NCBI GenBank assembly: GCA_043809645.1
Contig: JBDROX010000003.1
Coordinates: forward strand, 1-58,379
Reading direction: 5' to 3'
DNA from: Candidatus Magasanikiibacteriota bacterium
Lineage (GTDB): Bacteria; Patescibacteriota; Patescibacteriia; Magasanikbacterales; UBA922
Length of the DNA: 58,379 nt
The position numbers and the translations under genes are program-made. Shown here piece after piece: positions 1 to 58,379 of this stretch. How positions within the stretch are numbered: the stretch's first letter is position 1; each line of letters opens with the position of its first letter. The notes beneath the pieces are model-generated. The model was not told the DNA's origin and did no database searches. It worked only from the letters and a program-made list of their open reading frames with translations.

Positions 1-1
1 T

Positions 2-2356
2 GATTTACCGCAAAAGTACAACAGGGAAGATTCTGAGAGCAGAATCAAAAACTTCTGGGAACAAGAAGGAATTTTTAAGTTTGATCCAAAAAACGAAAAG
101 CCTTTATATGTCGTTGATACTCCTCCTCCGTATGTATCAGCCGATCACTTACATTCTGGGCATATTATGTCTTATGCTCAAGCAGAATTTATTGTTCGCT
201 ACAAAAGGATGAGGGGTTTTAATGTTTTTTATCCAATGGGGTTTGATGACAATGGACTACCGACAGAAAGATTTGTTGAGAAAAAATATAAAATTGACAA
301 GTCAAAAATTACAAAATCTGAATTTATCAAGATTTGCCTTCAAGAAACTGAATTAGGATCACAAACATATAAAAAACTTTGGAATGATCTTGGAATTTCA
401 GTTGATTGGTCAAAAACATATAGCTCGATTAGTCCAATTGCGACAAAAGTATCGCAATGGTCTATCATTGATTTACATAAAAAGGGTGCATTATACAGAG
501 ATAAAGCTCCTGTATTGTGGTGTCCAAGTTGTAGAACTGCAATTGCACAAGCTGATTTGGAAGATCAAGAGGAAGAATCAAAAATGAATTTTATCAATTT
601 TAAATCGGCGAGTGGTCAAGACTTAACTATTGCAACAACAAGACCTGAACTTCTTCCTGCTTGCGTTGCCCTTTATGTAAATCCAAGTGACAAGAGATTT
701 AAAGACTTAATCGGAAGTAAAGCAATTGTTCCTCTTTTTGATTATGAAATTGATATTAGATCAAGCGATAAAGTTGATATGGAAACAGGAACTGGTCTCA
801 TGATGGTTTGTACTTGGGGAGATAAAGAAGATTTAGAAAAATGGCAGGTAGATAATTTAGAAACTCGTTCACTTATAAATGAAGACGGAACACTGAATGA
901 ATTGGGAGGAAAATATCAATCTTTAAAACTTAAAGAAGCGAGAAAACAAATTTTAGAAGATTTAGAAAATAAAGGTTTATTAATAAAGCAAGAAGGTATA
1001 AGTCATACCGTTAGTGTTCACGAGCGTTGTGGTACTCCAGCAGAATTTGTTCAAAGCAAACAATGGTTTATAAAAATTGCGGACAAAAAGGATATTTGGT
1101 TAAAATACGGAGAAAAATTAAATTGGTATCCAAAATTTAAAGAAAAAGATTATGAACTTTGGGTAAACTCAATTAAATGGGATTGGTGTATTTCAAGGCA
1201 AAGATATTACGGTGTTCCTTTTCCAATTTGGTATTGCTCAGAATGTCAGGAACCTGTTTTTGCGAAAGAAGAAGATTTACCTGTATATCCTCATGAATCT
1301 CAACCAAATATAGAAAAATGCCCTAAGTGTGGCAATAAATCGTTTGTTCCAGAAAATGATGTTATGGATACTTGGGCAACATCTTCTTGTACTCCTTTTC
1401 TTTTGAGAGAACTTGTTGATGATCCAAAAATAAAAGAAAAGTTATTTCCTACAACACTCAGACCAAATGCCTTTGAAATCATCCGTACTTGGGATTTTTA
1501 CTCTATTGTTAAAAGTCATTATCATTTTAATACTTTGCCCTTTGAAAATGTCATGATTTCTGGGCATGGAGTAGATGAAAAAGGTGTTAAATTTTCCAAA
1601 AGACTTGGCAATTATATTTTGCCAGAAAAAATTATTGCAGAATACGGAGCAGATGCCCTCCGCTATTGGGCGACAGGTGCAACACTTGGAAAAAACCTTC
1701 GTTTTAGTATTGAAGAGATAAAAAAAGGATTAAAGACTGCAACTAAACTTTGGAATGTTGCGAGATTTATAACAATGAGTTTAGATGAGGTTTCTCTTGA
1801 TTTGATTGACAAAGATCTTGAGCCAGCTGATGTATGGATAATAAACGAACTCAACAAAACTCAAAAAGAAGTTACAAAGGCTTTCGATGAATACACTTAC
1901 GCAAAAGCAAAAGATGAATTAGATATTTTCTTTTGGTCGAAATTTGCTGATTACTATGTTGAGTTTATAAAATACAGAATTTTTGGAGATGATCAGAATT
2001 CAAAGAAATCGGCACAACTAACACTTTTGAATGTGTTTTTAGCGGTTTTAAAAATGTATGCTCCAATACTTCCATTTATTACAGAGGAAATTTATTTATC
2101 AGTATACAAAAATACGGAAAAATCAAAGAGTATTCATATATCAAATTGGCCTAACACAATTGAGACAAAAACCGATCTTGATATTTCAGATTTTGGTGAA
2201 GCCATAACAGCTATTAATGAAATAAGAAAGTATAAATCTGAAAATAATATTTCACTCGGAAAAGAGCTTGATGAATATAAATTAAAAACAAAGGTTGATT
2301 TGGATAAATATGGAGAATTTGTAAAGAAAGCAATTAGAGTGAAAGAAATACAATAA
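2..2356 (+). CDS. valS: Valine--tRNA ligase, archaeal-like short type; 5' end lies outside the window
   Basis: Frame is open from base 2 (DLPQKYN...VVDTPPPYVSADHLHSGH, a HIGH motif). Also has MGFDDNGLPTE, WDWCISRQR, DVMDTW and the KMSKS equivalent KFSKR. No long C-terminal coiled coil. Confidence 0.95.
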   Translation, partial: DLPQKYNREDSESRIKNFWEQEGIFKFDPKNEKPLYVVDTPPPYVSADHLHSGHIMSYAQAEFIVRYKRMRGFNVFYPMGFDDNGLPTERFVEKKYKIDKSKITKSEFIKICLQETELGSQTYKKLWNDLGISVDWSKTYSSISPIATKVSQWSIIDLHKKGALYRDKAPVLWCPSCRTAIAQADLEDQEEESKMNFINFKSASGQDLTIATTRPELLPACVALYVNPSDKRFKDLIGSKAIVPLFDYEIDIRSSDKVDMETGTGLMMVCTWGDKEDLEKWQVDNLETRSLINEDGTLNELGGKYQSLKLKEARKQILEDLENKGLLIKQEGISHTVSVHERCGTPAEFVQSKQWFIKIADKKDIWLKYGEKLNWYPKFKEKDYELWVNSIKWDWCISRQRYYGVPFPIWYCSECQEPVFAKEEDLPVYPHESQPNIEKCPKCGNKSFVPENDVMDTWATSSCTPFLLRELVDDPKIKEKLFPTTLRPNAFEIIRTWDFYSIVKSHYHFNTLPFENVMISGHGVDEKGVKFSKRLGNYILPEKIIAEYGADALRYWATGATLGKNLRFSIEEIKKGLKTATKLWNVARFITMSLDEVSLDLIDKDLEPADVWIINELNKTQKEVTKAFDEYTYAKAKDELDIFFWSKFADYYVEFIKYRIFGDDQNSKKSAQLTLLNVFLAVLKMYAPILPFITEEIYLSVYKNTEKSKSIHISNWPNTIETKTDLDISDFGEAITAINEIRKYKSENNISLGKELDEYKLKTKVDLDKYGEFVKKAIRVKEIQ

Positions 2357-2359
2357 GGA

Positions 2360-2408
2360 GTTTTGAAAAATGGAATTCACCCCCAGCCCCTCTTCCATTT
2401 TTCAAAAC
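2360..2408. repeat. 16-bp perfect hairpin with C-rich loop directly after valS
   Basis: GTTTTGAAAAATGGAA / TTCCATTTTTCAAAAC around loop TTCACCCCCAGCCCCTC. Confidence 0.8.
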
Positions 2409-2522
2409 AAAAAATCAAATACAACAATAAAAAGCCCACCAAAAACGGAATAATATGGATAAATTTTTCAAAAATACGCAAGGCACGTTGCACTCTCACT
2501 CCGCTATCGCTCCGTTCGGCTC

Positions 2523-2620
2523 GCCTAACACAGTATATGCGGTTCGCTCGTTGCACTTCGCTCTCCCATATTTTGCTCCGCTACGCTACGCAAAACATCG
2601 CATATACTGAAACGTTAGCT
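2523..2620 (+). mobile_element. attC-like recombination site (no integrase in the window)
   Basis: GCCTAAC (RYYYAAC) ... GTTAGCT ends with inner inverted arms CAGTATATGCG (2531-2541) / CGCATATACTG (2599-2609). Confidence 0.6.
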
Positions 2621-2654
2621 GAAATATTCCTTTTCTTTTTTGGGCTATCGCCCA

Positions 2655-3815
2655 ATTGTTTTAAAAAATTTTCAAATTTCTTTTATCGAGGGGTTTACAA
2701 AGAACCCTAAAAGGGGTTACAATATAGGTATTAACTAGTTACAATAAATTTATGAATGAAAAAAGTACTAAAATAAGCGATTTTATACTAGAAAAAGCCC
2801 CAGGCAATCCTCATGATTTAGTCTCATTGGTAGCAAAAAATTACAAAATTTCTAGACAACGAGCACATAACCATGTGAATAGACAGGTAAAAGAAGGAAA
2901 TCTAATTAAAGTAGGTAGGACAAGGGCAACACGCTACTTCCTTGCTAATGGTAATGAAATTGAATTTTCTATAAAAATTAAGCCTGGGTTAGCAGAAGAT
3001 CAAGTCTGGTCTAAATATGTAAAACCACTACTCCTAAAATGTTCGGAGAACATACAAAGAATTTCTGCTTATGGTTTTACTGAAATTTATAACAATGCTA
3101 TTGACCATTCAGAAGGAACAGTAATATATTCTACTATTGAACTAAAAAATAACAACCTTACAATTACTATAATGGATAATGGCTTAGGTATTTTTAAAAA
3201 AATACAGGAGGCACTTCATCTAGAATCAATGAGAGAATCAATTTTACACCTTTCTAAAGGAAAATTCACGACAGACCCATCTAAGCATACAGGTGAGGGA
3301 ATCTTTTTTACTTCCAGAATGTTTGATCGTTTTTCTATTCTATCGAGCAATCTGTATTACAGTTTTCAAAATCAAGAATGGTTCCTATCCAGTGAAAAGA
3401 ATGAAAGTTTTGGAAAAGGAACTAGTATAACAATGACTATTTCTCTCGAATCAAAAAAAAACTCAAAGGAAATTTTTGACCAATATGCAGACCAAGAAAT
3501 AGGTTTTTGGAAAACAAAAGTAGCCGTTGCTCTCAGCGCAGACCCGAACGATCCCCATGTATCGAGATCCCAAGCAAAACGACTCTTAATCGGCTTGGAA
3601 AAATTCAAATCTGTAATTCTAGATTTTAAAAACGTAACAGAAGTTGGGCAAGCTTTTGTGGATGAGATTTTCAGAGTTTTCCAACAGGAACATCCTGACA
3701 TCGATATAAAATACGTCAATACAAACAAAAATGTAGAAGCTATGATTAAAAGAGGTCTTGCAACTAGATAGATCTGAAATAGCAAAAAGGAAATTTGAAA
3801 ATTTTTTAAAATAAT
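2655..3815. repeat. 26-bp inverted repeats (2655-2680 and 3790-3815) bracketing one gene and its promoter
   Basis: ATTGTTTTAAAAAATTTTCAAATTTC versus the reverse complement of GAAATTTGAAAATTTTTTAAAATAAT: 25 of 26 identical. Confidence 0.75.
2752..3771 (+). CDS. wHTH + histidine-kinase-like ATPase + STAS-like (DUF4325-type) protein
   Basis: N-terminal HTH (ISRQRAHNHV...G.TRATRY), GHKL motifs EIYNNAIDH, DNGLGI, GEGIF, and C-terminal SRSQAKRLL...LDFKNVTEVGQAFVDEIFRVF. Confidence 0.85.
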   Translation: MNEKSTKISDFILEKAPGNPHDLVSLVAKNYKISRQRAHNHVNRQVKEGNLIKVGRTRATRYFLANGNEIEFSIKIKPGLAEDQVWSKYVKPLLLKCSENIQRISAYGFTEIYNNAIDHSEGTVIYSTIELKNNNLTITIMDNGLGIFKKIQEALHLESMRESILHLSKGKFTTDPSKHTGEGIFFTSRMFDRFSILSSNLYYSFQNQEWFLSSEKNESFGKGTSITMTISLESKKNSKEIFDQYADQEIGFWKTKVAVALSADPNDPHVSRSQAKRLLIGLEKFKSVILDFKNVTEVGQAFVDEIFRVFQQEHPDIDIKYVNTNKNVEAMIKRGLATR

Positions 3816-3884
3816 CCTGATTTCATCGGGAAAAAGAAGGGGAAGTAAGGATATAAACCTGATAATTTAATCATTTCTGTGCAT

Positions 3885-4529
3885 ATGAAAAAATTTCTTT
3901 TTCTCGCAAGCGTCTGTGTCCTCATTCTAACCACTACAGGTTGCAGTCTTTTTGGAACAGAAGAAGTTGGCAATGACAATGGCGAAGTCATTCACGACTC
4001 AATGGAAAAACTTCTTACAAAAGAAAAAACACTCAAGTGTACAGTAGAGGAGACAGAAGATGGAGAGAAGGTGATCACAACACTCTATATAGATCATGAA
4101 AAGATGCGCGCTGACTCGAGAGTCTCTGGTGGAGGAGATGAAGAAATAGACTCACATATTATCTCAGACGGAGAGTGGATGTATACGTGGTTATCTGCTG
4201 AAGAGAATGGGATGAAGATAAATATAAAAGAAATGGAAGAGCTTGGAAAGAAATTCGAGAACTCAGAAGAAAATTTTGGCGACTTCGATATAGCTGAATC
4301 AGAAGAAAAAATGGATTTCAATTGTAAAAAATGGAAAGTTGATAAAAGTGTATTCATCCCACCAACAGATGTTTCTTTCAATAACATGGCCGCTGGACTC
4401 GGAGTCATGTTGGAAGGGTTTGAAAGTCTGGATACAAATGGAGTTATGGAAAGCATGTGCGGACTCTGCGACCTCTCTCCTACAGAAGAAGAGAAAAAAG
4501 AGTGCCGAGTTGGCCTCGAGTGCAAGTAG
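3885..4529 (+). CDS. Putative lipoprotein, function unknown
   Basis: MKKFLF...LTTTGC lipobox-like signal; acidic beta-rich body; C-terminal cysteines. Confidence 0.75.
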   Translation: MKKFLFLASVCVLILTTTGCSLFGTEEVGNDNGEVIHDSMEKLLTKEKTLKCTVEETEDGEKVITTLYIDHEKMRADSRVSGGGDEEIDSHIISDGEWMYTWLSAEENGMKINIKEMEELGKKFENSEENFGDFDIAESEEKMDFNCKKWKVDKSVFIPPTDVSFNNMAAGLGVMLEGFESLDTNGVMESMCGLCDLSPTEEEKKECRVGLECK

Positions 4530-4576
4530 TTAATAATTCACATAAAAAAATGGGACGCTCAACTCTGCTCTGTGTT

Positions 4577-4987
4577 CTACGCGTCCCAGCTGAATCCGCC
4601 TGGAAGCGGATTCAGGATGATCACAGTCGCCCGACCGATGAGTAGACATCCGTCTCGCTCGGAGAACCAGAAGTAGAATAGGGCATGGACCAGGAGACCC
4701 TCGCCATACTCCCAGCAGTATAGGGTGATCACCCTATACTGAGTCTCAAAGAAACTCAGTATCTTGGCGCGAAAGTTTGGCCACTTTTTGAACTCGGACT
4801 TCCAGTGTTCCCTGACGTTGCCTTGATCACGGCCAATTTCAACACACTCGAGCTTTCCAAGCGAGCCTGGCACGCACACCATAGCGACGTACCCAGGGTC
4901 GAACAAATCGGCCATTCCCAAATGGTCATGACTGTTCTGCATACTGACCAGTCTCTCGACCAGCCCTCGCCTGTCTAAAACACCCAT
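4577..4987 (-). CDS. GC-rich orphan protein (136 aa)
   Basis: ATG at 4987 preceded by AGGAGG; TTGACT-17-TACTGT promoter upstream; no recognised motif. Confidence 0.6.
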   Translation of the reverse strand: MGVLDRRGLVERLVSMQNSHDHLGMADLFDPGYVAMVCVPGSLGKLECVEIGRDQGNVREHWKSEFKKWPNFRAKILSFFETQYRVITLYCWEYGEGLLVHALFYFWFSERDGCLLIGRATVIILNPLPGGFSWDA

Positions 4988-5191
4988 CGTCTTTCCCTCC
5001 TGAAAAAAGTTGTGAGCAGAGTTGAGCGAGTGGACAGTAGCATGTATTTTTTGAAAAGTCAAGATTGTACATGAAAGAAGGGAAAATTGAAAATCAGATA
5101 CATTTTTGATATACTCGTTCACCAAGAGGGGGTTTTATTTTTTAAGATGCCTTGCGCTTCTCACGAGCGTTCTGCATATGGGGAAGGAGGT

Positions 5192-8100
5192 ATGCGAGTA
5201 CACACTTCTTGGCTTATTTTTTTATTTGCGCTCCTTTTGGGTGCTTTTTTATTTTCATCAGTGACGAAATCTTCGTCACCAGACATTGTGATTACAGAGA
5301 TTGGAGCTTTTGAGCCAAGCTCACACGAATGGCTTGAAATTTTTAATCGTGGATCTGTTCCCATAGACCTTTCTGACTGGAAATTCTGGGAGGCTGGAAC
5401 AAATCATGGTCTCACGCTCAGCCAAGGCACTGACAGCATCCTTGAACCCGGGGAATACGCAGTGATCACACAAGACAATACTAATTTTTTTATAGACTAC
5501 CCAAATGTTGCCAATACAATTTTTGATAGTTCCTGGGGAACATTAAATGAAAGTGGTGAGGAGATTGGCCTTAAAGATGAGACTGGAACATTTGTAGAGC
5601 AATTTACCTATACGAGCGCATCAGATTACTCACTCGAGAGAATTGATTCAAATAGTCTAGACTACTCAGGATCAAACTGGAAAGAACATCCTGACAGCAG
5701 CACAGTGGGAAATCAAAACTATTGGCACTTGTGGACACCACCTGCAAACACGGCACCGAATGCAATAATCTCAATGCCCAGTTTTGCTGAAACTAATGAA
5801 ATGATTACAATGGATGGGAGCTTATCAGCAGATACAGATGGATTCATTGTTTCTCATTCCTGGGACTTTGGTGATGGAGGTACGGCAAATACCCAAGCGA
5901 CAAATTATGCTTACACATCAACAGGAACATACTCTATAAACCTTATAGTAACAGATGACGGCGGGGCTTCAGGGTCTGTGAGCACAACAATTTCTATCAT
6001 AGACCCAGCCCCTGCACCAACCACTACCCCTGTTTTTCTTGCTATCAATGAATTTCTTCCAAATCCATCGACTGGTACAGAGTGGATAGAACTCTACAAT
6101 CCCAGCACAAACACTATCAATATCACTGATTGGATACTCGAGGATGGCGTGGGACACATTGCGTCTCTTGTTTCAAGCATTGACCCAAATAAATTCCTAT
6201 CCATAGAACTCTCATCGAGTAAACTAAATAATAGCGGTGACTCAATTATTCTAAAAGACAAATCTGGAAACACTATCGACACAGTAAGTTATGGATCTTG
6301 GGATGATGGAAACATATCTGACAATGTGGATATTCCTGACACAGGTAACAGTATTGCAAGAAGGATTGATGGCACCGATACAGATGTAGACAGCGCGGAC
6401 TTTGCAGAAACGACTGAGCCATCAAAAGGGCTTCCAAATACAATCACTGCTCCAGCCACAGACCCGCCGCCAAGCCCTCCTGGTGGAGGTGGGGGCGGCG
6501 GGTCTACACCACCAAAAAGTTACTCAAGTGGGGATATAGTCATCAACGAACTAGTGAGTGACCCAAGCGATGATGGAGAAGAATTTATTGAACTTTACAA
6601 TACAACGGGGGGTACTATCACTCTTGAATCATGGAAACTCGAGGATGGGGGTGAATCTCAAACAATGCTCGAAGGATCTATAGGTCCATGGAGCTTCTAT
6701 ATAATAGAAAAACCAAAAGGAAATTTGAATAACAGTGGAGATAGCATCACACTTTCAGATGGATCAGAAAATGAGATAGACCGTGTAACATATGGCTCCT
6801 GGGACGATGGAAATACTTCTGACAATGCACCTGCTGCCGAGGATCCCTTGAGCCTGGCTCGCAAAACAGATGGGCAGGATAGTAATAATGATTATTATGA
6901 CTTTGCTCTCACGGCCACAGTTACAAAAGGAGAGCCAAATATTATTACAGAAGTCTCAGAAAATGGTGATATTATTCAGCCACTTACAAATACAAACATT
7001 ACTCTAAATGAAGTCTTTCCAAATCCAAAAGGATCTGACAATGAATCCGAATTCATCGAAATAAAGAATATTGGAACAGAAACAGTAAGTCTTACAGGCT
7101 GGAAACTGGGTGATGCAAGTACGAAACGCTACATAATTGCAGAGCAAAATATAAAACCAGGAGAGATTATTATTTTCGAAAGAAAACAAACAGGCATTGC
7201 ACTCAATAATTCTGGTTCAGAAGAAGTGAAGATTCTGTCTCCAAACGGCTCGACTATAGACTCCATCTCATACTCTGGTAGCGCGAGCGAGGGATCAAGC
7301 TTTGCTAGAAGAGAAGACAACACATGGGACTGGACGACGAAGACAACTCCTGGAGAAGAAAACATACTTGAAGGAAAGAGCGCTGCCCCGGTGGTAGCAA
7401 TTGATGCCCGCTCAGAAGGAATCATCGACGAACCACTGATCTTCGATGCATCTGACACCACAGATCCAGAGGGTAGAGATCTGGAATTCATCTGGAACTT
7501 CGGTGATAATCGAGAAGCAAAAGGAAATGTAGTAAAGCATGCATTTTACACAGAAGGTATATTCACAGTTTCTTTGAGTGTAAAAAATTCAAACGGCGAC
7601 ACATCAACTGGAAACATTGTAGTGACAATTACAAAAGATTCGACAGAAAATTCTCACGAAACAGCGCTCATACGCATTTCAGAATTCATGCCAAACCCAA
7701 CAGGCTCTGACGAAACAGAATTCATTGAGCTTTTCAACCCAACAGAAGAAGATACTGATATTTCTGGACTGAAGCTGGATGATGAGGAGGGTGGGTCAAA
7801 AGCATATACATTTCCAGAGGGTACGATATTGCCTGCCAGAGGTTATAGGGTTTTCAATAAAAACGAAACTGGTCTTGCTCTGAACAACACAACTGACGCC
7901 ACAAGACTTCTCTATCCCGACGGAACAGTTCTTCAAGAAGTTCGGTATGATGATGTCCTCGAAGGAGCAAGCTATGTCCAGAATGAGGAAGAGATATGGC
8001 TCTGGACTGGCAACCCAACACCTGGCAGTGAAAATATTCTAAGCGTACCAAAAGCAATTGCAGGAATAAAAATTTCCAAAAGCAAAAAAGATGAAAAACC

Positions 8101-8872
8101 CACTATCAATACAACCGTCGCAGGCGCCCATTTTGAAGATATTGGCGACAAAGTAAAAGTAAGAGGCATAGTTCTTGTAGAGCCAGGAATCCTTGGTTCC
8201 CAATTCTTCTATATAACGGACCCAGGGAGTTCAACAACAAGCATGCCTGGCATTCAAGTGTATATGTACAAGAAAGACTTTCCACCCCTCCACATTGGAG
8301 ACAGAATAGAAATAACTGGAGAAATATCTGAAAGTGGTGGAGAAACCAGAATAAAACTTTCTGAAAAAGAAAATATCAGCCGGATAGACCATCCTGGCGA
8401 ACCAGAGCCCCCATTAGTACAGATTGAAGATACACTAGACATGACACCTGGCTCTTTTATTAGTGTGCAAGGTGAGATCACAGAAGTTAAAAGTTCTCAT
8501 GTGTATATCGACGACGGAACAGAAGAAATAAAAATATATTTCAAAACAGGGGCTGGAATAGATAAGAAAGCTATCCAACTTGGCGACCTCGCTCAAATAA
8601 CAGGCATTCTGAGTAGAACGAAAACAGAACTTCGCCTTCTCCCCAGAAGCCAAGGTGATATTATAAAAACAGGAGTATCAGAATCTGCTACTGATTATCG
8701 TGAACTCCAGGAGCAGGATAAAAGTGCAGAGGTCGCTGAAAAGTATCTAACAGCAACAGCCGGTGGGCTCAGCTCAATTTTGATCGGACTCTTCATGAAG
8801 ACGAGAGTGGGTGGAGTGAGGAGAAAATTTGCAAAGTGGTTTGGGAAAACAAAAAAACACTCTGGTGAATGA
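5192..8872 (+). CDS. Large secreted/anchored protein: about five lamin-tail domains, two PKD domains, two OB-fold-like domains
   Basis: AAGGAGG before ATG 5192; signal/TM; repeated (I/L)(N/S)E.(L/M/F)PNP...E(W/F)IEL.N...LNNSGD; PKD motifs WDFGDG and WNFGD; C-terminal hydrophobic segment and basic tail. Confidence 0.85.
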   Translation: MRVHTSWLIFLFALLLGAFLFSSVTKSSSPDIVITEIGAFEPSSHEWLEIFNRGSVPIDLSDWKFWEAGTNHGLTLSQGTDSILEPGEYAVITQDNTNFFIDYPNVANTIFDSSWGTLNESGEEIGLKDETGTFVEQFTYTSASDYSLERIDSNSLDYSGSNWKEHPDSSTVGNQNYWHLWTPPANTAPNAIISMPSFAETNEMITMDGSLSADTDGFIVSHSWDFGDGGTANTQATNYAYTSTGTYSINLIVTDDGGASGSVSTTISIIDPAPAPTTTPVFLAINEFLPNPSTGTEWIELYNPSTNTINITDWILEDGVGHIASLVSSIDPNKFLSIELSSSKLNNSGDSIILKDKSGNTIDTVSYGSWDDGNISDNVDIPDTGNSIARRIDGTDTDVDSADFAETTEPSKGLPNTITAPATDPPPSPPGGGGGGGSTPPKSYSSGDIVINELVSDPSDDGEEFIELYNTTGGTITLESWKLEDGGESQTMLEGSIGPWSFYIIEKPKGNLNNSGDSITLSDGSENEIDRVTYGSWDDGNTSDNAPAAEDPLSLARKTDGQDSNNDYYDFALTATVTKGEPNIITEVSENGDIIQPLTNTNITLNEVFPNPKGSDNESEFIEIKNIGTETVSLTGWKLGDASTKRYIIAEQNIKPGEIIIFERKQTGIALNNSGSEEVKILSPNGSTIDSISYSGSASEGSSFARREDNTWDWTTKTTPGEENILEGKSAAPVVAIDARSEGIIDEPLIFDASDTTDPEGRDLEFIWNFGDNREAKGNVVKHAFYTEGIFTVSLSVKNSNGDTSTGNIVVTITKDSTENSHETALIRISEFMPNPTGSDETEFIELFNPTEEDTDISGLKLDDEEGGSKAYTFPEGTILPARGYRVFNKNETGLALNNTTDATRLLYPDGTVLQEVRYDDVLEGASYVQNEEEIWLWTGNPTPGSENILSVPKAIAGIKISKSKKDEKPTINTTVAGAHFEDIGDKVKVRGIVLVEPGILGSQFFYITDPGSSTTSMPGIQVYMYKKDFPPLHIGDRIEITGEISESGGETRIKLSEKENISRIDHPGEPEPPLVQIEDTLDMTPGSFISVQGEITEVKSSHVYIDDGTEEIKIYFKTGAGIDKKAIQLGDLAQITGILSRTKTELRLLPRSQGDIIKTGVSESATDYRELQEQDKSAEVAEKYLTATAGGLSSILIGLFMKTRVGGVRRKFAKWFGKTKKHSGE

Positions 8873-8876
8873 AAAA

Positions 8877-8907
8877 AGATGTTGACCGCCCCGCCTGGTC
8901 AACATCT
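8877..8907 (+). terminator. Hairpin after the lamin-tail gene
   Basis: AGATGTTGACC / GGTCAACATCT 11-bp stem. Confidence 0.55.
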
Positions 8908-8962
8908 GTGTTGAACTCTTGGCGGGGCAGTTTCCCCTCCATGTCCGCCATACTACCAAAGA

Positions 8963-9142
8963 TCAATCAAACAAGAAGAGGCCAAGCCATGACCAAAAAT
9001 GGCTAACGATCGCTGGAACCGCCTCTTTAAAAAATACACCACGATCCTCAGGTTTTGTTTGCATGAATACCCGTAACAACCCAAGTGCGAGTGTTTTGGT
9101 ATTACAAATAAAATCGAGGAGTGTGTAAAAAAAATCTCTCAC
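8963..9142 (-). CDS. Possible small orphan protein (59 aa)
   Basis: GTG at 9142 preceded by GAGGAG; fills an intergenic gap; no motif. Confidence 0.3.
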   Translation of the reverse strand: MRDFFYTLLDFICNTKTLALGLLRVFMQTKPEDRGVFFKEAVPAIVSHFWSWLGLFLFD

Positions 9143-9256
9143 TGCGCGACTCCTCAAGGTTTGTGGTACAAAAGAACTTGTACCATACTTCATAATGTAA
9201 TTCAAATTTTTCGTAGACTAAAAATGTTTCTGTTTTTTTGCTATAATATAGTGACT

Positions 9257-10948
9257 ATGCACAATATTTTTTTACAGATTAGCATCCTCCTCGGTATTAC
9301 AGTGACCATTGCATTCATCATGCGTCTGCTACGCCAACCGATGATGATTGCATACATTATCGCAGGTATTATTTCCGGACCACTCTTCTTCGACCTCCTC
9401 GAAGGGTCAGGCCAGACTTTTGACACGTTCGCGCAGTTCGGTGTCGTATTTCTACTCTTCCTCGTTGGACTGAGTTTGAACTTCACTCATATCAAAAAAA
9501 TTGGAAAGATTGCGCTCATTACAGGTCTTTCTCAATTTATTTTTACAGCAATCTTTGGATACGTTATTTTAATAGCACTTGGCTTTGCTAACACGTCTGC
9601 GCTCTATCTTGCCATTGCTCTAACATTCTCGAGCACCATTGTTATTGTAAAACTTCTTTCTGATAAAAAAGACATGGACTCTGTCTATGGACGATATGTT
9701 CTTGGTATCATGATTGTCCAGGACATAATCGCTATCATCGTCATGATGTTCATTACCACACAGAACGGCGGCGATACACCACTTGCGAAATATCTTGCAA
9801 CACTTACGATCAAACTTCTTGGGCTTGTCACGCTCATATATATCCTTGCTAGGTATGCCCTGCCAAAAATTCTTGATAAGATTGCACACCAATCTGAATT
9901 CCTTTTTATATTCACGATCACCTGGTGTTTTGGTCTCGCAAGCCTACTCCATTGGGCTGGATTTTCTGTAGAGATCGGGGCCATCGTAGCAGGCCTTACT
10001 CTTGGGTCGTCACCATACCAACCAGAAATTAGCAGTCGCATTGTTCCACTGAGAGACTTCTTCATTGTCGTATTCTTCATAATCCTCGGAAGTCAGATGA
10101 GCGTGACGAATATGGATACTCTGCTGATTCCTGCGATAGTTATATCTGCATTCATCCTTATCGGAGATCCACTCGTCCTATTTTTCTCTTTCAGATTTCT
10201 GAAGTTCACCAGAAGAAACAGTTTCCTTGCTGGTGTAACAGCAGCGCAGGTAAGTGAGTTCGGCTTCATTCTTCTGTTTACCGGATACCAATTTGGTCAG
10301 ATCTCTGGAAATGAACTCCAAGTCTTCACCGTCGTTGCGCTCGTGACCATCTTTATCTCATCATACGCCATTACTTACAATGAACAGCTCTATAGAAAGG
10401 TGCTTCCAATATTTAATTTCTTTGGACCAGATAAAAATAAGCAGACAGAAAAAATTGTAAAGCCATACGATGTTTGGCTCTTTGGATACCATCGCATAGG
10501 ATGGAAAATTGGGGAGACACTTGCTCAAAAAAATATTAGTTTTGCAGTCGTAGACTACAATCCAAAAATAATTACACGATTAAAGGATCGGGGCATTCCA
10601 GCTTTCTTTGGAGATGCCGCCGATGTAGAATTCCTCGAATCACTTCCACTAGACAAGACAAAACTCATCATCTCTACACTTCCAGAAGCAGATGATCAGA
10701 TTACGCTGATATCATATCTGAGAAAAAAGAAACAGGGACCGAGAATTATTGCAAATCTCTACCATGGTAGATTCCTCGACGAGGTTTATGCAGCTGGTGC
10801 TGACTATGTTATGATGCCACACCTCTTGGGTGGAAAATGGATTTCCGATATCATAAAAAAGAAATCGTGGACCAAGGATACGTTTACAAAACTAAAGAAA
10901 GACCAGAAGAGCGAGATGACCATGAGATATACAGCTGACACACATTAA
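9257..10948 (+). CDS. CPA2/Kef-family cation:proton antiporter with TrkA-N (RCK) domain
   Basis: About 13 TM segments, FSSTIVIVK, IVQD, QVSEF, then GYHRIG...FFGDA RCK domain. Confidence 0.9.
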   Translation: MHNIFLQISILLGITVTIAFIMRLLRQPMMIAYIIAGIISGPLFFDLLEGSGQTFDTFAQFGVVFLLFLVGLSLNFTHIKKIGKIALITGLSQFIFTAIFGYVILIALGFANTSALYLAIALTFSSTIVIVKLLSDKKDMDSVYGRYVLGIMIVQDIIAIIVMMFITTQNGGDTPLAKYLATLTIKLLGLVTLIYILARYALPKILDKIAHQSEFLFIFTITWCFGLASLLHWAGFSVEIGAIVAGLTLGSSPYQPEISSRIVPLRDFFIVVFFIILGSQMSVTNMDTLLIPAIVISAFILIGDPLVLFFSFRFLKFTRRNSFLAGVTAAQVSEFGFILLFTGYQFGQISGNELQVFTVVALVTIFISSYAITYNEQLYRKVLPIFNFFGPDKNKQTEKIVKPYDVWLFGYHRIGWKIGETLAQKNISFAVVDYNPKIITRLKDRGIPAFFGDAADVEFLESLPLDKTKLIISTLPEADDQITLISYLRKKKQGPRIIANLYHGRFLDEVYAAGADYVMMPHLLGGKWISDIIKKKSWTKDTFTKLKKDQKSEMTMRYTADTH

Positions 10949-10950
10949 TA

Positions 10951-10979
10951 TTGACACTTTTTTTCTTAACTGATATACT
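10951..10979 (+). promoter_or_regulatory. Sigma70-type promoter of the tRNA cluster
   Basis: TTGACA-17-TATACT, 15 nt before tRNA-Ala. Confidence 0.8.
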
Positions 10980-10994
10980 TCTGCGTGCAGAAAT

Positions 10995-11067
10995 GGGCTC
11001 GTAGCTTAGCTGGTAGAGCGCCGCCCTTGCACGGCGGAGGTCAGGAGTTCGATCCTCCTCGGGTCCA
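10995..11067 (+). tRNA. tRNA-Ala(TGC)
   Basis: Cloverleaf; anticodon arm CCGCC-CT TGC AC-GGCGG; G3:U70. Confidence 0.95.
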
Positions 11068-11134
11068 CAAATATTCAATGATGAGCCGATGAATATTTTG
11101 GGTTTTGTCCATTGCTCATTGTTATTTGTTTGGA

Positions 11135-11206
11135 GCCGAGGTAGCTCAGTGGTAGAGCAGAGGACTGAAAATCCTCGTGTCGAGAGTTCAATTCTCTCCC
11201 TCGGCA
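11135..11206 (+). tRNA. tRNA-Phe(GAA)
   Basis: GCCGAGG/CCTCGGC acceptor; GAGGA-CT GAA AA-TCCTC. Confidence 0.95.
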
Positions 11207-11211
11207 CATAG

Positions 11212-11285
11212 CGGAGTGTAGCTCAGTTGGCTAGAGCACCTGGTTTGGGACCAGGGGGTCGAAGGTTCGAGTCCTTTCACTCCGA
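11212..11285 (+). tRNA. tRNA-Pro(TGG)
   Basis: CGGAGTG/CACTCCG acceptor; CCTGG-TT TGG GA-CCAGG. Confidence 0.95.
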
Positions 11286-11356
11286 CAGATAGACCATTTT
11301 GGTCTATTTTTGTATATTGATTTTTCTGTTTAGTTTGAGTATTATGATGGGGTACT

Positions 11357-11430
11357 GCTCACATAGCTCAGTTGGTTAGAGCGCTGCATTCACATTGCAG
11401 AGGTCCCTGGTTCGAATCCTGGTGTGAGTA
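11357..11430 (+). tRNA. tRNA-Val(CAC)
   Basis: GCTCACA/TGTGAGT acceptor; CTGCA-TT CAC AT-TGCAG; one T-stem mismatch. Confidence 0.85.
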
Positions 11431-11454
11431 CTTTTTTCCGTTTTGTAGTGAAGG

Positions 11455-11527
11455 CGGGCTATGGCGCAGTTGGTAGCGCGCGTCGTTCGGGACGACGAGG
11501 CCGGCAGTTCGAGTCTGCCTAGCCCGA
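11455..11527 (+). tRNA. tRNA-Pro(CGG)
   Basis: CGGGCTA/TAGCCCG acceptor; CGTCG-TT CGG GA-CGACG. Confidence 0.95.
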
Positions 11528-11534
11528 CGAAAAC

Positions 11535-11611
11535 GGGCCTGTAGCTCAGTTGGTTAGAGCGCTGCATTCGCATTGCAGAGGTCAGGAGTTCGACTCTCCT
11601 CAGGTCCACCA
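11535..11611 (+). tRNA. tRNA-Ala(CGC), CCA encoded
   Basis: GGGCCTG/CAGGTCC with G3:U70; CTGCA-TT CGC AT-TGCAG. Confidence 0.95.
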
Positions 11612-11660
11612 AACGAAACATTGTCCAACAATATAACAAAATGCTAAAATGTGAATAACT

Positions 11661-11987
11661 ATGGATGTAAAATTCAAATCTGATAAATACCGAAAAAATC
11701 GGGGTGGGTACTCTAGGTTTTTGAACGTTCTTTGCGAACATTGTGGCGCAAAAATCCTTGTTTATCAAAAAGACGGCCCCGGCCCGTTAAAACGTCTTTA
11801 CCTAGATAGAGTTTTTGCGCCAGAAAATTTGGCAAATTTTCAAAAACTTTCTATAAACAAAATTCCAAATTTGGCCTGTTCAAAGTGTAAATCTGTTTTG
11901 GCCGTTCCATATATTTATAAAAAAGAACAACGAAAAGCATATCGCCTTTTTGTTGGTGCGGTTACCAAAAAGATTACAAAAATATGA
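11661..11987 (+). CDS. Small basic zinc-ribbon-like protein
   Basis: CEHC and CSKC pairs; YQKDGPGPLKRLYLDR; ATGA overlap with next gene. Confidence 0.75.
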   Translation: MDVKFKSDKYRKNRGGYSRFLNVLCEHCGAKILVYQKDGPGPLKRLYLDRVFAPENLANFQKLSINKIPNLACSKCKSVLAVPYIYKKEQRKAYRLFVGAVTKKITKI

Positions 11988-12190
11988 ACACCTCTTCCAA
12001 AAAATTAGACCAAAACATGAAGCGTATCAGAGTCAAAAAGAATATGTCGCAAGGAGATATTGCGAGGGCTTTAGAAGTTGATAGGGGTTATATTAGCAAC
12101 ATTGAGAATGGTAAGAAAAATCCCACCCTTGCGACCATTCAAAAGTTGGCTGATGCGCTTAAGGTGTCGGCTGATGAACTATTGAAATGA
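11984..12190 (+). CDS. XRE/Cro-C1 family HTH regulator
   Basis: SQGDIA...RGYISNIENGKKNPTL...LADALKV. Confidence 0.92.
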   Translation: MNTSSKKLDQNMKRIRVKKNMSQGDIARALEVDRGYISNIENGKKNPTLATIQKLADALKVSADELLK

Positions 12191-12744
12191 ACAAAAAAAT
12201 AACAAATTATATTTTTCTTGATGACAAAAATCCGAGTGGAGACATTGCTTTGGTTTTTGGCACATGGAACGCATGGAAAGAGTCCGTTGAAAAAGCGGCC
12301 GAGTTGTATAAAAACGGCTTTGTCCCAAAAATAATTGTGAGTGGAGGAGTCAACCCCACCAACGGAGTTATTGAAGGTGATTTAATGGCAATAGAATTAG
12401 AAAAACTTGGTGTGGCAAAGAAAGATATTTTGATTGAAAATAAATCAACAAATACTTTAGAAAACGTTCTATTTTCAATGGTGGTTATTGATAAAGAATT
12501 AGGATTGCAAAATATCCATATCATTACTGCCGTTGTAAAAAATTATCACGCTCGGAGAGCGTTGATGACTTTGCGAAAACATACGCCTCAAAACATACAG
12601 CTTAAATCTGCGGCTTATGCCGCGGCACATTATCCATTTACTAATGAAAATTGGTATAATACAGAAAATGGAAACAAAAAAGTAATGGAGGAAGTCGAGA
12701 AAATTAAAATATATCTTGCCAAGGGCGATTTAGCAGAATTATAA
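12187..12744 (+). CDS. YdcF/DUF218 family protein
   Basis: IIVSGG, ILIENKSTNTLEN, YHARRA. Confidence 0.88.
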   Translation: MNKKITNYIFLDDKNPSGDIALVFGTWNAWKESVEKAAELYKNGFVPKIIVSGGVNPTNGVIEGDLMAIELEKLGVAKKDILIENKSTNTLENVLFSMVVIDKELGLQNIHIITAVVKNYHARRALMTLRKHTPQNIQLKSAAYAAAHYPFTNENWYNTENGNKKVMEEVEKIKIYLAKGDLAEL

Positions 12745-12748
12745 ATTT

Positions 12749-13351
12749 ATGAGAACAAAAATAGTTTCAATTGATTTTCAAAAAGATTTTACCGCTGAAG
12801 GCGGTATCTGCTACAAACCGCGTCCATCTGTTGATTTTGTGAAAAATACACTCGTTCCGTTTCTTGAAAAGAAAAATCTTAAAATCGCCGAAATTATCTC
12901 TGATTATCGCCAGCCAAGACCAGGCGATAGGGGTGATTGTTGCCACCCCGGGGAATGGGGTTATGAATCGGAAATACCCGAATCAGCGAAAGAAAAAGAT
13001 GTTTGGATAAAATGTATGAACTCGCCACTTTGGGTAAGAGATAATATCGGCGATCCGACAAAACAACCGGGAATACCATACCAAGACCCGAAAAAGTTTA
13101 GTGAGTGGATTGAAAAAGTAATCGGCAAGTCAGAAGACACGGAGGTTGTTTTGGTCGGACTAACTCTCGATTGCTGCGTACTTTGTACCGCACAAGAACT
13201 TAACTTTCGCGGATACAAAGTAAAAATTTTGAAAGAAGCTGTTGATGCTTATTCTGGCGAAGAAACAGAAAAAGAATCGCTTTGCAAAACTCCTGTCGAG
13301 AATTGGGCTGATGTAATAAATTGGGAAGAAGCTCAACGACTTCTTTTATAA
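12749..13351 (+). CDS. Isochorismatase-family cysteine hydrolase
   Basis: IDFQKDF, conserved Lys (WIKC), GLTLDCCV. Confidence 0.88.
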   Translation: MRTKIVSIDFQKDFTAEGGICYKPRPSVDFVKNTLVPFLEKKNLKIAEIISDYRQPRPGDRGDCCHPGEWGYESEIPESAKEKDVWIKCMNSPLWVRDNIGDPTKQPGIPYQDPKKFSEWIEKVIGKSEDTEVVLVGLTLDCCVLCTAQELNFRGYKVKILKEAVDAYSGEETEKESLCKTPVENWADVINWEEAQRLLL

Positions 13352-13385
13352 TTAGCCGCCAATTTTTTCAAAAAAGAAAGCCGAA

Positions 13386-13484
13386 GCCCGCGCGGATTCC
13401 TCCCCAGACCCCTCCTCCGCGCGGGCGAGACCGCATTTCGCACCCCGCCACCATTCCCCCAGAAAAAAGAGGCGGGGTGCGGTC
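13386..13484. repeat. GC-rich double-hairpin element closing the low-GC block
   Basis: GCCCGCGCGGA/TCCGCGCGGGC (13386-13426) and CGCACCCCGCC/GGCGGGGTGCG (13439-13481). Confidence 0.8.
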
Positions 13485-13548
13485 AGGGCTTCTTTTCAAA
13501 AAAGGTTCGCGCAAATGTTAGAATAACACCACAAGATATTGTGTATTA

Positions 13549-13584
13549 GAAAAGCCACTCTTATTCAGAGAGTGGCTTTTCTTT
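13549..13584. terminator. Bidirectional intrinsic terminator
   Basis: GAAAAGCCACTCT / AGAGTGGCTTTTC stem between convergent genes. Confidence 0.75.
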
Positions 13585-13699
13585 GCCATACATTGGGGCT
13601 AAATAAAGTTTTTATCCCCACGGTCGAGAATTAACCCGACAGTAGGAGTATTATACATAAGTATTATATATTTGTCTAGAGGCGTGGATAACTTAGTAA

Positions 13700-14521
13700 C
13701 TACTTGAGAGTGTCCTCAGGAGTTAGCAATTCCTTTTCCCCAACCTCGTCATCAATTTCACTTACATCCTTTTTCTCATTTATAGCCCTCCTCACATCAT
13801 CAATTTTAACCTCTTCCCGAGCACGGGATACTGCCGCGAGCAGATTCTTTGCCCATTTTTTATATTGACCAGATGCAAACTCTGTAGAATTTGGAACATC
13901 TATCATATTAATAGCTTCCACAAGCTCTATTTCAGTAAAACTCTCGCCACCAATAGTGACTATCTTTTCCCCCACTGAAGAATCCGCTCTTTTTATTTTT
14001 TGGTCATGAGCATGTTCCTTGTGATACTCTTCATGTTCCTTTACAAAAGTTACCCGTTCTTTTGCTTCATCAATTTTGCTAGGGTCATAAATACGTAGGG
14101 TATTTGGAGATATAGCAACCTTACCTTTTTCATAAATTCCTCCAACCTCGCCCTCCCCCGCTGTATCCATTTTTATTAGATCCCCTCGAATTTTTAAATT
14201 ATTCAGGTCTGGCTGCACTTTATTGCAGTAACGTTTTACTTCGCTAATACCCTTCTCATCTACTAATTCAGGAGAGGAATTTTTTAGCTCTTCGGCCAAA
14301 GCCATAACTATCTTGGTGAACTCCTTACCAGGAACTTCTTTTTCACGTTCTATCGCAAAACAAGCAAGGGATATTATTTGCTGTGCCTGCTCCCCTGGCT
14401 CAAACCTACTCTCTTGTCCCTCTTCATCCTCCCTTTTTACCTTATAGGAATTTTCCTTCTGTTGCCCGGATTTAGAACTAACTCTTTCTTTTGCAGAAGA
14501 ATAATACTGTTCTGTTTCCAT
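13700..14521 (-). CDS. Hypothetical protein with HExxH motif (possible zincin-like)
   Basis: 273-aa ORF; KEHEEYHK plus downstream Glu-containing helix. Confidence 0.7.
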   Translation of the reverse strand: METEQYYSSAKERVSSKSGQQKENSYKVKREDEEGQESRFEPGEQAQQIISLACFAIEREKEVPGKEFTKIVMALAEELKNSSPELVDEKGISEVKRYCNKVQPDLNNLKIRGDLIKMDTAGEGEVGGIYEKGKVAISPNTLRIYDPSKIDEAKERVTFVKEHEEYHKEHAHDQKIKRADSSVGEKIVTIGGESFTEIELVEAINMIDVPNSTEFASGQYKKWAKNLLAAVSRAREEVKIDDVRRAINEKKDVSEIDDEVGEKELLTPEDTLK

Positions 14522-14596
14522 ACATTTTTATATTAAGAAAAGTAAACTGAGTATACCCTATTCAAAAAAAATACTGCAAGAACTGCAGTATTTCTG

Positions 14597-14669
14597 AGCG
14601 GTAGACCAGATTCGAACTGGCGACCTCTTCCTTGGCAAGGAAGCGTTCTACCAACTGAACTACTACCGC
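14597..14669 (-). tRNA. tRNA-Gly(GCC)
   Basis: Reverse complement GCGGTAG...CTTCC-TT GCC AA-GGAAG...CTACCGCT. Confidence 0.95.
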
Positions 14670-14676
14670 GCCCTAG

Positions 14677-14750
14677 TTGCGGGGGCCGGATTTGAACCGG
14701 CGACCTTCGGGTTATGAGCCCGACGAGCTTCCAGACTGCTCTACCCCGCG
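14677..14750 (-). tRNA. Initiator tRNA-fMet(CAT)
   Basis: C1-A72 mismatch, three G-C pairs in the anticodon stem, CAT anticodon. Confidence 0.95.
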
Positions 14751-14806
14751 ATATGAATTGTGTCTGAGTCGGAGTATACGTGACTCACAGGAATAATTCA
14801 ACCCTG

Positions 14807-14878
14807 AGCGGATGACCGGAATCGAACCGGCATCATCGGCTTGGAAGGCCGAGATAATAACCATTATACGACATCCGC
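14807..14878 (-). tRNA. tRNA-Gly(TCC)
   Basis: Reverse complement GCGGATG...TCGGC-CT TCC AA-GCCGA...CATCCGCT. Confidence 0.93.
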
Positions 14879-14894
14879 ATTTTTTCAGGCCTCT

Positions 14895-14923
14895 ATAGTA
14901 CTAATTTCCCTGCTTTTTGTCAA
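14895..14923 (-). promoter_or_regulatory. Promoter of the Gly-fMet-Gly tRNA cluster
   Basis: TTGACA-17-TACTAT on the minus strand. Confidence 0.75.
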
Positions 14924-15020
14924 TAGAATTAGCATTTGACGCGCCAAGACAAACATAATCTCAAGCTTGCAAAATTAGATTTCTGCGCGTAGTATACCAA
15001 ATAATCTTACCCAAGAACAT

Positions 15021-16022
15021 GTGAACCACATTACACATATTCAAGACAACAAAGAACACCTTGACGCTCGCTTTGAAATTATAAAAAAAGTGAGAGAGTT
15101 CTTTTGGTCGGAGAAATTTATAGAAGTTGAAACACCAAATATACTCCGCCTACCAGGCCAAGAACCATATTTGAACCCAATAAATCTGTTAGTACGCGAT
15201 GAAATGAACAATGAACACACTGCGTACCTGCACACATCCCCAGAATATACGATGAAAAAAATGATTGCATCAGGATATAAAAATATTTTTTCAGTGTGCA
15301 AGTGTTACAGAGACTGTGAAAGCTTTGGTGGCCATCACAATCCAGAGTTCACAATGATTGAATGGTATAGAACAGGAGTGAATATGAATAAGATAATGGA
15401 GGATATTGAGGATTTATTTGATTTTCTCGCAGGAAATATTAATTTACAAAAATTTCAAATTTCAAATTTCAAATTTCAAAAAATTTCAATGAGGAAACTC
15501 TGGCTAGACGAACTGAGGGTTAATCTAGATGAACACTTGGACCAGACAAGCATGCTCAGACTATGTAAGGAAAAAGGATATAGCCCAGATGATACCGAAC
15601 CATACGAAGACCTCTTCTTTAGGATCTTTCTCAATGACATTGAGCCAAAGATAAAAGGAAGGAATCTTATTATCCACCAGTACCCAGCACAGATGGCAGC
15701 GCTTGCGAAGCTGTCAAATGAAGACGAGAGGTATGCTGAACGGTTTGAGGTTTATGTGGATGGAATTGAGATTGCAAATGCATTCACAGAACTCACTGAC
15801 GCAGATGAACAGAGAAAACGACTTGAGGAAGAACAGGAACGAAGAAAAAAGCTTGGAAAAGATATTTTTGGTATTGATGAAGAATTTCTACGTGCTGTAG
15901 GCCAACTACCCTCATGTGCGGGCATTGCCCTTGGTATTGACCGACTTGTAATGGCACTCACTGGTTGTCAAAACATCAATGACGTGTTAGTCTTACCAGC
16001 GAACAAACTCTTTGGGACATAA
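15021..16022 (+). CDS. epmA: EF-P lysine aminoacylase (EpmA/GenX/PoxA)
   Basis: LysRS-like catalytic domain without anticodon domain: FIEVETP, YLHTSPEYTMKK, HNPEFTMIEWYR, EIANAFTEL, GIALGIDRL; adjacent to efp. Confidence 0.95.
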   Translation: MNHITHIQDNKEHLDARFEIIKKVREFFWSEKFIEVETPNILRLPGQEPYLNPINLLVRDEMNNEHTAYLHTSPEYTMKKMIASGYKNIFSVCKCYRDCESFGGHHNPEFTMIEWYRTGVNMNKIMEDIEDLFDFLAGNINLQKFQISNFKFQKISMRKLWLDELRVNLDEHLDQTSMLRLCKEKGYSPDDTEPYEDLFFRIFLNDIEPKIKGRNLIIHQYPAQMAALAKLSNEDERYAERFEVYVDGIEIANAFTELTDADEQRKRLEEEQERRKKLGKDIFGIDEEFLRAVGQLPSCAGIALGIDRLVMALTGCQNINDVLVLPANKLFGT

Positions 16023-16070
16023 AAACTCGTGTTTATATGTTCTCGTGTTTATATATTTAAATAAATTTTT

Positions 16071-16637
16071 ATGGGAGAAACAACTGATATTAAAAAAGGT
16101 GCTGTCATTAGACACAGCGGTGGCCTCTATGTGGTCACGACATTTCAATTTGTGAATCCTGGAAAAGGATGCGCCTTCACAAAAACCAAAATGAAGAGTA
16201 TTTCATCTGGTAAAACAATAGAAATTACATACAAGACTGGAGAAAATATTGACACAGTCCAGGTAACAAAGCAGACCATGCAGTTTCTTTACAAGACTGG
16301 CGACAAATATTCTTTCATGGATAAAGAATCCTATGAAACACTCGAAGTGAATGACGATGTCATTGGAGATGATGGAAAATATCTGAAAGATGGCCTAGAC
16401 GTCATTGCATCACTTCACGAAGGAACCATAGTTGCAATCGAGCTTCCAAAGAAAATCAAATACACAGTCAAAACTGCACCTCCAGCAGTAAGAGGCGACA
16501 CAGCAAGTGGCAATGTGACAAAAGAAATCATTCTTGACAACGACCTCGTCTTATATGCACCGATCTTTATCAAAGAAGGAGATGAAATCCTCGTAAATCC
16601 AGAAAAGGGAGAATATAGTGGAAGGGTTTCAGAATAA
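16071..16637 (+). CDS. efp: Elongation factor P
   Basis: VNPGKG loop, RGDTA, PIFIKEGD. Confidence 0.97.
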   Translation: MGETTDIKKGAVIRHSGGLYVVTTFQFVNPGKGCAFTKTKMKSISSGKTIEITYKTGENIDTVQVTKQTMQFLYKTGDKYSFMDKESYETLEVNDDVIGDDGKYLKDGLDVIASLHEGTIVAIELPKKIKYTVKTAPPAVRGDTASGNVTKEIILDNDLVLYAPIFIKEGDEILVNPEKGEYSGRVSE

Positions 16638-16645
16638 TTGAAGAT

Positions 16646-16673
16646 AAAAAACCGCTAGATGGCGGTTTTTTTG
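16646..16673 (+). terminator. Intrinsic terminator after efp
   Basis: AAAAACCGC-TAGATG-GCGGTTTTTTT. Confidence 0.8.
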
Positions 16674-16707
16674 TTTTTCTTATTGTCCGTGTTACAATAA
16701 TGAGACT

Positions 16708-17361
16708 ATGAAGAAATTCCTAAAATACACTGCGTACACACTCCTCCTTTTCGCTTTTTTGGCAGGGGGCACTTCACTGACTATTCCATTTCGAAACAAG
16801 GAACTTCGGTTCAAAAATGTTGATGGCATAGAAAAAAAACAGACCGCTCTCATACTTGGCGCAATGGTCTTTGCAAATGGGAACCTAAGTGATATCACAA
16901 AGGACCGTGCGCTCACAGCAATAGAACTGTATGAAAAACAAAAAACGGAGTACATCCTCATCAGCGGAGACCACGGAAGAGAAAACTATGATGAGGTAAA
17001 CACAATTAAAGATTTTTTGATTGAAAACAATGTTCCAAAAAATATCATTTTTCTTGATCATGCCGGCTTTGATACATACGACAGCATGTATCGCGCAAAA
17101 AAGATTTTTGAAGTTGAAAACATGATTATCATTACACAACAGTTCCATATTCCACGTGCGCTCTATATTGGAAAAAATCTTGATATGGATATTGTCGCAG
17201 TTGTATCAGATAAACAGCAGTACAGAGGAATGAAACGCGTCTGGCTCCGCGAACGCCTCGCAACCATAAAAGCAGTACTCAATGTCTGGTTTCACACCAA
17301 GCCAAAGTTCCTGGGAGAAACAATCCCAATTACCGGAGATAACAAAGCAAGTTGGGATTAA
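16708..17361 (+). CDS. SanA/ElyC (DUF218) family membrane protein
   Basis: N-terminal TM; ILISGD, YDEV, DHAGFDTYDSMYRA, TQQFHIPRA. Confidence 0.9.
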   Translation: MKKFLKYTAYTLLLFAFLAGGTSLTIPFRNKELRFKNVDGIEKKQTALILGAMVFANGNLSDITKDRALTAIELYEKQKTEYILISGDHGRENYDEVNTIKDFLIENNVPKNIIFLDHAGFDTYDSMYRAKKIFEVENMIIITQQFHIPRALYIGKNLDMDIVAVVSDKQQYRGMKRVWLRERLATIKAVLNVWFHTKPKFLGETIPITGDNKASWD

Positions 17362-17402
17362 AAATATCCACCATAATGGTGGATATTTTTTTGTTATTCT
17401 CA

Positions 17403-19295
17403 TTATCTCTTCTGAGCTGCTCGAACAATTGCAGAAGCATCAATTCCAGCAGCCTTGTACAACTCTTCCCACTTTCCAGATAGCTGGTATTCCCTTACAC
17501 CAAGCATTGTGAATGATGAAAGATGAATATCTCTTTCTTGAATCTCTCGAGCAATCTGACTTCCAAACCCAGACTCAACCACATGATCTTCAACAGTAAT
17601 AAGTCGATTTGTTTTTTTAACTGACTGAAAAAGTGTTTTATCAAATTTCTTTGGCGAACTGAGCACTACAATTTCTGCTGAAATGCCTTTTTCTTTAAGG
17701 ATTTCATATGATTTCAGTGCCTCATGTACTGTAGCACCAGATGCCGCGATTGTGACATCTTTCCCAGCTCGCAAAAGATCGCATCTTCCGTACTCATATT
17801 TGTAATTCTTGTCGTACAGAAGTGATCCATTTTCTTTCATAAGCACAGGAACTTTATGTCTTCCCATACGAACATAAAAGTTCCCTTTTTCTCTTGCTGC
17901 GTAGCGGATGATTCTATCACAATGGTTCGGGTCAGCAGGCTCTATAACTTTGGTATTTAGCAGCCCCGCCATTGACCCAATATCATCGATAGCCTGATGT
18001 GTTGGACCATCTTCTCCGACCGAAAGACCGCAGTGTGTAGCAACCATTTTGACATTTGTTTCATTAATATCATTCACCCGAGCCTGATCTTTCGCGCGAC
18101 TCGTCATGAATGCACCAAATGTTGAACAAAATGGAACTAACCCTGAGAAACTCAGACCACCAGAACAAGAAACCATCTGCTGCTCTGCTATACCACAGTC
18201 GATATGACGTGCTGGATATGCATCTTTGACATAATCCGTCCTCACAGATGAAGCAAGGTCAGCTGTGAGTGCAATAATTTGCTCATTCTTCTGCGCGAGA
18301 CTCAGAAGTGCCTTTCCATATGCACTTCTACAGTCTACCACTTCACCCTTTTTATATTCTATCGGTGTACCAGTCTTGATGTTTGGAACTACATCAGTCT
18401 TCTTTGGCTTCCAGGAAACACTTTTTCTAAAATCAGAAAGCCTTGCTTCCTCTTTTTCAGTGAGACGAAGAAGGTGGAGATCTTTTTCAATCTGCTCTAC
18501 TGTTGCAGCCTTTCCATGCCATGTTGCATGTTTTATTTGCCCTTCTTTCTCCATAAGCACTGACCCCTTTCCCATAACTGTATGCCCGAGGATGAGTGCT
18601 GGCTTATTCTTTATTTTCCCTGCTTTTCCAAGCGCTGACCAGATATTCTGATAATCATGTCCATCAATTTCTATAACAATCCATCCAGCGGCTTCGAAAT
18701 GTGCCTTTGGATCAAGTGGCATTACCTTTTTTAGACTATCAGATAACTGAACTTCATTGTAATCCATGAAGACAACAAAATTATCAAGCTCATACTTCGC
18801 AGCGAAGTTCATCATTTCATAGACCTGCCCTTCCTGAGACTCTCCATCCCCGATGAGTCCGTAGACAATTCCCTTTTGATTTTTTATTTTCTGTGCAAGT
18901 GCAAACCCGCTTGCAGCACTGACTCCACAGCCAAGCGGTCCTGTGCCGTACCAGACACCTGGCACATGTCGCGTAACATGCCCCTCGAACTTGGAGCCAA
19001 ACTTTCTAAAATTCTTAATTGCATCCTTTTTTGAAACATATCCCATTTCTGCCAGGATACTATAGACAGCTGGAGAAATATGGCCGTTGGAAACGATAAC
19101 CGGATCTCCTGTTTTCGATATAACAAAAGCATAAAGTATGCTGAGATAGTCAACACAGGAAAGCGACCCACCAGGATGTCCACTTCCAGCATTTGTTGTC
19201 ATCTGGAGAATCGAGTGTCTACAGGACTTGGAAAAAACGTTGAGAAAGTCTATTTGATCCTTGTTGAGTTTTGAGATCAGTTTTGGTATATGCAT
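17403..19295 (-). CDS. tkt: Transketolase (single chain)
   Basis: SGHPGGSLS, SNGH, TGPLG.G, ThDP motif GDGESQEG, GIAEQQM, GEDGPTHQ. Confidence 0.95.
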   Translation of the reverse strand: MHIPKLISKLNKDQIDFLNVFSKSCRHSILQMTTNAGSGHPGGSLSCVDYLSILYAFVISKTGDPVIVSNGHISPAVYSILAEMGYVSKKDAIKNFRKFGSKFEGHVTRHVPGVWYGTGPLGCGVSAASGFALAQKIKNQKGIVYGLIGDGESQEGQVYEMMNFAAKYELDNFVVFMDYNEVQLSDSLKKVMPLDPKAHFEAAGWIVIEIDGHDYQNIWSALGKAGKIKNKPALILGHTVMGKGSVLMEKEGQIKHATWHGKAATVEQIEKDLHLLRLTEKEEARLSDFRKSVSWKPKKTDVVPNIKTGTPIEYKKGEVVDCRSAYGKALLSLAQKNEQIIALTADLASSVRTDYVKDAYPARHIDCGIAEQQMVSCSGGLSFSGLVPFCSTFGAFMTSRAKDQARVNDINETNVKMVATHCGLSVGEDGPTHQAIDDIGSMAGLLNTKVIEPADPNHCDRIIRYAAREKGNFYVRMGRHKVPVLMKENGSLLYDKNYKYEYGRCDLLRAGKDVTIAASGATVHEALKSYEILKEKGISAEIVVLSSPKKFDKTLFQSVKKTNRLITVEDHVVESGFGSQIAREIQERDIHLSSFTMLGVREYQLSGKWEELYKAAGIDASAIVRAAQKR

Positions 19296-19409
19296 ACTTT
19301 CTACTTTTTACTTCGTACTTATTCCCATTTTACCACAAAGGCAGACAATTGGCATCTGCACCTTACTGCGCTAAGGTAATCGCTGTCACAATATCGATCA
19401 GGAGGGACT

Positions 19410-19832
19410 GTGGCAGACAATAGACAGCTTAAAACTACTATTCGGGACAGATCTTCATCCTGTCTAGGAAGGAGATGCGGTGTATCATGACTCTCCAAGA
19501 TGAAAACTGCACTGTCGCAGCAAAAGCTGTGTACCCGGAAGTTTCAGAATCCAGTGGCCACCCGAGACAGGGAAGCCTTGCTCTACCTCTCGGATCTCAG
19601 CCTCAGCCGCCGCCTGTTGTTCACTTCAGCGAGAGCCTTCCTGTCAAACAACAACCGAAGACGACGTGTAGCCAACAAAATCTGCTGGGCAATTCTAAGG
19701 CTTGGCCAGAGCAATCCGGCCGAAACACGACACCAGAGAGAGAAGGAACGTGGGCGGTTGATGATATGTCCAAACCCTGCATTTCATCTGTCCACCGTCC
19801 AAAAAAACCCGCTAATGGCGGGCTTTTTATAA
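19410..19832 (+). pseudogene. GC-rich orphan reading frame with internal TGA (or a 110-aa ORF from 19500)
   Basis: AGGAGG then GTG 19410; TGA at 19488-19490; same frame continues with GC-ending codons to 19832 and runs through a terminator hairpin. Confidence 0.4.
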
Positions 19833-19851
19833 ACAGGATACAAGGCACAGG

Positions 19852-20721
19852 TTATGCACCATGTGTTTCAAGCAACTCATTCCAATCCTTTGCAAAATTG
19901 CTGAGCCCAGTGTCAGTGAGGTCGTGTGATATATCAAATAACTTCCAATCAGCGCTTAAATCAAATTTCTCATATGGAATAGGCGCTAAACCAAACACAT
20001 CCTTTTCTTCAAGCCCTTCTGTGTTCGTCGGCATGTCAGCATCCACCCAACCCAGAAGATCTTCATATGGAATGGTAATAATATCCATTCCAGCTTCGAT
20101 AATATGTGCGATGTCATAGATGCCATGTACACTTGCTGCCAGAATACTTACCGGACTATCCACCTCTCTGTACATCTTCTGAATATTCTCAAGAAGTGTG
20201 AATCCATTCTTCCCAATTTTATCCAATCGAGAAACAAAAGGAGAAATAAATACCTGCCCTGGCTCCGCACCACTGAGTGCAACATGAACTGCCGCGGCTT
20301 GTTCCTGCGAAAAACAGAGTGTCATATTCACTCGCACACCTTCGGAAACAAGTTTCTCTGCAACCTCGAGTCCTGCTGGAATGATCGGAAGCTTAATATG
20401 CGCATTTGGAATCCAAGTATTCATCTCACGTGCCTGTGCTAGCATGTCTTCTGCTTTTGTATTTTCGTCCGCATATACCTCGATAGAAACAGAACCTTCC
20501 ACACCTACAAGTTGGGAGATCTCCTGTGCAAGCTTCTTGTATACCGCGAGGAGCTCTTCAAGTGAAAACTTTTTTCCTTCCTCTACTGCCTTTTTTACAT
20601 CAGGATTCTTTTTTGCAAAATACGTTGGGTTCGTCGTCTGCCCATCAAGAAAGCCAAGCTTGCCAACAATTATTTTTGTGTCTTCTGAGCTTCCACTGTC
20701 GAGAAATATTTTTGTTTTCAT
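19852..20721 (-). CDS. tal: Transaldolase family protein
   Basis: IFLDS, GQTTNP, VSIEV, HIKLP, VNMTLCFS, FISPFVSR, ILAAS. Confidence 0.93.
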   Translation of the reverse strand: MKTKIFLDSGSSEDTKIIVGKLGFLDGQTTNPTYFAKKNPDVKKAVEEGKKFSLEELLAVYKKLAQEISQLVGVEGSVSIEVYADENTKAEDMLAQAREMNTWIPNAHIKLPIIPAGLEVAEKLVSEGVRVNMTLCFSQEQAAAVHVALSGAEPGQVFISPFVSRLDKIGKNGFTLLENIQKMYREVDSPVSILAASVHGIYDIAHIIEAGMDIITIPYEDLLGWVDADMPTNTEGLEEKDVFGLAPIPYEKFDLSADWKLFDISHDLTDTGLSNFAKDWNELLETHGA

Positions 20722-20936
20722 AGGTATGAATTATGAATCTTGAAACAGAAATTATGATAAAAACAGTATAACACGTAAAAGAAAAAACCACTCGTAGTAA
20801 GTAATTCTCTCCCGTTTTTTCTCTAGAAAGCGTAAAACCAAAAGGTGTGTGATTTTTTTGATCACGCAGGAACCAGACTGTTCGAGACATGGAAGCAACC
20901 CAAAATATCAAGTCAATACAAACCAATCCCCACCAA

Positions 20937-21022
20937 ATATCCACACCAAGAACCCAAAATTGTATACACTACTCTATACATTGTGGATAAGTATGTGGAA
21001 AACTATGATCATTTGTGGATAA
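20937..21022. promoter_or_regulatory. DnaA-box cluster outside oriC
   Basis: TGTGGATAA (20982, 21014), TGTGGAAAA (20994), ATATCCACA (20937). Confidence 0.7.
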
Positions 21023-21129
21023 CTTGACAGACTTTCTCCACACTGAACTAGAATGTATACACTATTCTATACAAAAAAATTGGCAAAAACGACCGTTTTG
21101 TCGCTAAAATTAGCAAAAAACCGCAAGAC

Positions 21130-21158
21130 TTGACAAAAGTAGTTTTTTATGCTATAAT
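21130..21158 (+). promoter_or_regulatory. Consensus sigma70 promoter with extended -10
   Basis: TTGACA-17-TATAAT with TG upstream of the -10. Confidence 0.85.
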
Positions 21159-21164
21159 TGTTTA

Positions 21165-21566
21165 TGTAGCGTTCATTACACGAACATGTTGTCCAGAAGC
21201 TTTTCTGGCCAATATGTCCCCCTTCTTTACTACTCCTTTATCCAGGCTTTTCCCTTCCCTCTTCGCGTTGGACTGGTTGAGATCACTCCCGCAACGTGTC
21301 ATAAAACAAAAATAAAAGGAAAAACAAAGAGATAAGCTTGGAATCGGTGCCTCTCACTTATTACATCAGTATGCTTCGCGCTACTATGTCAGAGAGTCTA
21401 CACCATCATGAGTGGTAGAAGGGTGTATAAATCTTTGGATTTAGTGATCCTCTAGACGTTCCCTGCTTTCGACATATCGAGCACAGAGATCGTCTAGATG
21501 GCCCGTGATCCTGAGACAAAAGAGCCAGTCCATAAAATCACATTTCAGGGGCGTTGGCTCTTTTTA
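21165..21566 (+). ncRNA. Candidate structured non-coding RNA or long leader
   Basis: Bounded by a consensus promoter and an AAAAGAGCCA/TGGCTCTTTT terminator; several nested stems; no convincing ORF. Confidence 0.4.
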
Positions 21567-21646
21567 TATTGCAAAATTTTTATCTTCTATATATACTATA
21601 GGTAAGTATTGAAAATACGCTTCGATCATTTGTTATTCTGTTTCGT

Positions 21647-22036
21647 ATGGCTAATAAGTCAACACACTCAAAAAAATTCCTAGAGGAAATAAAAAAAAGC
21701 CTTCTCGAGGAGCAAGAACGAATTCAAACCGAACTTGAAAAGTTCACCACCAAGAACCCAAACGTTGTTGGTGATTTTGATGCAACATTCCCTGAGTATG
21801 GAGATGAAAGTGATGACAACGCACGAGAAATCGCTCAGTACACAGTGAATAAGCCTCTTGAGGTCACGCTAGAGAAGACCCTCAGAGATATCAAAAATTC
21901 TCTTAAAAGCATTGGGGCAGGAACATACGGTGTCTGCAAGTACTGTGACAATCAAATGTCTGAAAGGCGCCTACTTGCACGCCCCACTTCCAGTGCCTGT
22001 GTCGACTGCAAGAAGACTCTCACCCAAGAAGCATAA
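21647..22036 (+). CDS. TraR/DksA C4 zinc-finger family protein
   Basis: Coiled coil with acidic tip, GTYGVCKYC...RRLLARP...CVDC. Confidence 0.92.
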   Translation: MANKSTHSKKFLEEIKKSLLEEQERIQTELEKFTTKNPNVVGDFDATFPEYGDESDDNAREIAQYTVNKPLEVTLEKTLRDIKNSLKSIGAGTYGVCKYCDNQMSERRLLARPTSSACVDCKKTLTQEA

Positions 22037-22509
22037 TGGGTGATACTATGAAATCAAGAAAGGCTCGCTTTAGTATCTATATAGCCATAAGCGGGTTTTT
22101 TTTATTGATTGATCAGCTACTGAAGCAATACGCACTCGCTAACCAGGACTACACCTATTACCTGGGTACATCGTGGTTTGGCTGGGAATACCTAGGAAAT
22201 TCAGGCATTGCCTTCAGTCTCCAGTTTCCAAATTTCCTGCTTATTCTCATTACACCCCTTGTTCTCCTCACACTTCTTCTATTTCTCATAAAACAAAACC
22301 TGGAACCACTTCAGTCTCTTGGCATACTCCTCATAGTCGGTGGTGCAATATCAAACTTTATAGATAGAATTCTCTACTCCCTTACCATCGACTACATTCG
22401 GCTTTTTACCTCTGTCATTAACATTGCAGACGTCATGATAGTAGTTGGCGCTGTATTTCTGCTCGTGAATGAGGTGAGTGCAAGGAAAAAAGACAAGTGT
22501 CAGAATTGA
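22036..22509 (+). CDS. lspA: Lipoprotein signal peptidase II
   Basis: DQLLK, NSGIAFS, GAISNFIDR, IDYI, NIADVMI. Confidence 0.93.
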   Translation: MGDTMKSRKARFSIYIAISGFFLLIDQLLKQYALANQDYTYYLGTSWFGWEYLGNSGIAFSLQFPNFLLILITPLVLLTLLLFLIKQNLEPLQSLGILLIVGGAISNFIDRILYSLTIDYIRLFTSVINIADVMIVVGAVFLLVNEVSARKKDKCQN

Positions 22510-22676
22510 CAATTATTTTCATATCCTGCAAACTGTGTCATTAGTGCTCAGTTTTTTATTTTCAAAAGCGCTGTCTAGATCCAAGCCCCCTGTATAGGAG
22601 TTTTGGAGTTGGATAGTGTTCGCAAGCACTTCAGAAGGTCTGAAGCACAACCGAACCAATCAGGAGGAACCAACAC

Positions 22677-22893
22677 ATGATGAGGGCTATGAGCATTTCA
22701 GAGACAGAGCAACAGGCACTTCATCAACGCAGAGCGTGCAGTGATGAAAGTCATGAACTGGCTGGAAGACGCGCAACAGCGCAACCGTCAAGAACTGGTT
22801 CTGGCCTACACTGACAAGCTCATCGAACTGGTGAAGAACACCTCATACACCGAGGCACTCGCCGAGAGGAAGCACCGGCTCACCGGCAACTAG
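22677..22893 (+). pseudogene. Small GC-rich orphan, apparently frameshifted
   Basis: AGGAGG then ATG 22677 (MMRAMSISETEQQAL); a helical-looking frame INAERAVMKVMNWLEDAQQRNRQELVLAYTDKLIELVK... continues in +1 to TAG 22893. Confidence 0.45.
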
Positions 22894-23010
22894 CCAATCA
22901 TCGCCCCGACCCACGCTGGAGCACTCCGCTTTGGCGTGGGAAGGGATATCACACACCGCTGAGGTGTTTTTTTGTTGTGTTATAATAGAACGAACATAAC
23001 TGGAGGAACT

Positions 23011-24531
23011 ATGTTTACAAAAATAAACTCTGCTGCCGTCCTAGGACTCGACTGTGCTCCTATTACTATAGAAGTAGATATCGCAGGGAGCTGGCCAGGA
23101 TTCCAAATTGTTGGTCTCCCTGATGCAGCCATACAAGAAGCCAAAGAACGAATACGAACAGCATGGAAAAACACGCTTTTGTCTTTTCCTTCGAATAGCC
23201 GCATCGTCATCAACTTAGCACCAGCCGATGTGCGCAAGGAAGGTGCAGGATACGACTTGCCGATGGCGGTTGGCATGTATCTGGCAAGCGAAAAAAATGG
23301 TATCGATCTGTCAGACACTCTCTTTGTCGGAGAGCTTGCTCTCGATGGATCACTGAGACACACCAACGGTATTCTTCCACTCGCGATCTTTGCAAAACAA
23401 AAAGGATACAAACGTATCTTCGTACCAAGTATCAATGCCCCAGAAGCCAGCCTCATCGAAGACCTGGAAGTCTATCCTGTAGAATCCTTCCGATCTGCAG
23501 TCAACCATCTAACCGGCGCAGAACTCATAAAGCAAATTCCGATTGAACCTCTGGACTCCTGGTTCGAGAGAAATGTATATGAGATGAACATGGCACATGT
23601 GAAAGGTCAGGAGTTTGTAAAGCGTGCACTGGAAATAGCTGCGAGTGGTGCTCACAACACTCTACTCTCTGGTCCGCCAGGCTCTGGCAAGACACTCCTC
23701 GCACGAACACTTCCTTCTATTCTTCCAAAGATGACGACAGCCGAAGCTATTGAAGTAACGAAGATCTATTCTGTTGCAGGAATCCTGCCAACAGACCGGC
23801 CACTCATCACAACCAGACCTTTCCGAGCACCACATCACAGTGCTAGTGGAGTAGCGCTCGTTGGCGGCGGCAAGTTCCCGCGCCCTGGAGAAATTTCACT
23901 CGCCCACAGAGGTGTTCTTTTTTTAGATGAATTCCCAGAATTTCCAAGACAGGTACTGGAAAATCTCAGGCAGCCACTCGAAGACGGTATTGTGACAATC
24001 TCAAGGGCGCAGGGAACCATTACCTTTCCTGCACGATTTACCCTTGTAGCAAGTCAAAACCCATGTCCATGTGGCTATGCAAGCGATCCAGATAGGAACT
24101 GTATATGTTCCCCAATCCAAATATCAAGATATACAAAAAAAATAAGTGGTCCACTCCTCGACAGGATTGATCTCCATATAGAAGTGCCACGAGTTGATTT
24201 TGAAAAACTGAGCACAGATGACCTTGCAGAAGATTCTGAAATAATTCGTGCACGAGTAGAGGAGGCCAGAGAAAGACAAAACATGAGACTCAAAGACTCA
24301 CCATGTGCAGCGAATAGTGAGATGCGAAATCGAGATATTCGCGAGCATTGCAAACTGGGCGACACCTCCATCGACCTCATGCGCCAAGCCGTCTCACACA
24401 TGCATCTCTCTGCCCGCAGTTATCACCGTATTCTCAAGCTCGCCAGAACCATTGCTGACCTTGCTGGGAAAGATTCGATTGAAACCACGCATATTGCAGA
24501 GGCGCTGCAATATAGGGCAAAAAGTGAGTAA
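23011..24531 (+). CDS. comM: YifB/ComM family Mg-chelatase-like AAA+ ATPase
   Basis: IVGLPD, INLAPAD.RKEG, GPPGSGKT, RPFRAPHH, GEISLAHRGVLFLDEFPEF, NPCPCG, LSARSY. Confidence 0.95.
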   Translation: MFTKINSAAVLGLDCAPITIEVDIAGSWPGFQIVGLPDAAIQEAKERIRTAWKNTLLSFPSNSRIVINLAPADVRKEGAGYDLPMAVGMYLASEKNGIDLSDTLFVGELALDGSLRHTNGILPLAIFAKQKGYKRIFVPSINAPEASLIEDLEVYPVESFRSAVNHLTGAELIKQIPIEPLDSWFERNVYEMNMAHVKGQEFVKRALEIAASGAHNTLLSGPPGSGKTLLARTLPSILPKMTTAEAIEVTKIYSVAGILPTDRPLITTRPFRAPHHSASGVALVGGGKFPRPGEISLAHRGVLFLDEFPEFPRQVLENLRQPLEDGIVTISRAQGTITFPARFTLVASQNPCPCGYASDPDRNCICSPIQISRYTKKISGPLLDRIDLHIEVPRVDFEKLSTDDLAEDSEIIRARVEEARERQNMRLKDSPCAANSEMRNRDIREHCKLGDTSIDLMRQAVSHMHLSARSYHRILKLARTIADLAGKDSIETTHIAEALQYRAKSE

Positions 24532-24586
24532 AAATTAATATGAGAATAAGACAAATTTGCCTTATTCTAGCTAAATATTCAGACAG

Positions 24587-24620
24587 CACCCTTGACAAGA
24601 GGGTGTTTTTGTGGTATAGT
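24587..24620 (+). promoter_or_regulatory. Terminator-like hairpin carrying a -35 box, plus -10
   Basis: CACCCT-TGACAAG-AGGGTG-TTTTT; TTGACA-17-TATAGT. Confidence 0.75.
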
Positions 24621-24705
24621 TTCTGGTCGGTTTTTGTGGCTACGACATAAAATTCATGCTACGTCACCAACGGACAGGGGAAAAGTTGTGCAGAAGGGAA
24701 GCAAG

Positions 24706-24900
24706 ATGCGGCGCAAGGTGGAGAAAGTTGCAAAGATCATGCTGATCACAAGCTTGATCGTGTCACTGTCTATTGAGTCACCGTTCTTGAAAGAAATCTT
24801 CAAGGCGTTGACCTTCATTAGTGCGGGCGTATCACTAGGCTCCTGTGCTACTCAAATCACCATATTGAAAGAGGAGATAAGGGAGATAGATGAGTATTAA
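24706..24900 (+). CDS. Small orphan membrane protein (64 aa)
   Basis: Two hydrophobic segments; purine-rich RBS; own promoter and terminator. Confidence 0.55.
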   Translation: MRRKVEKVAKIMLITSLIVSLSIESPFLKEIFKALTFISAGVSLGSCATQITILKEEIREIDEY

Positions 24901-25007
24901 TAGCTGACAGGAAGGGGAACACCATGCGTTGGTGTTTTTTTGTTTTGTCTTAATAATATATTATGCTACCATAATCAAACATCATTATTTATTCTTATGA
25001 GAATTTT

Positions 25008-26417
25008 ATGAGAGAAGACTTCTTGGAGAAGAAAAGGAGAGTACTTACAAAAGCACTGGAACACCTGGACACTATATCATCCGAGGAGGATTATCTCAGA
25101 AAAAGAAGTGACGCAACGATCCAGAAGCGTGCCCTTCAAATGAAAAGGGCAAAAAATTCTGCGTTCGATACTGTTGCACTCTGGGGGCTCTACGGAAAAG
25201 AAGACATGCACAGATACAAATCTCTCACACTTCCACTCTTTTCTACCACAGCAGGAGGCTCTTATGACAGCCTCCTAGACGGATCGCTCCTACTCTCATA
25301 CCAGACAACCAATGACCCGAACAAGATATACTCTCGTATTGATAATATCAATCCAGACCACCTCGCATGGAAGTTCGCAGCGCTCGAAGGCTTCGATGTT
25401 TCAGAACTCACCGAGGGACTCTGCACCTCCTCTGGCATGTCTGCGATCACTATGGCGACTATGCCGTTCATGAAGCCAGGCGACAACTGTGTGTCATCGA
25501 ACAGAGTGTACGGTGGAACACAACAGCTCTTTGGTGTGACATTTCCGAACTTTGGATGGTCAAATCGATGGGTAGACGAGCCATGGAATCTTGAATCCTG
25601 GGAGAAAAAAATTGATGAAAAAACAAAGTTTCTTTTTGTAGAATCTCCAAGTAATCCAACACTCTACGTCGCAGATATCCGCGCACTGTCTGATCTTGCG
25701 CATACTCATGACATTCCACTCATAGTCGACTCCACACTTGCCTCTCCAGCACTCTCACGTCCACTAGAGCATGGCGCAGACATTGTGGTACACTCTATGT
25801 CAAAAGTATCGAACGGAAGCTGTAGATCGATCGGTGGCGTCATAGTTACGAAGGAAACTATAGTGACCAAGTCAGAAGAACTCAGAGACCACTTCGCAAA
25901 TAAACTCAAAGGTGGGCACTTCAGAAATCTCGGTTCATGCCTATCACCATTCAACGCTATGATGATCTGGGATGAGATGGGGACGATCCGCATCCGCATG
26001 AAAGAGCATTGCAGAAAGGCAATGGTTATTGCCCACTTCCTCGACAAACACCCAATGATCGAGCATGTGAACTATCCAGGACTTTCAAATCATCCTCAGC
26101 ATGAACTGGCAAAGAAACTCCTAAAATTCCCTGATGGAGAAAATGGCTTTGGTTATCTCATGTCGTTCAATATCAAAGGTGGTCTCGAGAAAGCGGCTGA
26201 GTTTGCACAGGTATTTGACTTCGGTGCACAGGTGACCCACCTCGGTGGAAGCTATACTGTCTGGGTCCACAATGCAACGACGACTCATGGCCAGATGACT
26301 TCTGAAGAAAGACAAAAAGCTGGCGTTCTCGACAACATGATAAGATATTCAGTTGGACTCGAGGGCACAGACGACGCTATTGCATCGCTGGACAGAGCGC
26401 TGAAAAAAATTTCTTAA
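25008..26417 (+). CDS. PLP-dependent trans-sulfuration family enzyme (MetB/MetY/MetZ/methionine gamma-lyase-like)
   Basis: YSRIDN.N, AALEG, SSGMSA, VYGGT, ESPSNP, VDST, HSMSK (PLP Lys), VNYPGL, IRYSVGLE. Confidence 0.92.
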   Translation: MREDFLEKKRRVLTKALEHLDTISSEEDYLRKRSDATIQKRALQMKRAKNSAFDTVALWGLYGKEDMHRYKSLTLPLFSTTAGGSYDSLLDGSLLLSYQTTNDPNKIYSRIDNINPDHLAWKFAALEGFDVSELTEGLCTSSGMSAITMATMPFMKPGDNCVSSNRVYGGTQQLFGVTFPNFGWSNRWVDEPWNLESWEKKIDEKTKFLFVESPSNPTLYVADIRALSDLAHTHDIPLIVDSTLASPALSRPLEHGADIVVHSMSKVSNGSCRSIGGVIVTKETIVTKSEELRDHFANKLKGGHFRNLGSCLSPFNAMMIWDEMGTIRIRMKEHCRKAMVIAHFLDKHPMIEHVNYPGLSNHPQHELAKKLLKFPDGENGFGYLMSFNIKGGLEKAAEFAQVFDFGAQVTHLGGSYTVWVHNATTTHGQMTSEERQKAGVLDNMIRYSVGLEGTDDAIASLDRALKKIS

Positions 26418-26492
26418 CATCTAAAAACAAAAAAACACCCCGCTACATGGCCGGGTGTTTTTGCTTTGTGATATATGCCTTGTGTCAGGTGA

Positions 26493-27881
26493 TCAGCGAA
26501 TATACTGCAACGGATTATTCCTTTTCCCTCCAGCCCTAATCTCGAAGTGAATATGTGATCCTGTCGAACGACCCGTCGATCCCATGTCAGCTACGACCTG
26601 CCCTTGGGCAACGGATTGACCAGCGCTCACCCTTAGCACGCTTGCATGCGCATAGACGCTCTGGAACCCTCCACCGTGGTCAAGAATAACATAACACCCA
26701 TACCCACCATTCCACCCACATTGAGATTTGATAACTGTTCCTGCTTTACTTGCATAGAGAGGAGTGCCAACTGGGCCAGCAATATCCAGTCCTGTGTGTC
26801 TCCATCCATAATATTGTGTAATGATACGAGCTGATGTTGGCCAGAGCCAGCCAGAACCAGCCGGGGCTGCTGGTGACGGAGGTGGTGCAGCAACACTACT
26901 GAGCTGATTGTAGGTTCTTGTTGGTTGCGGTGCCGGAGCGCTTATAATAGGCTTTGGTTTTTCTCCGCCCGGAACAGTGAGTTCCTCTCCAATCACGATA
27001 TCTGACCCATCGTTTTTTAATTTGTTCTGTTTGATAATAGCATCTGCTTCTGCATTATAAAGCTTTGCAATCTTGTGAACAGTATCTCCACTCTTCACAG
27101 TATGGACAAGGCCATCGACAGGAAGAATCGTCAGCTGGTCTCCAGGCCTAATATATGACCTGGAAGTAAGGTCATTTGCCCAGAGCACGGTGAGCTGAGA
27201 AATGTCATATTTTTCTGCAATGAGACCAATAGTTTCTCCAGACTGAACAGTATGGGTTACTACCTTCGTTCTCGACCCAGAAGGTGCGCCGGGTGTTGTT
27301 GGCGAAGAAGGAATTTCATTTCCTGGTAGGATAGTCGGCTTCGTAACCGCAGATCCGCCTGTTGAAATAGCAGTGATCTCCTCTGGTCCTTGTGCCTGTC
27401 CTCCTGCAGGTGCGTTTGGAATCTCTGCTGTTACTGACCGCTGTCTCCACGCAGAACCGATCTCTGGCTGAAGTGAAGCCATGTCTGTAGTTACTTCCTC
27501 GATATCATCGAGCTCTTGTGCTGGCCCAACTACTCTATAGAGGAGTGTGTCTCGTCCAGGAATTCTTTCTAAATCTCTGGTATAGAGCTTGCTGTGCGGA
27601 ACCATGACGACAATAGCGACCAAAAAAAGTACAACTTGAAGTGTGTTTCTCTTTCCGATGAAGTCAATAATTCTACCACCTTTTTGTACGCTTGCCGGCC
27701 CAATTTTTTTCTTCATCCGAAATCCAACCTTATACAGGAGAAGCCCCACTGAAGATCTGTACTTCAGTGCAGCCTTCTCAAAATAGAAAACGGTTTTTTG
27801 GACAAGCCAAACGAGAGCACGTTTGAGGTATACAAGACCTCGGAGCGCCAAAAGAAATAATTTTTTTATGAAGTATTGCAT
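26493..27881 (-). CDS. LysM + M23 peptidoglycan endopeptidase
   Basis: Two LysM repeats (HTVQSGET, HTVKSGDT); HTGLD, YAH, TGRSTGSHIHFE. Confidence 0.93.
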   Translation of the reverse strand: MQYFIKKLFLLALRGLVYLKRALVWLVQKTVFYFEKAALKYRSSVGLLLYKVGFRMKKKIGPASVQKGGRIIDFIGKRNTLQVVLFLVAIVVMVPHSKLYTRDLERIPGRDTLLYRVVGPAQELDDIEEVTTDMASLQPEIGSAWRQRSVTAEIPNAPAGGQAQGPEEITAISTGGSAVTKPTILPGNEIPSSPTTPGAPSGSRTKVVTHTVQSGETIGLIAEKYDISQLTVLWANDLTSRSYIRPGDQLTILPVDGLVHTVKSGDTVHKIAKLYNAEADAIIKQNKLKNDGSDIVIGEELTVPGGEKPKPIISAPAPQPTRTYNQLSSVAAPPPSPAAPAGSGWLWPTSARIITQYYGWRHTGLDIAGPVGTPLYASKAGTVIKSQCGWNGGYGCYVILDHGGGFQSVYAHASVLRVSAGQSVAQGQVVADMGSTGRSTGSHIHFEIRAGGKRNNPLQYIR

Positions 27882-27969
27882 AATGCAATGTGCCCTTCCC
27901 CCACAGAAAAGCAGCAGGTAGTATCTCAAAATAAAGGACTTTCGTCAAGATAGAAAAAGGGCACGCTAC

Positions 27970-27998
27970 TTGACATTTCGCTAAAATAAGACTATTCT
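27970..27998 (+). promoter_or_regulatory. tig promoter
   Basis: TTGACA-17-TATTCT ahead of ATG 28031. Confidence 0.7.
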
Positions 27999-28030
27999 AA
28001 GTCCCGCTTATACACATTATTTTTTAATAT

Positions 28031-29470
28031 ATGTCATACACAACCAAAAATCTCGAAAACAGTCAGGTTGAGTTTATTTTTACTATAAAACCAGAGGATT
28101 ACGAAAAGCACCTACATAAAACTGCAGAGAAAATTTCCAATAGAACAACAATCAAAGGCTTTCGAAAATGAAAAGCGCCGTACGAAAAAATTAAACAAGA
28201 TGTTGGCGAAATGGCCATTCTTCAGGAAGCCGTAGAAGATATTGTCAAAGAGACATTCTATGCAGCTGTCATTGAAGAAAAGCTCGAGACTATTGGCATG
28301 CCAGAAATTAATGTAGAAAAACTTGCCCCAGGCAACGCCGTTGAATACAAGGCAACAGTAGCCCTCCTCCCAAAGGTAAAGCTCTACGACATTGATAAGA
28401 TCAAAATCGCGCACGAAATAAAACCTGTTGATGACAAGAAGGTCGAGGAAACTCTCGACGCCGTACGCGGTATGCATGCCACAGAAATCGTGAAGGTAGG
28501 ACCTGCAGAAGGAACAGATAAACTTGTCCTCGACATGGATATGTTCCTCGATAAAGTCCCAGTGGATGGCGGTCAGGCAAAAGATCACCAAGTATATCTT
28601 TCTGAAAAACATTACATCCCAGGATTTAACGAGCAGGTGGCTGGGCTCAAGAAAGACGAGGAAAAAAAATTCTCACTCGAATTTCCAAAAGAACACTACC
28701 AAAAACATCTTGCAGGGAAGAAAGTTGACTTCAAAGTGAAGGTAAAGGAAGTCTATGAACGACAGCTCCCAGAACTTTCTGATGACCTCGCAAAGATACT
28801 TGGTCAGGAGAGTGTAGAAAAACTCAAGGTGCTCGTTCACGACAATCTTCTCCAGGAAGAGAAACAAAAGGCTGACCAAAAAGCTGAAATTGAAATCCTC
28901 GAAACACTCATTGAAAAATCAGAGATAGAGTCTATTCCAGAAATACTCATCAATGCAGAGAGACAGAAGATGTTTTATGAACTAAAGAATGACTTGGACA
29001 AACATGGTATTCCTGTAGAAAAATATCTCGAAGACCTCAAAAAAACAGAAGAAGAGCTCTTCAATGACTTCAAAGCGCAGGCAGAGAAACGTGCAAAGGC
29101 CGCCCTGATCTCTAGACAATTTGCACTCGACTTCGAGGTGAAAGTTGGGGAGCAGGAGCTTGAAACAGAAATGGAAATGATGCGAACTATGTATAAAGAT
29201 AATGAAGAATATCTTGAAAATTTGAAAAAGCCAGAGGTGAAAGACAGCATTGCCACTGCTATGCAAAACAAGAAAGTCATGCAATTCCTCAAAGGAAAAA
29301 TCCTTGGTGAGGAATATATGAAGAAAGCAAACCTGAAGGATCTTGGCTGTGCCTCCTGTAGATCTGGGGAACACGACCATGTGCATGATAATGATGATGA
29401 AAAGAAGGATGGCAAGAAGGAAGAGGCTGCAGAAGACACAGATAAATCTCAAGATACAAATAACAAATAA
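28031..29470 (+). pseudogene. tig: Trigger factor interrupted by in-frame TGA at codon 47 (28169-28171)
   Basis: MSYTTKNLENSQVEF...IKGFRK*KAPYE continues in frame into the listed ORF 28211-29470 (FKBP domain YIPGFNEQVAG, FPKEHY...LAGK). Confidence 0.9.
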
Positions 29471-29586
29471 GCACCAAATACCAAAAGTCCAGACTTGCTG
29501 TTCTGGACTTTTTTTATTACACTTTGATTACCTGCTGCTTGTATTTTATTTGTTTTTTGAAATTTGAGTATTGAAATTTTTTTTAT

Positions 29587-29811
29587 ATGCAGAAAATTAA
29601 CCTTACAATTATTCCTCGTTCTTCCAAAAACGAAATAATACAGCTCTCTGAGGACTCATATAAAATCAAACTCACTGCAGCACCGGTCGATGGAGAGGCA
29701 AATAAAAAGCTTATTGAATTTCTTAACAAAGAATGGAAAGTATCAAAATCGAAGATCACGATTGTGAAGGGTTTGAAAAGTAGGAATAAAGTTATAAAAA
29801 TTGAAGACTAA
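29587..29811 (+). CDS. DUF167/YggU family protein
   Basis: PRSSK, TAAPVDGEANKKLIEFL, IVKGLKSRNK. Confidence 0.9.
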   Translation: MQKINLTIIPRSSKNEIIQLSEDSYKIKLTAAPVDGEANKKLIEFLNKEWKVSKSKITIVKGLKSRNKVIKIED

Positions 29812-30821
29812 ATATAATTATTATTGAAACAAAAAAACACCATTCGTTGGTGTTTTTTTGACTGTCCCCAAACGCTCGCATTGCTGAGTGAACCCGAGTA
29901 TTCGGGGTCAGGAGGCTCGCTGTTCGTCTTCAGGTGGATCTTGTCGTTCGCATAGGCGATATACAGACTTCCACCAGATGGCGTGAATGGCGCTCCACCT
30001 GTCTGTGTCTCTCCATCCGCATACCCCTCCGTGCAGATAAACCCGGTGCGGTACGCATATGAATTATGGCCGTAATCGTACCAGTATGTACACAACCCCT
30101 TGTGGCATGCGCCATCATAGTTTGACTCGAAGTCTGCCGCCGGACAGTCGTCATCCGTAACACAGGACTTGCATCCCGGGGTAGAGGTGCTTACACAACC
30201 ATCCTTGTCCAGGTAGTCCTGCGTGCACGGGTTCCCATCATCACAGTCCTCTGAAACACCGCACGAAAAAAAGTCACACTCCCCTTCGATGCAAACCCCA
30301 AGATCCAGACCTGGCGACTGCTCACCCTCCTGGCACGGCGTGTAGTCTGGCGTGTCGACTTTGGCACACGTCCCTCCGCCATCGGACTTGTAGATCCAGC
30401 AGAAATCCTTTGTACACGGATTGCCAACGTCGCACTCAACATCTTCCGTGCAAGGCACCTGCGACGGTGCCTCGACACACTGGTCTCCGTCGCAGGTGCC
30501 GGTTGGGCACTGCCCGGACGCGTTGTTGGCCACCTTGCACACGCCGTCCGAGCCACACCCGTAGTAGATATGGCTCCAGACGCCGTCCTGGCACGTCAGC
30601 TTCTCGAGCTGCTCGCAGTTGCATTCTGGCTGAGGACTGGCATCCTGCGCCACGTCTGCACTGTCAGGACCCATGTCCTGACCGACATCCTCCTCGACCT
30701 GCCCCTCGTCCGCGTAGAGCGAAGTATCGGACGACATGCCGCCTGACACCATGCCCTGGCGGCCATCCTCCAAACAGGAGACCAAGAGCATCGATGCGAT
30801 CACGATCATAAACTTCTTCAT
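29808..30821 (-). CDS. GC-rich cysteine-rich lipoprotein, 3' end probably truncated
   Basis: MKKFMIVIASMLLVSC lipobox; CDVGNPCTKD and CDDGNPCTQD repeats; last codons read through an AT-rich terminator. Confidence 0.75.
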   Translation of the reverse strand: MKKFMIVIASMLLVSCLEDGRQGMVSGGMSSDTSLYADEGQVEEDVGQDMGPDSADVAQDASPQPECNCEQLEKLTCQDGVWSHIYYGCGSDGVCKVANNASGQCPTGTCDGDQCVEAPSQVPCTEDVECDVGNPCTKDFCWIYKSDGGGTCAKVDTPDYTPCQEGEQSPGLDLGVCIEGECDFFSCGVSEDCDDGNPCTQDYLDKDGCVSTSTPGCKSCVTDDDCPAADFESNYDGACHKGLCTYWYDYGHNSYAYRTGFICTEGYADGETQTGGAPFTPSGGSLYIAYANDKIHLKTNSEPPDPEYSGSLSNASVWGQSKKHQRMVFFCFNNNYI

Positions 30822-30956
30822 TGTTGTGTCCTTTCCCACTTTTTGGCTCGCACCACGGCAGTGAGAACCGATTAATAGTTTGCTAATTTCTCCCTATTAT
30901 TATCCATTTCTCGACCAAACAACAACAGAGAGAAATCTGTTTGTAAAGAACCGCGT

Positions 30957-30994
30957 ATTATAGGCCAAAAACACCCTTTTGTCAAGGGTGTTTT
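30957..30994 (-). promoter_or_regulatory. Terminator-like hairpin carrying a -35 box, plus -10
   Basis: Minus strand AAAACACCCT-TGACAAA-AGGGTGTTTTT; TTGACA-17-TATAAT. Confidence 0.8.
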
Positions 30995-31023
30995 ACAATT
31001 ATTTTGCTAAAATAAACGATTTT

Positions 31024-31290
31024 CTACTTCGGAAGATCAATTCCCCCTTTGTTCCAGGGATTACATCTCAGTACTCTCCAGCCAGACTTTGCAATACCAA
31101 CAAAAACACCTCTTTTTTTAATTATTTCTTTTGAATATTGGCTACATGTAGGGAAAAATTTACAATAGCCGTGTGGAAAGACTTTTTTGGCCCAAAAACT
31201 ATGATCTGGGGAAAAGAGTCTTTGATACACATAAATAAGCCCAAGAAGGGCATATCGAGGAATTCTGATAATTTTTGCTAGTGTTAGCAC
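31024..31290 (-). CDS. yidD: Membrane protein insertion efficiency factor
   Basis: YQRLFSP, CKFFPTCSQY, RVLRCNPW..GG.D.P. Confidence 0.95.
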   Translation of the reverse strand: MLTLAKIIRIPRYALLGLIYVYQRLFSPDHSFWAKKVFPHGYCKFFPTCSQYSKEIIKKRGVFVGIAKSGWRVLRCNPWNKGGIDLPK

Positions 31291-31303
31291 AAAAAGATAT
31301 TTT

Positions 31304-31690
31304 TTATAGTTTTAAAAGTCCTGCTTTTTTGAGCGCATTAAATAGATCCTGTTCTATCTCATCATACTTTTTCCCTAAAATAAGCGGTTTTGCCATTATT
31401 GACACATGAAACCCCAACTTGAGCATATTCTTCTTCAGAAGAAGACGAACAACCTCTCTCATCTGCCTTTTGACCCTATTTCTCTTCACCGCACTCTTAC
31501 TTACCTTTTTTCCTACAACAAAGCCAATTTTTAAGTTTTTTTCACTATATTCATGCCTCGTATACTTCTCTGGCTCTACTTTCCAAACTTTTATCACCAC
31601 AAGATTACCACTCACAAAGTGACCCTCTTTAAAGAGAATATCAAAATCTTTCATGTGCTTTAATCGGAACTCTTTTGGAAGCATACTCAT
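31304..31690 (-). CDS. rnpA: Ribonuclease P protein component
   Basis: MLPKEFRL, GFVVGKKVSKSAVKRNRVKRQMRE (RNR motif). Confidence 0.95.
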   Translation of the reverse strand: MSMLPKEFRLKHMKDFDILFKEGHFVSGNLVVIKVWKVEPEKYTRHEYSEKNLKIGFVVGKKVSKSAVKRNRVKRQMREVVRLLLKKNMLKLGFHVSIMAKPLILGKKYDEIEQDLFNALKKAGLLKL

Positions 31691-31743
31691 AGGTACTATA
31701 ACAAAAAAACCCCGCGTTTGCGAAATTTCATTGTGCAAACACT

Positions 31744-31920
31744 TTACCGTGTTTTTCGTCGTCGCTTTCCTGTTCGCTCGTCAGAGACTGTAAGTTTCTT
31801 CTTTGCCTTCTGTCTTCGACGCTTTAGGACATTCCGACCATTCTTGGTCTTCATGCGACTTCGAAAACCATGTGCTTTTGCACGTTTTCTCTTCTTTGGT
31901 TGATATGTTCGCTTTGGCAT
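31744..31920 (-). CDS. rpmH: 50S ribosomal protein L34 (58 aa, not in the ORF track)
   Basis: Hand translation [58 protein letters not shown]. Confidence 0.97.
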
Positions 31921-31978
31921 AATGTTCTAGTAAGACGTGATCTGTAGTCTGCAATCTGCAAGACAACTAACGAGCTTC

Positions 31979-32007
31979 ATATTACAGGAGCCAGAGGCTC
32001 TTGTCAA
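31979..32007 (-). promoter_or_regulatory. rpmH promoter
   Basis: TTGACA-17-TAATAT on the minus strand. Confidence 0.7.
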
Positions 32008-32076
32008 GCATTCTATCCTCACATATAATGACCAGGCTTTTCAGAAGATTTATCACGAGGAGGGCGCCTCCCAAAG

Positions 32077-32116
32077 TTATCCACACCGTCCACACCTTAT
32101 CCCCACATTACCCACT
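32077..32116 (+). promoter_or_regulatory. DnaA boxes upstream of dnaA (left part of oriC)
   Basis: TTATCCACA 32077, TTATCCCCA 32097, TTACCCACT 32108. Confidence 0.85.
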
Positions 32117-32242
32117 TTTTAGCTTTTTTTAGCGATTTTACTACCTGACCTTTTGTGTTAAAATGTCTTTACGTCTCAAAATTCTAAGAAAATAGGATAC
32201 CCATAGGACAAATCAATTTGTCTTACTAGTATCCCATCATCT

Positions 32243-33622
32243 ATGACAAACCATGAAATCTGGCAGGCCGTTCTCGCAGAGTTTGAATTGAACCTATCTC
32301 AAGCCAATTTCAAAACTTGGTTTCGCAACACAGGCCTTGCATCGTATGATGGTGGAATTGTTGTTGTTTGTGTTCCAAGCACTTTCATCAAGAGCTGGCT
32401 TGAAAAGAAGCACCATTCCAACATTACAAGGGCACTTGAGCGTGTAACAAAAAAACCAATAAAGCGTGTTGAGTACAAGGTAGAGAACTTGAAAAATATT
32501 GAAGAGAAGGAATGTTCCATGCCAGAAACAGTCACAGTCTCTACTGTGACTACTCCTACCTACTCACAGAAACAGACAAGACCAGGAGACCGATTTGGAC
32601 TGAATGCACGGTACACATTTGATTCTTTCATTGTTGGAAAAGGAAACGAGCTTGCACATGCTGCAGCCCAGGCAGTATCATCTAGACCAGGAGAAGCATA
32701 CAACCCACTCTTTATATATGGTGGCGTTGGTCTCGGAAAGACACATCTTTTGCAAGCCATTGGCCACTCTATGCTTGTGGCAAATGGTCAGACCAAAATC
32801 CTATATGTAAGTAGTGAGAAATTCACAAATGAGTTCGTCTCTGCTGTGAAGAGTGGGCGTGCAAGGGATTTCAAGGATAGATATAGAAATGTTGACCTCC
32901 TCCTCATAGACGACATCCAGTTTATTGGAGGAAAAGAACAAACACAAGAAGAATTTTTTCACACGTTCAATGAACTACACCAAGCTGGAAAACAAGTGGT
33001 GCTGTCGAGTGATCGCCCACCAAAGGCCATTCCTGCGCTCGAGGATAGGCTCAGAAGCCGATTCGAGTGGGGAATGATAGCGGACATCTCTTCTCCTGAC
33101 TTGGAGACAAGAGAAGCCATTCTACAATCGAAGGCACAAGAAAAGGCCTTCCCACTTTCAGGAGACCTGATCCGAGTGGTGGCAACAACAGTCCAGAGTA
33201 ATATCCGTGAACTCGAAGGTGCTCTCAACAAAATCATTGCTTACCACGAACTGAAAAATCTGGAACCAACGAAAGAAAGTATCAAGTCTATTCTTACAAC
33301 CTTTGAAAGCCAAGGGATGAAAAAATCCCTTACACCAAAGGAGTTAATTGTAATGGTCTCTGCATTCTACGACGTGCCAACAGATGAGATACTTGGAAAG
33401 AGTAGGGAGAAGCGCTTGTCTTTTCCACGACAAATTATAATGTTCCTCCTGAGACAAGAATTGAAACTCTCTTACCCAGCCATTGGAACAGAGCTTGGTG
33501 GTAGAGACCACACGACTGCCATGCACGCACACACAAAAATACAAAATGAATTGGAAAATGATCTCAAGTTAAAGCAAGACATGGAGCTTATCAAACAAAG
33601 ACTGTATAGTGATGTCATGTAA
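32243..33622 (+). CDS. dnaA: Chromosomal replication initiator DnaA
   Basis: YNPLFIYGGVGLGKTHL, LLIDDIQF, QEEFFHTFN, RELEGA, GGRDHTT. Confidence 0.99.
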   Translation: MTNHEIWQAVLAEFELNLSQANFKTWFRNTGLASYDGGIVVVCVPSTFIKSWLEKKHHSNITRALERVTKKPIKRVEYKVENLKNIEEKECSMPETVTVSTVTTPTYSQKQTRPGDRFGLNARYTFDSFIVGKGNELAHAAAQAVSSRPGEAYNPLFIYGGVGLGKTHLLQAIGHSMLVANGQTKILYVSSEKFTNEFVSAVKSGRARDFKDRYRNVDLLLIDDIQFIGGKEQTQEEFFHTFNELHQAGKQVVLSSDRPPKAIPALEDRLRSRFEWGMIADISSPDLETREAILQSKAQEKAFPLSGDLIRVVATTVQSNIRELEGALNKIIAYHELKNLEPTKESIKSILTTFESQGMKKSLTPKELIVMVSAFYDVPTDEILGKSREKRLSFPRQIIMFLLRQELKLSYPAIGTELGGRDHTTAMHAHTKIQNELENDLKLKQDMELIKQRLYSDVM

Positions 33623-33880
33623 GTTTCCACAAAAACTGCTAATAACCTTGTGAACAAAACAAACAACATATACACATCTGTGTGAACAAAAACTGACTTT
33701 CCCACAGCAAAAATAAACACCAAATTTTCACCCACATTTGGGTCACAGTATTGTCAGCATGTTTCACACACAAACAAACACAAAAAAACTTGTTATCCTA
33801 GGGCAGTTTTTCTCTTTTTCCACTGTGTCCACACCCCCTATTACTACTACTATTTAAATTATATATATTAATATAGAGAA
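33623..33880 (+). other. oriC unwinding region (dnaA-dnaN intergenic)
   Basis: Several degenerate DnaA boxes; tandem TTTTCCACT/GTGTCCACA (33816-33833), CCCCC, TATTACTACTACTA trios (33839-33852), AT-rich tract. Confidence 0.9.
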
Positions 33881-33885
33881 GAGGT

Positions 33886-35007
33886 ATGAAATTCGTTTGC
33901 ACAAAAGAAAACCTAACACGTGTACTTGAGGGGTGCAGTGGGGTGACAAACAAGCAAGCCCATCTGCCCATTCTCTCGAATGTTCTTTTTGAGACTGACG
34001 AATCGGGCGTTCGTGTAGTAGTGACGAATCTAGAGATTGCAATCAAGGCACATCTCAGGGCAAAAGTTGAAAACAAGGGAAGTTTCACTGTTCCTGCAAA
34101 AACACTTATCGACTATGTTAGGCTTTTGTCAGAGGATCAAGTTCATATTGAACTTCAGGAAAACCAACTCATAGTTCAGTCTGGATCCTCGAGTACAAAA
34201 ATAAAGGGTACGCCAGCTGATGAGTTTCCTGTCATTCCTGAGATCGAGGAAACGATTGCGTACACTATTCGAGAAGATGTTCTCAGGGATGGAATCGGAA
34301 AGACAGCAATAGCGGCTGCAAAGAATGAAATTCGACCAGAACTTTCTGGTGTGTATTGTAAATTCTTTGGTACTGAAACAGGCCTTACGATGGCTGCTAC
34401 AGACTCGTATAGGCTGGCAGAGACTAAAATTCCAATATCTCAGGGGCAGGAGGAATTCACATGTATCGTTCCGGCCCAATCAATGTATGAGATTTCCAAG
34501 CTTCTTTCTGGCGATAAGAGTGAGGGAGAAAAAGAAGGTGTTCGTATTTGGCTGAGTGACAGTCAAATAGGTGTGAGGTATGGTGTGTTTGAAATGACGA
34601 GTAGGCTGATTGATGGAACATATCCAGACTATACACAGATCATTCCGAGTGAGTTCAAAACGACCACTGAACTACCTCTGGATGTCTTGGTAAAAAAAAT
34701 AAAAGCAGCAAGCCTTTTTACAACGACAGGCGTGAACGCTGTCTCTTTTGATTTGAATGTTGAACAAGGAACTGTTGGTATTTCTTCCACAAGCACTCAG
34801 ACAGGAGAGCATACTTCAGAGGTGGATGCACTGGTAGTAGGTGATGAAAATTCGATTCTCCTTAACCATCGCTATGTGCTAGACGGTCTTGGGCAGATAG
34901 AAACGGACATTGTTGAGTTCTGTGTGAATGGCTCTGATGCTCCATGCCTCTTTCGACCGAAGGGGAGTGAAAACTATCTGTACATTGTGATGCCTATTAG
35001 ACAATAG
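33886..35007 (+). CDS. dnaN: DNA polymerase III beta clamp
   Basis: LPILSNV, TNLEI, AATDSYRL, RLIDGTYPDY, C-terminal IVMPIR. Confidence 0.98.
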   Translation: MKFVCTKENLTRVLEGCSGVTNKQAHLPILSNVLFETDESGVRVVVTNLEIAIKAHLRAKVENKGSFTVPAKTLIDYVRLLSEDQVHIELQENQLIVQSGSSSTKIKGTPADEFPVIPEIEETIAYTIREDVLRDGIGKTAIAAAKNEIRPELSGVYCKFFGTETGLTMAATDSYRLAETKIPISQGQEEFTCIVPAQSMYEISKLLSGDKSEGEKEGVRIWLSDSQIGVRYGVFEMTSRLIDGTYPDYTQIIPSEFKTTTELPLDVLVKKIKAASLFTTTGVNAVSFDLNVEQGTVGISSTSTQTGEHTSEVDALVVGDENSILLNHRYVLDGLGQIETDIVEFCVNGSDAPCLFRPKGSENYLYIVMPIRQ

Positions 35008-35022
35008 TAAAACTTTGCATTT

Positions 35023-35049
35023 AAAAAAACACCATCGCGGTGTTTTTTT
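35023..35049. terminator. Bidirectional terminator
   Basis: AAAAAAACACC-ATCGC-GGTGTTTTTTT between convergent genes. Confidence 0.8.
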
Positions 35050-35057
35050 GTTTATGA

Positions 35058-35636
35058 TTATTGGTCGATCCTTTCTGCAATTGTAGGGTAGAGGATCCTA
35101 AACTCTTCTGTGAGTTCGCATGGCTCCATGCATGTTGGTAGCCACCAGTCTGGCTCTTCTCCCTTTTTACCATAAAGAAATCCACGGTGCCCTGTTTCAA
35201 ACACAGAGACAATCTCGTATGGCTCTCCGCTCTGTGATGGCGCTGTAATGAACATAGATACGAGTTGATTTTCGTCAGCACTGTGGTAGTCAATGTAGGG
35301 GCTGAGAAGAAATCTTTCCAGGAAAGCTTTGTCGTTTTCAGAAAGAAGCTCTTCTCTTCCGTATGCAATGACAGGGAGCGGAAGTGTATTCTCTCCTGCT
35401 TGAAGCTTGGTGATGTGTTGTCTGAGCTCTTCGTTTTCTTTTTTGAGCCTGTCTAATTCACTCATTTGTATATTTCCTTCAATATTTGATCTTGTGGTGG
35501 TATTCATGATTTCTGGGGCTGCTCTGTAAAAGAAAAAATACATAAAACCAAGGAGTAGGAAAAGGCATAGGGCAATAATAAGGAGGGTGCCTCGTCCGTC
35601 GCCAAAGGAGGTTTTATGCAAGCCTTGTGGATCCAT
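35058..35636 (-). CDS. Single-pass membrane protein with short coiled coil
   Basis: TM near residues 17-36, ELDRLKKENEELR, C-terminal WWLPTCMEPC. Confidence 0.75.
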   Translation of the reverse strand: MDPQGLHKTSFGDGRGTLLIIALCLFLLLGFMYFFFYRAAPEIMNTTTRSNIEGNIQMSELDRLKKENEELRQHITKLQAGENTLPLPVIAYGREELLSENDKAFLERFLLSPYIDYHSADENQLVSMFITAPSQSGEPYEIVSVFETGHRGFLYGKKGEEPDWWLPTCMEPCELTEEFRILYPTIAERIDQ

Positions 35637-35647
35637 AGAATTGTTGG

Positions 35648-38600
35648 TTATTGTACGGTAAGGGAAATATAATCTCCTTGGCCGGGAACGCCACCCTCGA
35701 GGTTGGTGCTTGCCGAGAGTGTCCAGTTTCCCAACTCTGGTGCTGTCCAGTGCACTGGAATCTGGTTATTAAAAAGGTTGCCAAAGGAATCAATTGTCTG
35801 AATCTTTTTTTTCTCTCCTTCTTCCCTCTGCTCGAAAATATCAATTGAAAGAATTTTCTCAAGCTTTGTGTGGTTAAGGAGGAGGGTCGTTTCAGTGTCT
35901 GCGCCGTTTATATCTCTATTTTCTCCCACCCAGGAAACGCCGGGTGAGATAGAGAGTCCTTCAAAAAGGAATGGGATATTTTCTTCCACGTGGTTTCCAA
36001 CATCATCTTCGACAGTGATGGTGAGTGTGTGCGCGCCAGGGTCGAGCTCGTTGGCAGTGTAGCTGAGGTTAAAAGGGTGTTCGTGGATGACTCCTATATA
36101 TTTTCCATCAAGTCTGTAGGATACTTTTTCAACACCACGCTTTGCGCTTACGCGAATATCTGTGTCAATCTGCCTAGATGTTAGTGTCGAGCTGGATACT
36201 GGAAAAACAACCTCTAGTGTTGGGATGAGCTCGAGTGAATGAGCATCATCATACTCTGTTGGGGGATCTTCAAAGCTTACGTCCCATTCTGGATCCTCTT
36301 CTTTTTTTCTTGCAATCCAATCCTGTATCCCTCTCTCCCATGCTTCGTACTGCGGATCACCCTGTGGATTTTTTGGAATAGGGCCACGAGGATCACTCTT
36401 CACAACATAATGAAGAATATTGTGTGGGTGAATATATGTCCGCTCAACTATATATTTTTCCGGAGTAGAGGTGGAAGCAAGCTTTCCTGTAACCTTGTCA
36501 ATTTTGAGTGTCACGCCTCCGCCTTTTGATCCTCGGAGAACCGCCTTCTCTGCATCATTTTTTGGTGGAGCTGGGAACTCTTCGTTGTCAGTGCCTTCGA
36601 GGGCTTCTCTCATGAAAGCATTCCAGATTGGGCCTGCAACTTTGCTTCCGCCAAAACCACGCTTCATTGGGGTGTTGTCTGTGTTTCCTGCCCACACACC
36701 GGCCGCAAGGCTCGGTGTGTATCCAATGGCCCACGCATCAACGTAATTATTTGTTGTTCCGGTCTTGGCTGCAACAGTCCGACCTGGGAGTGTGAGAACG
36801 CTTCCTCTGCCAAATGCGTACGCACGTGCATCATCATCGCTCAGCACATTTGATATAGTTGCTGTTATTTTGCTATTGAGCACTCTCTCACCGTTCTCCT
36901 GCTTCCATTCTTGGAGAACATCACCTCTGTTGTCTTCAACTTTGAGAATGGAAACCGGCTCATGCTTGAGTCCATTATTTGCAAGAACAGAAAATGCGGC
37001 TACATGATCAAGAAGCTTTACCTCTCCGCCGCCAAGTACTAGGGAGAGTCCCGCACTTGAGTCTGTGAAAGTCGTATAACCAAGTCTTCTTGCAAAAGAA
37101 ATTGCTTCATCAACACCTACAAGATATAGTGTCTTAACAGCGGGGATGTTCTTTGATCCTTGGAGTGCCATGCGGATCGTGATTGGCCCATGCTCTTTCA
37201 GGTCGTAGTTGAGTGGGGTATATGGACGGCCTGACGCTGCAAAGTTCGTGATCACATCAAAGAGAATGGTCTCTGGCGTGTATCCTTTTTCAAATGCAGC
37301 AGTGTAGACAATTGGTTTGAATGATGATCCTGGCTGTCTTTTTCCAAGTGTGGCAACATTGAACTGTCCGTCGATTTCTTCGTTTTCAAAATTCTTTGAT
37401 CCTACCATGGCGAGTATGTGTCCAGTGCCTGGCTCAATGGCAACAAGGGAGGTATTGTCTGCATCAGCTTCTTCTAATGACTTTGATCCAACCTCATCAA
37501 TTATTTTTTCTGCTATCTTTTGCTTCTCCCAGTCGAGCGAAGTGATAACCTTGAGTCCTCCAGTGTCAACAGTTTGTTCTCCATATTCTTCAACGAGCTT
37601 CTCACGAACATAGAGGACGAAATGCGGAGCCTTGATGTCTCCAAAGTGTCTCTCGAGTGTGAGCTCTTTTGCTTGCGCATCATTTTTTTCTTCTTCGGAA
37701 ATATATCCTTCCTCAAACATTCTTCGGAGGACGAAGTTGCGTCTTGTTTTTAGGGCCTCTCTATCAGAAAGGTAGGTGCTCGGCGCTTTTGGAAGTCCTC
37801 CTAGTGTTGCCAGCTCATGAAGCTCGAGGTCTCCGACATCTTTTCCAAAGTAACTCTGGGCTGCAGCCTGCACACCATAGTTAGTAGATCCATACGGGAT
37901 TTCATTAAAGTAAATTTTGAGTATTTGGTCTTTTGTATATTTTTGTTCGAGTCTAACAGACAAAATTGCTTCTTTGAGTTTTCTTTTAAAGCTTCTCTCA
38001 CCAGTGAGAATTGCATTCTTGACCAGTTGCTGGGTGAGTGTAGAAGTTCCAGCAATTTTTTTCTTGGTAAATACTCCAGTCACAAAAGCACGGATGATAC
38101 TAAGTGGGCGAATGCCGTGGTGTTCATAAAATTTTGTATCCTCTGTGGCAATGACTGCTTGGATGAGTGTTTCTGGGATACTCTCAAACTCGATAATAGT
38201 TCTTTTTTGGTCTGAAAAAATTTCATAGAGGAGCGTCTCTCCTGTGCGGTCATAAATTTTCGTACTCTCAGCAACCTTTCGATCAGTGAGTCTGTCTGGG
38301 TCTGGGAGGTCTCGGCTGATCCAGACTGTGTAGAGCACACCAACAATGACAACAATAACAAAAAGTATGAGTCCGCTTGAGAATATTTTTTTGAAGAATC
38401 TCCCGCCAGACCCTTCTTGACCTCTTGGGCGTCTTCCCCAAAGCCAGCCTAGGGCGCGAAAGAAGCCGCGAACAATAGCCCAGGTAGCTTTTAAGGGAAA
38501 AAGAAGAATGCCCAAGTTGAAAGGTGTCTTTATGACTGTTTTTCTTTTTGATTCTTGAGGCTTTTTTTTTCGGTTTGGCCTTATTTCTTCCTCGATCCCA

Positions 38601-38698
38601 GAGAGCCGTGGGGATACTTCTTTTCTTTTTGGCATTTGCTCTGGTTCATCTGGGTCAATATATCCATATGACCGTCGTTCTGGACGCTTATGTTTCAT
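35648..38698 (-). CDS. Class A penicillin-binding protein (PBP1A family) with C-terminal Ig-like domains
   Basis: EDTKFYEHHG, GTSTLTQQLVKN, RKLKE, RQPGSSFKP, SKN, KTGTT. Confidence 0.95.
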   Translation of the reverse strand: MKHKRPERRSYGYIDPDEPEQMPKRKEVSPRLSGIEEEIRPNRKKKPQESKRKTVIKTPFNLGILLFPLKATWAIVRGFFRALGWLWGRRPRGQEGSGGRFFKKIFSSGLILFVIVVIVGVLYTVWISRDLPDPDRLTDRKVAESTKIYDRTGETLLYEIFSDQKRTIIEFESIPETLIQAVIATEDTKFYEHHGIRPLSIIRAFVTGVFTKKKIAGTSTLTQQLVKNAILTGERSFKRKLKEAILSVRLEQKYTKDQILKIYFNEIPYGSTNYGVQAAAQSYFGKDVGDLELHELATLGGLPKAPSTYLSDREALKTRRNFVLRRMFEEGYISEEEKNDAQAKELTLERHFGDIKAPHFVLYVREKLVEEYGEQTVDTGGLKVITSLDWEKQKIAEKIIDEVGSKSLEEADADNTSLVAIEPGTGHILAMVGSKNFENEEIDGQFNVATLGKRQPGSSFKPIVYTAAFEKGYTPETILFDVITNFAASGRPYTPLNYDLKEHGPITIRMALQGSKNIPAVKTLYLVGVDEAISFARRLGYTTFTDSSAGLSLVLGGGEVKLLDHVAAFSVLANNGLKHEPVSILKVEDNRGDVLQEWKQENGERVLNSKITATISNVLSDDDARAYAFGRGSVLTLPGRTVAAKTGTTNNYVDAWAIGYTPSLAAGVWAGNTDNTPMKRGFGGSKVAGPIWNAFMREALEGTDNEEFPAPPKNDAEKAVLRGSKGGGVTLKIDKVTGKLASTSTPEKYIVERTYIHPHNILHYVVKSDPRGPIPKNPQGDPQYEAWERGIQDWIARKKEEDPEWDVSFEDPPTEYDDAHSLELIPTLEVVFPVSSSTLTSRQIDTDIRVSAKRGVEKVSYRLDGKYIGVIHEHPFNLSYTANELDPGAHTLTITVEDDVGNHVEENIPFLFEGLSISPGVSWVGENRDINGADTETTLLLNHTKLEKILSIDIFEQREEGEKKKIQTIDSFGNLFNNQIPVHWTAPELGNWTLSASTNLEGGVPGQGDYISLTVQ

Positions 38699-38797
38699 AC
38701 AAAGTATGGCTTATCTAAGCTAAAAAATAGAGTCTTCTGAATCTGCTCTTATTGTACCATATTTTTGTTCTAGAACAAGTGGGCGGGCTCATAAGGA

Positions 38798-38826
38798 TTG
38801 ACAAAAGCATGAATTTGTGATATACT
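38798..38826 (+). promoter_or_regulatory. Promoter about 180 nt upstream of the 3D-domain gene
   Basis: TTGACA-17-TATACT. Confidence 0.75.
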
Positions 38827-39007
38827 TTTTAGTTCGTATAGAGAGATGCAGATTGAACCTTTGGTATTTCTAGGGCGAGCCTGTTGATAACTCGAGAGAT
38901 ATTTTCTCTCTATTCAGCAGAAAAAATGAATAGTCATATAATATTTAACCCAATCCCTCACATCTTGTGTTATAATTTTGCACTAGGGTGGGGATTGGTA
39001 CAACTCT

Positions 39008-39550
39008 ATGAAATTTTTACTGAAGATTGATGTTATGAAGTACACACACCTGGCTGTCACGTCTCTCGTCATTGTAACTGTCCTGACAGGTATTCTGACC
39101 CCGTGGTCAGTAAATACGAAGACGCAGGCCTTTATGGAGGATGTGTTTTTTCCACAGACTCACAACACATTTCCTCTTTCTGGTGAAAAAGAACCTGCAT
39201 ATACGAAGTGGGTTCGCGCTACCGCATATTCAAGTGATCCGTGGCAGACTGACTCAACACCGTGTCTCCCTGCAATGAATTTCGATATGTGTGAGCATTA
39301 CGAGAACTATGGGCTTGAAGACACCATTGCTGCTAATTTTCTTCCACTTGGAACGAAGGTACGGCTTCCCGAGCTCTATGGCGACAAGGTCTTCACTGTC
39401 CGTGACCGTATGAATGTCAGATATAATGGAACCAATCGTATTGATGTCTGGATAGGATCAGAGACTCCTGAAAATCAGGAGATCATCAAAAAGGCAAAGT
39501 CAAAAGCGCTTGCGTTCGGAACCAAGAGCCTGAAGATGGAAGTCTTTTAA
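39008..39550 (+). CDS. 3D-domain (MltA/Sps-like) cell-wall protein
   Basis: ATAYSS...QTDSTP, IAANFLPLGTKV, V.DRM, RIDVW, A.AFG. Confidence 0.88.
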   Translation: MKFLLKIDVMKYTHLAVTSLVIVTVLTGILTPWSVNTKTQAFMEDVFFPQTHNTFPLSGEKEPAYTKWVRATAYSSDPWQTDSTPCLPAMNFDMCEHYENYGLEDTIAANFLPLGTKVRLPELYGDKVFTVRDRMNVRYNGTNRIDVWIGSETPENQEIIKKAKSKALAFGTKSLKMEVF

Positions 39551-39646
39551 ACACAAGTCACAAGACACGATTCAAAAAACTTCCCATGTGGGGAGTTTTT
39601 GTTTGGGTTGAAAAAAGATAGGCGCTATGTTATCCTTTTGTCGTAT

Positions 39647-39718
39647 GGTACCGTAGCCAAGTGGCAAGGCAGGGGTCTGCAAAACCTCTATTCGTGGGTT
39701 CGATTCCCGCCGGTACCT
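39647..39718 (+). tRNA. tRNA-Cys(GCA)
   Basis: GGTACCG/CGGTACC acceptor, U73, GGGGT-CT GCA AA-ACCTC. Confidence 0.95.
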
Positions 39719-39805
39719 CTGAAAAGGCCCGATTGATTTTCGGGTTTTTTTGTTGAAATAATGTTGTTAGCGTGGTAAAAAGACAAGGGTACAAAGGAGG
39801 TTGTT

Positions 39806-40126
39806 GTGGATCTTCGAAAGAATATTGTGATCATGGCAAAACACGCGACTGCGGAGTGTCGTGTTCGAAAGAAGTGGGGTTTCGTCACGACGCGTGTCCG
39901 GATCATGAAAGCACTTCGGCCATTCATGGGTGGGTCGGCTTGCTTTCTAGGTCTGGTCCGGGAGCTTTATGAGATCGTTCGGAGTGCGGACGGCCTGCTC
40001 TATGGTGTGTTCTCGCCAGAGAAGACGCAGCCTATCCGAGTGATCGAGCTCTTCCATATCTTGGCAGAGCAGCCAGAGCTCTACCCAGAGGACAAGATTC
40101 TGGTGGCTGTTTGTCATTCAGCGTGA
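39806..40126 (+). CDS. GC-rich orphan protein (106 aa)
   Basis: AAGGAGG before GTG; lies downstream of tRNA-Cys; no motif. Confidence 0.6.
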   Translation: MDLRKNIVIMAKHATAECRVRKKWGFVTTRVRIMKALRPFMGGSACFLGLVRELYEIVRSADGLLYGVFSPEKTQPIRVIELFHILAEQPELYPEDKILVAVCHSA

Positions 40127-40245
40127 TCATCACAGGAGGAAAAAGGAGGTCTCCCGACTGCCTTCGAGTCAGTCGGGAGCATTCAAAAGAACATCATACA
40201 TGTGGTGTTTTTTTTATTTTCCTGCCATGCTACAATTCATACTGT

Positions 40246-42915
40246 ATGAAACAGAAAACATTTGTTATCATTGATGGTAATGCAATTATTCATCGTGGAT
40301 ATCATGCACTTCCGCCGTTTACAGTTGACGGTGTTCTTGTGAATGCTGTATTTGGATTCACTTCGATTTTGCTCAAAGTAATAAACGAACTTAAACCTGA
40401 CTATATTGCCGTGAGTTTTGATGTGGCTGGAAAAACATTCCGTGATGACATATATGAGGATTACAAAGCGACCAGAGAAAAGGCAGACGATGATCTCTAT
40501 GCTCAGATTCCACTGGTATATGATGTGGTGAATGCATTTAATATTCCGGTGTATACAAAGGAAGGTTTTGAAGCTGATGATGTGATAGGGACTATTAGTA
40601 AAAAGTTGAAAGTTGAAAGTGAAAATATAAAGACTGTCATAGTGACAGGAGATATGGATCTTTTGCAGCTCGTTGATGAAACGACGTTTGTCTTTGCTCC
40701 GAAGAAAGGGGTGTCAGATGTTGCGTTCTATGGAGTGGATGAAGTGGTCGAAAAGTATGGGTTTGGTCCAGAGCATGTGACAGACTATAAAGCACTGCGG
40801 GGCGATGCGTCAGACAATATTCCTGGTGTGAAAGGAGTCGGTGATAAGGGAGCAAAAGAACTTATTGAAAAATTTGGCTCAATTGAAAATGTACTTCGTG
40901 CTGTGAAGAGAGATAAAGAGATAGGAGATAAAATTAAACCAGCTCTTGTAAAGAAACTTACCGAAGGAGAAAAAGATGCAAGAATGAGCAAGGAGCTGGC
41001 AACGATCGTGAGAGATGTAAAAGGGCTGAATTTCGATCTAAAGAAATGTGTGACACAAGAGTATGATCGCGAGGAGATAATAGGACTTCTAAGAAAATTT
41101 GAATTTTATTCACTTATAAAGAGGCTTCCGGGATCAGAATCGACGAACATCGAACATCGAACATCGAACAAAACAAAAGTGTTATCAAATAAAATACAGA
41201 TAGTTGATAATTCAAGCATTGGGACATTCTTGAAAGAGATTAAGAACGAAAAGGTGTTCGCTTGTCGAGAAATTTTGAGTGGAAATGACGTACTGACAAG
41301 TGAATTGACTGGTTTTGTTTTTGTTTTAGCAGGAAAAGCTTATTTTGTAAAGAAGGATTCTTCTGTTTTAAAGATTTTTAGCGACAAAACAAAAACAATT
41401 GTGGGGCATGATATAAAGCAGCTTGTGAAAGCTTTGCTTGTACAGAATGTGGGGGTGGGCTGTGAACTCTTTGACATCATGATTGCATCATATCTTCTCA
41501 ACTCAAGTACACGCGCGCATGGCATGGCAGCGATTGCGCTCAGAGAACTCGGAAAAGAATTACCAGCCGCATCGAATCAAGAGAGTCTCTTTGGGACAGA
41601 TCCACAGGTGGTTGCAGACGAACTCTCGCTCATGCTGGAGGTGCAGGAGACATATTCGAAGAAGCTAAAAGAGATGGATGACGAGGGGCTCTTCAAAAAA
41701 GTAGAGATGGCACTGGTGCCAGTGCTCGCAGATGTAGAGCTCCAAGGTGTTGCAGTGGACACAAAGATGCTTGGCGAACTTTCTGTTGACGCAGCAGAAA
41801 CGATTAAGAACCTTCAGAAAAAGATCTGGAGAGAGGCGGGTGAGGAATTCAATGTTGCTTCATCTGTCCAACTCCGTGAAATACTTTTTGAAAGAATGGG
41901 TCTTCCTTCAGAAGGAATTAAAAAAGGAAAGACAGGCTATTCAACAGCAGCGTCAGAGCTCGAGAAACTCCATGGTATTCATCCTATTATTGAGCACATC
42001 GAGCAATTCCGCGAGGTAGAGAAACTCAGGAATACATATATAGATGTACTACCAACGCTTATTAATAAAAAAACAGGAAGAATTCACACAGATTTCAATC
42101 AGGCAGTGACGTCCACAGGAAGACTCTCTAGCTCAAATCCAAATTTGCAAAATATTCCAATTCGGACAGAACTTGGAAAGAAAGTACGCGAATCATTCAT
42201 TGCAGAAAAAGGATATACGCTCATTGCAGCAGATTATTCTCAGATTGAACTTCGCATTGTTGCCTCACTCGCCAAGGACAAAGAATTAATTAAGATTTTT
42301 AGTAAAGGTGAGGACGTTCACAGGGCAACGGCTGCTGTTATTAATGGTGTTCCACTAGATGAAGTGACGAAAGAGATGAGAAGCAGGGCGAAGGCAGTGA
42401 ATTTTGGTGTGCTCTATGGTATGGGGGCATTCGGTCTCGCGTCACGAACCGGAATATCTAGGTGGGAAGCACAGGAATTCATCCATGAGTACTTCGAGGT
42501 TTTTTCTGGTGTGAAAACATATCTCGATAGAGTGCTCAAACAAGCAAAGAAAGATGGATATGTAGAGACACTTTTCGGTAGAAGAAGATATATTCCAGAG
42601 TTGAAGGCTCCAAACAGGCAAGTGAGGGCGTCAGGTGAGCGCATGGCGATCAATATGCCAATCCAGGGGACTGCAGCAGACCTCATGAAGATGGCAATGA
42701 TTGCGGTTCATGAAAACATGAGATCATCTAAACATTTAAATAAAGATGTAAAGATGATTTTACAAGTACACGATGAGGTTGTGCTTGAAGTGAAGATAGG
42801 GCTTGAGAAAGAGATTGCTGCACTTGTGAAGAAGGAAATGGAAGGAGTGGTGAAACTCGATGTGCCAGTAGAGGTTGATGTTCATGTTGGGAAGAGGTGG
42901 GGAAAACTAAAGTAA
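40246..42915 (+). CDS. polA: DNA polymerase I
   Basis: IDGN..HRGYHA, GFEADD, GDASDNIPGV, TGRLSSSNPNLQNIP, ADYSQIELR, AKAVNFG..YG, LQVHDE. Confidence 0.98.
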   Translation: MKQKTFVIIDGNAIIHRGYHALPPFTVDGVLVNAVFGFTSILLKVINELKPDYIAVSFDVAGKTFRDDIYEDYKATREKADDDLYAQIPLVYDVVNAFNIPVYTKEGFEADDVIGTISKKLKVESENIKTVIVTGDMDLLQLVDETTFVFAPKKGVSDVAFYGVDEVVEKYGFGPEHVTDYKALRGDASDNIPGVKGVGDKGAKELIEKFGSIENVLRAVKRDKEIGDKIKPALVKKLTEGEKDARMSKELATIVRDVKGLNFDLKKCVTQEYDREEIIGLLRKFEFYSLIKRLPGSESTNIEHRTSNKTKVLSNKIQIVDNSSIGTFLKEIKNEKVFACREILSGNDVLTSELTGFVFVLAGKAYFVKKDSSVLKIFSDKTKTIVGHDIKQLVKALLVQNVGVGCELFDIMIASYLLNSSTRAHGMAAIALRELGKELPAASNQESLFGTDPQVVADELSLMLEVQETYSKKLKEMDDEGLFKKVEMALVPVLADVELQGVAVDTKMLGELSVDAAETIKNLQKKIWREAGEEFNVASSVQLREILFERMGLPSEGIKKGKTGYSTAASELEKLHGIHPIIEHIEQFREVEKLRNTYIDVLPTLINKKTGRIHTDFNQAVTSTGRLSSSNPNLQNIPIRTELGKKVRESFIAEKGYTLIAADYSQIELRIVASLAKDKELIKIFSKGEDVHRATAAVINGVPLDEVTKEMRSRAKAVNFGVLYGMGAFGLASRTGISRWEAQEFIHEYFEVFSGVKTYLDRVLKQAKKDGYVETLFGRRRYIPELKAPNRQVRASGERMAINMPIQGTAADLMKMAMIAVHENMRSSKHLNKDVKMILQVHDEVVLEVKIGLEKEIAALVKKEMEGVVKLDVPVEVDVHVGKRWGKLK

Positions 42916-43055
42916 TTTCAAATTTTCAGGGAACACTACTGCTCATGGTGCTAATTCATCAAATTTCTAATCAGATTCAAAAAAACCAAATAAAGACTAT
43001 TGATTTTTTGGAATCTCTATGATATATATAACTACTCTAAATCAGTAGTTTTTTT

Positions 43056-44300
43056 ATGACACGACAAATAGAAATCATGGCGCCGGCTGGGTCACCAGCT
43101 TCTCTTACCGCTGCATTGGATGCTGGGGCGAACTCAGTGTATTTTGGTGTAGATCGGCTCAATATGCGGAGCCAGGGGGCGACTAATTTTCCTATCGAGG
43201 AATTACCAGATCTGGCGAAGAGGTGCTCAGAAAAAAAAGTAAAGACTTATTTGACCCTCAATGTTGTCTTGTACGACAATGACCTAGATGAGATGAAAGT
43301 GATCTGCGATGCAGCAAAGGATGCGGGTGTGTCTGCGGTGATTGCGGCTGATATTGCGGCGATCCAGTACGCAAGCTCGATTGGACTCGAGGTTCATATT
43401 TCTACACAAGCAAATGTTTCTAATATTGAAGCCGTTCGATTTTACGCAAAATTTGCTGATGTTGTTGTGCTGGCTCGAGAGCTTACTATCGATCAGATTC
43501 AGGATATATGCGACACAATAAAGAATGAAAAAATCACAGGACCTTCTGGAGAACTTCTTCGCATCGAGCTCTTTGTTCACGGAGCACTCTGCGTTTCTAT
43601 CTCTGGAAAATGTTACATGAGTCTCGCTCGTTATAACTGCAGTGCAAATAGAGGGAAGTGTCTACAGGTGTGTAGGAGGGCGTACCGTGTGATAGATGAA
43701 GAGACTGGGGACGAGCTTGTGGTAGACAATAAATTTATAATGTCACCAAAGGATCTGTGTTGCGTCAAGTTTCTCGATAAAATTCTCGATACCGGCGTTT
43801 CTGTTCTCAAGCTCGAAGGTCGTGGAAGATCAGCAGACTATGTTCATACTGTCACAAGGGTCTACCGAGAAGCTGCTGATGCATGTCTTGCTGATGACTT
43901 TTCAGAAGAGAAGGCTGAGGGCTGGGTAAAGGAACTTGAGAGTGTATTTAACAGGGGCTTCTGGCATGGTGGTTATTATCTTGGAAAGAAACTTGGAGAA
44001 TGGGCTGGAGAATATGGCTCCCAAGCAACGATCAAGAAGGAAATGATTGGAAGATTTCAAAAATATTTTGCAAAAGTAAAGATCGGGGAATTTAAAATAG
44101 AAACAGGAGAGCTGAAACTTGGTGACGAGATTGCAGTTATCGGCCCAACAACTGGGTATATAAAGAAAAAGGTAGAGACCATGCGTGTAGAAGACAAAGA
44201 AGTGGAGAGCGCTGTGAAGGGAGATATTGTGACTATTCCATTTGAGGTAAGGGTGAGAAAGAGTGATAAGATATTTGTCTTGAGAGAGGCAAAGAACTAG
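43056..44300 (+). CDS. Peptidase U32 family Fe-S protein (TrhP/RlhA-like RNA hydroxylation factor)
   Basis: EIMAPAG, HISTQ, LAREL, ELFVHGALCVSISGKC, NRGKCLQVCR, MSPKDL, KLEGR. Confidence 0.93.
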   Translation: MTRQIEIMAPAGSPASLTAALDAGANSVYFGVDRLNMRSQGATNFPIEELPDLAKRCSEKKVKTYLTLNVVLYDNDLDEMKVICDAAKDAGVSAVIAADIAAIQYASSIGLEVHISTQANVSNIEAVRFYAKFADVVVLARELTIDQIQDICDTIKNEKITGPSGELLRIELFVHGALCVSISGKCYMSLARYNCSANRGKCLQVCRRAYRVIDEETGDELVVDNKFIMSPKDLCCVKFLDKILDTGVSVLKLEGRGRSADYVHTVTRVYREAADACLADDFSEEKAEGWVKELESVFNRGFWHGGYYLGKKLGEWAGEYGSQATIKKEMIGRFQKYFAKVKIGEFKIETGELKLGDEIAVIGPTTGYIKKKVETMRVEDKEVESAVKGDIVTIPFEVRVRKSDKIFVLREAKN

Positions 44301-44351
44301 GCATTGTTTTAGCATTCAAGTATAGAAAAAACTCGCCGAATAGCGAGTTTT

Positions 44352-44747
44352 TTATTTTATTTTTTGAAGCATCCGTTTGACGCTTGCCAGATCTTTCTGA
44401 ATTTGTTCTATTCCACGCTCAGCCCTTCTATTGACTGCATAATCGTACTTTGCGGTTATCCTGTCACGCTCCGCTTGTCGATTTTGACTCATCATGATAA
44501 TGGGAGCCTGGATCGCTGCAAGACACGAGAGACAGAGGTTTAGAAATATAAATGGGTAAGGATCCCAGCGAAGCTCGTACGCGAGAAAATTGATACTCAT
44601 CCAGAAAAGGAGGAATAATCCAAAGGAAATAATGAATATCCAACTTCCCAAAAAATGTGTCAGATGATCAGATGCTTTTTGACCCAGCGTATCTTTGATA
44701 CGCAGCTCGTTTGCAGGATGCTCACCACTGTGATTGTTGTTTTTCAT
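44352..44747 (-). CDS. DUF1003 family membrane protein
   Basis: GSWIFI, DPYPFIFLNL.LS.LAA.QAP.IMMSQNRQ. Confidence 0.92.
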   Translation of the reverse strand: MKNNNHSGEHPANELRIKDTLGQKASDHLTHFLGSWIFIISFGLFLLFWMSINFLAYELRWDPYPFIFLNLCLSCLAAIQAPIIMMSQNRQAERDRITAKYDYAVNRRAERGIEQIQKDLASVKRMLQKIK

Positions 44748-44911
44748 ATAGAAAAAGTATATCATATTTTGAAAATCTCTGGAACTAAAGATAGAGAGGG
44801 AGTTTTTTATAAGAATTTTAGAAGATACAAAAACCAGTGCGTTTGAAATTATTTGTTTAATTCTTGTTAGGGTCTTGGAATTTGTTCCTTTATGAGTTAG
44901 TATACTTGCAT

Positions 44912-45877
44912 ATGATTCTATTTTTATTCGGCAAAGATTCGTATAGAAGCCGACAACAACTCAAGAAAATGATGGAGAAATTTAAACAAGATAGAGACCC
45001 ACAAGGCCTCAACATTATTCGAGTTGATGCAGAAAAGGACGCGCGACAGGTACTAGAACAAATGCTTGGAATGCCATTTCTTGCAGAAAAGAGGATGGTG
45101 GTTATAGAGAATTTGCTCATCTCAAAAGAAAAAGAGCTGCAGCAGGAAGTTTTAAAAAGAGTGGAGGAGAAAAGCCTGCCAGACTCAAATGTTATTGTGT
45201 TTTGGGAAGGAATTGATACGTGTAAAACAAAAGATGCCAAAGCACTCCTCGAAAGGCTTGGAAAAGAAAAGTTTGCACAGCAGTTTGATCTATTGACTGG
45301 AGTGAAGCTCCAGGCTTGGATCGAAACAGAGGTGAAAGAACGGGGTGGAGAGATAGACAGGGATGCCTCCAAATATCTCGCCGATCATGTTGGTGGAGAT
45401 ATGTGGCAGCTTAGCAGGTTACTTGATCAGCTTATTGCTTACAAAGATGAAGAGGGGATTGTTCAGGCAGATGTTCAGCTTTTTCTTGACCAAAAAGTAG
45501 ATGACAATATTTTCAACCTTGTCGACTCTATTGTTGGAAAGAATCCAAAGCAAGTTTTTCAAATGATTTCTGAACAGTATAGGCAAGGGAAAGACGCAGG
45601 GTATGTTTTTGCAATGATTCTCAGACAGTTTCGAATTTTGCTTGAAATCAGAGATCTGATGGAGAGAGAAGATGAGTCTCGAAGTGATGTGCTCGCCAAA
45701 AAACTCAGCCTTCATCCTTTTGTTGTAAAGAAGTCACTTCCACTGGCAAACAGATATTCGATGGAACATTTAAAAGAAATATACAGAGAACTTCTCGATC
45801 TTGATATCGCGACCAAGACTGGCGCTGGTGATCAGAAGATGCTTCTCGATGTGTTTGTGGGGAGGAGAGTCATTTAG
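44912..45877 (+). CDS. holA: DNA polymerase III delta subunit
   Basis: LFLFGKD, PFLAEKRMVVI, NIFNLVD, HPFVVKK, D...KTG. Confidence 0.93.
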   Translation: MILFLFGKDSYRSRQQLKKMMEKFKQDRDPQGLNIIRVDAEKDARQVLEQMLGMPFLAEKRMVVIENLLISKEKELQQEVLKRVEEKSLPDSNVIVFWEGIDTCKTKDAKALLERLGKEKFAQQFDLLTGVKLQAWIETEVKERGGEIDRDASKYLADHVGGDMWQLSRLLDQLIAYKDEEGIVQADVQLFLDQKVDDNIFNLVDSIVGKNPKQVFQMISEQYRQGKDAGYVFAMILRQFRILLEIRDLMEREDESRSDVLAKKLSLHPFVVKKSLPLANRYSMEHLKEIYRELLDLDIATKTGAGDQKMLLDVFVGRRVI

Positions 45878-45965
45878 GCACTCAAACATTTAAAGCCTTT
45901 TCAAACTTTTTCTTTTCTAAAAAGAGGGTAGCCTGTCTAAAAAAAATCACCAAGATGGTGATTTT

Positions 45966-47552
45966 TTATTCCTTTGCAATACTCCACAACATGTCGAACT
46001 GTTTTCGGAAGCCGGAAATAATATTGGGATTTTCATAAACTGTAGAAAAGGCCTTGGGTCCAAAATATGTAATTGTAGCCTTGTTCTTGAATATGTGAAT
46101 CTCGACTGGGTTTTCGTATGTGTCTGGAAGGTACTTGGTGTGTATGTATTGGAATGTCGGATCCCCCACAGAGCTCACCTGCTTTTCAAAGTACTCCCTG
46201 TGTTTTTCATAGAGAATGATATGCTTATGAATTTTGTGCTCGATGAGAAATTTGTTGTGGTAGAGAAAAAGATCGTCGACTCTCTTCTTTACCTCTTCGT
46301 CACCTGGCTTTCCATACCCAGCCCCAATAACATATTCAGCTCCACCGTCGCTTATCAAGTCATCCAAGACTGTTTTATTGAATAGTCCTTCCACATTTTT
46401 CCATCCTGTAAGAGTTTGAACTTCTTGGTTCCAAAGATAATCAAAATAATTGAGATATCCTTTGGCCATTTCTTCGTTCTCAATTATATTCACGTATCCA
46501 CCATCCTTCCAAATAATGTTTGCAACTTTGTTTCCATATATGCAAATAACGTGCGGACTTGAGACAGATTCAGGAAGGTACTTATAAAAATATCCAGGTT
46601 CGTTTCTGATGCTCGAGTGGCTTTCTGTTCCAGAGAGGTCTGCCCCCGCATCGACGAGGTCGTGCCATTCAATTCCTTTCTTTCTTCTCACTTCTTTGCA
46701 TTTCTGTGCCTCTTCTGGAAAGTACACATCCATACTGTCTTTGCTTCCGCCAATCCAGTACACTTTGTCGACTGTACCAATGTCCTCCAAGAATATGCGT
46801 ATTCCCTTTTCTCCGCGCAAATTTTGTGATTTATCTTCCCAAAGAAATTCAAAATATTCTTTGTAACTTTCGACCAGATCATGATTGAAAATTTCTATGA
46901 TGGTATATGGCTCTGTAAAAATAAAAATGAGCACTCTATCTTTGATAATATTAATCTCACTATCTTTTCTGGCAATGTCAGGGATCAGTTTGAATTCTGT
47001 AAGGCCCTCGGTCTCTTTGATGTATGTGCTCTCTTTTTCATCCAAGTATCCGCTCACACCTTTCATGTGAATCCCATGCTCCACTTGGAGTTTGGCAAAC
47101 AAATCAATATTTTTTTTGCCATTTATTTCAAAAAAATTTGGGGACAGACCAAGCACATACCAGTAATCATCTTTGGCAAGTGTGGAATAGAGTTCCAGAT
47201 ATTTTTTTTGAATTTCTTCTTTTCCTTCGTACACAATCACTTCTTGCGAAGATACTCTATGTTTTGCAAGGAGTTCTTCAATAATATCTTCTGCAAGTTT
47301 TTTCTTTTCTTCCACTTCACCCATGATTCGCGCTGGATCAAGGGCAACATACACAGCCACACCCCTTTTTGTATTTTTTGAGACCAATTTCTTCTCTTCT
47401 AGCAGGTCGAGGGCAGTGTATACCAGGTTTCTGTGCATACCAGTTCTCCGTACGAGTTCCCCTGCTTTGGCCTCTCCTAGCTCAAAAAGTGTCAAATATA
47501 CGGTCGAAAGGTTCTTTGTAAACCCTAGTTTTTGTAAATCCTTAATAAGCAT
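45966..47552 (-). CDS. TrmB-family regulator with three tandem C-terminal effector-type domains
   Basis: LQKLGF...VY.TL...HRNLVY.AL..L.EK.LV HTH; three repeats ending YFEFLW, YFDYLW, QFDMLW. Confidence 0.88.
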   Translation of the reverse strand: MLIKDLQKLGFTKNLSTVYLTLFELGEAKAGELVRRTGMHRNLVYTALDLLEEKKLVSKNTKRGVAVYVALDPARIMGEVEEKKKLAEDIIEELLAKHRVSSQEVIVYEGKEEIQKKYLELYSTLAKDDYWYVLGLSPNFFEINGKKNIDLFAKLQVEHGIHMKGVSGYLDEKESTYIKETEGLTEFKLIPDIARKDSEINIIKDRVLIFIFTEPYTIIEIFNHDLVESYKEYFEFLWEDKSQNLRGEKGIRIFLEDIGTVDKVYWIGGSKDSMDVYFPEEAQKCKEVRRKKGIEWHDLVDAGADLSGTESHSSIRNEPGYFYKYLPESVSSPHVICIYGNKVANIIWKDGGYVNIIENEEMAKGYLNYFDYLWNQEVQTLTGWKNVEGLFNKTVLDDLISDGGAEYVIGAGYGKPGDEEVKKRVDDLFLYHNKFLIEHKIHKHIILYEKHREYFEKQVSSVGDPTFQYIHTKYLPDTYENPVEIHIFKNKATITYFGPKAFSTVYENPNIISGFRKQFDMLWSIAKE

Positions 47553-47564
47553 AGTTTTCTATTT

Positions 47565-47686
47565 TGTCACAATGTGTATGACAGGTATGTATAAATTTGC
47601 TCTATATTAAGCTATATATATCATATAGAAAGTGTCACCACATGTCAAGTGACAGACTTGACAAAGAACTGAAAACACGCTATAAT
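47565..47686. promoter_or_regulatory. Back-to-back promoters with two palindromic operator candidates
   Basis: TGTCA-N9-TGACA (47565-47583), TGTCAC-N10-GTGACA (47633-47654); minus TTGACA-17-TATGAT (47648-47620); plus TTGACA-17-TATAAT (47658-47686). Confidence 0.75.
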
Positions 47687-47809
47687 TTGCTGTTATCAAC
47701 ATAACAAATCGTTCATTACAGTCTAGAAGTGAGAGATCGATCCGGCTCTCATGGCAACCACAGGTGTGGAAGCCAGCAGTAACCGGATTGAGATCTTCAG
47801 GAGGAAGTC

Positions 47810-48430
47810 ATGATCCGTTCGATCGTTATCATTCTCGTCGTTCTTTCCGTCAATTTCCTCACCGCGGACGCGAAGGCTCAGTATGGCTTCGTCGAGTTCC
47901 AGGCTCAGGCCGAGAGTGGCCTGTTCGTGCCGACGGTCGACCTCCTTGTCGGCGGAACGATCGCAAAAACCCGGTTCGGCACCCTCGGGGTCGAGGGGTT
48001 TGCTCTCGTATCCGACGGCTGGGCCGAGCTCTACGCTGGACCGACCTGGACCATCATCCCTGAGCTCACCATCGGACTCTTCGCCGGCATGGAGACTGGT
48101 CCAGAGACGCTTCCGCGTTTCGCGACCACAGTCATCGTAAACTACGAGGAGTTCAGCTTCTTCGGTGCTGTGGAGTTCAATACTCGCAGCTTCGATGGCG
48201 AGCAGACCGGCCTATGGTATCGCCTCGTCGCCACCGGCTCGGCCACGAGTTGGCTGAAGGTCGGCGTGGAGTGGCGACGGTTCGCGGGTCTCGGTCCACA
48301 CGTTGCCGTCAAGATCCCAGAGACCCCCGTGGGTCTCTGGGTTAGCTGGATGCCGCTCGAGCCCGAAGGACTCGACGGCAACATCGTGAACCTCGACCGT
48401 TTCCTCCTAGGAGGGAAGGTCGGGTTCTGA
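47810..48430 (+). CDS. Secreted beta-strand-rich protein resembling an outer-membrane beta-barrel
   Basis: AGGAGG RBS; signal peptide ending AKA; alternating amphipathic strands rich in G/W/F/Y; ends FLLGGKVGF. Confidence 0.75.
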   Translation: MIRSIVIILVVLSVNFLTADAKAQYGFVEFQAQAESGLFVPTVDLLVGGTIAKTRFGTLGVEGFALVSDGWAELYAGPTWTIIPELTIGLFAGMETGPETLPRFATTVIVNYEEFSFFGAVEFNTRSFDGEQTGLWYRLVATGSATSWLKVGVEWRRFAGLGPHVAVKIPETPVGLWVSWMPLEPEGLDGNIVNLDRFLLGGKVGF

Positions 48431-48658
48431 AACACAGGCCTGGTGTGAGCCTTTGATCACATTACCCCATGTTAGCTAGTAGTTGAACTCGAACACTAGC
48501 ATGGGGACATCAACTCTTTTTATCACATGGTGTGGTGGAAGGCGAGAGAATAAAAAAACACCGCTTGATGCGGGTTTTTTTGTATATTGACAAAGGCATG
48601 CTTTTATGTTTATCATATGTGCACGTTCAAATGGGTCAAAGGCCCTAGGAGGGAATCA

Positions 48659-49369
48659 ATGAAACCAGTATTTTGCGTGCTCATTGCAGCGCTGCTGCTG
48701 CTAATCGGATCTTGCTCGGACAACACAAGTGCTGATCAGGATCTCAGGATCGTCTGCGTGACGACCAGTGACTGCCCCAGCGGAATTTGCGTGTTCGAAG
48801 GTACTGTTGGCCACTGCTCGGAGTGTCCACCGTGCGGAGACGGTGAGCGCTGCAACGCTCAGACAGGCAACTGCGAGAAGATCTTGCCGTGCGGCGCGTT
48901 GTTCGAATGTCCTTTGGGACAACTTTGCAGTTCTGGGGAATGTGTGCTCGGCTGTGGCGTGACCACGCTGGAGGGCTGCTGCGCGCTGCCTGCTGACCCT
49001 CCTGACGAGCCTGATGCAGAAGACTCTTCCGATGCCATTGAAGAAGATGTGGTCCCAGTGCCCGCGGCGCGAGTGGATCCTCTTTGCGGCGGATCACTGC
49101 CGCTGGTGTGCATCGAAGGTCGGTATTGTGCAGTGCAGGACAACTGTGCGAGCGACGACGACTGCCCGCTCGGGTATGAGTGCTCGGACACGCTCCAGTG
49201 TCTACTCCTCATCATCGGCGATTCACCGGTCGATCCAGGTCCGACATCGCCGTGCCTGTGCTCAGAGGCAGGCTGCGACCAGAACAACTGCGTGCAGTGC
49301 CTCAAGCCAAATGACTGTGGTCCTCCTCAGCACTGGCAGTGTCAGGAGAACCTCTGCAAGGAGAAGTAG
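48659..49369 (+). CDS. GC-rich cysteine-rich lipoprotein
   Basis: AGGAGG RBS; LLLLIGSC lipobox; repeats CVTTSDCPSGIC, CASDDDCPLGYEC, CLKPNDC. Confidence 0.8.
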   Translation: MKPVFCVLIAALLLLIGSCSDNTSADQDLRIVCVTTSDCPSGICVFEGTVGHCSECPPCGDGERCNAQTGNCEKILPCGALFECPLGQLCSSGECVLGCGVTTLEGCCALPADPPDEPDAEDSSDAIEEDVVPVPAARVDPLCGGSLPLVCIEGRYCAVQDNCASDDDCPLGYECSDTLQCLLLIIGDSPVDPGPTSPCLCSEAGCDQNNCVQCLKPNDCGPPQHWQCQENLCKEK

Positions 49370-49562
49370 AGGCAAGGCGCAGGTCACGATATTTCGGTGT
49401 AAGATGCACCATTCAAGTCTGTCTAACTCTGTGTCATACCGATACAGGGTCGTGGTGTTGGGGAGCCACGAGACGATAAATCCCATTCCTACTATTGTTT
49501 TTACTTTTGTAAAAGTAATTGAGGAAACAAAAAATCCCGATTCAGTCGGGACTTTTGTTTTT

Positions 49563-49826
49563 TTATTTTGTTTCTTTCGCAACCCTTTTCATGAGTCGAG
49601 AGATTTTTCTGGAAGCAGTATTCTTCTTGATCACACCAGCCTTGGCTGCTTTGTCCAGAGTTTTCTGAACAGCAGTAGTCAGTGGTTTGAGTTCCTTTTC
49701 TCCAGCAGCAAGTGCTTTTGTTACATTCTTGATTGCATCTTTGTATGCATTTTTCTTTTCAAGATTTCTTTCAGCACGTTTCTTTGCCTGGCGAACATCT
49801 TTTATTGATGCTTTTTTAATTGGCAT
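49563..49826 (-). CDS. rpsT: 30S ribosomal protein S20
   Basis: MPIKKASIK, DKAAKAGVIKKNTASRKISRL. Confidence 0.97.
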   Translation of the reverse strand: MPIKKASIKDVRQAKKRAERNLEKKNAYKDAIKNVTKALAAGEKELKPLTTAVQKTLDKAAKAGVIKKNTASRKISRLMKRVAKETK

Positions 49827-49910
49827 AAAAAATAGTTGAATGGTTTATGGGTTGAATAGTTCGAGTGTGTCCATCTACGGTGGATCAGCTTGTAGCTGAA
49901 GAGCGGGGAT

Positions 49911-49939
49911 ATTATACTGAATAGAGCTCTTTTTGTCAA
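49911..49939 (-). promoter_or_regulatory. rpsT promoter
   Basis: TTGACA-17-TATAAT on the minus strand. Confidence 0.8.
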
Positions 49940-49942
49940 GTC

Positions 49943-51061
49943 TTAGTCTTCAAGACGCGGTTTATCGAGTTGAAGTGGTTCTATTTCACGTTCTCCGTCT
50001 GTGATACGCACGACATCTTTATCTATCTTCCCAAGTTCTTTGTAGGCAGTGTTGTAATGATTGACTGTAGTTGACATACTTCCTCCGAGTTTCTTCATAT
50101 AGTCTTCGTATGCTTTCACATGCTTGCCTAGCATCTCAACGTTCTTCTGGATTCCCTTTGCGCTTTCCTCAATCTTGAGAGCTCGAAGTCCCTGCAACAC
50201 TGTTTGGAGATATGCAGCAAACGTTGTTGGGGAGACGATAATTACTTTCTTTTCTTTGAATGCATACTCAATGAGGCTTCTGGTGTTGACCTTCACAGCC
50301 CCAACTTCATTTACTAATAAATCATAATAGATAGCTTCGGCCGGAATAAACATGAAGGCAAATTCAAGTGTTCCCTCTTTCATTTTAATATATTTGGATG
50401 TTTCATCAATTCTTTTTTTCAAATCATTTTTAAAATCTTTTTCAAGTACAGCTTTTTTCTCTTCATCTTTTTCCTCGAGAATCCTGTTGTAATTATCCAG
50501 AGAAAACTTTGCATCTACTGGGATGAGACCATCTTTTGTCTTCACAACTGCATCAACAATATCTCCATCCGCGAATTTATATTGAAATTCAAAGGCTGTT
50601 GGTGGCAAAATATTTTCTAATACCAGTTGCAAACCAGCTTCACCAAGGTTCCCTCTGTGTTTCTGGTTTGTAAGAACTCTTTCCAGATTTGAAAGCTGTT
50701 CAGAAAATCCAATCACTTGCTGATTTGTTTTATCAAGGCTTGTGAGTTTCTCTGTAATGTCAGCAATCATCTTTGTGCTTTGTCCAGTCACCCCCTGCAT
50801 CATCTTTGTGCTTTGGCCGAATTGTTCTTGAATCGTACGATTGAGAGATGACTGTGTATCGTTCATGGATTTTTGCGTGTCGGTCATCTTCTGATCCAAA
50901 GTTCGTGTCAATTCCTGAATCTGATTTTGCATCATCACAAATTGATTTTGCTCACCTTCTTTTGGCGTTTGACTTTCCTGAAATTTTTTGTAGAGTAAAA
51001 AAAGAAGTATAAGTGCTCCAACAAGTAAGATTGACAGGACGATGAGGAGTACATTTGTCAT
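49943..51061 (-). CDS. rmuC: DNA recombination protein RmuC
   Basis: N-terminal TM and coiled coil; RGNLGE, VDAVV, PVDAKF, FMFIPAEAIY, IVSPTT. Confidence 0.93.
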   Translation of the reverse strand: MTNVLLIVLSILLVGALILLFLLYKKFQESQTPKEGEQNQFVMMQNQIQELTRTLDQKMTDTQKSMNDTQSSLNRTIQEQFGQSTKMMQGVTGQSTKMIADITEKLTSLDKTNQQVIGFSEQLSNLERVLTNQKHRGNLGEAGLQLVLENILPPTAFEFQYKFADGDIVDAVVKTKDGLIPVDAKFSLDNYNRILEEKDEEKKAVLEKDFKNDLKKRIDETSKYIKMKEGTLEFAFMFIPAEAIYYDLLVNEVGAVKVNTRSLIEYAFKEKKVIIVSPTTFAAYLQTVLQGLRALKIEESAKGIQKNVEMLGKHVKAYEDYMKKLGGSMSTTVNHYNTAYKELGKIDKDVVRITDGEREIEPLQLDKPRLED

Positions 51062-51221
51062 AGCCTTTGCAGTTATTTTAGCCAGGGTATTATAGCCATA
51101 AAAAACAAATAACACCAATATGGTGTATTGCCGGGTATTTGTTATGCGCCCCCGGTTGGCGCTCTGTGCGTGTATCAGCGAGTCGGTAGTGTAACCGACC
51201 GCTAGAGCTTGTGAGCTCACG

Positions 51222-51362
51222 TCATCTTCCTCGAAAGTGTCGGGCCATCATGGGTTCTTGCTCCTTGGCCGCGGCCAGTTTGTAGCAAAGCTTCTCTACC
51301 TCTCTCTTGAGTCTCTCGACTTCAGCCTCAAGCTCACGAATTCTTTTGTCCTTCTTATCCAT
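51222..51362 (-). CDS. 46-aa coiled-coil orphan (not in the ORF track)
   Basis: GGGGGAG RBS; MDKKDKRIRELEAEVERLKREVEKLCYKLAAAKEQEPMMARHFRGR. Confidence 0.55.
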   Translation of the reverse strand: MDKKDKRIRELEAEVERLKREVEKLCYKLAAAKEQEPMMARHFRGR

Positions 51363-51631
51363 GCTCTACTCCCCCAATATAAGGTCTCGGTGGTGGGTAC
51401 TAAAAGGGTTTGTACCTGTGAGGACACTTTATGTCCTTGACAAGTAACAGAGCCTTATATATAATCTATAAAGAGTGGCAAATATCACCACGTGGTGGTA
51501 TATACCACCTATTTAACTAAAAATGGCTTTATATAGCGGAGAAAGTTATTAACATTTTGCTTTTTACGATGAGATTGCGACGTCATTCGAAGACTCATTC
51601 CTCGCAATGACAGAAAAAAATATTTCGTTTT

Positions 51632-52381
51632 ATGCACACAGACACTCTGCTCAATCTCGGGCTTTCTCAAAACGAGGCAAAGATCTATGAGACCATGCTT
51701 CAAGAAGGCGAAACGACCGTGAGTGAGATCTCTAACAAAAGTAAAATTCATAGACGAAATATTTATGATTCAATGAATCGCCTTATGGAAAAAGGACTTG
51801 TTTTTCAGGTCATTGGAAGGGGAGATAATCTGTTTCGACCAGTGGAGCCAAATAAGCTGATGGAACTGGTGGATGAAAAACGAGAGCTTCTCGAGAAAAT
51901 CATGCCTGACCTGCTCTCTGAGTATGAAGCAAAGCCACATCTGGAGGCTGCATACATCTATAAGGGTATTGAAGGTTTTAAGAACTATCTCAGAGATATT
52001 TTGGCAAATGAAGAAGAAGCCTATTTTATAGGTGCAAAAGGCGCTTGGTTTGATCCTCGCCTGAAGACATTTTTGGATAGTTTTCTTATTAAAGCGAAAA
52101 AAAGAGGAATAAAGTATCGTCACCTCTTTGATTTTGAGGTCAAGGATCAGATTCCGTATGTACCAGAAGAGGTTGGAAAGCCTTATAAATATCTCCCAAA
52201 AAAGTATTCCACACCTTCTATGGTTGACATCTTTGGTGATCATGTGGTTTCATTCACAGGCGCGGGGCTTGCGAAGATAAGTGATGATATTACTATCTTT
52301 GTAAATATATCTCGCCCTCTCGCTACTAGTTATAAGACATGGTTTCAATTTATGTGGGATTATTGCCCGAAGGTTGAGTAA
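51632..52381 (+). CDS. TrmB-family transcriptional regulator
   Basis: LGLSQNEAKIY, IHRRNIYD...L.EKGLV, YKGIEG, ends WFQFMW. Confidence 0.9.
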   Translation: MHTDTLLNLGLSQNEAKIYETMLQEGETTVSEISNKSKIHRRNIYDSMNRLMEKGLVFQVIGRGDNLFRPVEPNKLMELVDEKRELLEKIMPDLLSEYEAKPHLEAAYIYKGIEGFKNYLRDILANEEEAYFIGAKGAWFDPRLKTFLDSFLIKAKKRGIKYRHLFDFEVKDQIPYVPEEVGKPYKYLPKKYSTPSMVDIFGDHVVSFTGAGLAKISDDITIFVNISRPLATSYKTWFQFMWDYCPKVE

Positions 52382-52399
52382 TTTTTTGAAATTTTGAAT

Positions 52400-52474
52400 G
52401 CCCCTGTAGTTCAATGGATAGAACAAGACACTCCTAACGTCTAGATCCAAGTTCGATTCTTGGTGGGGGCACCA
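52400..52474 (+). tRNA. tRNA-Arg(CCT), CCA encoded
   Basis: GCCCCTG/TGGGGGC acceptor; CT CCT AA loop; one anticodon-stem mismatch. Confidence 0.9.
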
Positions 52475-52537
52475 ACCTATGGTAGGTTCGTACTGGTAGA
52501 CCTTGGTCTACCTTTATTTTCAGAAAAGGAGAACAGA

Positions 52538-53116
52538 GTGAAATCCCTTATTGGTATGGAAAGGGGGCTCCGCGATATTTTTCGAGAGCTACTAAAGGTT
52601 CGGCGCTGGGAACATCTCTCCTCGAGCTATAAGGAATCTGTTGCCGAGCATACACTCAAGATGTCATTCCTGTGTATGGTCATGCTCGCCATCGAGCGTC
52701 GTGCTGGGGTGCACCAGATCAACGAGGCAGAGATTCTTGGTTGCGTGATCACACACGACTGGGGCGAGATCCTCGTCAATGACATTTCTCGTCACCAGAA
52801 AACCCCGGAGCGTGAAAAGGCCGAGGATGAAGCTTTCGCAACAATGATGAGCTCGATCGTTCCACCAGATCTCTTGAACTACTTTCAACTTCCAATCGAT
52901 CGTCGGATCGACGTCGACGATCTTACGCGAGAGTTTTGGAACGCCTGTGAGCATATAGGTTATTTGATCTTTGCATTCGAGGAATACTATGGAAATGGAG
53001 AGCAGGATTTCCTCCAGGTTATTCGCGATGAGCAGAAGGTGCTAATGGCTTTCCGAAAGAAGTTCGTGAGCGTAGACTCTTTCCTAGTTGGACTCGAACA
53101 GACGATGGGTTTCTAG
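52538..53116 (+). CDS. HD-domain phosphohydrolase (YfbR/5'-deoxynucleotidase-like)
   Basis: AAGGAG before GTG; VRRW, ESVAEH, THDWGE...D. Confidence 0.8.
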   Translation: MKSLIGMERGLRDIFRELLKVRRWEHLSSSYKESVAEHTLKMSFLCMVMLAIERRAGVHQINEAEILGCVITHDWGEILVNDISRHQKTPEREKAEDEAFATMMSSIVPPDLLNYFQLPIDRRIDVDDLTREFWNACEHIGYLIFAFEEYYGNGEQDFLQVIRDEQKVLMAFRKKFVSVDSFLVGLEQTMGF

Positions 53117-53245
53117 CGTGAGGGACTGTACACACTGGGATTTTGATCTTCCTGCGACCAAACGGCCGCAGGAAGATGTAATTGTCTAGACTATTGTATA
53201 CATTTGAACTCAAATATAGATATTTCAGCCTGAGAGGCTATTTTT

Positions 53246-53261
53246 TGTTTCACGTGAAACA
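53246..53261. promoter_or_regulatory. parS site
   Basis: Perfect palindrome TGTTTCACGTGAAACA. Confidence 0.92.
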
Positions 53262-53426
53262 AATTGGATACTTCTGTGTGAAATGTTGATGGAACTGGGG
53301 ATATCTTTCGAAAAGTGGGGAGTACTTTAATAAAAAGCACAAATTTAACACAAAATACTAAAACTATACCTCTAATTGCAATTCTAATGAGATCAGTGAC
53401 CTTTGTGGCAATCAAATCTAAAGAGT

Positions 53427-53442
53427 TGTTTCACGTGAAACA
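53427..53442. promoter_or_regulatory. parS site
   Basis: Perfect palindrome TGTTTCACGTGAAACA. Confidence 0.92.
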
Positions 53443-53628
53443 ATTTAGAAGACTATTTCCAGATTTTTACAAAATTATGAAAGTTTTCTGCTAAATATAA
53501 ACGTAAAATAGCGTCGTACAACAATGACACATAAAAACACAAAATTTTTAATTATTTTCTATAAAAAAGAACCGTCTGTGGGTAGTATTCTGTAAGTAGT
53601 GCTACCACCTGTGGTATACTTGTCCCAT

Positions 53629-54273
53629 ATGAAAAAGATAGCTTTTTTTAGTATTTTTGTCCTACCCTTTTTTCTGATTTCTACACTGAGCGCTGCCATG
53701 ACTGGGGGGCAGTTTATTGTTGTTGAGGATGGGTTTAGTTTTGTAGAGTCTATTACGAGTACTGGAGGAACGTTTGAGCTACATGATTATGGAAACTATG
53801 ATTCTGGTTCAGAAAGTGGTGGTGATTTTGAAATTTTCGGCGGTTTTCTTTTCCCAGGGCTTGCCTCTCTTAGCCTAACAGTGAGCGCAGGTTCTCTTGA
53901 TTTGGGAACGCTCAGTACTAGTGCAACATCGTCAGATTCATTGACACTCACTGTCACGACTGACTCTAGTACGGGGTACACAGTCTCAATTACAGAAGAT
54001 GGGAATTTACGTTCTGGCGCGAATGATATTGATGATGTCAGTGATACGCTTGTCAGCGTTGGTGCAGAAGAATACGGAATTCACACAACCATTGGTACTT
54101 CTGGACTTTTGGATGATGATACTGCGATTGATGGGACAGTGAACGTTATGGCCAATTCTGGTGCTGTAACAGGCCAGACAACAGACGTTACCTTTACGGC
54201 AGGAATAACTGGGAGCACGGTTGCAGGTTCATACTCAAATACCGTTACCTTCACAGCAACAGTAAACCCGTAG
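53629..54273 (+). CDS. Secreted Ser/Thr-rich beta-sandwich protein, WxL-like
   Basis: Signal peptide; LDLGTL...LTVTTDSSTGYTV...AGSYSNTVTFTAT C-terminus. Confidence 0.7.
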   Translation: MKKIAFFSIFVLPFFLISTLSAAMTGGQFIVVEDGFSFVESITSTGGTFELHDYGNYDSGSESGGDFEIFGGFLFPGLASLSLTVSAGSLDLGTLSTSATSSDSLTLTVTTDSSTGYTVSITEDGNLRSGANDIDDVSDTLVSVGAEEYGIHTTIGTSGLLDDDTAIDGTVNVMANSGAVTGQTTDVTFTAGITGSTVAGSYSNTVTFTATVNP

Positions 54274-54274
54274 T

Positions 54275-55150
54275 ATGCAATTCAAAATTCAAAATTCAAA
54301 ATTCAAAATATTTCTGGCTATTCTTTTCCTGAGCCTTTCAGTTTTTTTTGTTCGAGATGTAAGTGCGCTTCAAATATCTCCGGCAAAACAGGCCGTGGTT
54401 GTGAAGAATGGTGATGTTCAGATAGTACCTGTCACCTTCATAAATGATGATGATAAAACCATGGTACTCACCCCAGAGGTGAGTGCGTTCACTACTCACC
54501 CAGAAACAGGAAGTCCGGTTTTTGATGTGTTTGATGAGGCCAAGTCATGGATACGAGTAGTACCACAGCGACTCCAACTTCTTCCCGGGCAGGAAGGCAT
54601 TTTTTCTTTTACTGTTTCTGTTCCAGAGAGCGCTGAAGAAAGAAGTCATTACCTAGGCCTCTTCGCAAAGAGTGCACCAGCAGCTGGGCAGGTTGGTGTG
54701 GGATCACGGCTCGGATCACTTCTTTTTCTTCATGTTGGTTTTTCTGCTCATGAGGAGTTGGCACCTCTTCACTTTGGCTCTGATACACGTTTTACATCTG
54801 GTTCTGATATTTTTCTTTCACTTATTTTAGAAAATACTGGATCCATTCATGTGATTCCAAGTGGTAGTATCAATTCAGTAGGGAATGAGCTTGCAAAGAT
54901 TAATATTGATAAACAAAAAGTACTTCCTGGAGCGAAAATACAGGAAACATATCAAGTTAAAGATATTTCAAAATTAAAAATAGGAAAGAACAATATTCAT
55001 GCAACTGTTCTATATGGACTTACAGGCCAAGAGTTACGTACGCAGGCATCAGTCTGGTATGTGCCGCTTACATTAATTCTAAGTGGATTAGGTGGGGTGC
55101 TTATTTTGTTACTCCTTGTATTTTTTATCAAAAGAAAAAGACGATCATAG
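54275..55150 (+). CDS. DUF916-like two-domain protein with C-terminal membrane anchor
   Basis: LQISP, SWI...LLPGQ...F.VSVP, LENTGSIH..P.G, C-terminal TM followed by KRKRRS. Confidence 0.7.
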   Translation: MQFKIQNSKFKIFLAILFLSLSVFFVRDVSALQISPAKQAVVVKNGDVQIVPVTFINDDDKTMVLTPEVSAFTTHPETGSPVFDVFDEAKSWIRVVPQRLQLLPGQEGIFSFTVSVPESAEERSHYLGLFAKSAPAAGQVGVGSRLGSLLFLHVGFSAHEELAPLHFGSDTRFTSGSDIFLSLILENTGSIHVIPSGSINSVGNELAKINIDKQKVLPGAKIQETYQVKDISKLKIGKNNIHATVLYGLTGQELRTQASVWYVPLTLILSGLGGVLILLLLVFFIKRKRRS

Positions 55151-55151
55151 T

Positions 55152-57422
55152 ATGAGTGTTGGCAGTTTTAAAAAAAGAATAAGTTTTTTGCTTGGCACTA
55201 CTGCTGCAGTGTTGTTTTTTTCTCTATCACTTGGTTCGGTTTTTGCAGCAACAGAAGACGTGACTATTGATGCGACTGTGCCATCTACTGCGCCAGTATG
55301 TGGAAACAATGTCGTTGAGGGAGCAGAAGAGTGTGATGATGGAAATACCTCTGGTGGTGATGGCTGTAGTGCTATCTGCGAAACAGAAAGTGGAAGTCCA
55401 CCACCCCCACCCCCAGTTCCAGTATGTGGGAATGGTATTCCAGAATTAGGAGAGGAGTGTGATGACGGAAATACCTCTGGTGGTGATGGCTGTAGTGCAA
55501 TTTGTGCTATTGAGTCTTCTGCTGTATGTGGCAATAGTCTCCTCGAAGGTGCAGAAACCTGTGATGACGGAAATTTCCTGGCTGGCGATGGGTGTAGCGC
55601 CTTTTGCACAATAGAGCCCCCTCCTGTATGTGGCAATGGGTCCTTGGAAGTTTTGGAAGAGTGTGATGACGGAAATACCTCTGGTGGTGACGGATGTTCA
55701 GCGCTCTGTATAACAGAACTTCCTCCTGCAGTATGCGGGGATAGTTTTGTTGAGAGCGCAGAAGAGTGTGATGATGGAAATACCTCTGGTGGTGACGGAT
55801 GTTCAGCGCTCTGCTTCATTGAGGCTCCAATTGGTGTTTGCGGTGATGGAGGTCTTCATGCAGGGGAAGAGTGTGATGACGGTAACAATATCAATGGTGA
55901 TGGTTGCTCGGCAATGTGTTTTATAGAAGGAGTTTTTCCTGTGTGCGGTGATGGTCTTGTTGGAGGAAGTGAACAGTGTGATGACGGAAATAATAATAGT
56001 GGAGATGGGTGCAATGCAGCGTGTCAAATAGAGACAGTCCTGCCACCTGTCCCACCAGGTACAGAGCCCCCAACAACACCTGGTCCAGGTGGGCCAGGTT
56101 ACCTTCTTTATTGTGGAAATGGTGAGTTAGAAGAAGATGAGGCATGTGATGACGGAAATATTATTTCTGGAGATGGGTGCAGTGAGATTTGTGAAGTAGA
56201 GGACGAAGACGATATTGTTACAGAGCCAGATGAACAGCCTGATGAGAAGCAAGGAGCCATTGCCGGTGCTGTGGATGCAGTCTCAGGGGTGATTTCTTCT
56301 ATACTTCCAGATAGCGCTTCTGCACAGATTGCATCAATTACAAAAACAATATCTGAAGGTATTGACCAAGCACAGGAGTTGGCCGATAATCCAACAGTAG
56401 AAAAAGTTACAGAATCAGTGGTGGCTCCAGCTATTGTTACTGCTGTTGCTGCTGCGGTTCTTCCTTCGCTTTGGTCAATATTATTTCCCTTCCTTCGCTT
56501 TCTTTTCTTGCAGCCTCTCCTCCTTTTTGGTAGGCGAAGACGAAAAGATTGGGGAACTGTCTACAATAGTTTGAATAAGTTGCCAGTTGATCTTGCTATA
56601 GTACGTCTGATTCACAAGGCTACAAATAAAGTTGTGCGCTCTCGTGTCACAGATAAGTCTGGACGATACCTTTTTCGTGCTCAAAAAGGAGAGTATGTTC
56701 TTGAGGTTGTGAAAAATGGCTTTACATTTCCAACACAGATTCTTCAGTCAGTTCAGTCTGACGGAGAAATGGTTGATATTTATCATGGAGAGATCATTAG
56801 TGTGTCAGAGAATGACACAAAGATAACTCCAAATATTCCAATCGATCCAATCGGGGCAGCGAAAACCCCAAAACGTATTCTTTGGGAAGGGAGACTCAGA
56901 ATTCTTCAGCATGTGCTGTCATTGGGTGGTGTTATGGCAAGTCTTATTGCATTGTATATTTCTTCCACGCCACTACTTTGGGGCTTTTTGATTATTCACA
57001 TAGTTTTGTATGCATTTTTCTTGCGCTTTATTAAGCCAAAAAAACCAAATGGCTGGGGTATTGTCTACGATGAAGCTGACGAAAAGCCGATTGGGCGTGC
57101 TGTGGCACGACTTTTTTCCAAGGAGTACAGCAAACTTGTGTCAACAGAGCTTACTGACAGTAATGGGCACTATGTTTTTCTCGCTGGCCCTAGTGATTAT
57201 TATGTAACTTTTGAGAAGGACGGTTATATTGATGCAACCAAAGAAGTAACTGTTGAAGCAAAAGAAGAAGTTGTAAAGGAGCGAGTTGGTCTTAAGAAAA
57301 GTTCTATAGATTCAAATTCTAGCATAAATAGGATAGAACCTGTTGATTCAGCAGAAGCACATGTTGGTGGGTCTCAAATCGAGCAGAAAAGTGATGTTGT
57401 TATTGAAAAACCTGAAAAATAA
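55152..57422 (+). CDS. Membrane protein with eight Myxococcus-type cysteine-rich repeats and two carboxypeptidase-regulatory-like domains
   Basis: 8 x CG(N/D)...E.CDDGN...GDGC...C; TM segments; WG.VY....K.P...A..RL...TD..G.Y.F twice. Confidence 0.88.
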   Translation: MSVGSFKKRISFLLGTTAAVLFFSLSLGSVFAATEDVTIDATVPSTAPVCGNNVVEGAEECDDGNTSGGDGCSAICETESGSPPPPPPVPVCGNGIPELGEECDDGNTSGGDGCSAICAIESSAVCGNSLLEGAETCDDGNFLAGDGCSAFCTIEPPPVCGNGSLEVLEECDDGNTSGGDGCSALCITELPPAVCGDSFVESAEECDDGNTSGGDGCSALCFIEAPIGVCGDGGLHAGEECDDGNNINGDGCSAMCFIEGVFPVCGDGLVGGSEQCDDGNNNSGDGCNAACQIETVLPPVPPGTEPPTTPGPGGPGYLLYCGNGELEEDEACDDGNIISGDGCSEICEVEDEDDIVTEPDEQPDEKQGAIAGAVDAVSGVISSILPDSASAQIASITKTISEGIDQAQELADNPTVEKVTESVVAPAIVTAVAAAVLPSLWSILFPFLRFLFLQPLLLFGRRRRKDWGTVYNSLNKLPVDLAIVRLIHKATNKVVRSRVTDKSGRYLFRAQKGEYVLEVVKNGFTFPTQILQSVQSDGEMVDIYHGEIISVSENDTKITPNIPIDPIGAAKTPKRILWEGRLRILQHVLSLGGVMASLIALYISSTPLLWGFLIIHIVLYAFFLRFIKPKKPNGWGIVYDEADEKPIGRAVARLFSKEYSKLVSTELTDSNGHYVFLAGPSDYYVTFEKDGYIDATKEVTVEAKEEVVKERVGLKKSSIDSNSSINRIEPVDSAEAHVGGSQIEQKSDVVIEKPEK

Positions 57423-57536
57423 TCTAGTTGATTCATTTTTCTCAGCACACATGGCGTGTTTTTTAAAACTGTGTATAAAGACGCAGAGAGTGGGTAACAC
57501 TGGGGAGAGAACTGTGGTATAATTGTGTATAGAAAT

Positions 57537-58379
57537 ATGCCACATGTGCGGGAGCGCAACTCTTTTTTGTATGAGTTTGCAAATTTTGTACATAGTGAAC
57601 TATCAGATACATCTGTGAAGCAAGATGAAAGAAAATTTAATTGGACACAGCAAGTTTTTGCTTCTTTTAGCATTACAATTTTTATTTGTCTTGTTTTTTT
57701 CTTTTTTCCACACCAGGCATTTGGTGAGACGAACGTTCCGAACGTCATTACCTACCAAGGAAAGCTTTATGATGGTGGTTCTGCTGTGACGACAAGTAAG
57801 GATATGAAGTTCCTTGTATATGATGCAGTGAGTGGTGGAAATCTTCTCTACACTGCCTCAGGAACTCTCATATCATCTTTGACAATTTCTGTCACACCAA
57901 CGAGCGGTGTCTTTGCAGTCGAGCTTGGTGGAACTGGGACGAACAGTCTTTCTCCTACCATTTTTCAAAATAATCAGAATTTATATCTGGAACTTGTCGT
58001 TTCAGGGACAACTCTTACTCCACGGAAGCAGCTGAGTGCGACACCATTTGCCATGAATTCTCAGTACCTGATGGGTGTAGCGGCAACGAGCACTGCATCG
58101 ACTTCAGAATATATTCCGATTTCAGATGGTAATGGATACTTCAATTTCACACGTGTTGGTGTGAATACAACAACACCTTCATATGGTCTTGGGGTTAATG
58201 GTACGGCACATGTGACTGGAGCTGCAACACTTGGCTCTACTCTTGGAGTGACTGGTGCTTCTACGTTTGCCGGTCTTCTCACTGCATACAACTCTACACT
58301 TGGAACAGTTACAGTAACCAGCACACTCACTGCAGCAGACCTTACCGCTTATCTTTCAACTATTGGAGGTCTCACTGTC
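57537..58379 (+). CDS. Large fibre/adhesin-like surface protein, 3' truncated by the window end (not in the ORF track)
   Basis: Frame open from ATG 57537 to the end; TM/signal, then PNVITYQGKL...F.VYDA.SGG...GVFAVELG...LYLEL...LTPR.QL.ATPFA, then VGVNTTTP and Thr/Gly-rich repeats. Confidence 0.85.
   Translation, partial: MPHVRERNSFLYEFANFVHSELSDTSVKQDERKFNWTQQVFASFSITIFICLVFFFFPHQAFGETNVPNVITYQGKLYDGGSAVTTSKDMKFLVYDAVSGGNLLYTASGTLISSLTISVTPTSGVFAVELGGTGTNSLSPTIFQNNQNLYLELVVSGTTLTPRKQLSATPFAMNSQYLMGVAATSTASTSEYIPISDGNGYFNFTRVGVNTTTPSYGLGVNGTAHVTGAATLGSTLGVTGASTFAGLLTAYNSTLGTVTVTSTLTAADLTAYLSTIGGLTV

Follow-up and report, generated by a model that had tools for sequence, protein, structure and literature searches.

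A Predicted 12-Stranded Membrane Beta-Barrel Paired with a TrmB-like Regulator in a Candidatus Magasanikiibacteriota Genome

Introduction

Beta-barrels of the outer-membrane type are regarded as a hallmark of bacteria with two membranes, and their assembly as dependent on BamA. Their C-terminal beta-signal has a consensus with Gly at position -5, a hydrophobic residue at -2 and an aromatic or hydrophobic last residue; a terminal aromatic residue is part of the signal used by BamA. Among the closest described systems are KdgM, NanC and VhGalP (PF06178; PDB: 8xua, 2wjr, 4pr7, 4fqe), which are 12-stranded, monomeric outer-membrane channels specific for sugar acids; KdgM and NanC are each controlled by a dedicated local regulator. 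The beta-domains of intimin/invasin and of classical autotransporters (PDB: 5g26, 4e1s, 4e1t, 3qq2, 4mee, 3aeh, 1uyo) act in translocation, each being joined to a passenger and closed by a linker plug. The copper channel PcoB (7pge) and the COG4313 channel of Pseudomonas putida (4rl8), which serve a small solute or a hydrophobic compound, reside in true outer membranes. Designed transmembrane barrels fold into detergent or bilayers without BAM. The best-matching described regulators for the locus considered here are the sugar-responsive TrmB regulators of Thermococcales (PF01978).

The Patescibacteria (CPR) are regarded as single-membraned bacteria without an outer membrane. We analyzed a stretch of 58,379 nucleotides (hereafter, the window; contig JBDROX010000003.1 of assembly GCA_043809645.1) from a Candidatus Magasanikiibacteriota bacterium, whose 0.95-Mb, 41% GC genome is assembled in 44 contigs with an estimated contamination of 4.2%. 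The original prediction had read one of its open reading frames as an outer-membrane-type barrel in a probably single-membraned CPR genome, and had offered as explanations either recent capture from a diderm or delivery into a host outer membrane. Here we compare this gene, its control region and its relatives with the systems described above.

Results

Features of the Locus

Table 1. Positions of the features at the barrel locus, in window coordinates.
Feature	Position	Strand	Description
TrmB-like transcription regulator	45966..47552	-	528 aa; N-terminal winged helix-turn-helix; Pfam PF01978
Operator-like palindrome O1	47565..47583		TGTCAC-N7-ATGACA; adjoins regulator start codon on its upstream side
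Regulator promoter-like site	47620..47648	-	TTGACA-17-TATGAT; 11/12, sequence match
Operator-like palindrome O2	47633..47654		TGTCAC-N10-GTGACA; overlaps regulator -35, abuts barrel -35
Barrel promoter	47658..47686	+	TTGACA-17-TATAAT; 12/12, sequence match
5' leader	47687..47809	+	~120 nt; ribosome-binding site AGGAGG at 47799-47804
Signal peptide	47810..47878	+	23 aa, MIRSIVIILVVLSVNFLTADAKA followed by Q; read from sequence
Mature barrel and stop codon	47879..48430	+	183 aa, 12 strands; C-terminus G-G-K-V-G-F

Signal Peptide and C-Terminus

The open reading frame (47810-48430, + strand) encodes a protein of 206 aa that is likely exported. At the N-terminus, MIR and a hydrophobic stretch lead up to ADAKA before Q, which we read as a Sec signal peptide cleaved at an A-x-A site, in agreement with the 59-sequence family alignment, in which Ala occupies -1 in 93% and -3 in 73% of the sequences; a crude signal-peptide pattern matched 129 of the 146 full-length family members. 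As the protein has no Cys at all, it has no lipobox, and this combination with a cleavable Sec signal is that of the outer-membrane barrel class.

The chain ends in FLLGGKVGF, so that G201-G-K-V204-G-F206 follows the beta-signal consensus; Leu stands at -7, where a polar residue is expected. Gly201 is conserved in 97% of the 59 sequences, and the last residue of the 146 full-length relatives is Phe in 79, Leu in 27 and Ile in 7. Aromatic residues make up 26 of the 183 positions of the mature chain. The cleavable signal peptide, the terminal Phe and the abundance of aromatic residues had all been noted in the original prediction, and each was recovered in the translated reading frame.

Predicted Fold and Structural Matches

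AlphaFold2 supplied with the 59-sequence alignment returned a model of 12 strands with a pLDDT of 94.8 and a pTM of 0.83; an input of just 4 sequences had given a pLDDT of 72.3. Nine of the eleven predicted connections are hairpins of 2-5 residues, and the only two long ones (residues 125-135 and 181-197) both lie on the side opposite to the termini. Taken over the whole family, hydrophobic residues make up 72% of one strand face and polar ones 14%; on the other face the figures are 31% and 52%, respectively. The resulting dyad contrast of 0.411 compares with 0.179 +/- 0.037 in 2000 within-strand shuffles, 0 of which reached the observed value. The conserved charged residues E29, R103, E122, R156 and E186 are placed in the predicted polar lumen.

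A search with VIA-align gave VhGalP (8xua) as the best match, with Z 16.2 and 171 of ~183 residues aligned at an rmsd of 2.9, followed by NanC (2wjr, Z 15.0), an intimin barrel (14.8), PcoB (14.1) and the COG4313 channel (14.0). Z was at least 8 for 24 chains, and the matches with Z of at least 10 were integral membrane barrels, natural or designed. Foldseek returned 34 PDB matches at E <= 0.001, those listed being mostly natural outer-membrane barrels together with two designed transmembrane barrels. A sequence-profile search of the PDB gave two chance matches only (E 1.3). Closure of the barrel is deduced from the full-length alignment to solved closed barrels. With that closure, the model presents an even number of antiparallel strands with a hydrophobic outside and a polar lumen, and the predicted fold supports an outer-membrane-type beta-barrel. 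The structure prediction and fold search proposed with the original prediction, whose best matches were all outer-membrane barrels, thereby upheld the barrel itself and its estimate of 10-12 strands, and the alternating hydrophobicity that it had seen in one protein extends to the whole family.

Comparison with Described Barrels

By predicted size and strand number, the protein resembles the 12-stranded, monomeric barrels of ~200 residues represented by KdgM, NanC and VhGalP (Z 15.0-16.2 over 165-171 residues, rmsd 2.9-3.1), with which it also shares a signal peptide, a C-terminal aromatic residue and, in the form of a putative TrmB-like protein, a dedicated local regulator. In contrast, identity in the structural alignments is 7-9%, the CPR protein has much shorter loops and both acidic and basic residues among those conserved in the lumen, and the genome has no BAM or outer-membrane markers. 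Neither the window protein (at E <= 1) nor any of 59 + 77 relatives matched PF06178.

The intimin/invasin and autotransporter beta-domains match the CPR protein in barrel size and topology (Z 11.8-14.8 over residues 21-206), whereas the latter is a barrel alone, with no passenger. PcoB and the COG4313 channel likewise have 12 strands, and no sequence relationship to them was found. The minimal hairpins on both rims are shared with the designed barrels 9fdg (12-stranded; Foldseek E 6.0e-5, VIA Z 11.5) and TMB10_163 (8uzl). The BAM-free folding of these designs is the behavior that a self-inserting CPR barrel would require; yet the CPR barrel differs from them in being natural and conserved, in its two longer loops and in its conserved charged lumen, and its self-insertion is only proposed.

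The nearest uncharacterized groups are DUF6733 (PF20507) and unnamed clusters of 176-207 aa in the ESM Atlas, with feature scores of 0.95-0.97 and a structural TM of 0.73-0.79 to the Atlas model. The window protein had no DUF6733 match, and the sole one among 77 distant relatives, in P0066, lay below the Pfam cut-off (E 0.0067, 16.4 bits against 27). Gcw_chp/TorF (PF09694) was matched neither by the window protein nor by the 59 + 77 relatives scanned.

Regulator, Promoters and Operators

The divergent gene encodes a protein whose residues 6-73 match PF01978 (E 8.7e-11, 42 bits against a cut-off of 25.6). This winged helix-turn-helix places it among the TrmB-like proteins and is shared with the Thermococcales regulators; like TrmB, the regulator also adjoins palindromes, which it putatively binds, and a divergent uptake-type gene. 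It differs in its C-terminal part, whose 450 residues matched no Pfam family and which seems triplicated, the motif F(D/E)xLW occurring three times, and in being multi-copy in CPR relatives.

Alignment of the window with three other loci (L016, L018 and L038) revealed that both half-sites of O1 and both of O2 are invariant in all four, as are the -10 block of the regulator (TATCATA on the + strand) and the -35 of the barrel promoter; the barrel -10 is nearly invariant. O2 was additionally listed as a minus-strand hairpin. The proteins encoded at these four loci are only distantly similar, the barrels being 36-61% and the regulators 35-69% identical. A divergent TrmB-like open reading frame lay within ~1 kb of the barrel gene in 20 of the 37 rows examined (16 of 32 after removal of five duplicate loci), and a 1305-nt contig from an independent groundwater run retains the order regulator, spacer, barrel in a relative. 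TrmB-like genes are present in up to 7 copies per genome in the relatives, beside many kinds of genes, so the pairing by itself reveals little of what the regulator senses.

A riboswitch or other leader element in the 5' UTR was considered and rejected, as no Rfam family reached its gathering score over 47500-49600, where the sub-threshold matches were at chance level; over the whole window, Rfam reported 11 tRNAs, all elsewhere than the barrel locus. The gene for a Cys-rich lipoprotein next to the barrel did not recur beside it in the loci listed. Small secreted GC-rich proteins encoded next to TrmB-like genes at two other loci (L016:996-1514, L027:2105-2584) proved unrelated to the barrel family (hhalign probabilities of 19% and 12%). 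One RNA run gave 0 contigs on the stretch, a result that speaks neither for nor against expression.

Base Composition and mRNA Folding

The barrel gene has 61% GC and a GC3 of 0.76, which ranks second among the genome's 793 open reading frames of 120 aa or more (mean 0.372, sd 0.074). In 200-nt windows, GC runs at 0.585-0.66 over 47800-48399 and at 0.315-0.455 over 46800-47699, which confirms the contrast with the flanks that the original prediction had drawn from one hand-counted line (48001-48060, 39/60 G+C, an exact count). In 37 of 37 rows the barrel gene exceeds the remainder of its own locus in GC; in the window gene, 41% of the codons begin with G and 48% end in C. Measured against dinucleotide shuffles, 6 of 7 barrel genes have a more stably folded mRNA (z -3.2 to -4.6); against codon-order shuffles, 5 of 5 do (z -2.2 to -3.7). 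The excess is absent from the regulator gene (z -0.9) and from the neighboring lipoprotein gene (z +0.3).

Distribution of the Family

The window protein matched no Pfam family at E <= 1, and a family of 194 cluster representatives was collected at E <= 1e-3, 66 of them at <= 1e-10. On these sequence searches the barrel belongs to an uncatalogued family; we found no published description of such CPR barrels. Genome-level profile searches covered the phylum of the source genome, where 12 of 401 sampled genomes carry the family, one with three copies (G068) and another with two (G401).

A first pattern scan of genome contigs (alignment A1) yielded 21 pattern matches, none confirmed. A motif scan over 185,579 species, covering only the motif-bearing part of the family (19 of the 153 listed representatives), gave 8 confirmed matches, all in records of 0.9-1.3 Mb. 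Five of these are titled CPR or unclassified 'bacterium'; the other three are titled Gammaproteobacteria, yet they lack Omp85, and one belongs to a phylum whose genomes measure 0.5-2.0 Mb. Being CPR-sized and free of Omp85, these three records make such taxon labels unreliable, and the NCBI titles of some such assemblies are wrong. All the genome placements that were made, as the homologue taxonomy proposed with the original prediction, fall in CPR genomes of roughly 1 Mb. One member, L019, is of the Saccharibacteria type.

Each half of the family tree includes CPR-placed sequences (15 of 87 rows in one, 14 of 88 in the other); as this FastTree phylogeny has many open forks and long branches, no conclusion on a donor or a root was drawn. 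One small clade (P0055, P0066 and P0128) contains no CPR-placed sequence, and the nearest unnamed Atlas clusters, each with few labelled members, carry the labels Acidobacteriota, Pseudomonadota or Bacteroidota. With these observations and the sub-threshold DUF6733 match in P0066, a diderm branch of the family may exist.

Carriage by mobile elements was rejected, since tblastn found no relative in 72,556 plasmids or 50,697 phages (nor any of P0066 in the plasmids) and none was confirmed in viral contigs. An integron cassette was likewise dismissed: the attC core ATWTGGGTG had 0 matches in the window, and there were no notable flanking repeats. E. coli K-12 had no family match, which says little.

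Envelope Genes

Searches of the source genome for Omp85/BamA, LpxC, LptD, TolC-type (OEP), secretin and OMP_b-brl families found none. Omp85 was also absent from all 16 barrel-carrying genomes tested, one of which is a single-contig genome, and had no match above the Pfam cut-off among the 401 genomes sampled from the phylum. In five carriers (G000, G308, G334, G071 and G401), LpxC, LptD, OEP, Secretin and OMP_b-brl were all missing, while the control genomes gave positive matches in these searches. Members of the BAM-substrate class are encoded in genomes with Omp85/BamA and an outer membrane, and on this point the source genome departs from the class. The original prediction had placed the gene in a probable monoderm CPR genome, had proposed a search for bamA and lptD, and had named a diderm genome with BAM and LPS genes as a refuting find. 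In the source genome, which is small and of the CPR type, neither gene was found, and this refutation did not occur.

Discussion

The combined evidence makes it probable that the gene encodes a native, regulated membrane barrel of CPR bacteria. We suggest that its own consensus promoter and the divergent TrmB-like regulator drive the expression of this monomer-sized barrel. The regulator would bind both conserved palindromes over the back-to-back promoters and, on a small-molecule cue, would release or activate these promoters; such a cue is plausibly sugar-like, as TrmB regulators are typically sugar-responsive. The 206-aa precursor would be exported by Sec and cut after AKA, as read from the signal peptide, and the 183-aa chain is predicted with high confidence to fold into a barrel that is hydrophobic around the outside and has a polar, charged lumen. 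Since no Omp85/BAM, LPS or outer-membrane part is encoded, the barrel would have to insert itself into a lipid layer outside the membrane of the CPR cell.

As its destination we favor, tentatively, the membrane of a host. Insertion would take place in the host-cell surface membrane at the site of attachment, where the barrel could serve as a small solute channel or as an anchor for a symbiont dependent on importing most of its building blocks. External insertion in a host outer membrane would need the crossing of an LPS leaflet; to our knowledge there is no CPR precedent for inserting a protein into a host outer membrane from outside. Taken as a whole, the reading of a native, regulated and BAM-free barrel, with the host surface membrane as the favored site, is our best single account, although we would put it somewhat short of an even chance.

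One alternative is that the CPR cell itself has an unrecognized outer layer of lipid or lipoprotein in which the barrel sits, as the cell's own porin, either left over or reinvented; at least some Patescibacteria would then not be simple monoderms. The fold, the belt and the C-terminal G-x-x-V-x-F match those of resident outer-membrane proteins, and the family is conserved and regulated in many CPR lineages, some genomes having 2-3 copies. However, carriers at 12 of 401 genomes are too few for a basic component of the envelope, and they lack Omp85, LPS, TolC-type, secretin and general OMP families, which leaves this explanation at perhaps one chance in a few. It is rather improbable that the protein is instead secreted or confined to the wall zone without entering a membrane, binding or shuttling a hydrophobic or sugar ligand while self-association or the wall hides its greasy surface. 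Such a role would fit the missing insertion machinery, the need of CPR bacteria to scavenge lipids and the presence, among the structural matches, of enzymes and of 12-stranded channels for hydrophobic compounds (e.g., the COG4313 channel, LpxR and OMPLA). Nevertheless, an outward face that is 72% hydrophobic on all 12 strands family-wide would be hard to keep soluble, a 12-stranded barrel is too wide for a packed hydrophobic core, and the strong structural matches (Z of at least 10) were all integral membrane barrels.

The two remaining alternatives concern the origin of the gene. Recent horizontal capture from a GC-rich diderm, possibly leaving it functionless in the source genome, would account for a GC3 twice the genome mean and a codon use like that of a GC-rich organism; moreover, a genome of the same family (G308) has only a distant version (E 6.7e-19) and one of the same order (G334) a closer one (6.1e-63), and the nearest Atlas clusters are labelled with diderm phyla. 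Against this, the AT-rich promoter, operators and regulator have stayed with the barrel across loci at 36-61% protein identity, the GC excess recurs in every row, the placed relatives are all in CPR genomes, and the searches of plasmids, phages, viral contigs and E. coli K-12 gave no relative. Capture in the recent past, one of the two explanations in the original prediction, is thus very improbable. An artefact of assembly or binning, in which a diderm fragment was stitched into a CPR contig, is suggested by the sharp GC jump at both gene ends and by the fragmented, slightly contaminated assembly, but it is hardly credible given that the regulator-barrel arrangement recurs in many independent genomes and in metagenome contigs of up to 413 kb, that the family is present in a single-contig genome, that in a relative the independent-run contig runs through regulator, spacer and barrel, and that a 237-nt contig is identical to 47587-47823. 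Recent diderm import and an assembly chimera were both rejected on these grounds.

Returning to the native, regulated barrel, such a conserved family in a phylum where 401 sampled genomes gave no Omp85 above the cut-off bears on the nature of the CPR envelope, on how episymbiotic CPR bacteria acquire nutrients from their hosts and on the possibility of BAM-free assembly of natural barrels. As the module consists of just one regulator, two operators and one 183-residue barrel, all three questions are open to experiment. A broader and more speculative proposal, which we regard as doubtful, is that self-assembling, BAM-free barrels are typical of the phylum, that they are cued by TrmB-like regulators and planted in a host membrane or an unseen outer layer of the symbiont as metabolite conduits for bacteria with few transporters and little biosynthesis, and that GC-rich, strongly folded mRNA has been selected because it paces the making of a protein that could harm its producer's membrane.

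The GC-richness and the self-folding mRNA are best explained as a property of the gene family and not as a sign of recent import, and GC-rich islets in CPR genomes need not mean that a gene arrived recently. The excess of mRNA structure could arise as a side effect of coding antiparallel strands with codons that start in G and end in C.

Predicted Fold of the Barrel Protein

The barrel protein gave no match at E ≤ 1 in Pfam and NCBIfam. AlphaFold2 supplied with four sequences returned a mediocre pLDDT of 72.3; with 59 family members, it returned a 12-stranded model with a pLDDT of 94.8 and a pTM of 0.83 (five models, 94.1–94.9). The original prediction of an outer-membrane-type barrel was borne out by comparing this model with all structure representatives, where 12-stranded outer-membrane barrels topped the ranking. 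The matches, spanning residues about 21–206, included VhGalP (Z 16.2, rmsd 2.9, 171 residues aligned), NanC (Z 15.0), the intimin barrel (Z 14.8), PcoB (Z 14.1), the COG4313 channel (Z 14.0), and autotransporter barrels (Z 13.8). A Foldseek search of the PDB yielded 34 matches at E ≤ 0.001; among those listed were OmpG, KdgM-family porins, intimin/invasin barrels, general porins, and designed transmembrane barrels.

In the alignment of 59 sequences, the strands present one side that is 72% hydrophobic and 14% polar and another that is 31% and 52%, a contrast matched by none of 2000 within-strand shuffles. The polar face of the predicted barrel bears the conserved charges E29, R103, E122, and R156. 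Nine of its 11 connections have only 2–5 residues; the two long ones (125–135 and 181–197, the longer containing the conserved E186) both lie at the rim opposite the termini, as the long loops of canonical outer-membrane proteins do. The C-terminal G201-x-x-V-x-F206 agrees with the beta-signal pattern, and Gly201 is 97% conserved. Sequence and model together predict, with high confidence, that the protein is exported and forms a barrel of 12 strands whose outer belt faces lipid and whose lumen is charged. In predicted shape and way of working it resembles the KdgM/NanC class, but its sequence does not place it there.

Features of the window around the barrel gene and elsewhere
Feature	Position	Strand	Detail
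Barrel ORF	47810..48430	+	206 residues; N-terminus MIRSIVIILVVLSVNFLTADAKA/QYGF; C-terminus FLLGGKVGF
Predicted sigma-70-type promoter of barrel gene	47658-47686		TTGACA-17-TATAAT; 12/12 consensus positions
AGGAGG upstream of barrel ORF	47799-47804		Read from sequence
O1, operator-like palindrome	47565-47583		TGTCAC-N7-ATGACA
O2, operator-like palindrome	47633-47654		TGTCAC-N10-GTGACA
Long TrmB-like regulator	45966-47552	-	528 aa; PF01978, E 8.7e-11
Second TrmB-like gene	51647-52360	+	Short 256-aa frame
RmuC gene	49943-51220
Cys/Asp-rich lipoprotein gene	48659-49369	+	GC about 0.57-0.62; lipobox LIGSC
Promoter-like site of lipoprotein gene	48587-48616
GC-rich islet	29808-30839	-	Cys/Asp-rich lipoprotein
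tRNA cluster	10995-11608		Six (+) and three (-) tRNAs in the two clusters together
tRNA cluster	14597-14878

Distribution of the Barrel Family and Genome Background

A word-indexed search recovered only three close relatives (76, 64, and 51% identity), each on a short contig. Searched exhaustively with phmmer, 1.84 billion cluster representatives gave 194 matches at E ≤ 1e-3; 66 of them reached ≤ 1e-10 and 4 reached ≤ 1e-30. Almost all have lengths of 175–245 residues. A crude signal-peptide pattern fits 129 of 146 full-length members, and the final residue among these 146 is Phe in 79, Leu in 27, and Ile in 7. Named records with relatives are titled Patescibacteria, Magasanikbacteria, Saccharibacteria, or Berkelbacteria, and the genomes listed from phylum samples measure 0.5–2.0 Mb. 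The family is carried by 12 of 401 genomes of the phylum sample, that of the window included, with one carrier among three genomes of the window's taxonomic family and, for two families belonging to its order, one in six and one in one; it is therefore patchy and accessory.

Across 185,579 species, a motif-based scan, its reach bounded by a motif present in only 19 of 153 listed family representatives, produced 20 pattern matches, of which 8 were confirmed, all in records of 0.9–1.3 Mb. Three of the eight (L014, L015, and L016; CAZPYM01, CAZMEQ01, and CAZHTA01) come from records titled 'uncultured Gammaproteobacteria'. Because Omp85 is missing from these records and the phylum of the one that was tested has 61 sampled genomes of 0.5–2.0 Mb, they look like mislabelled CPR genomes. 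The nearest unnamed ESM Atlas clusters, with few labelled members, are labelled Acidobacteriota, Pseudomonadota, or Bacteroidota, and one small clade (members P0055, P0066, and P0128), with no CPR-placed member in the tree, has a sub-threshold DUF6733 match; a diderm branch of the family is therefore possible. The 175-row FastTree phylogeny has many open forks and serves only to place CPR sequences in both halves (15/87 and 14/88).

A search for bamA and lptD elsewhere in the genome, proposed with the original prediction, found neither Omp85 nor LptD. Omp85 was likewise not found in 15 further carrier genomes (one single-contig), and across the 401-genome sample no match reached the Pfam cut-off, with a single weak match of 18 bits; the same searches gave matches in 7 of 14 control genomes. 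LpxC, LptD, OEP/TolC, Secretin, and OMP_b-brl were absent in all five carriers searched. The family is thus far placed only in CPR genomes without BAM genes, and in genomic context the protein differs from BAM substrates. The freely accessible literature on Patescibacteria, CPR, and Saccharibacteria envelopes and barrels covered by our search yielded no description of outer-membrane-type barrels in CPR, and the term-searched text of a large barrel census contains no mention of the phylum (PMC10629564). The fold is a known one, but the family is new, and neither its lineage nor its genomic context is one in which such a barrel would be expected.

The Regulator–Barrel Module

The barrel gene is divergent from the long TrmB-like regulator. 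Scanning all fetched loci with the barrel-family profile and the regulator N-terminus gave 37 barrel rows, 20 of which have a TrmB-like ORF in divergent orientation no more than about 1 kb away; after removal of five duplicates (L037, L040, L041, L047, and L051) the count was 16 of 32, several of the retained rows ending at a contig edge where a neighbour is invisible. Among the long-regulator loci (the window, L016, L018, and L038), the spacer shows 76% mean identity, and both half-sites of O1 and O2, the barrel -35, and the regulator -10 are invariant, with protein identities of 36–61% for barrels and 35–69% for regulators. The short-regulator loci L014 and L017 have another common palindrome, TGTTG-N9-CAACA. 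A dedicated divergent regulator acting at these conserved candidate operators would control the barrel gene. The closest regulator, in the Magasanikbacteria record L018, is 63% identical to that of the window, and its barrel only 41%; the barrel may therefore also undergo exchange or faster evolution.

TrmB-like genes in relatives are multi-copy, up to seven in one genome, with varied neighbours, and the second such gene of the window lies downstream of the RmuC gene, from which it is divergent. The long regulator contains the F(D/E)xLW motif three times (YFEFLWEDK, YFDYLWNQE, and QFDMLWSIA), as though its C-terminal domain had been triplicated; in the short forms, about 250 aa long, a single copy of the motif stands at the end. 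Locus L006 (3046-3366) has a single TrmB-like gene flanked by two barrel-family genes. In L016, the TrmB-like gene has the barrel gene on one side and, on the opposite side, a second GC-rich gene (996-1514; GC 0.63, GC3 0.84) for a secreted 172-aa protein with a signal peptide nearly the same as that of the barrel, unrelated to the barrel family by hhalign. In L027 (769-2584), a TrmB-like gene is divergent from a 159-aa secreted, GC-richer, Phe-ending protein, also not related to the family (12% probability by hhalign). In CPR, small secreted beta-rich proteins of more than one kind may thus be under the control of TrmB-like regulators.

Origin and Destination of the Barrel

The window is a complete contig of a 953,884-bp genome in 44 contigs (estimated completeness 94.7%, contamination 4.2%). 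That the barrel gene is an artefact in this contig is scarcely credible: one independent groundwater run has a contig of 1305 nt that carries the regulator start, spacer, and barrel of a relative, and a 237-nt contig from another run is identical over 47587-47823, so the junction is real and the module old. A recount reproduced the 39/60 G+C noted originally at 48001-48060. In 200-nt windows, the gene has a GC of 0.585–0.66 versus 0.315–0.455 immediately upstream, whole contigs of this genome have values of 0.36–0.45, and its GC3 of 0.76 is exceeded by only one of the 793 genome ORFs with 120 aa or more (mean 0.372, sd 0.074). C makes up 48% of third and G 41% of first codon letters. The recent capture from a diderm suggested originally is highly improbable, and the anomaly is not a sign of recent import: barrel GC exceeds that of the rest of the locus in all 37 rows (L015, 0.61/0.36; L038, 0.59/0.31; L018, 0.55/0.31; least, +0.02, in L009, L013, and L019), and co-inherited regulators are host-like in composition (L015 regulator GC3 0.29). 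The promoter and AGGAGG give the gene host-style, AT-rich expression signals.

Destination is a more tentative matter. The barrel would have to enter a lipid layer and fold there with no help from BAM, which is plausible because it is nearly without loops and small natural and designed barrels do so in vitro. The favoured destination, held with somewhat less than even confidence, would be the surface membrane of the host where the two cells touch, with the barrel acting as a solute channel or anchor. Placement in the CPR cell's own envelope, in an outer layer so far unrecognised, is less probable; carriage by so few genomes argues against a core component of the envelope. A barrel that is soluble and binds a ligand is improbable beside either.

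mRNA Folding and Other Features

The barrel CDS of the window folds with z -4.9 versus 20 dinucleotide shuffles. With 40 such shuffles per gene, z was -3.2 to -4.6 in six of seven barrel genes (L014, -0.8), and with codon-order shuffles -2.2 to -3.7 in five of five. Neither the regulator CDS (z -0.9) nor the adjoining GC-rich lipoprotein CDS (z +0.3) had such an excess. Pairing between the codons of adjacent antiparallel strands may be under selection or may arise as a by-product.

The lipoprotein gene, a second GC-rich gene directly downstream of the barrel, has its own promoter-like site. Its product had no Pfam family over cut-off, and it does not recur next to the barrel in the other loci listed. 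Three more GC-rich islets (one in the window; contig C7, 9133-10671; contig C31, 12387-13427; GC 0.56–0.60, GC3 0.66–0.73) encode Cys/Asp-rich lipoproteins with repeated D-G-N-P-C-T-x-D-like motifs. From their sequences, these lipoproteins look like a family of foreign-looking surface proteins dispersed through the genome. The GC-rich ORFs C24:23603-24193, C34:33833-34423, and C28:44089-46095 have a common N-terminal motif, EFW..GRI.SANFEAFLDNP, and the open frame of the last continues into reverse-transcriptase-like sequence; they are probably target genes of diversity-generating retroelements.
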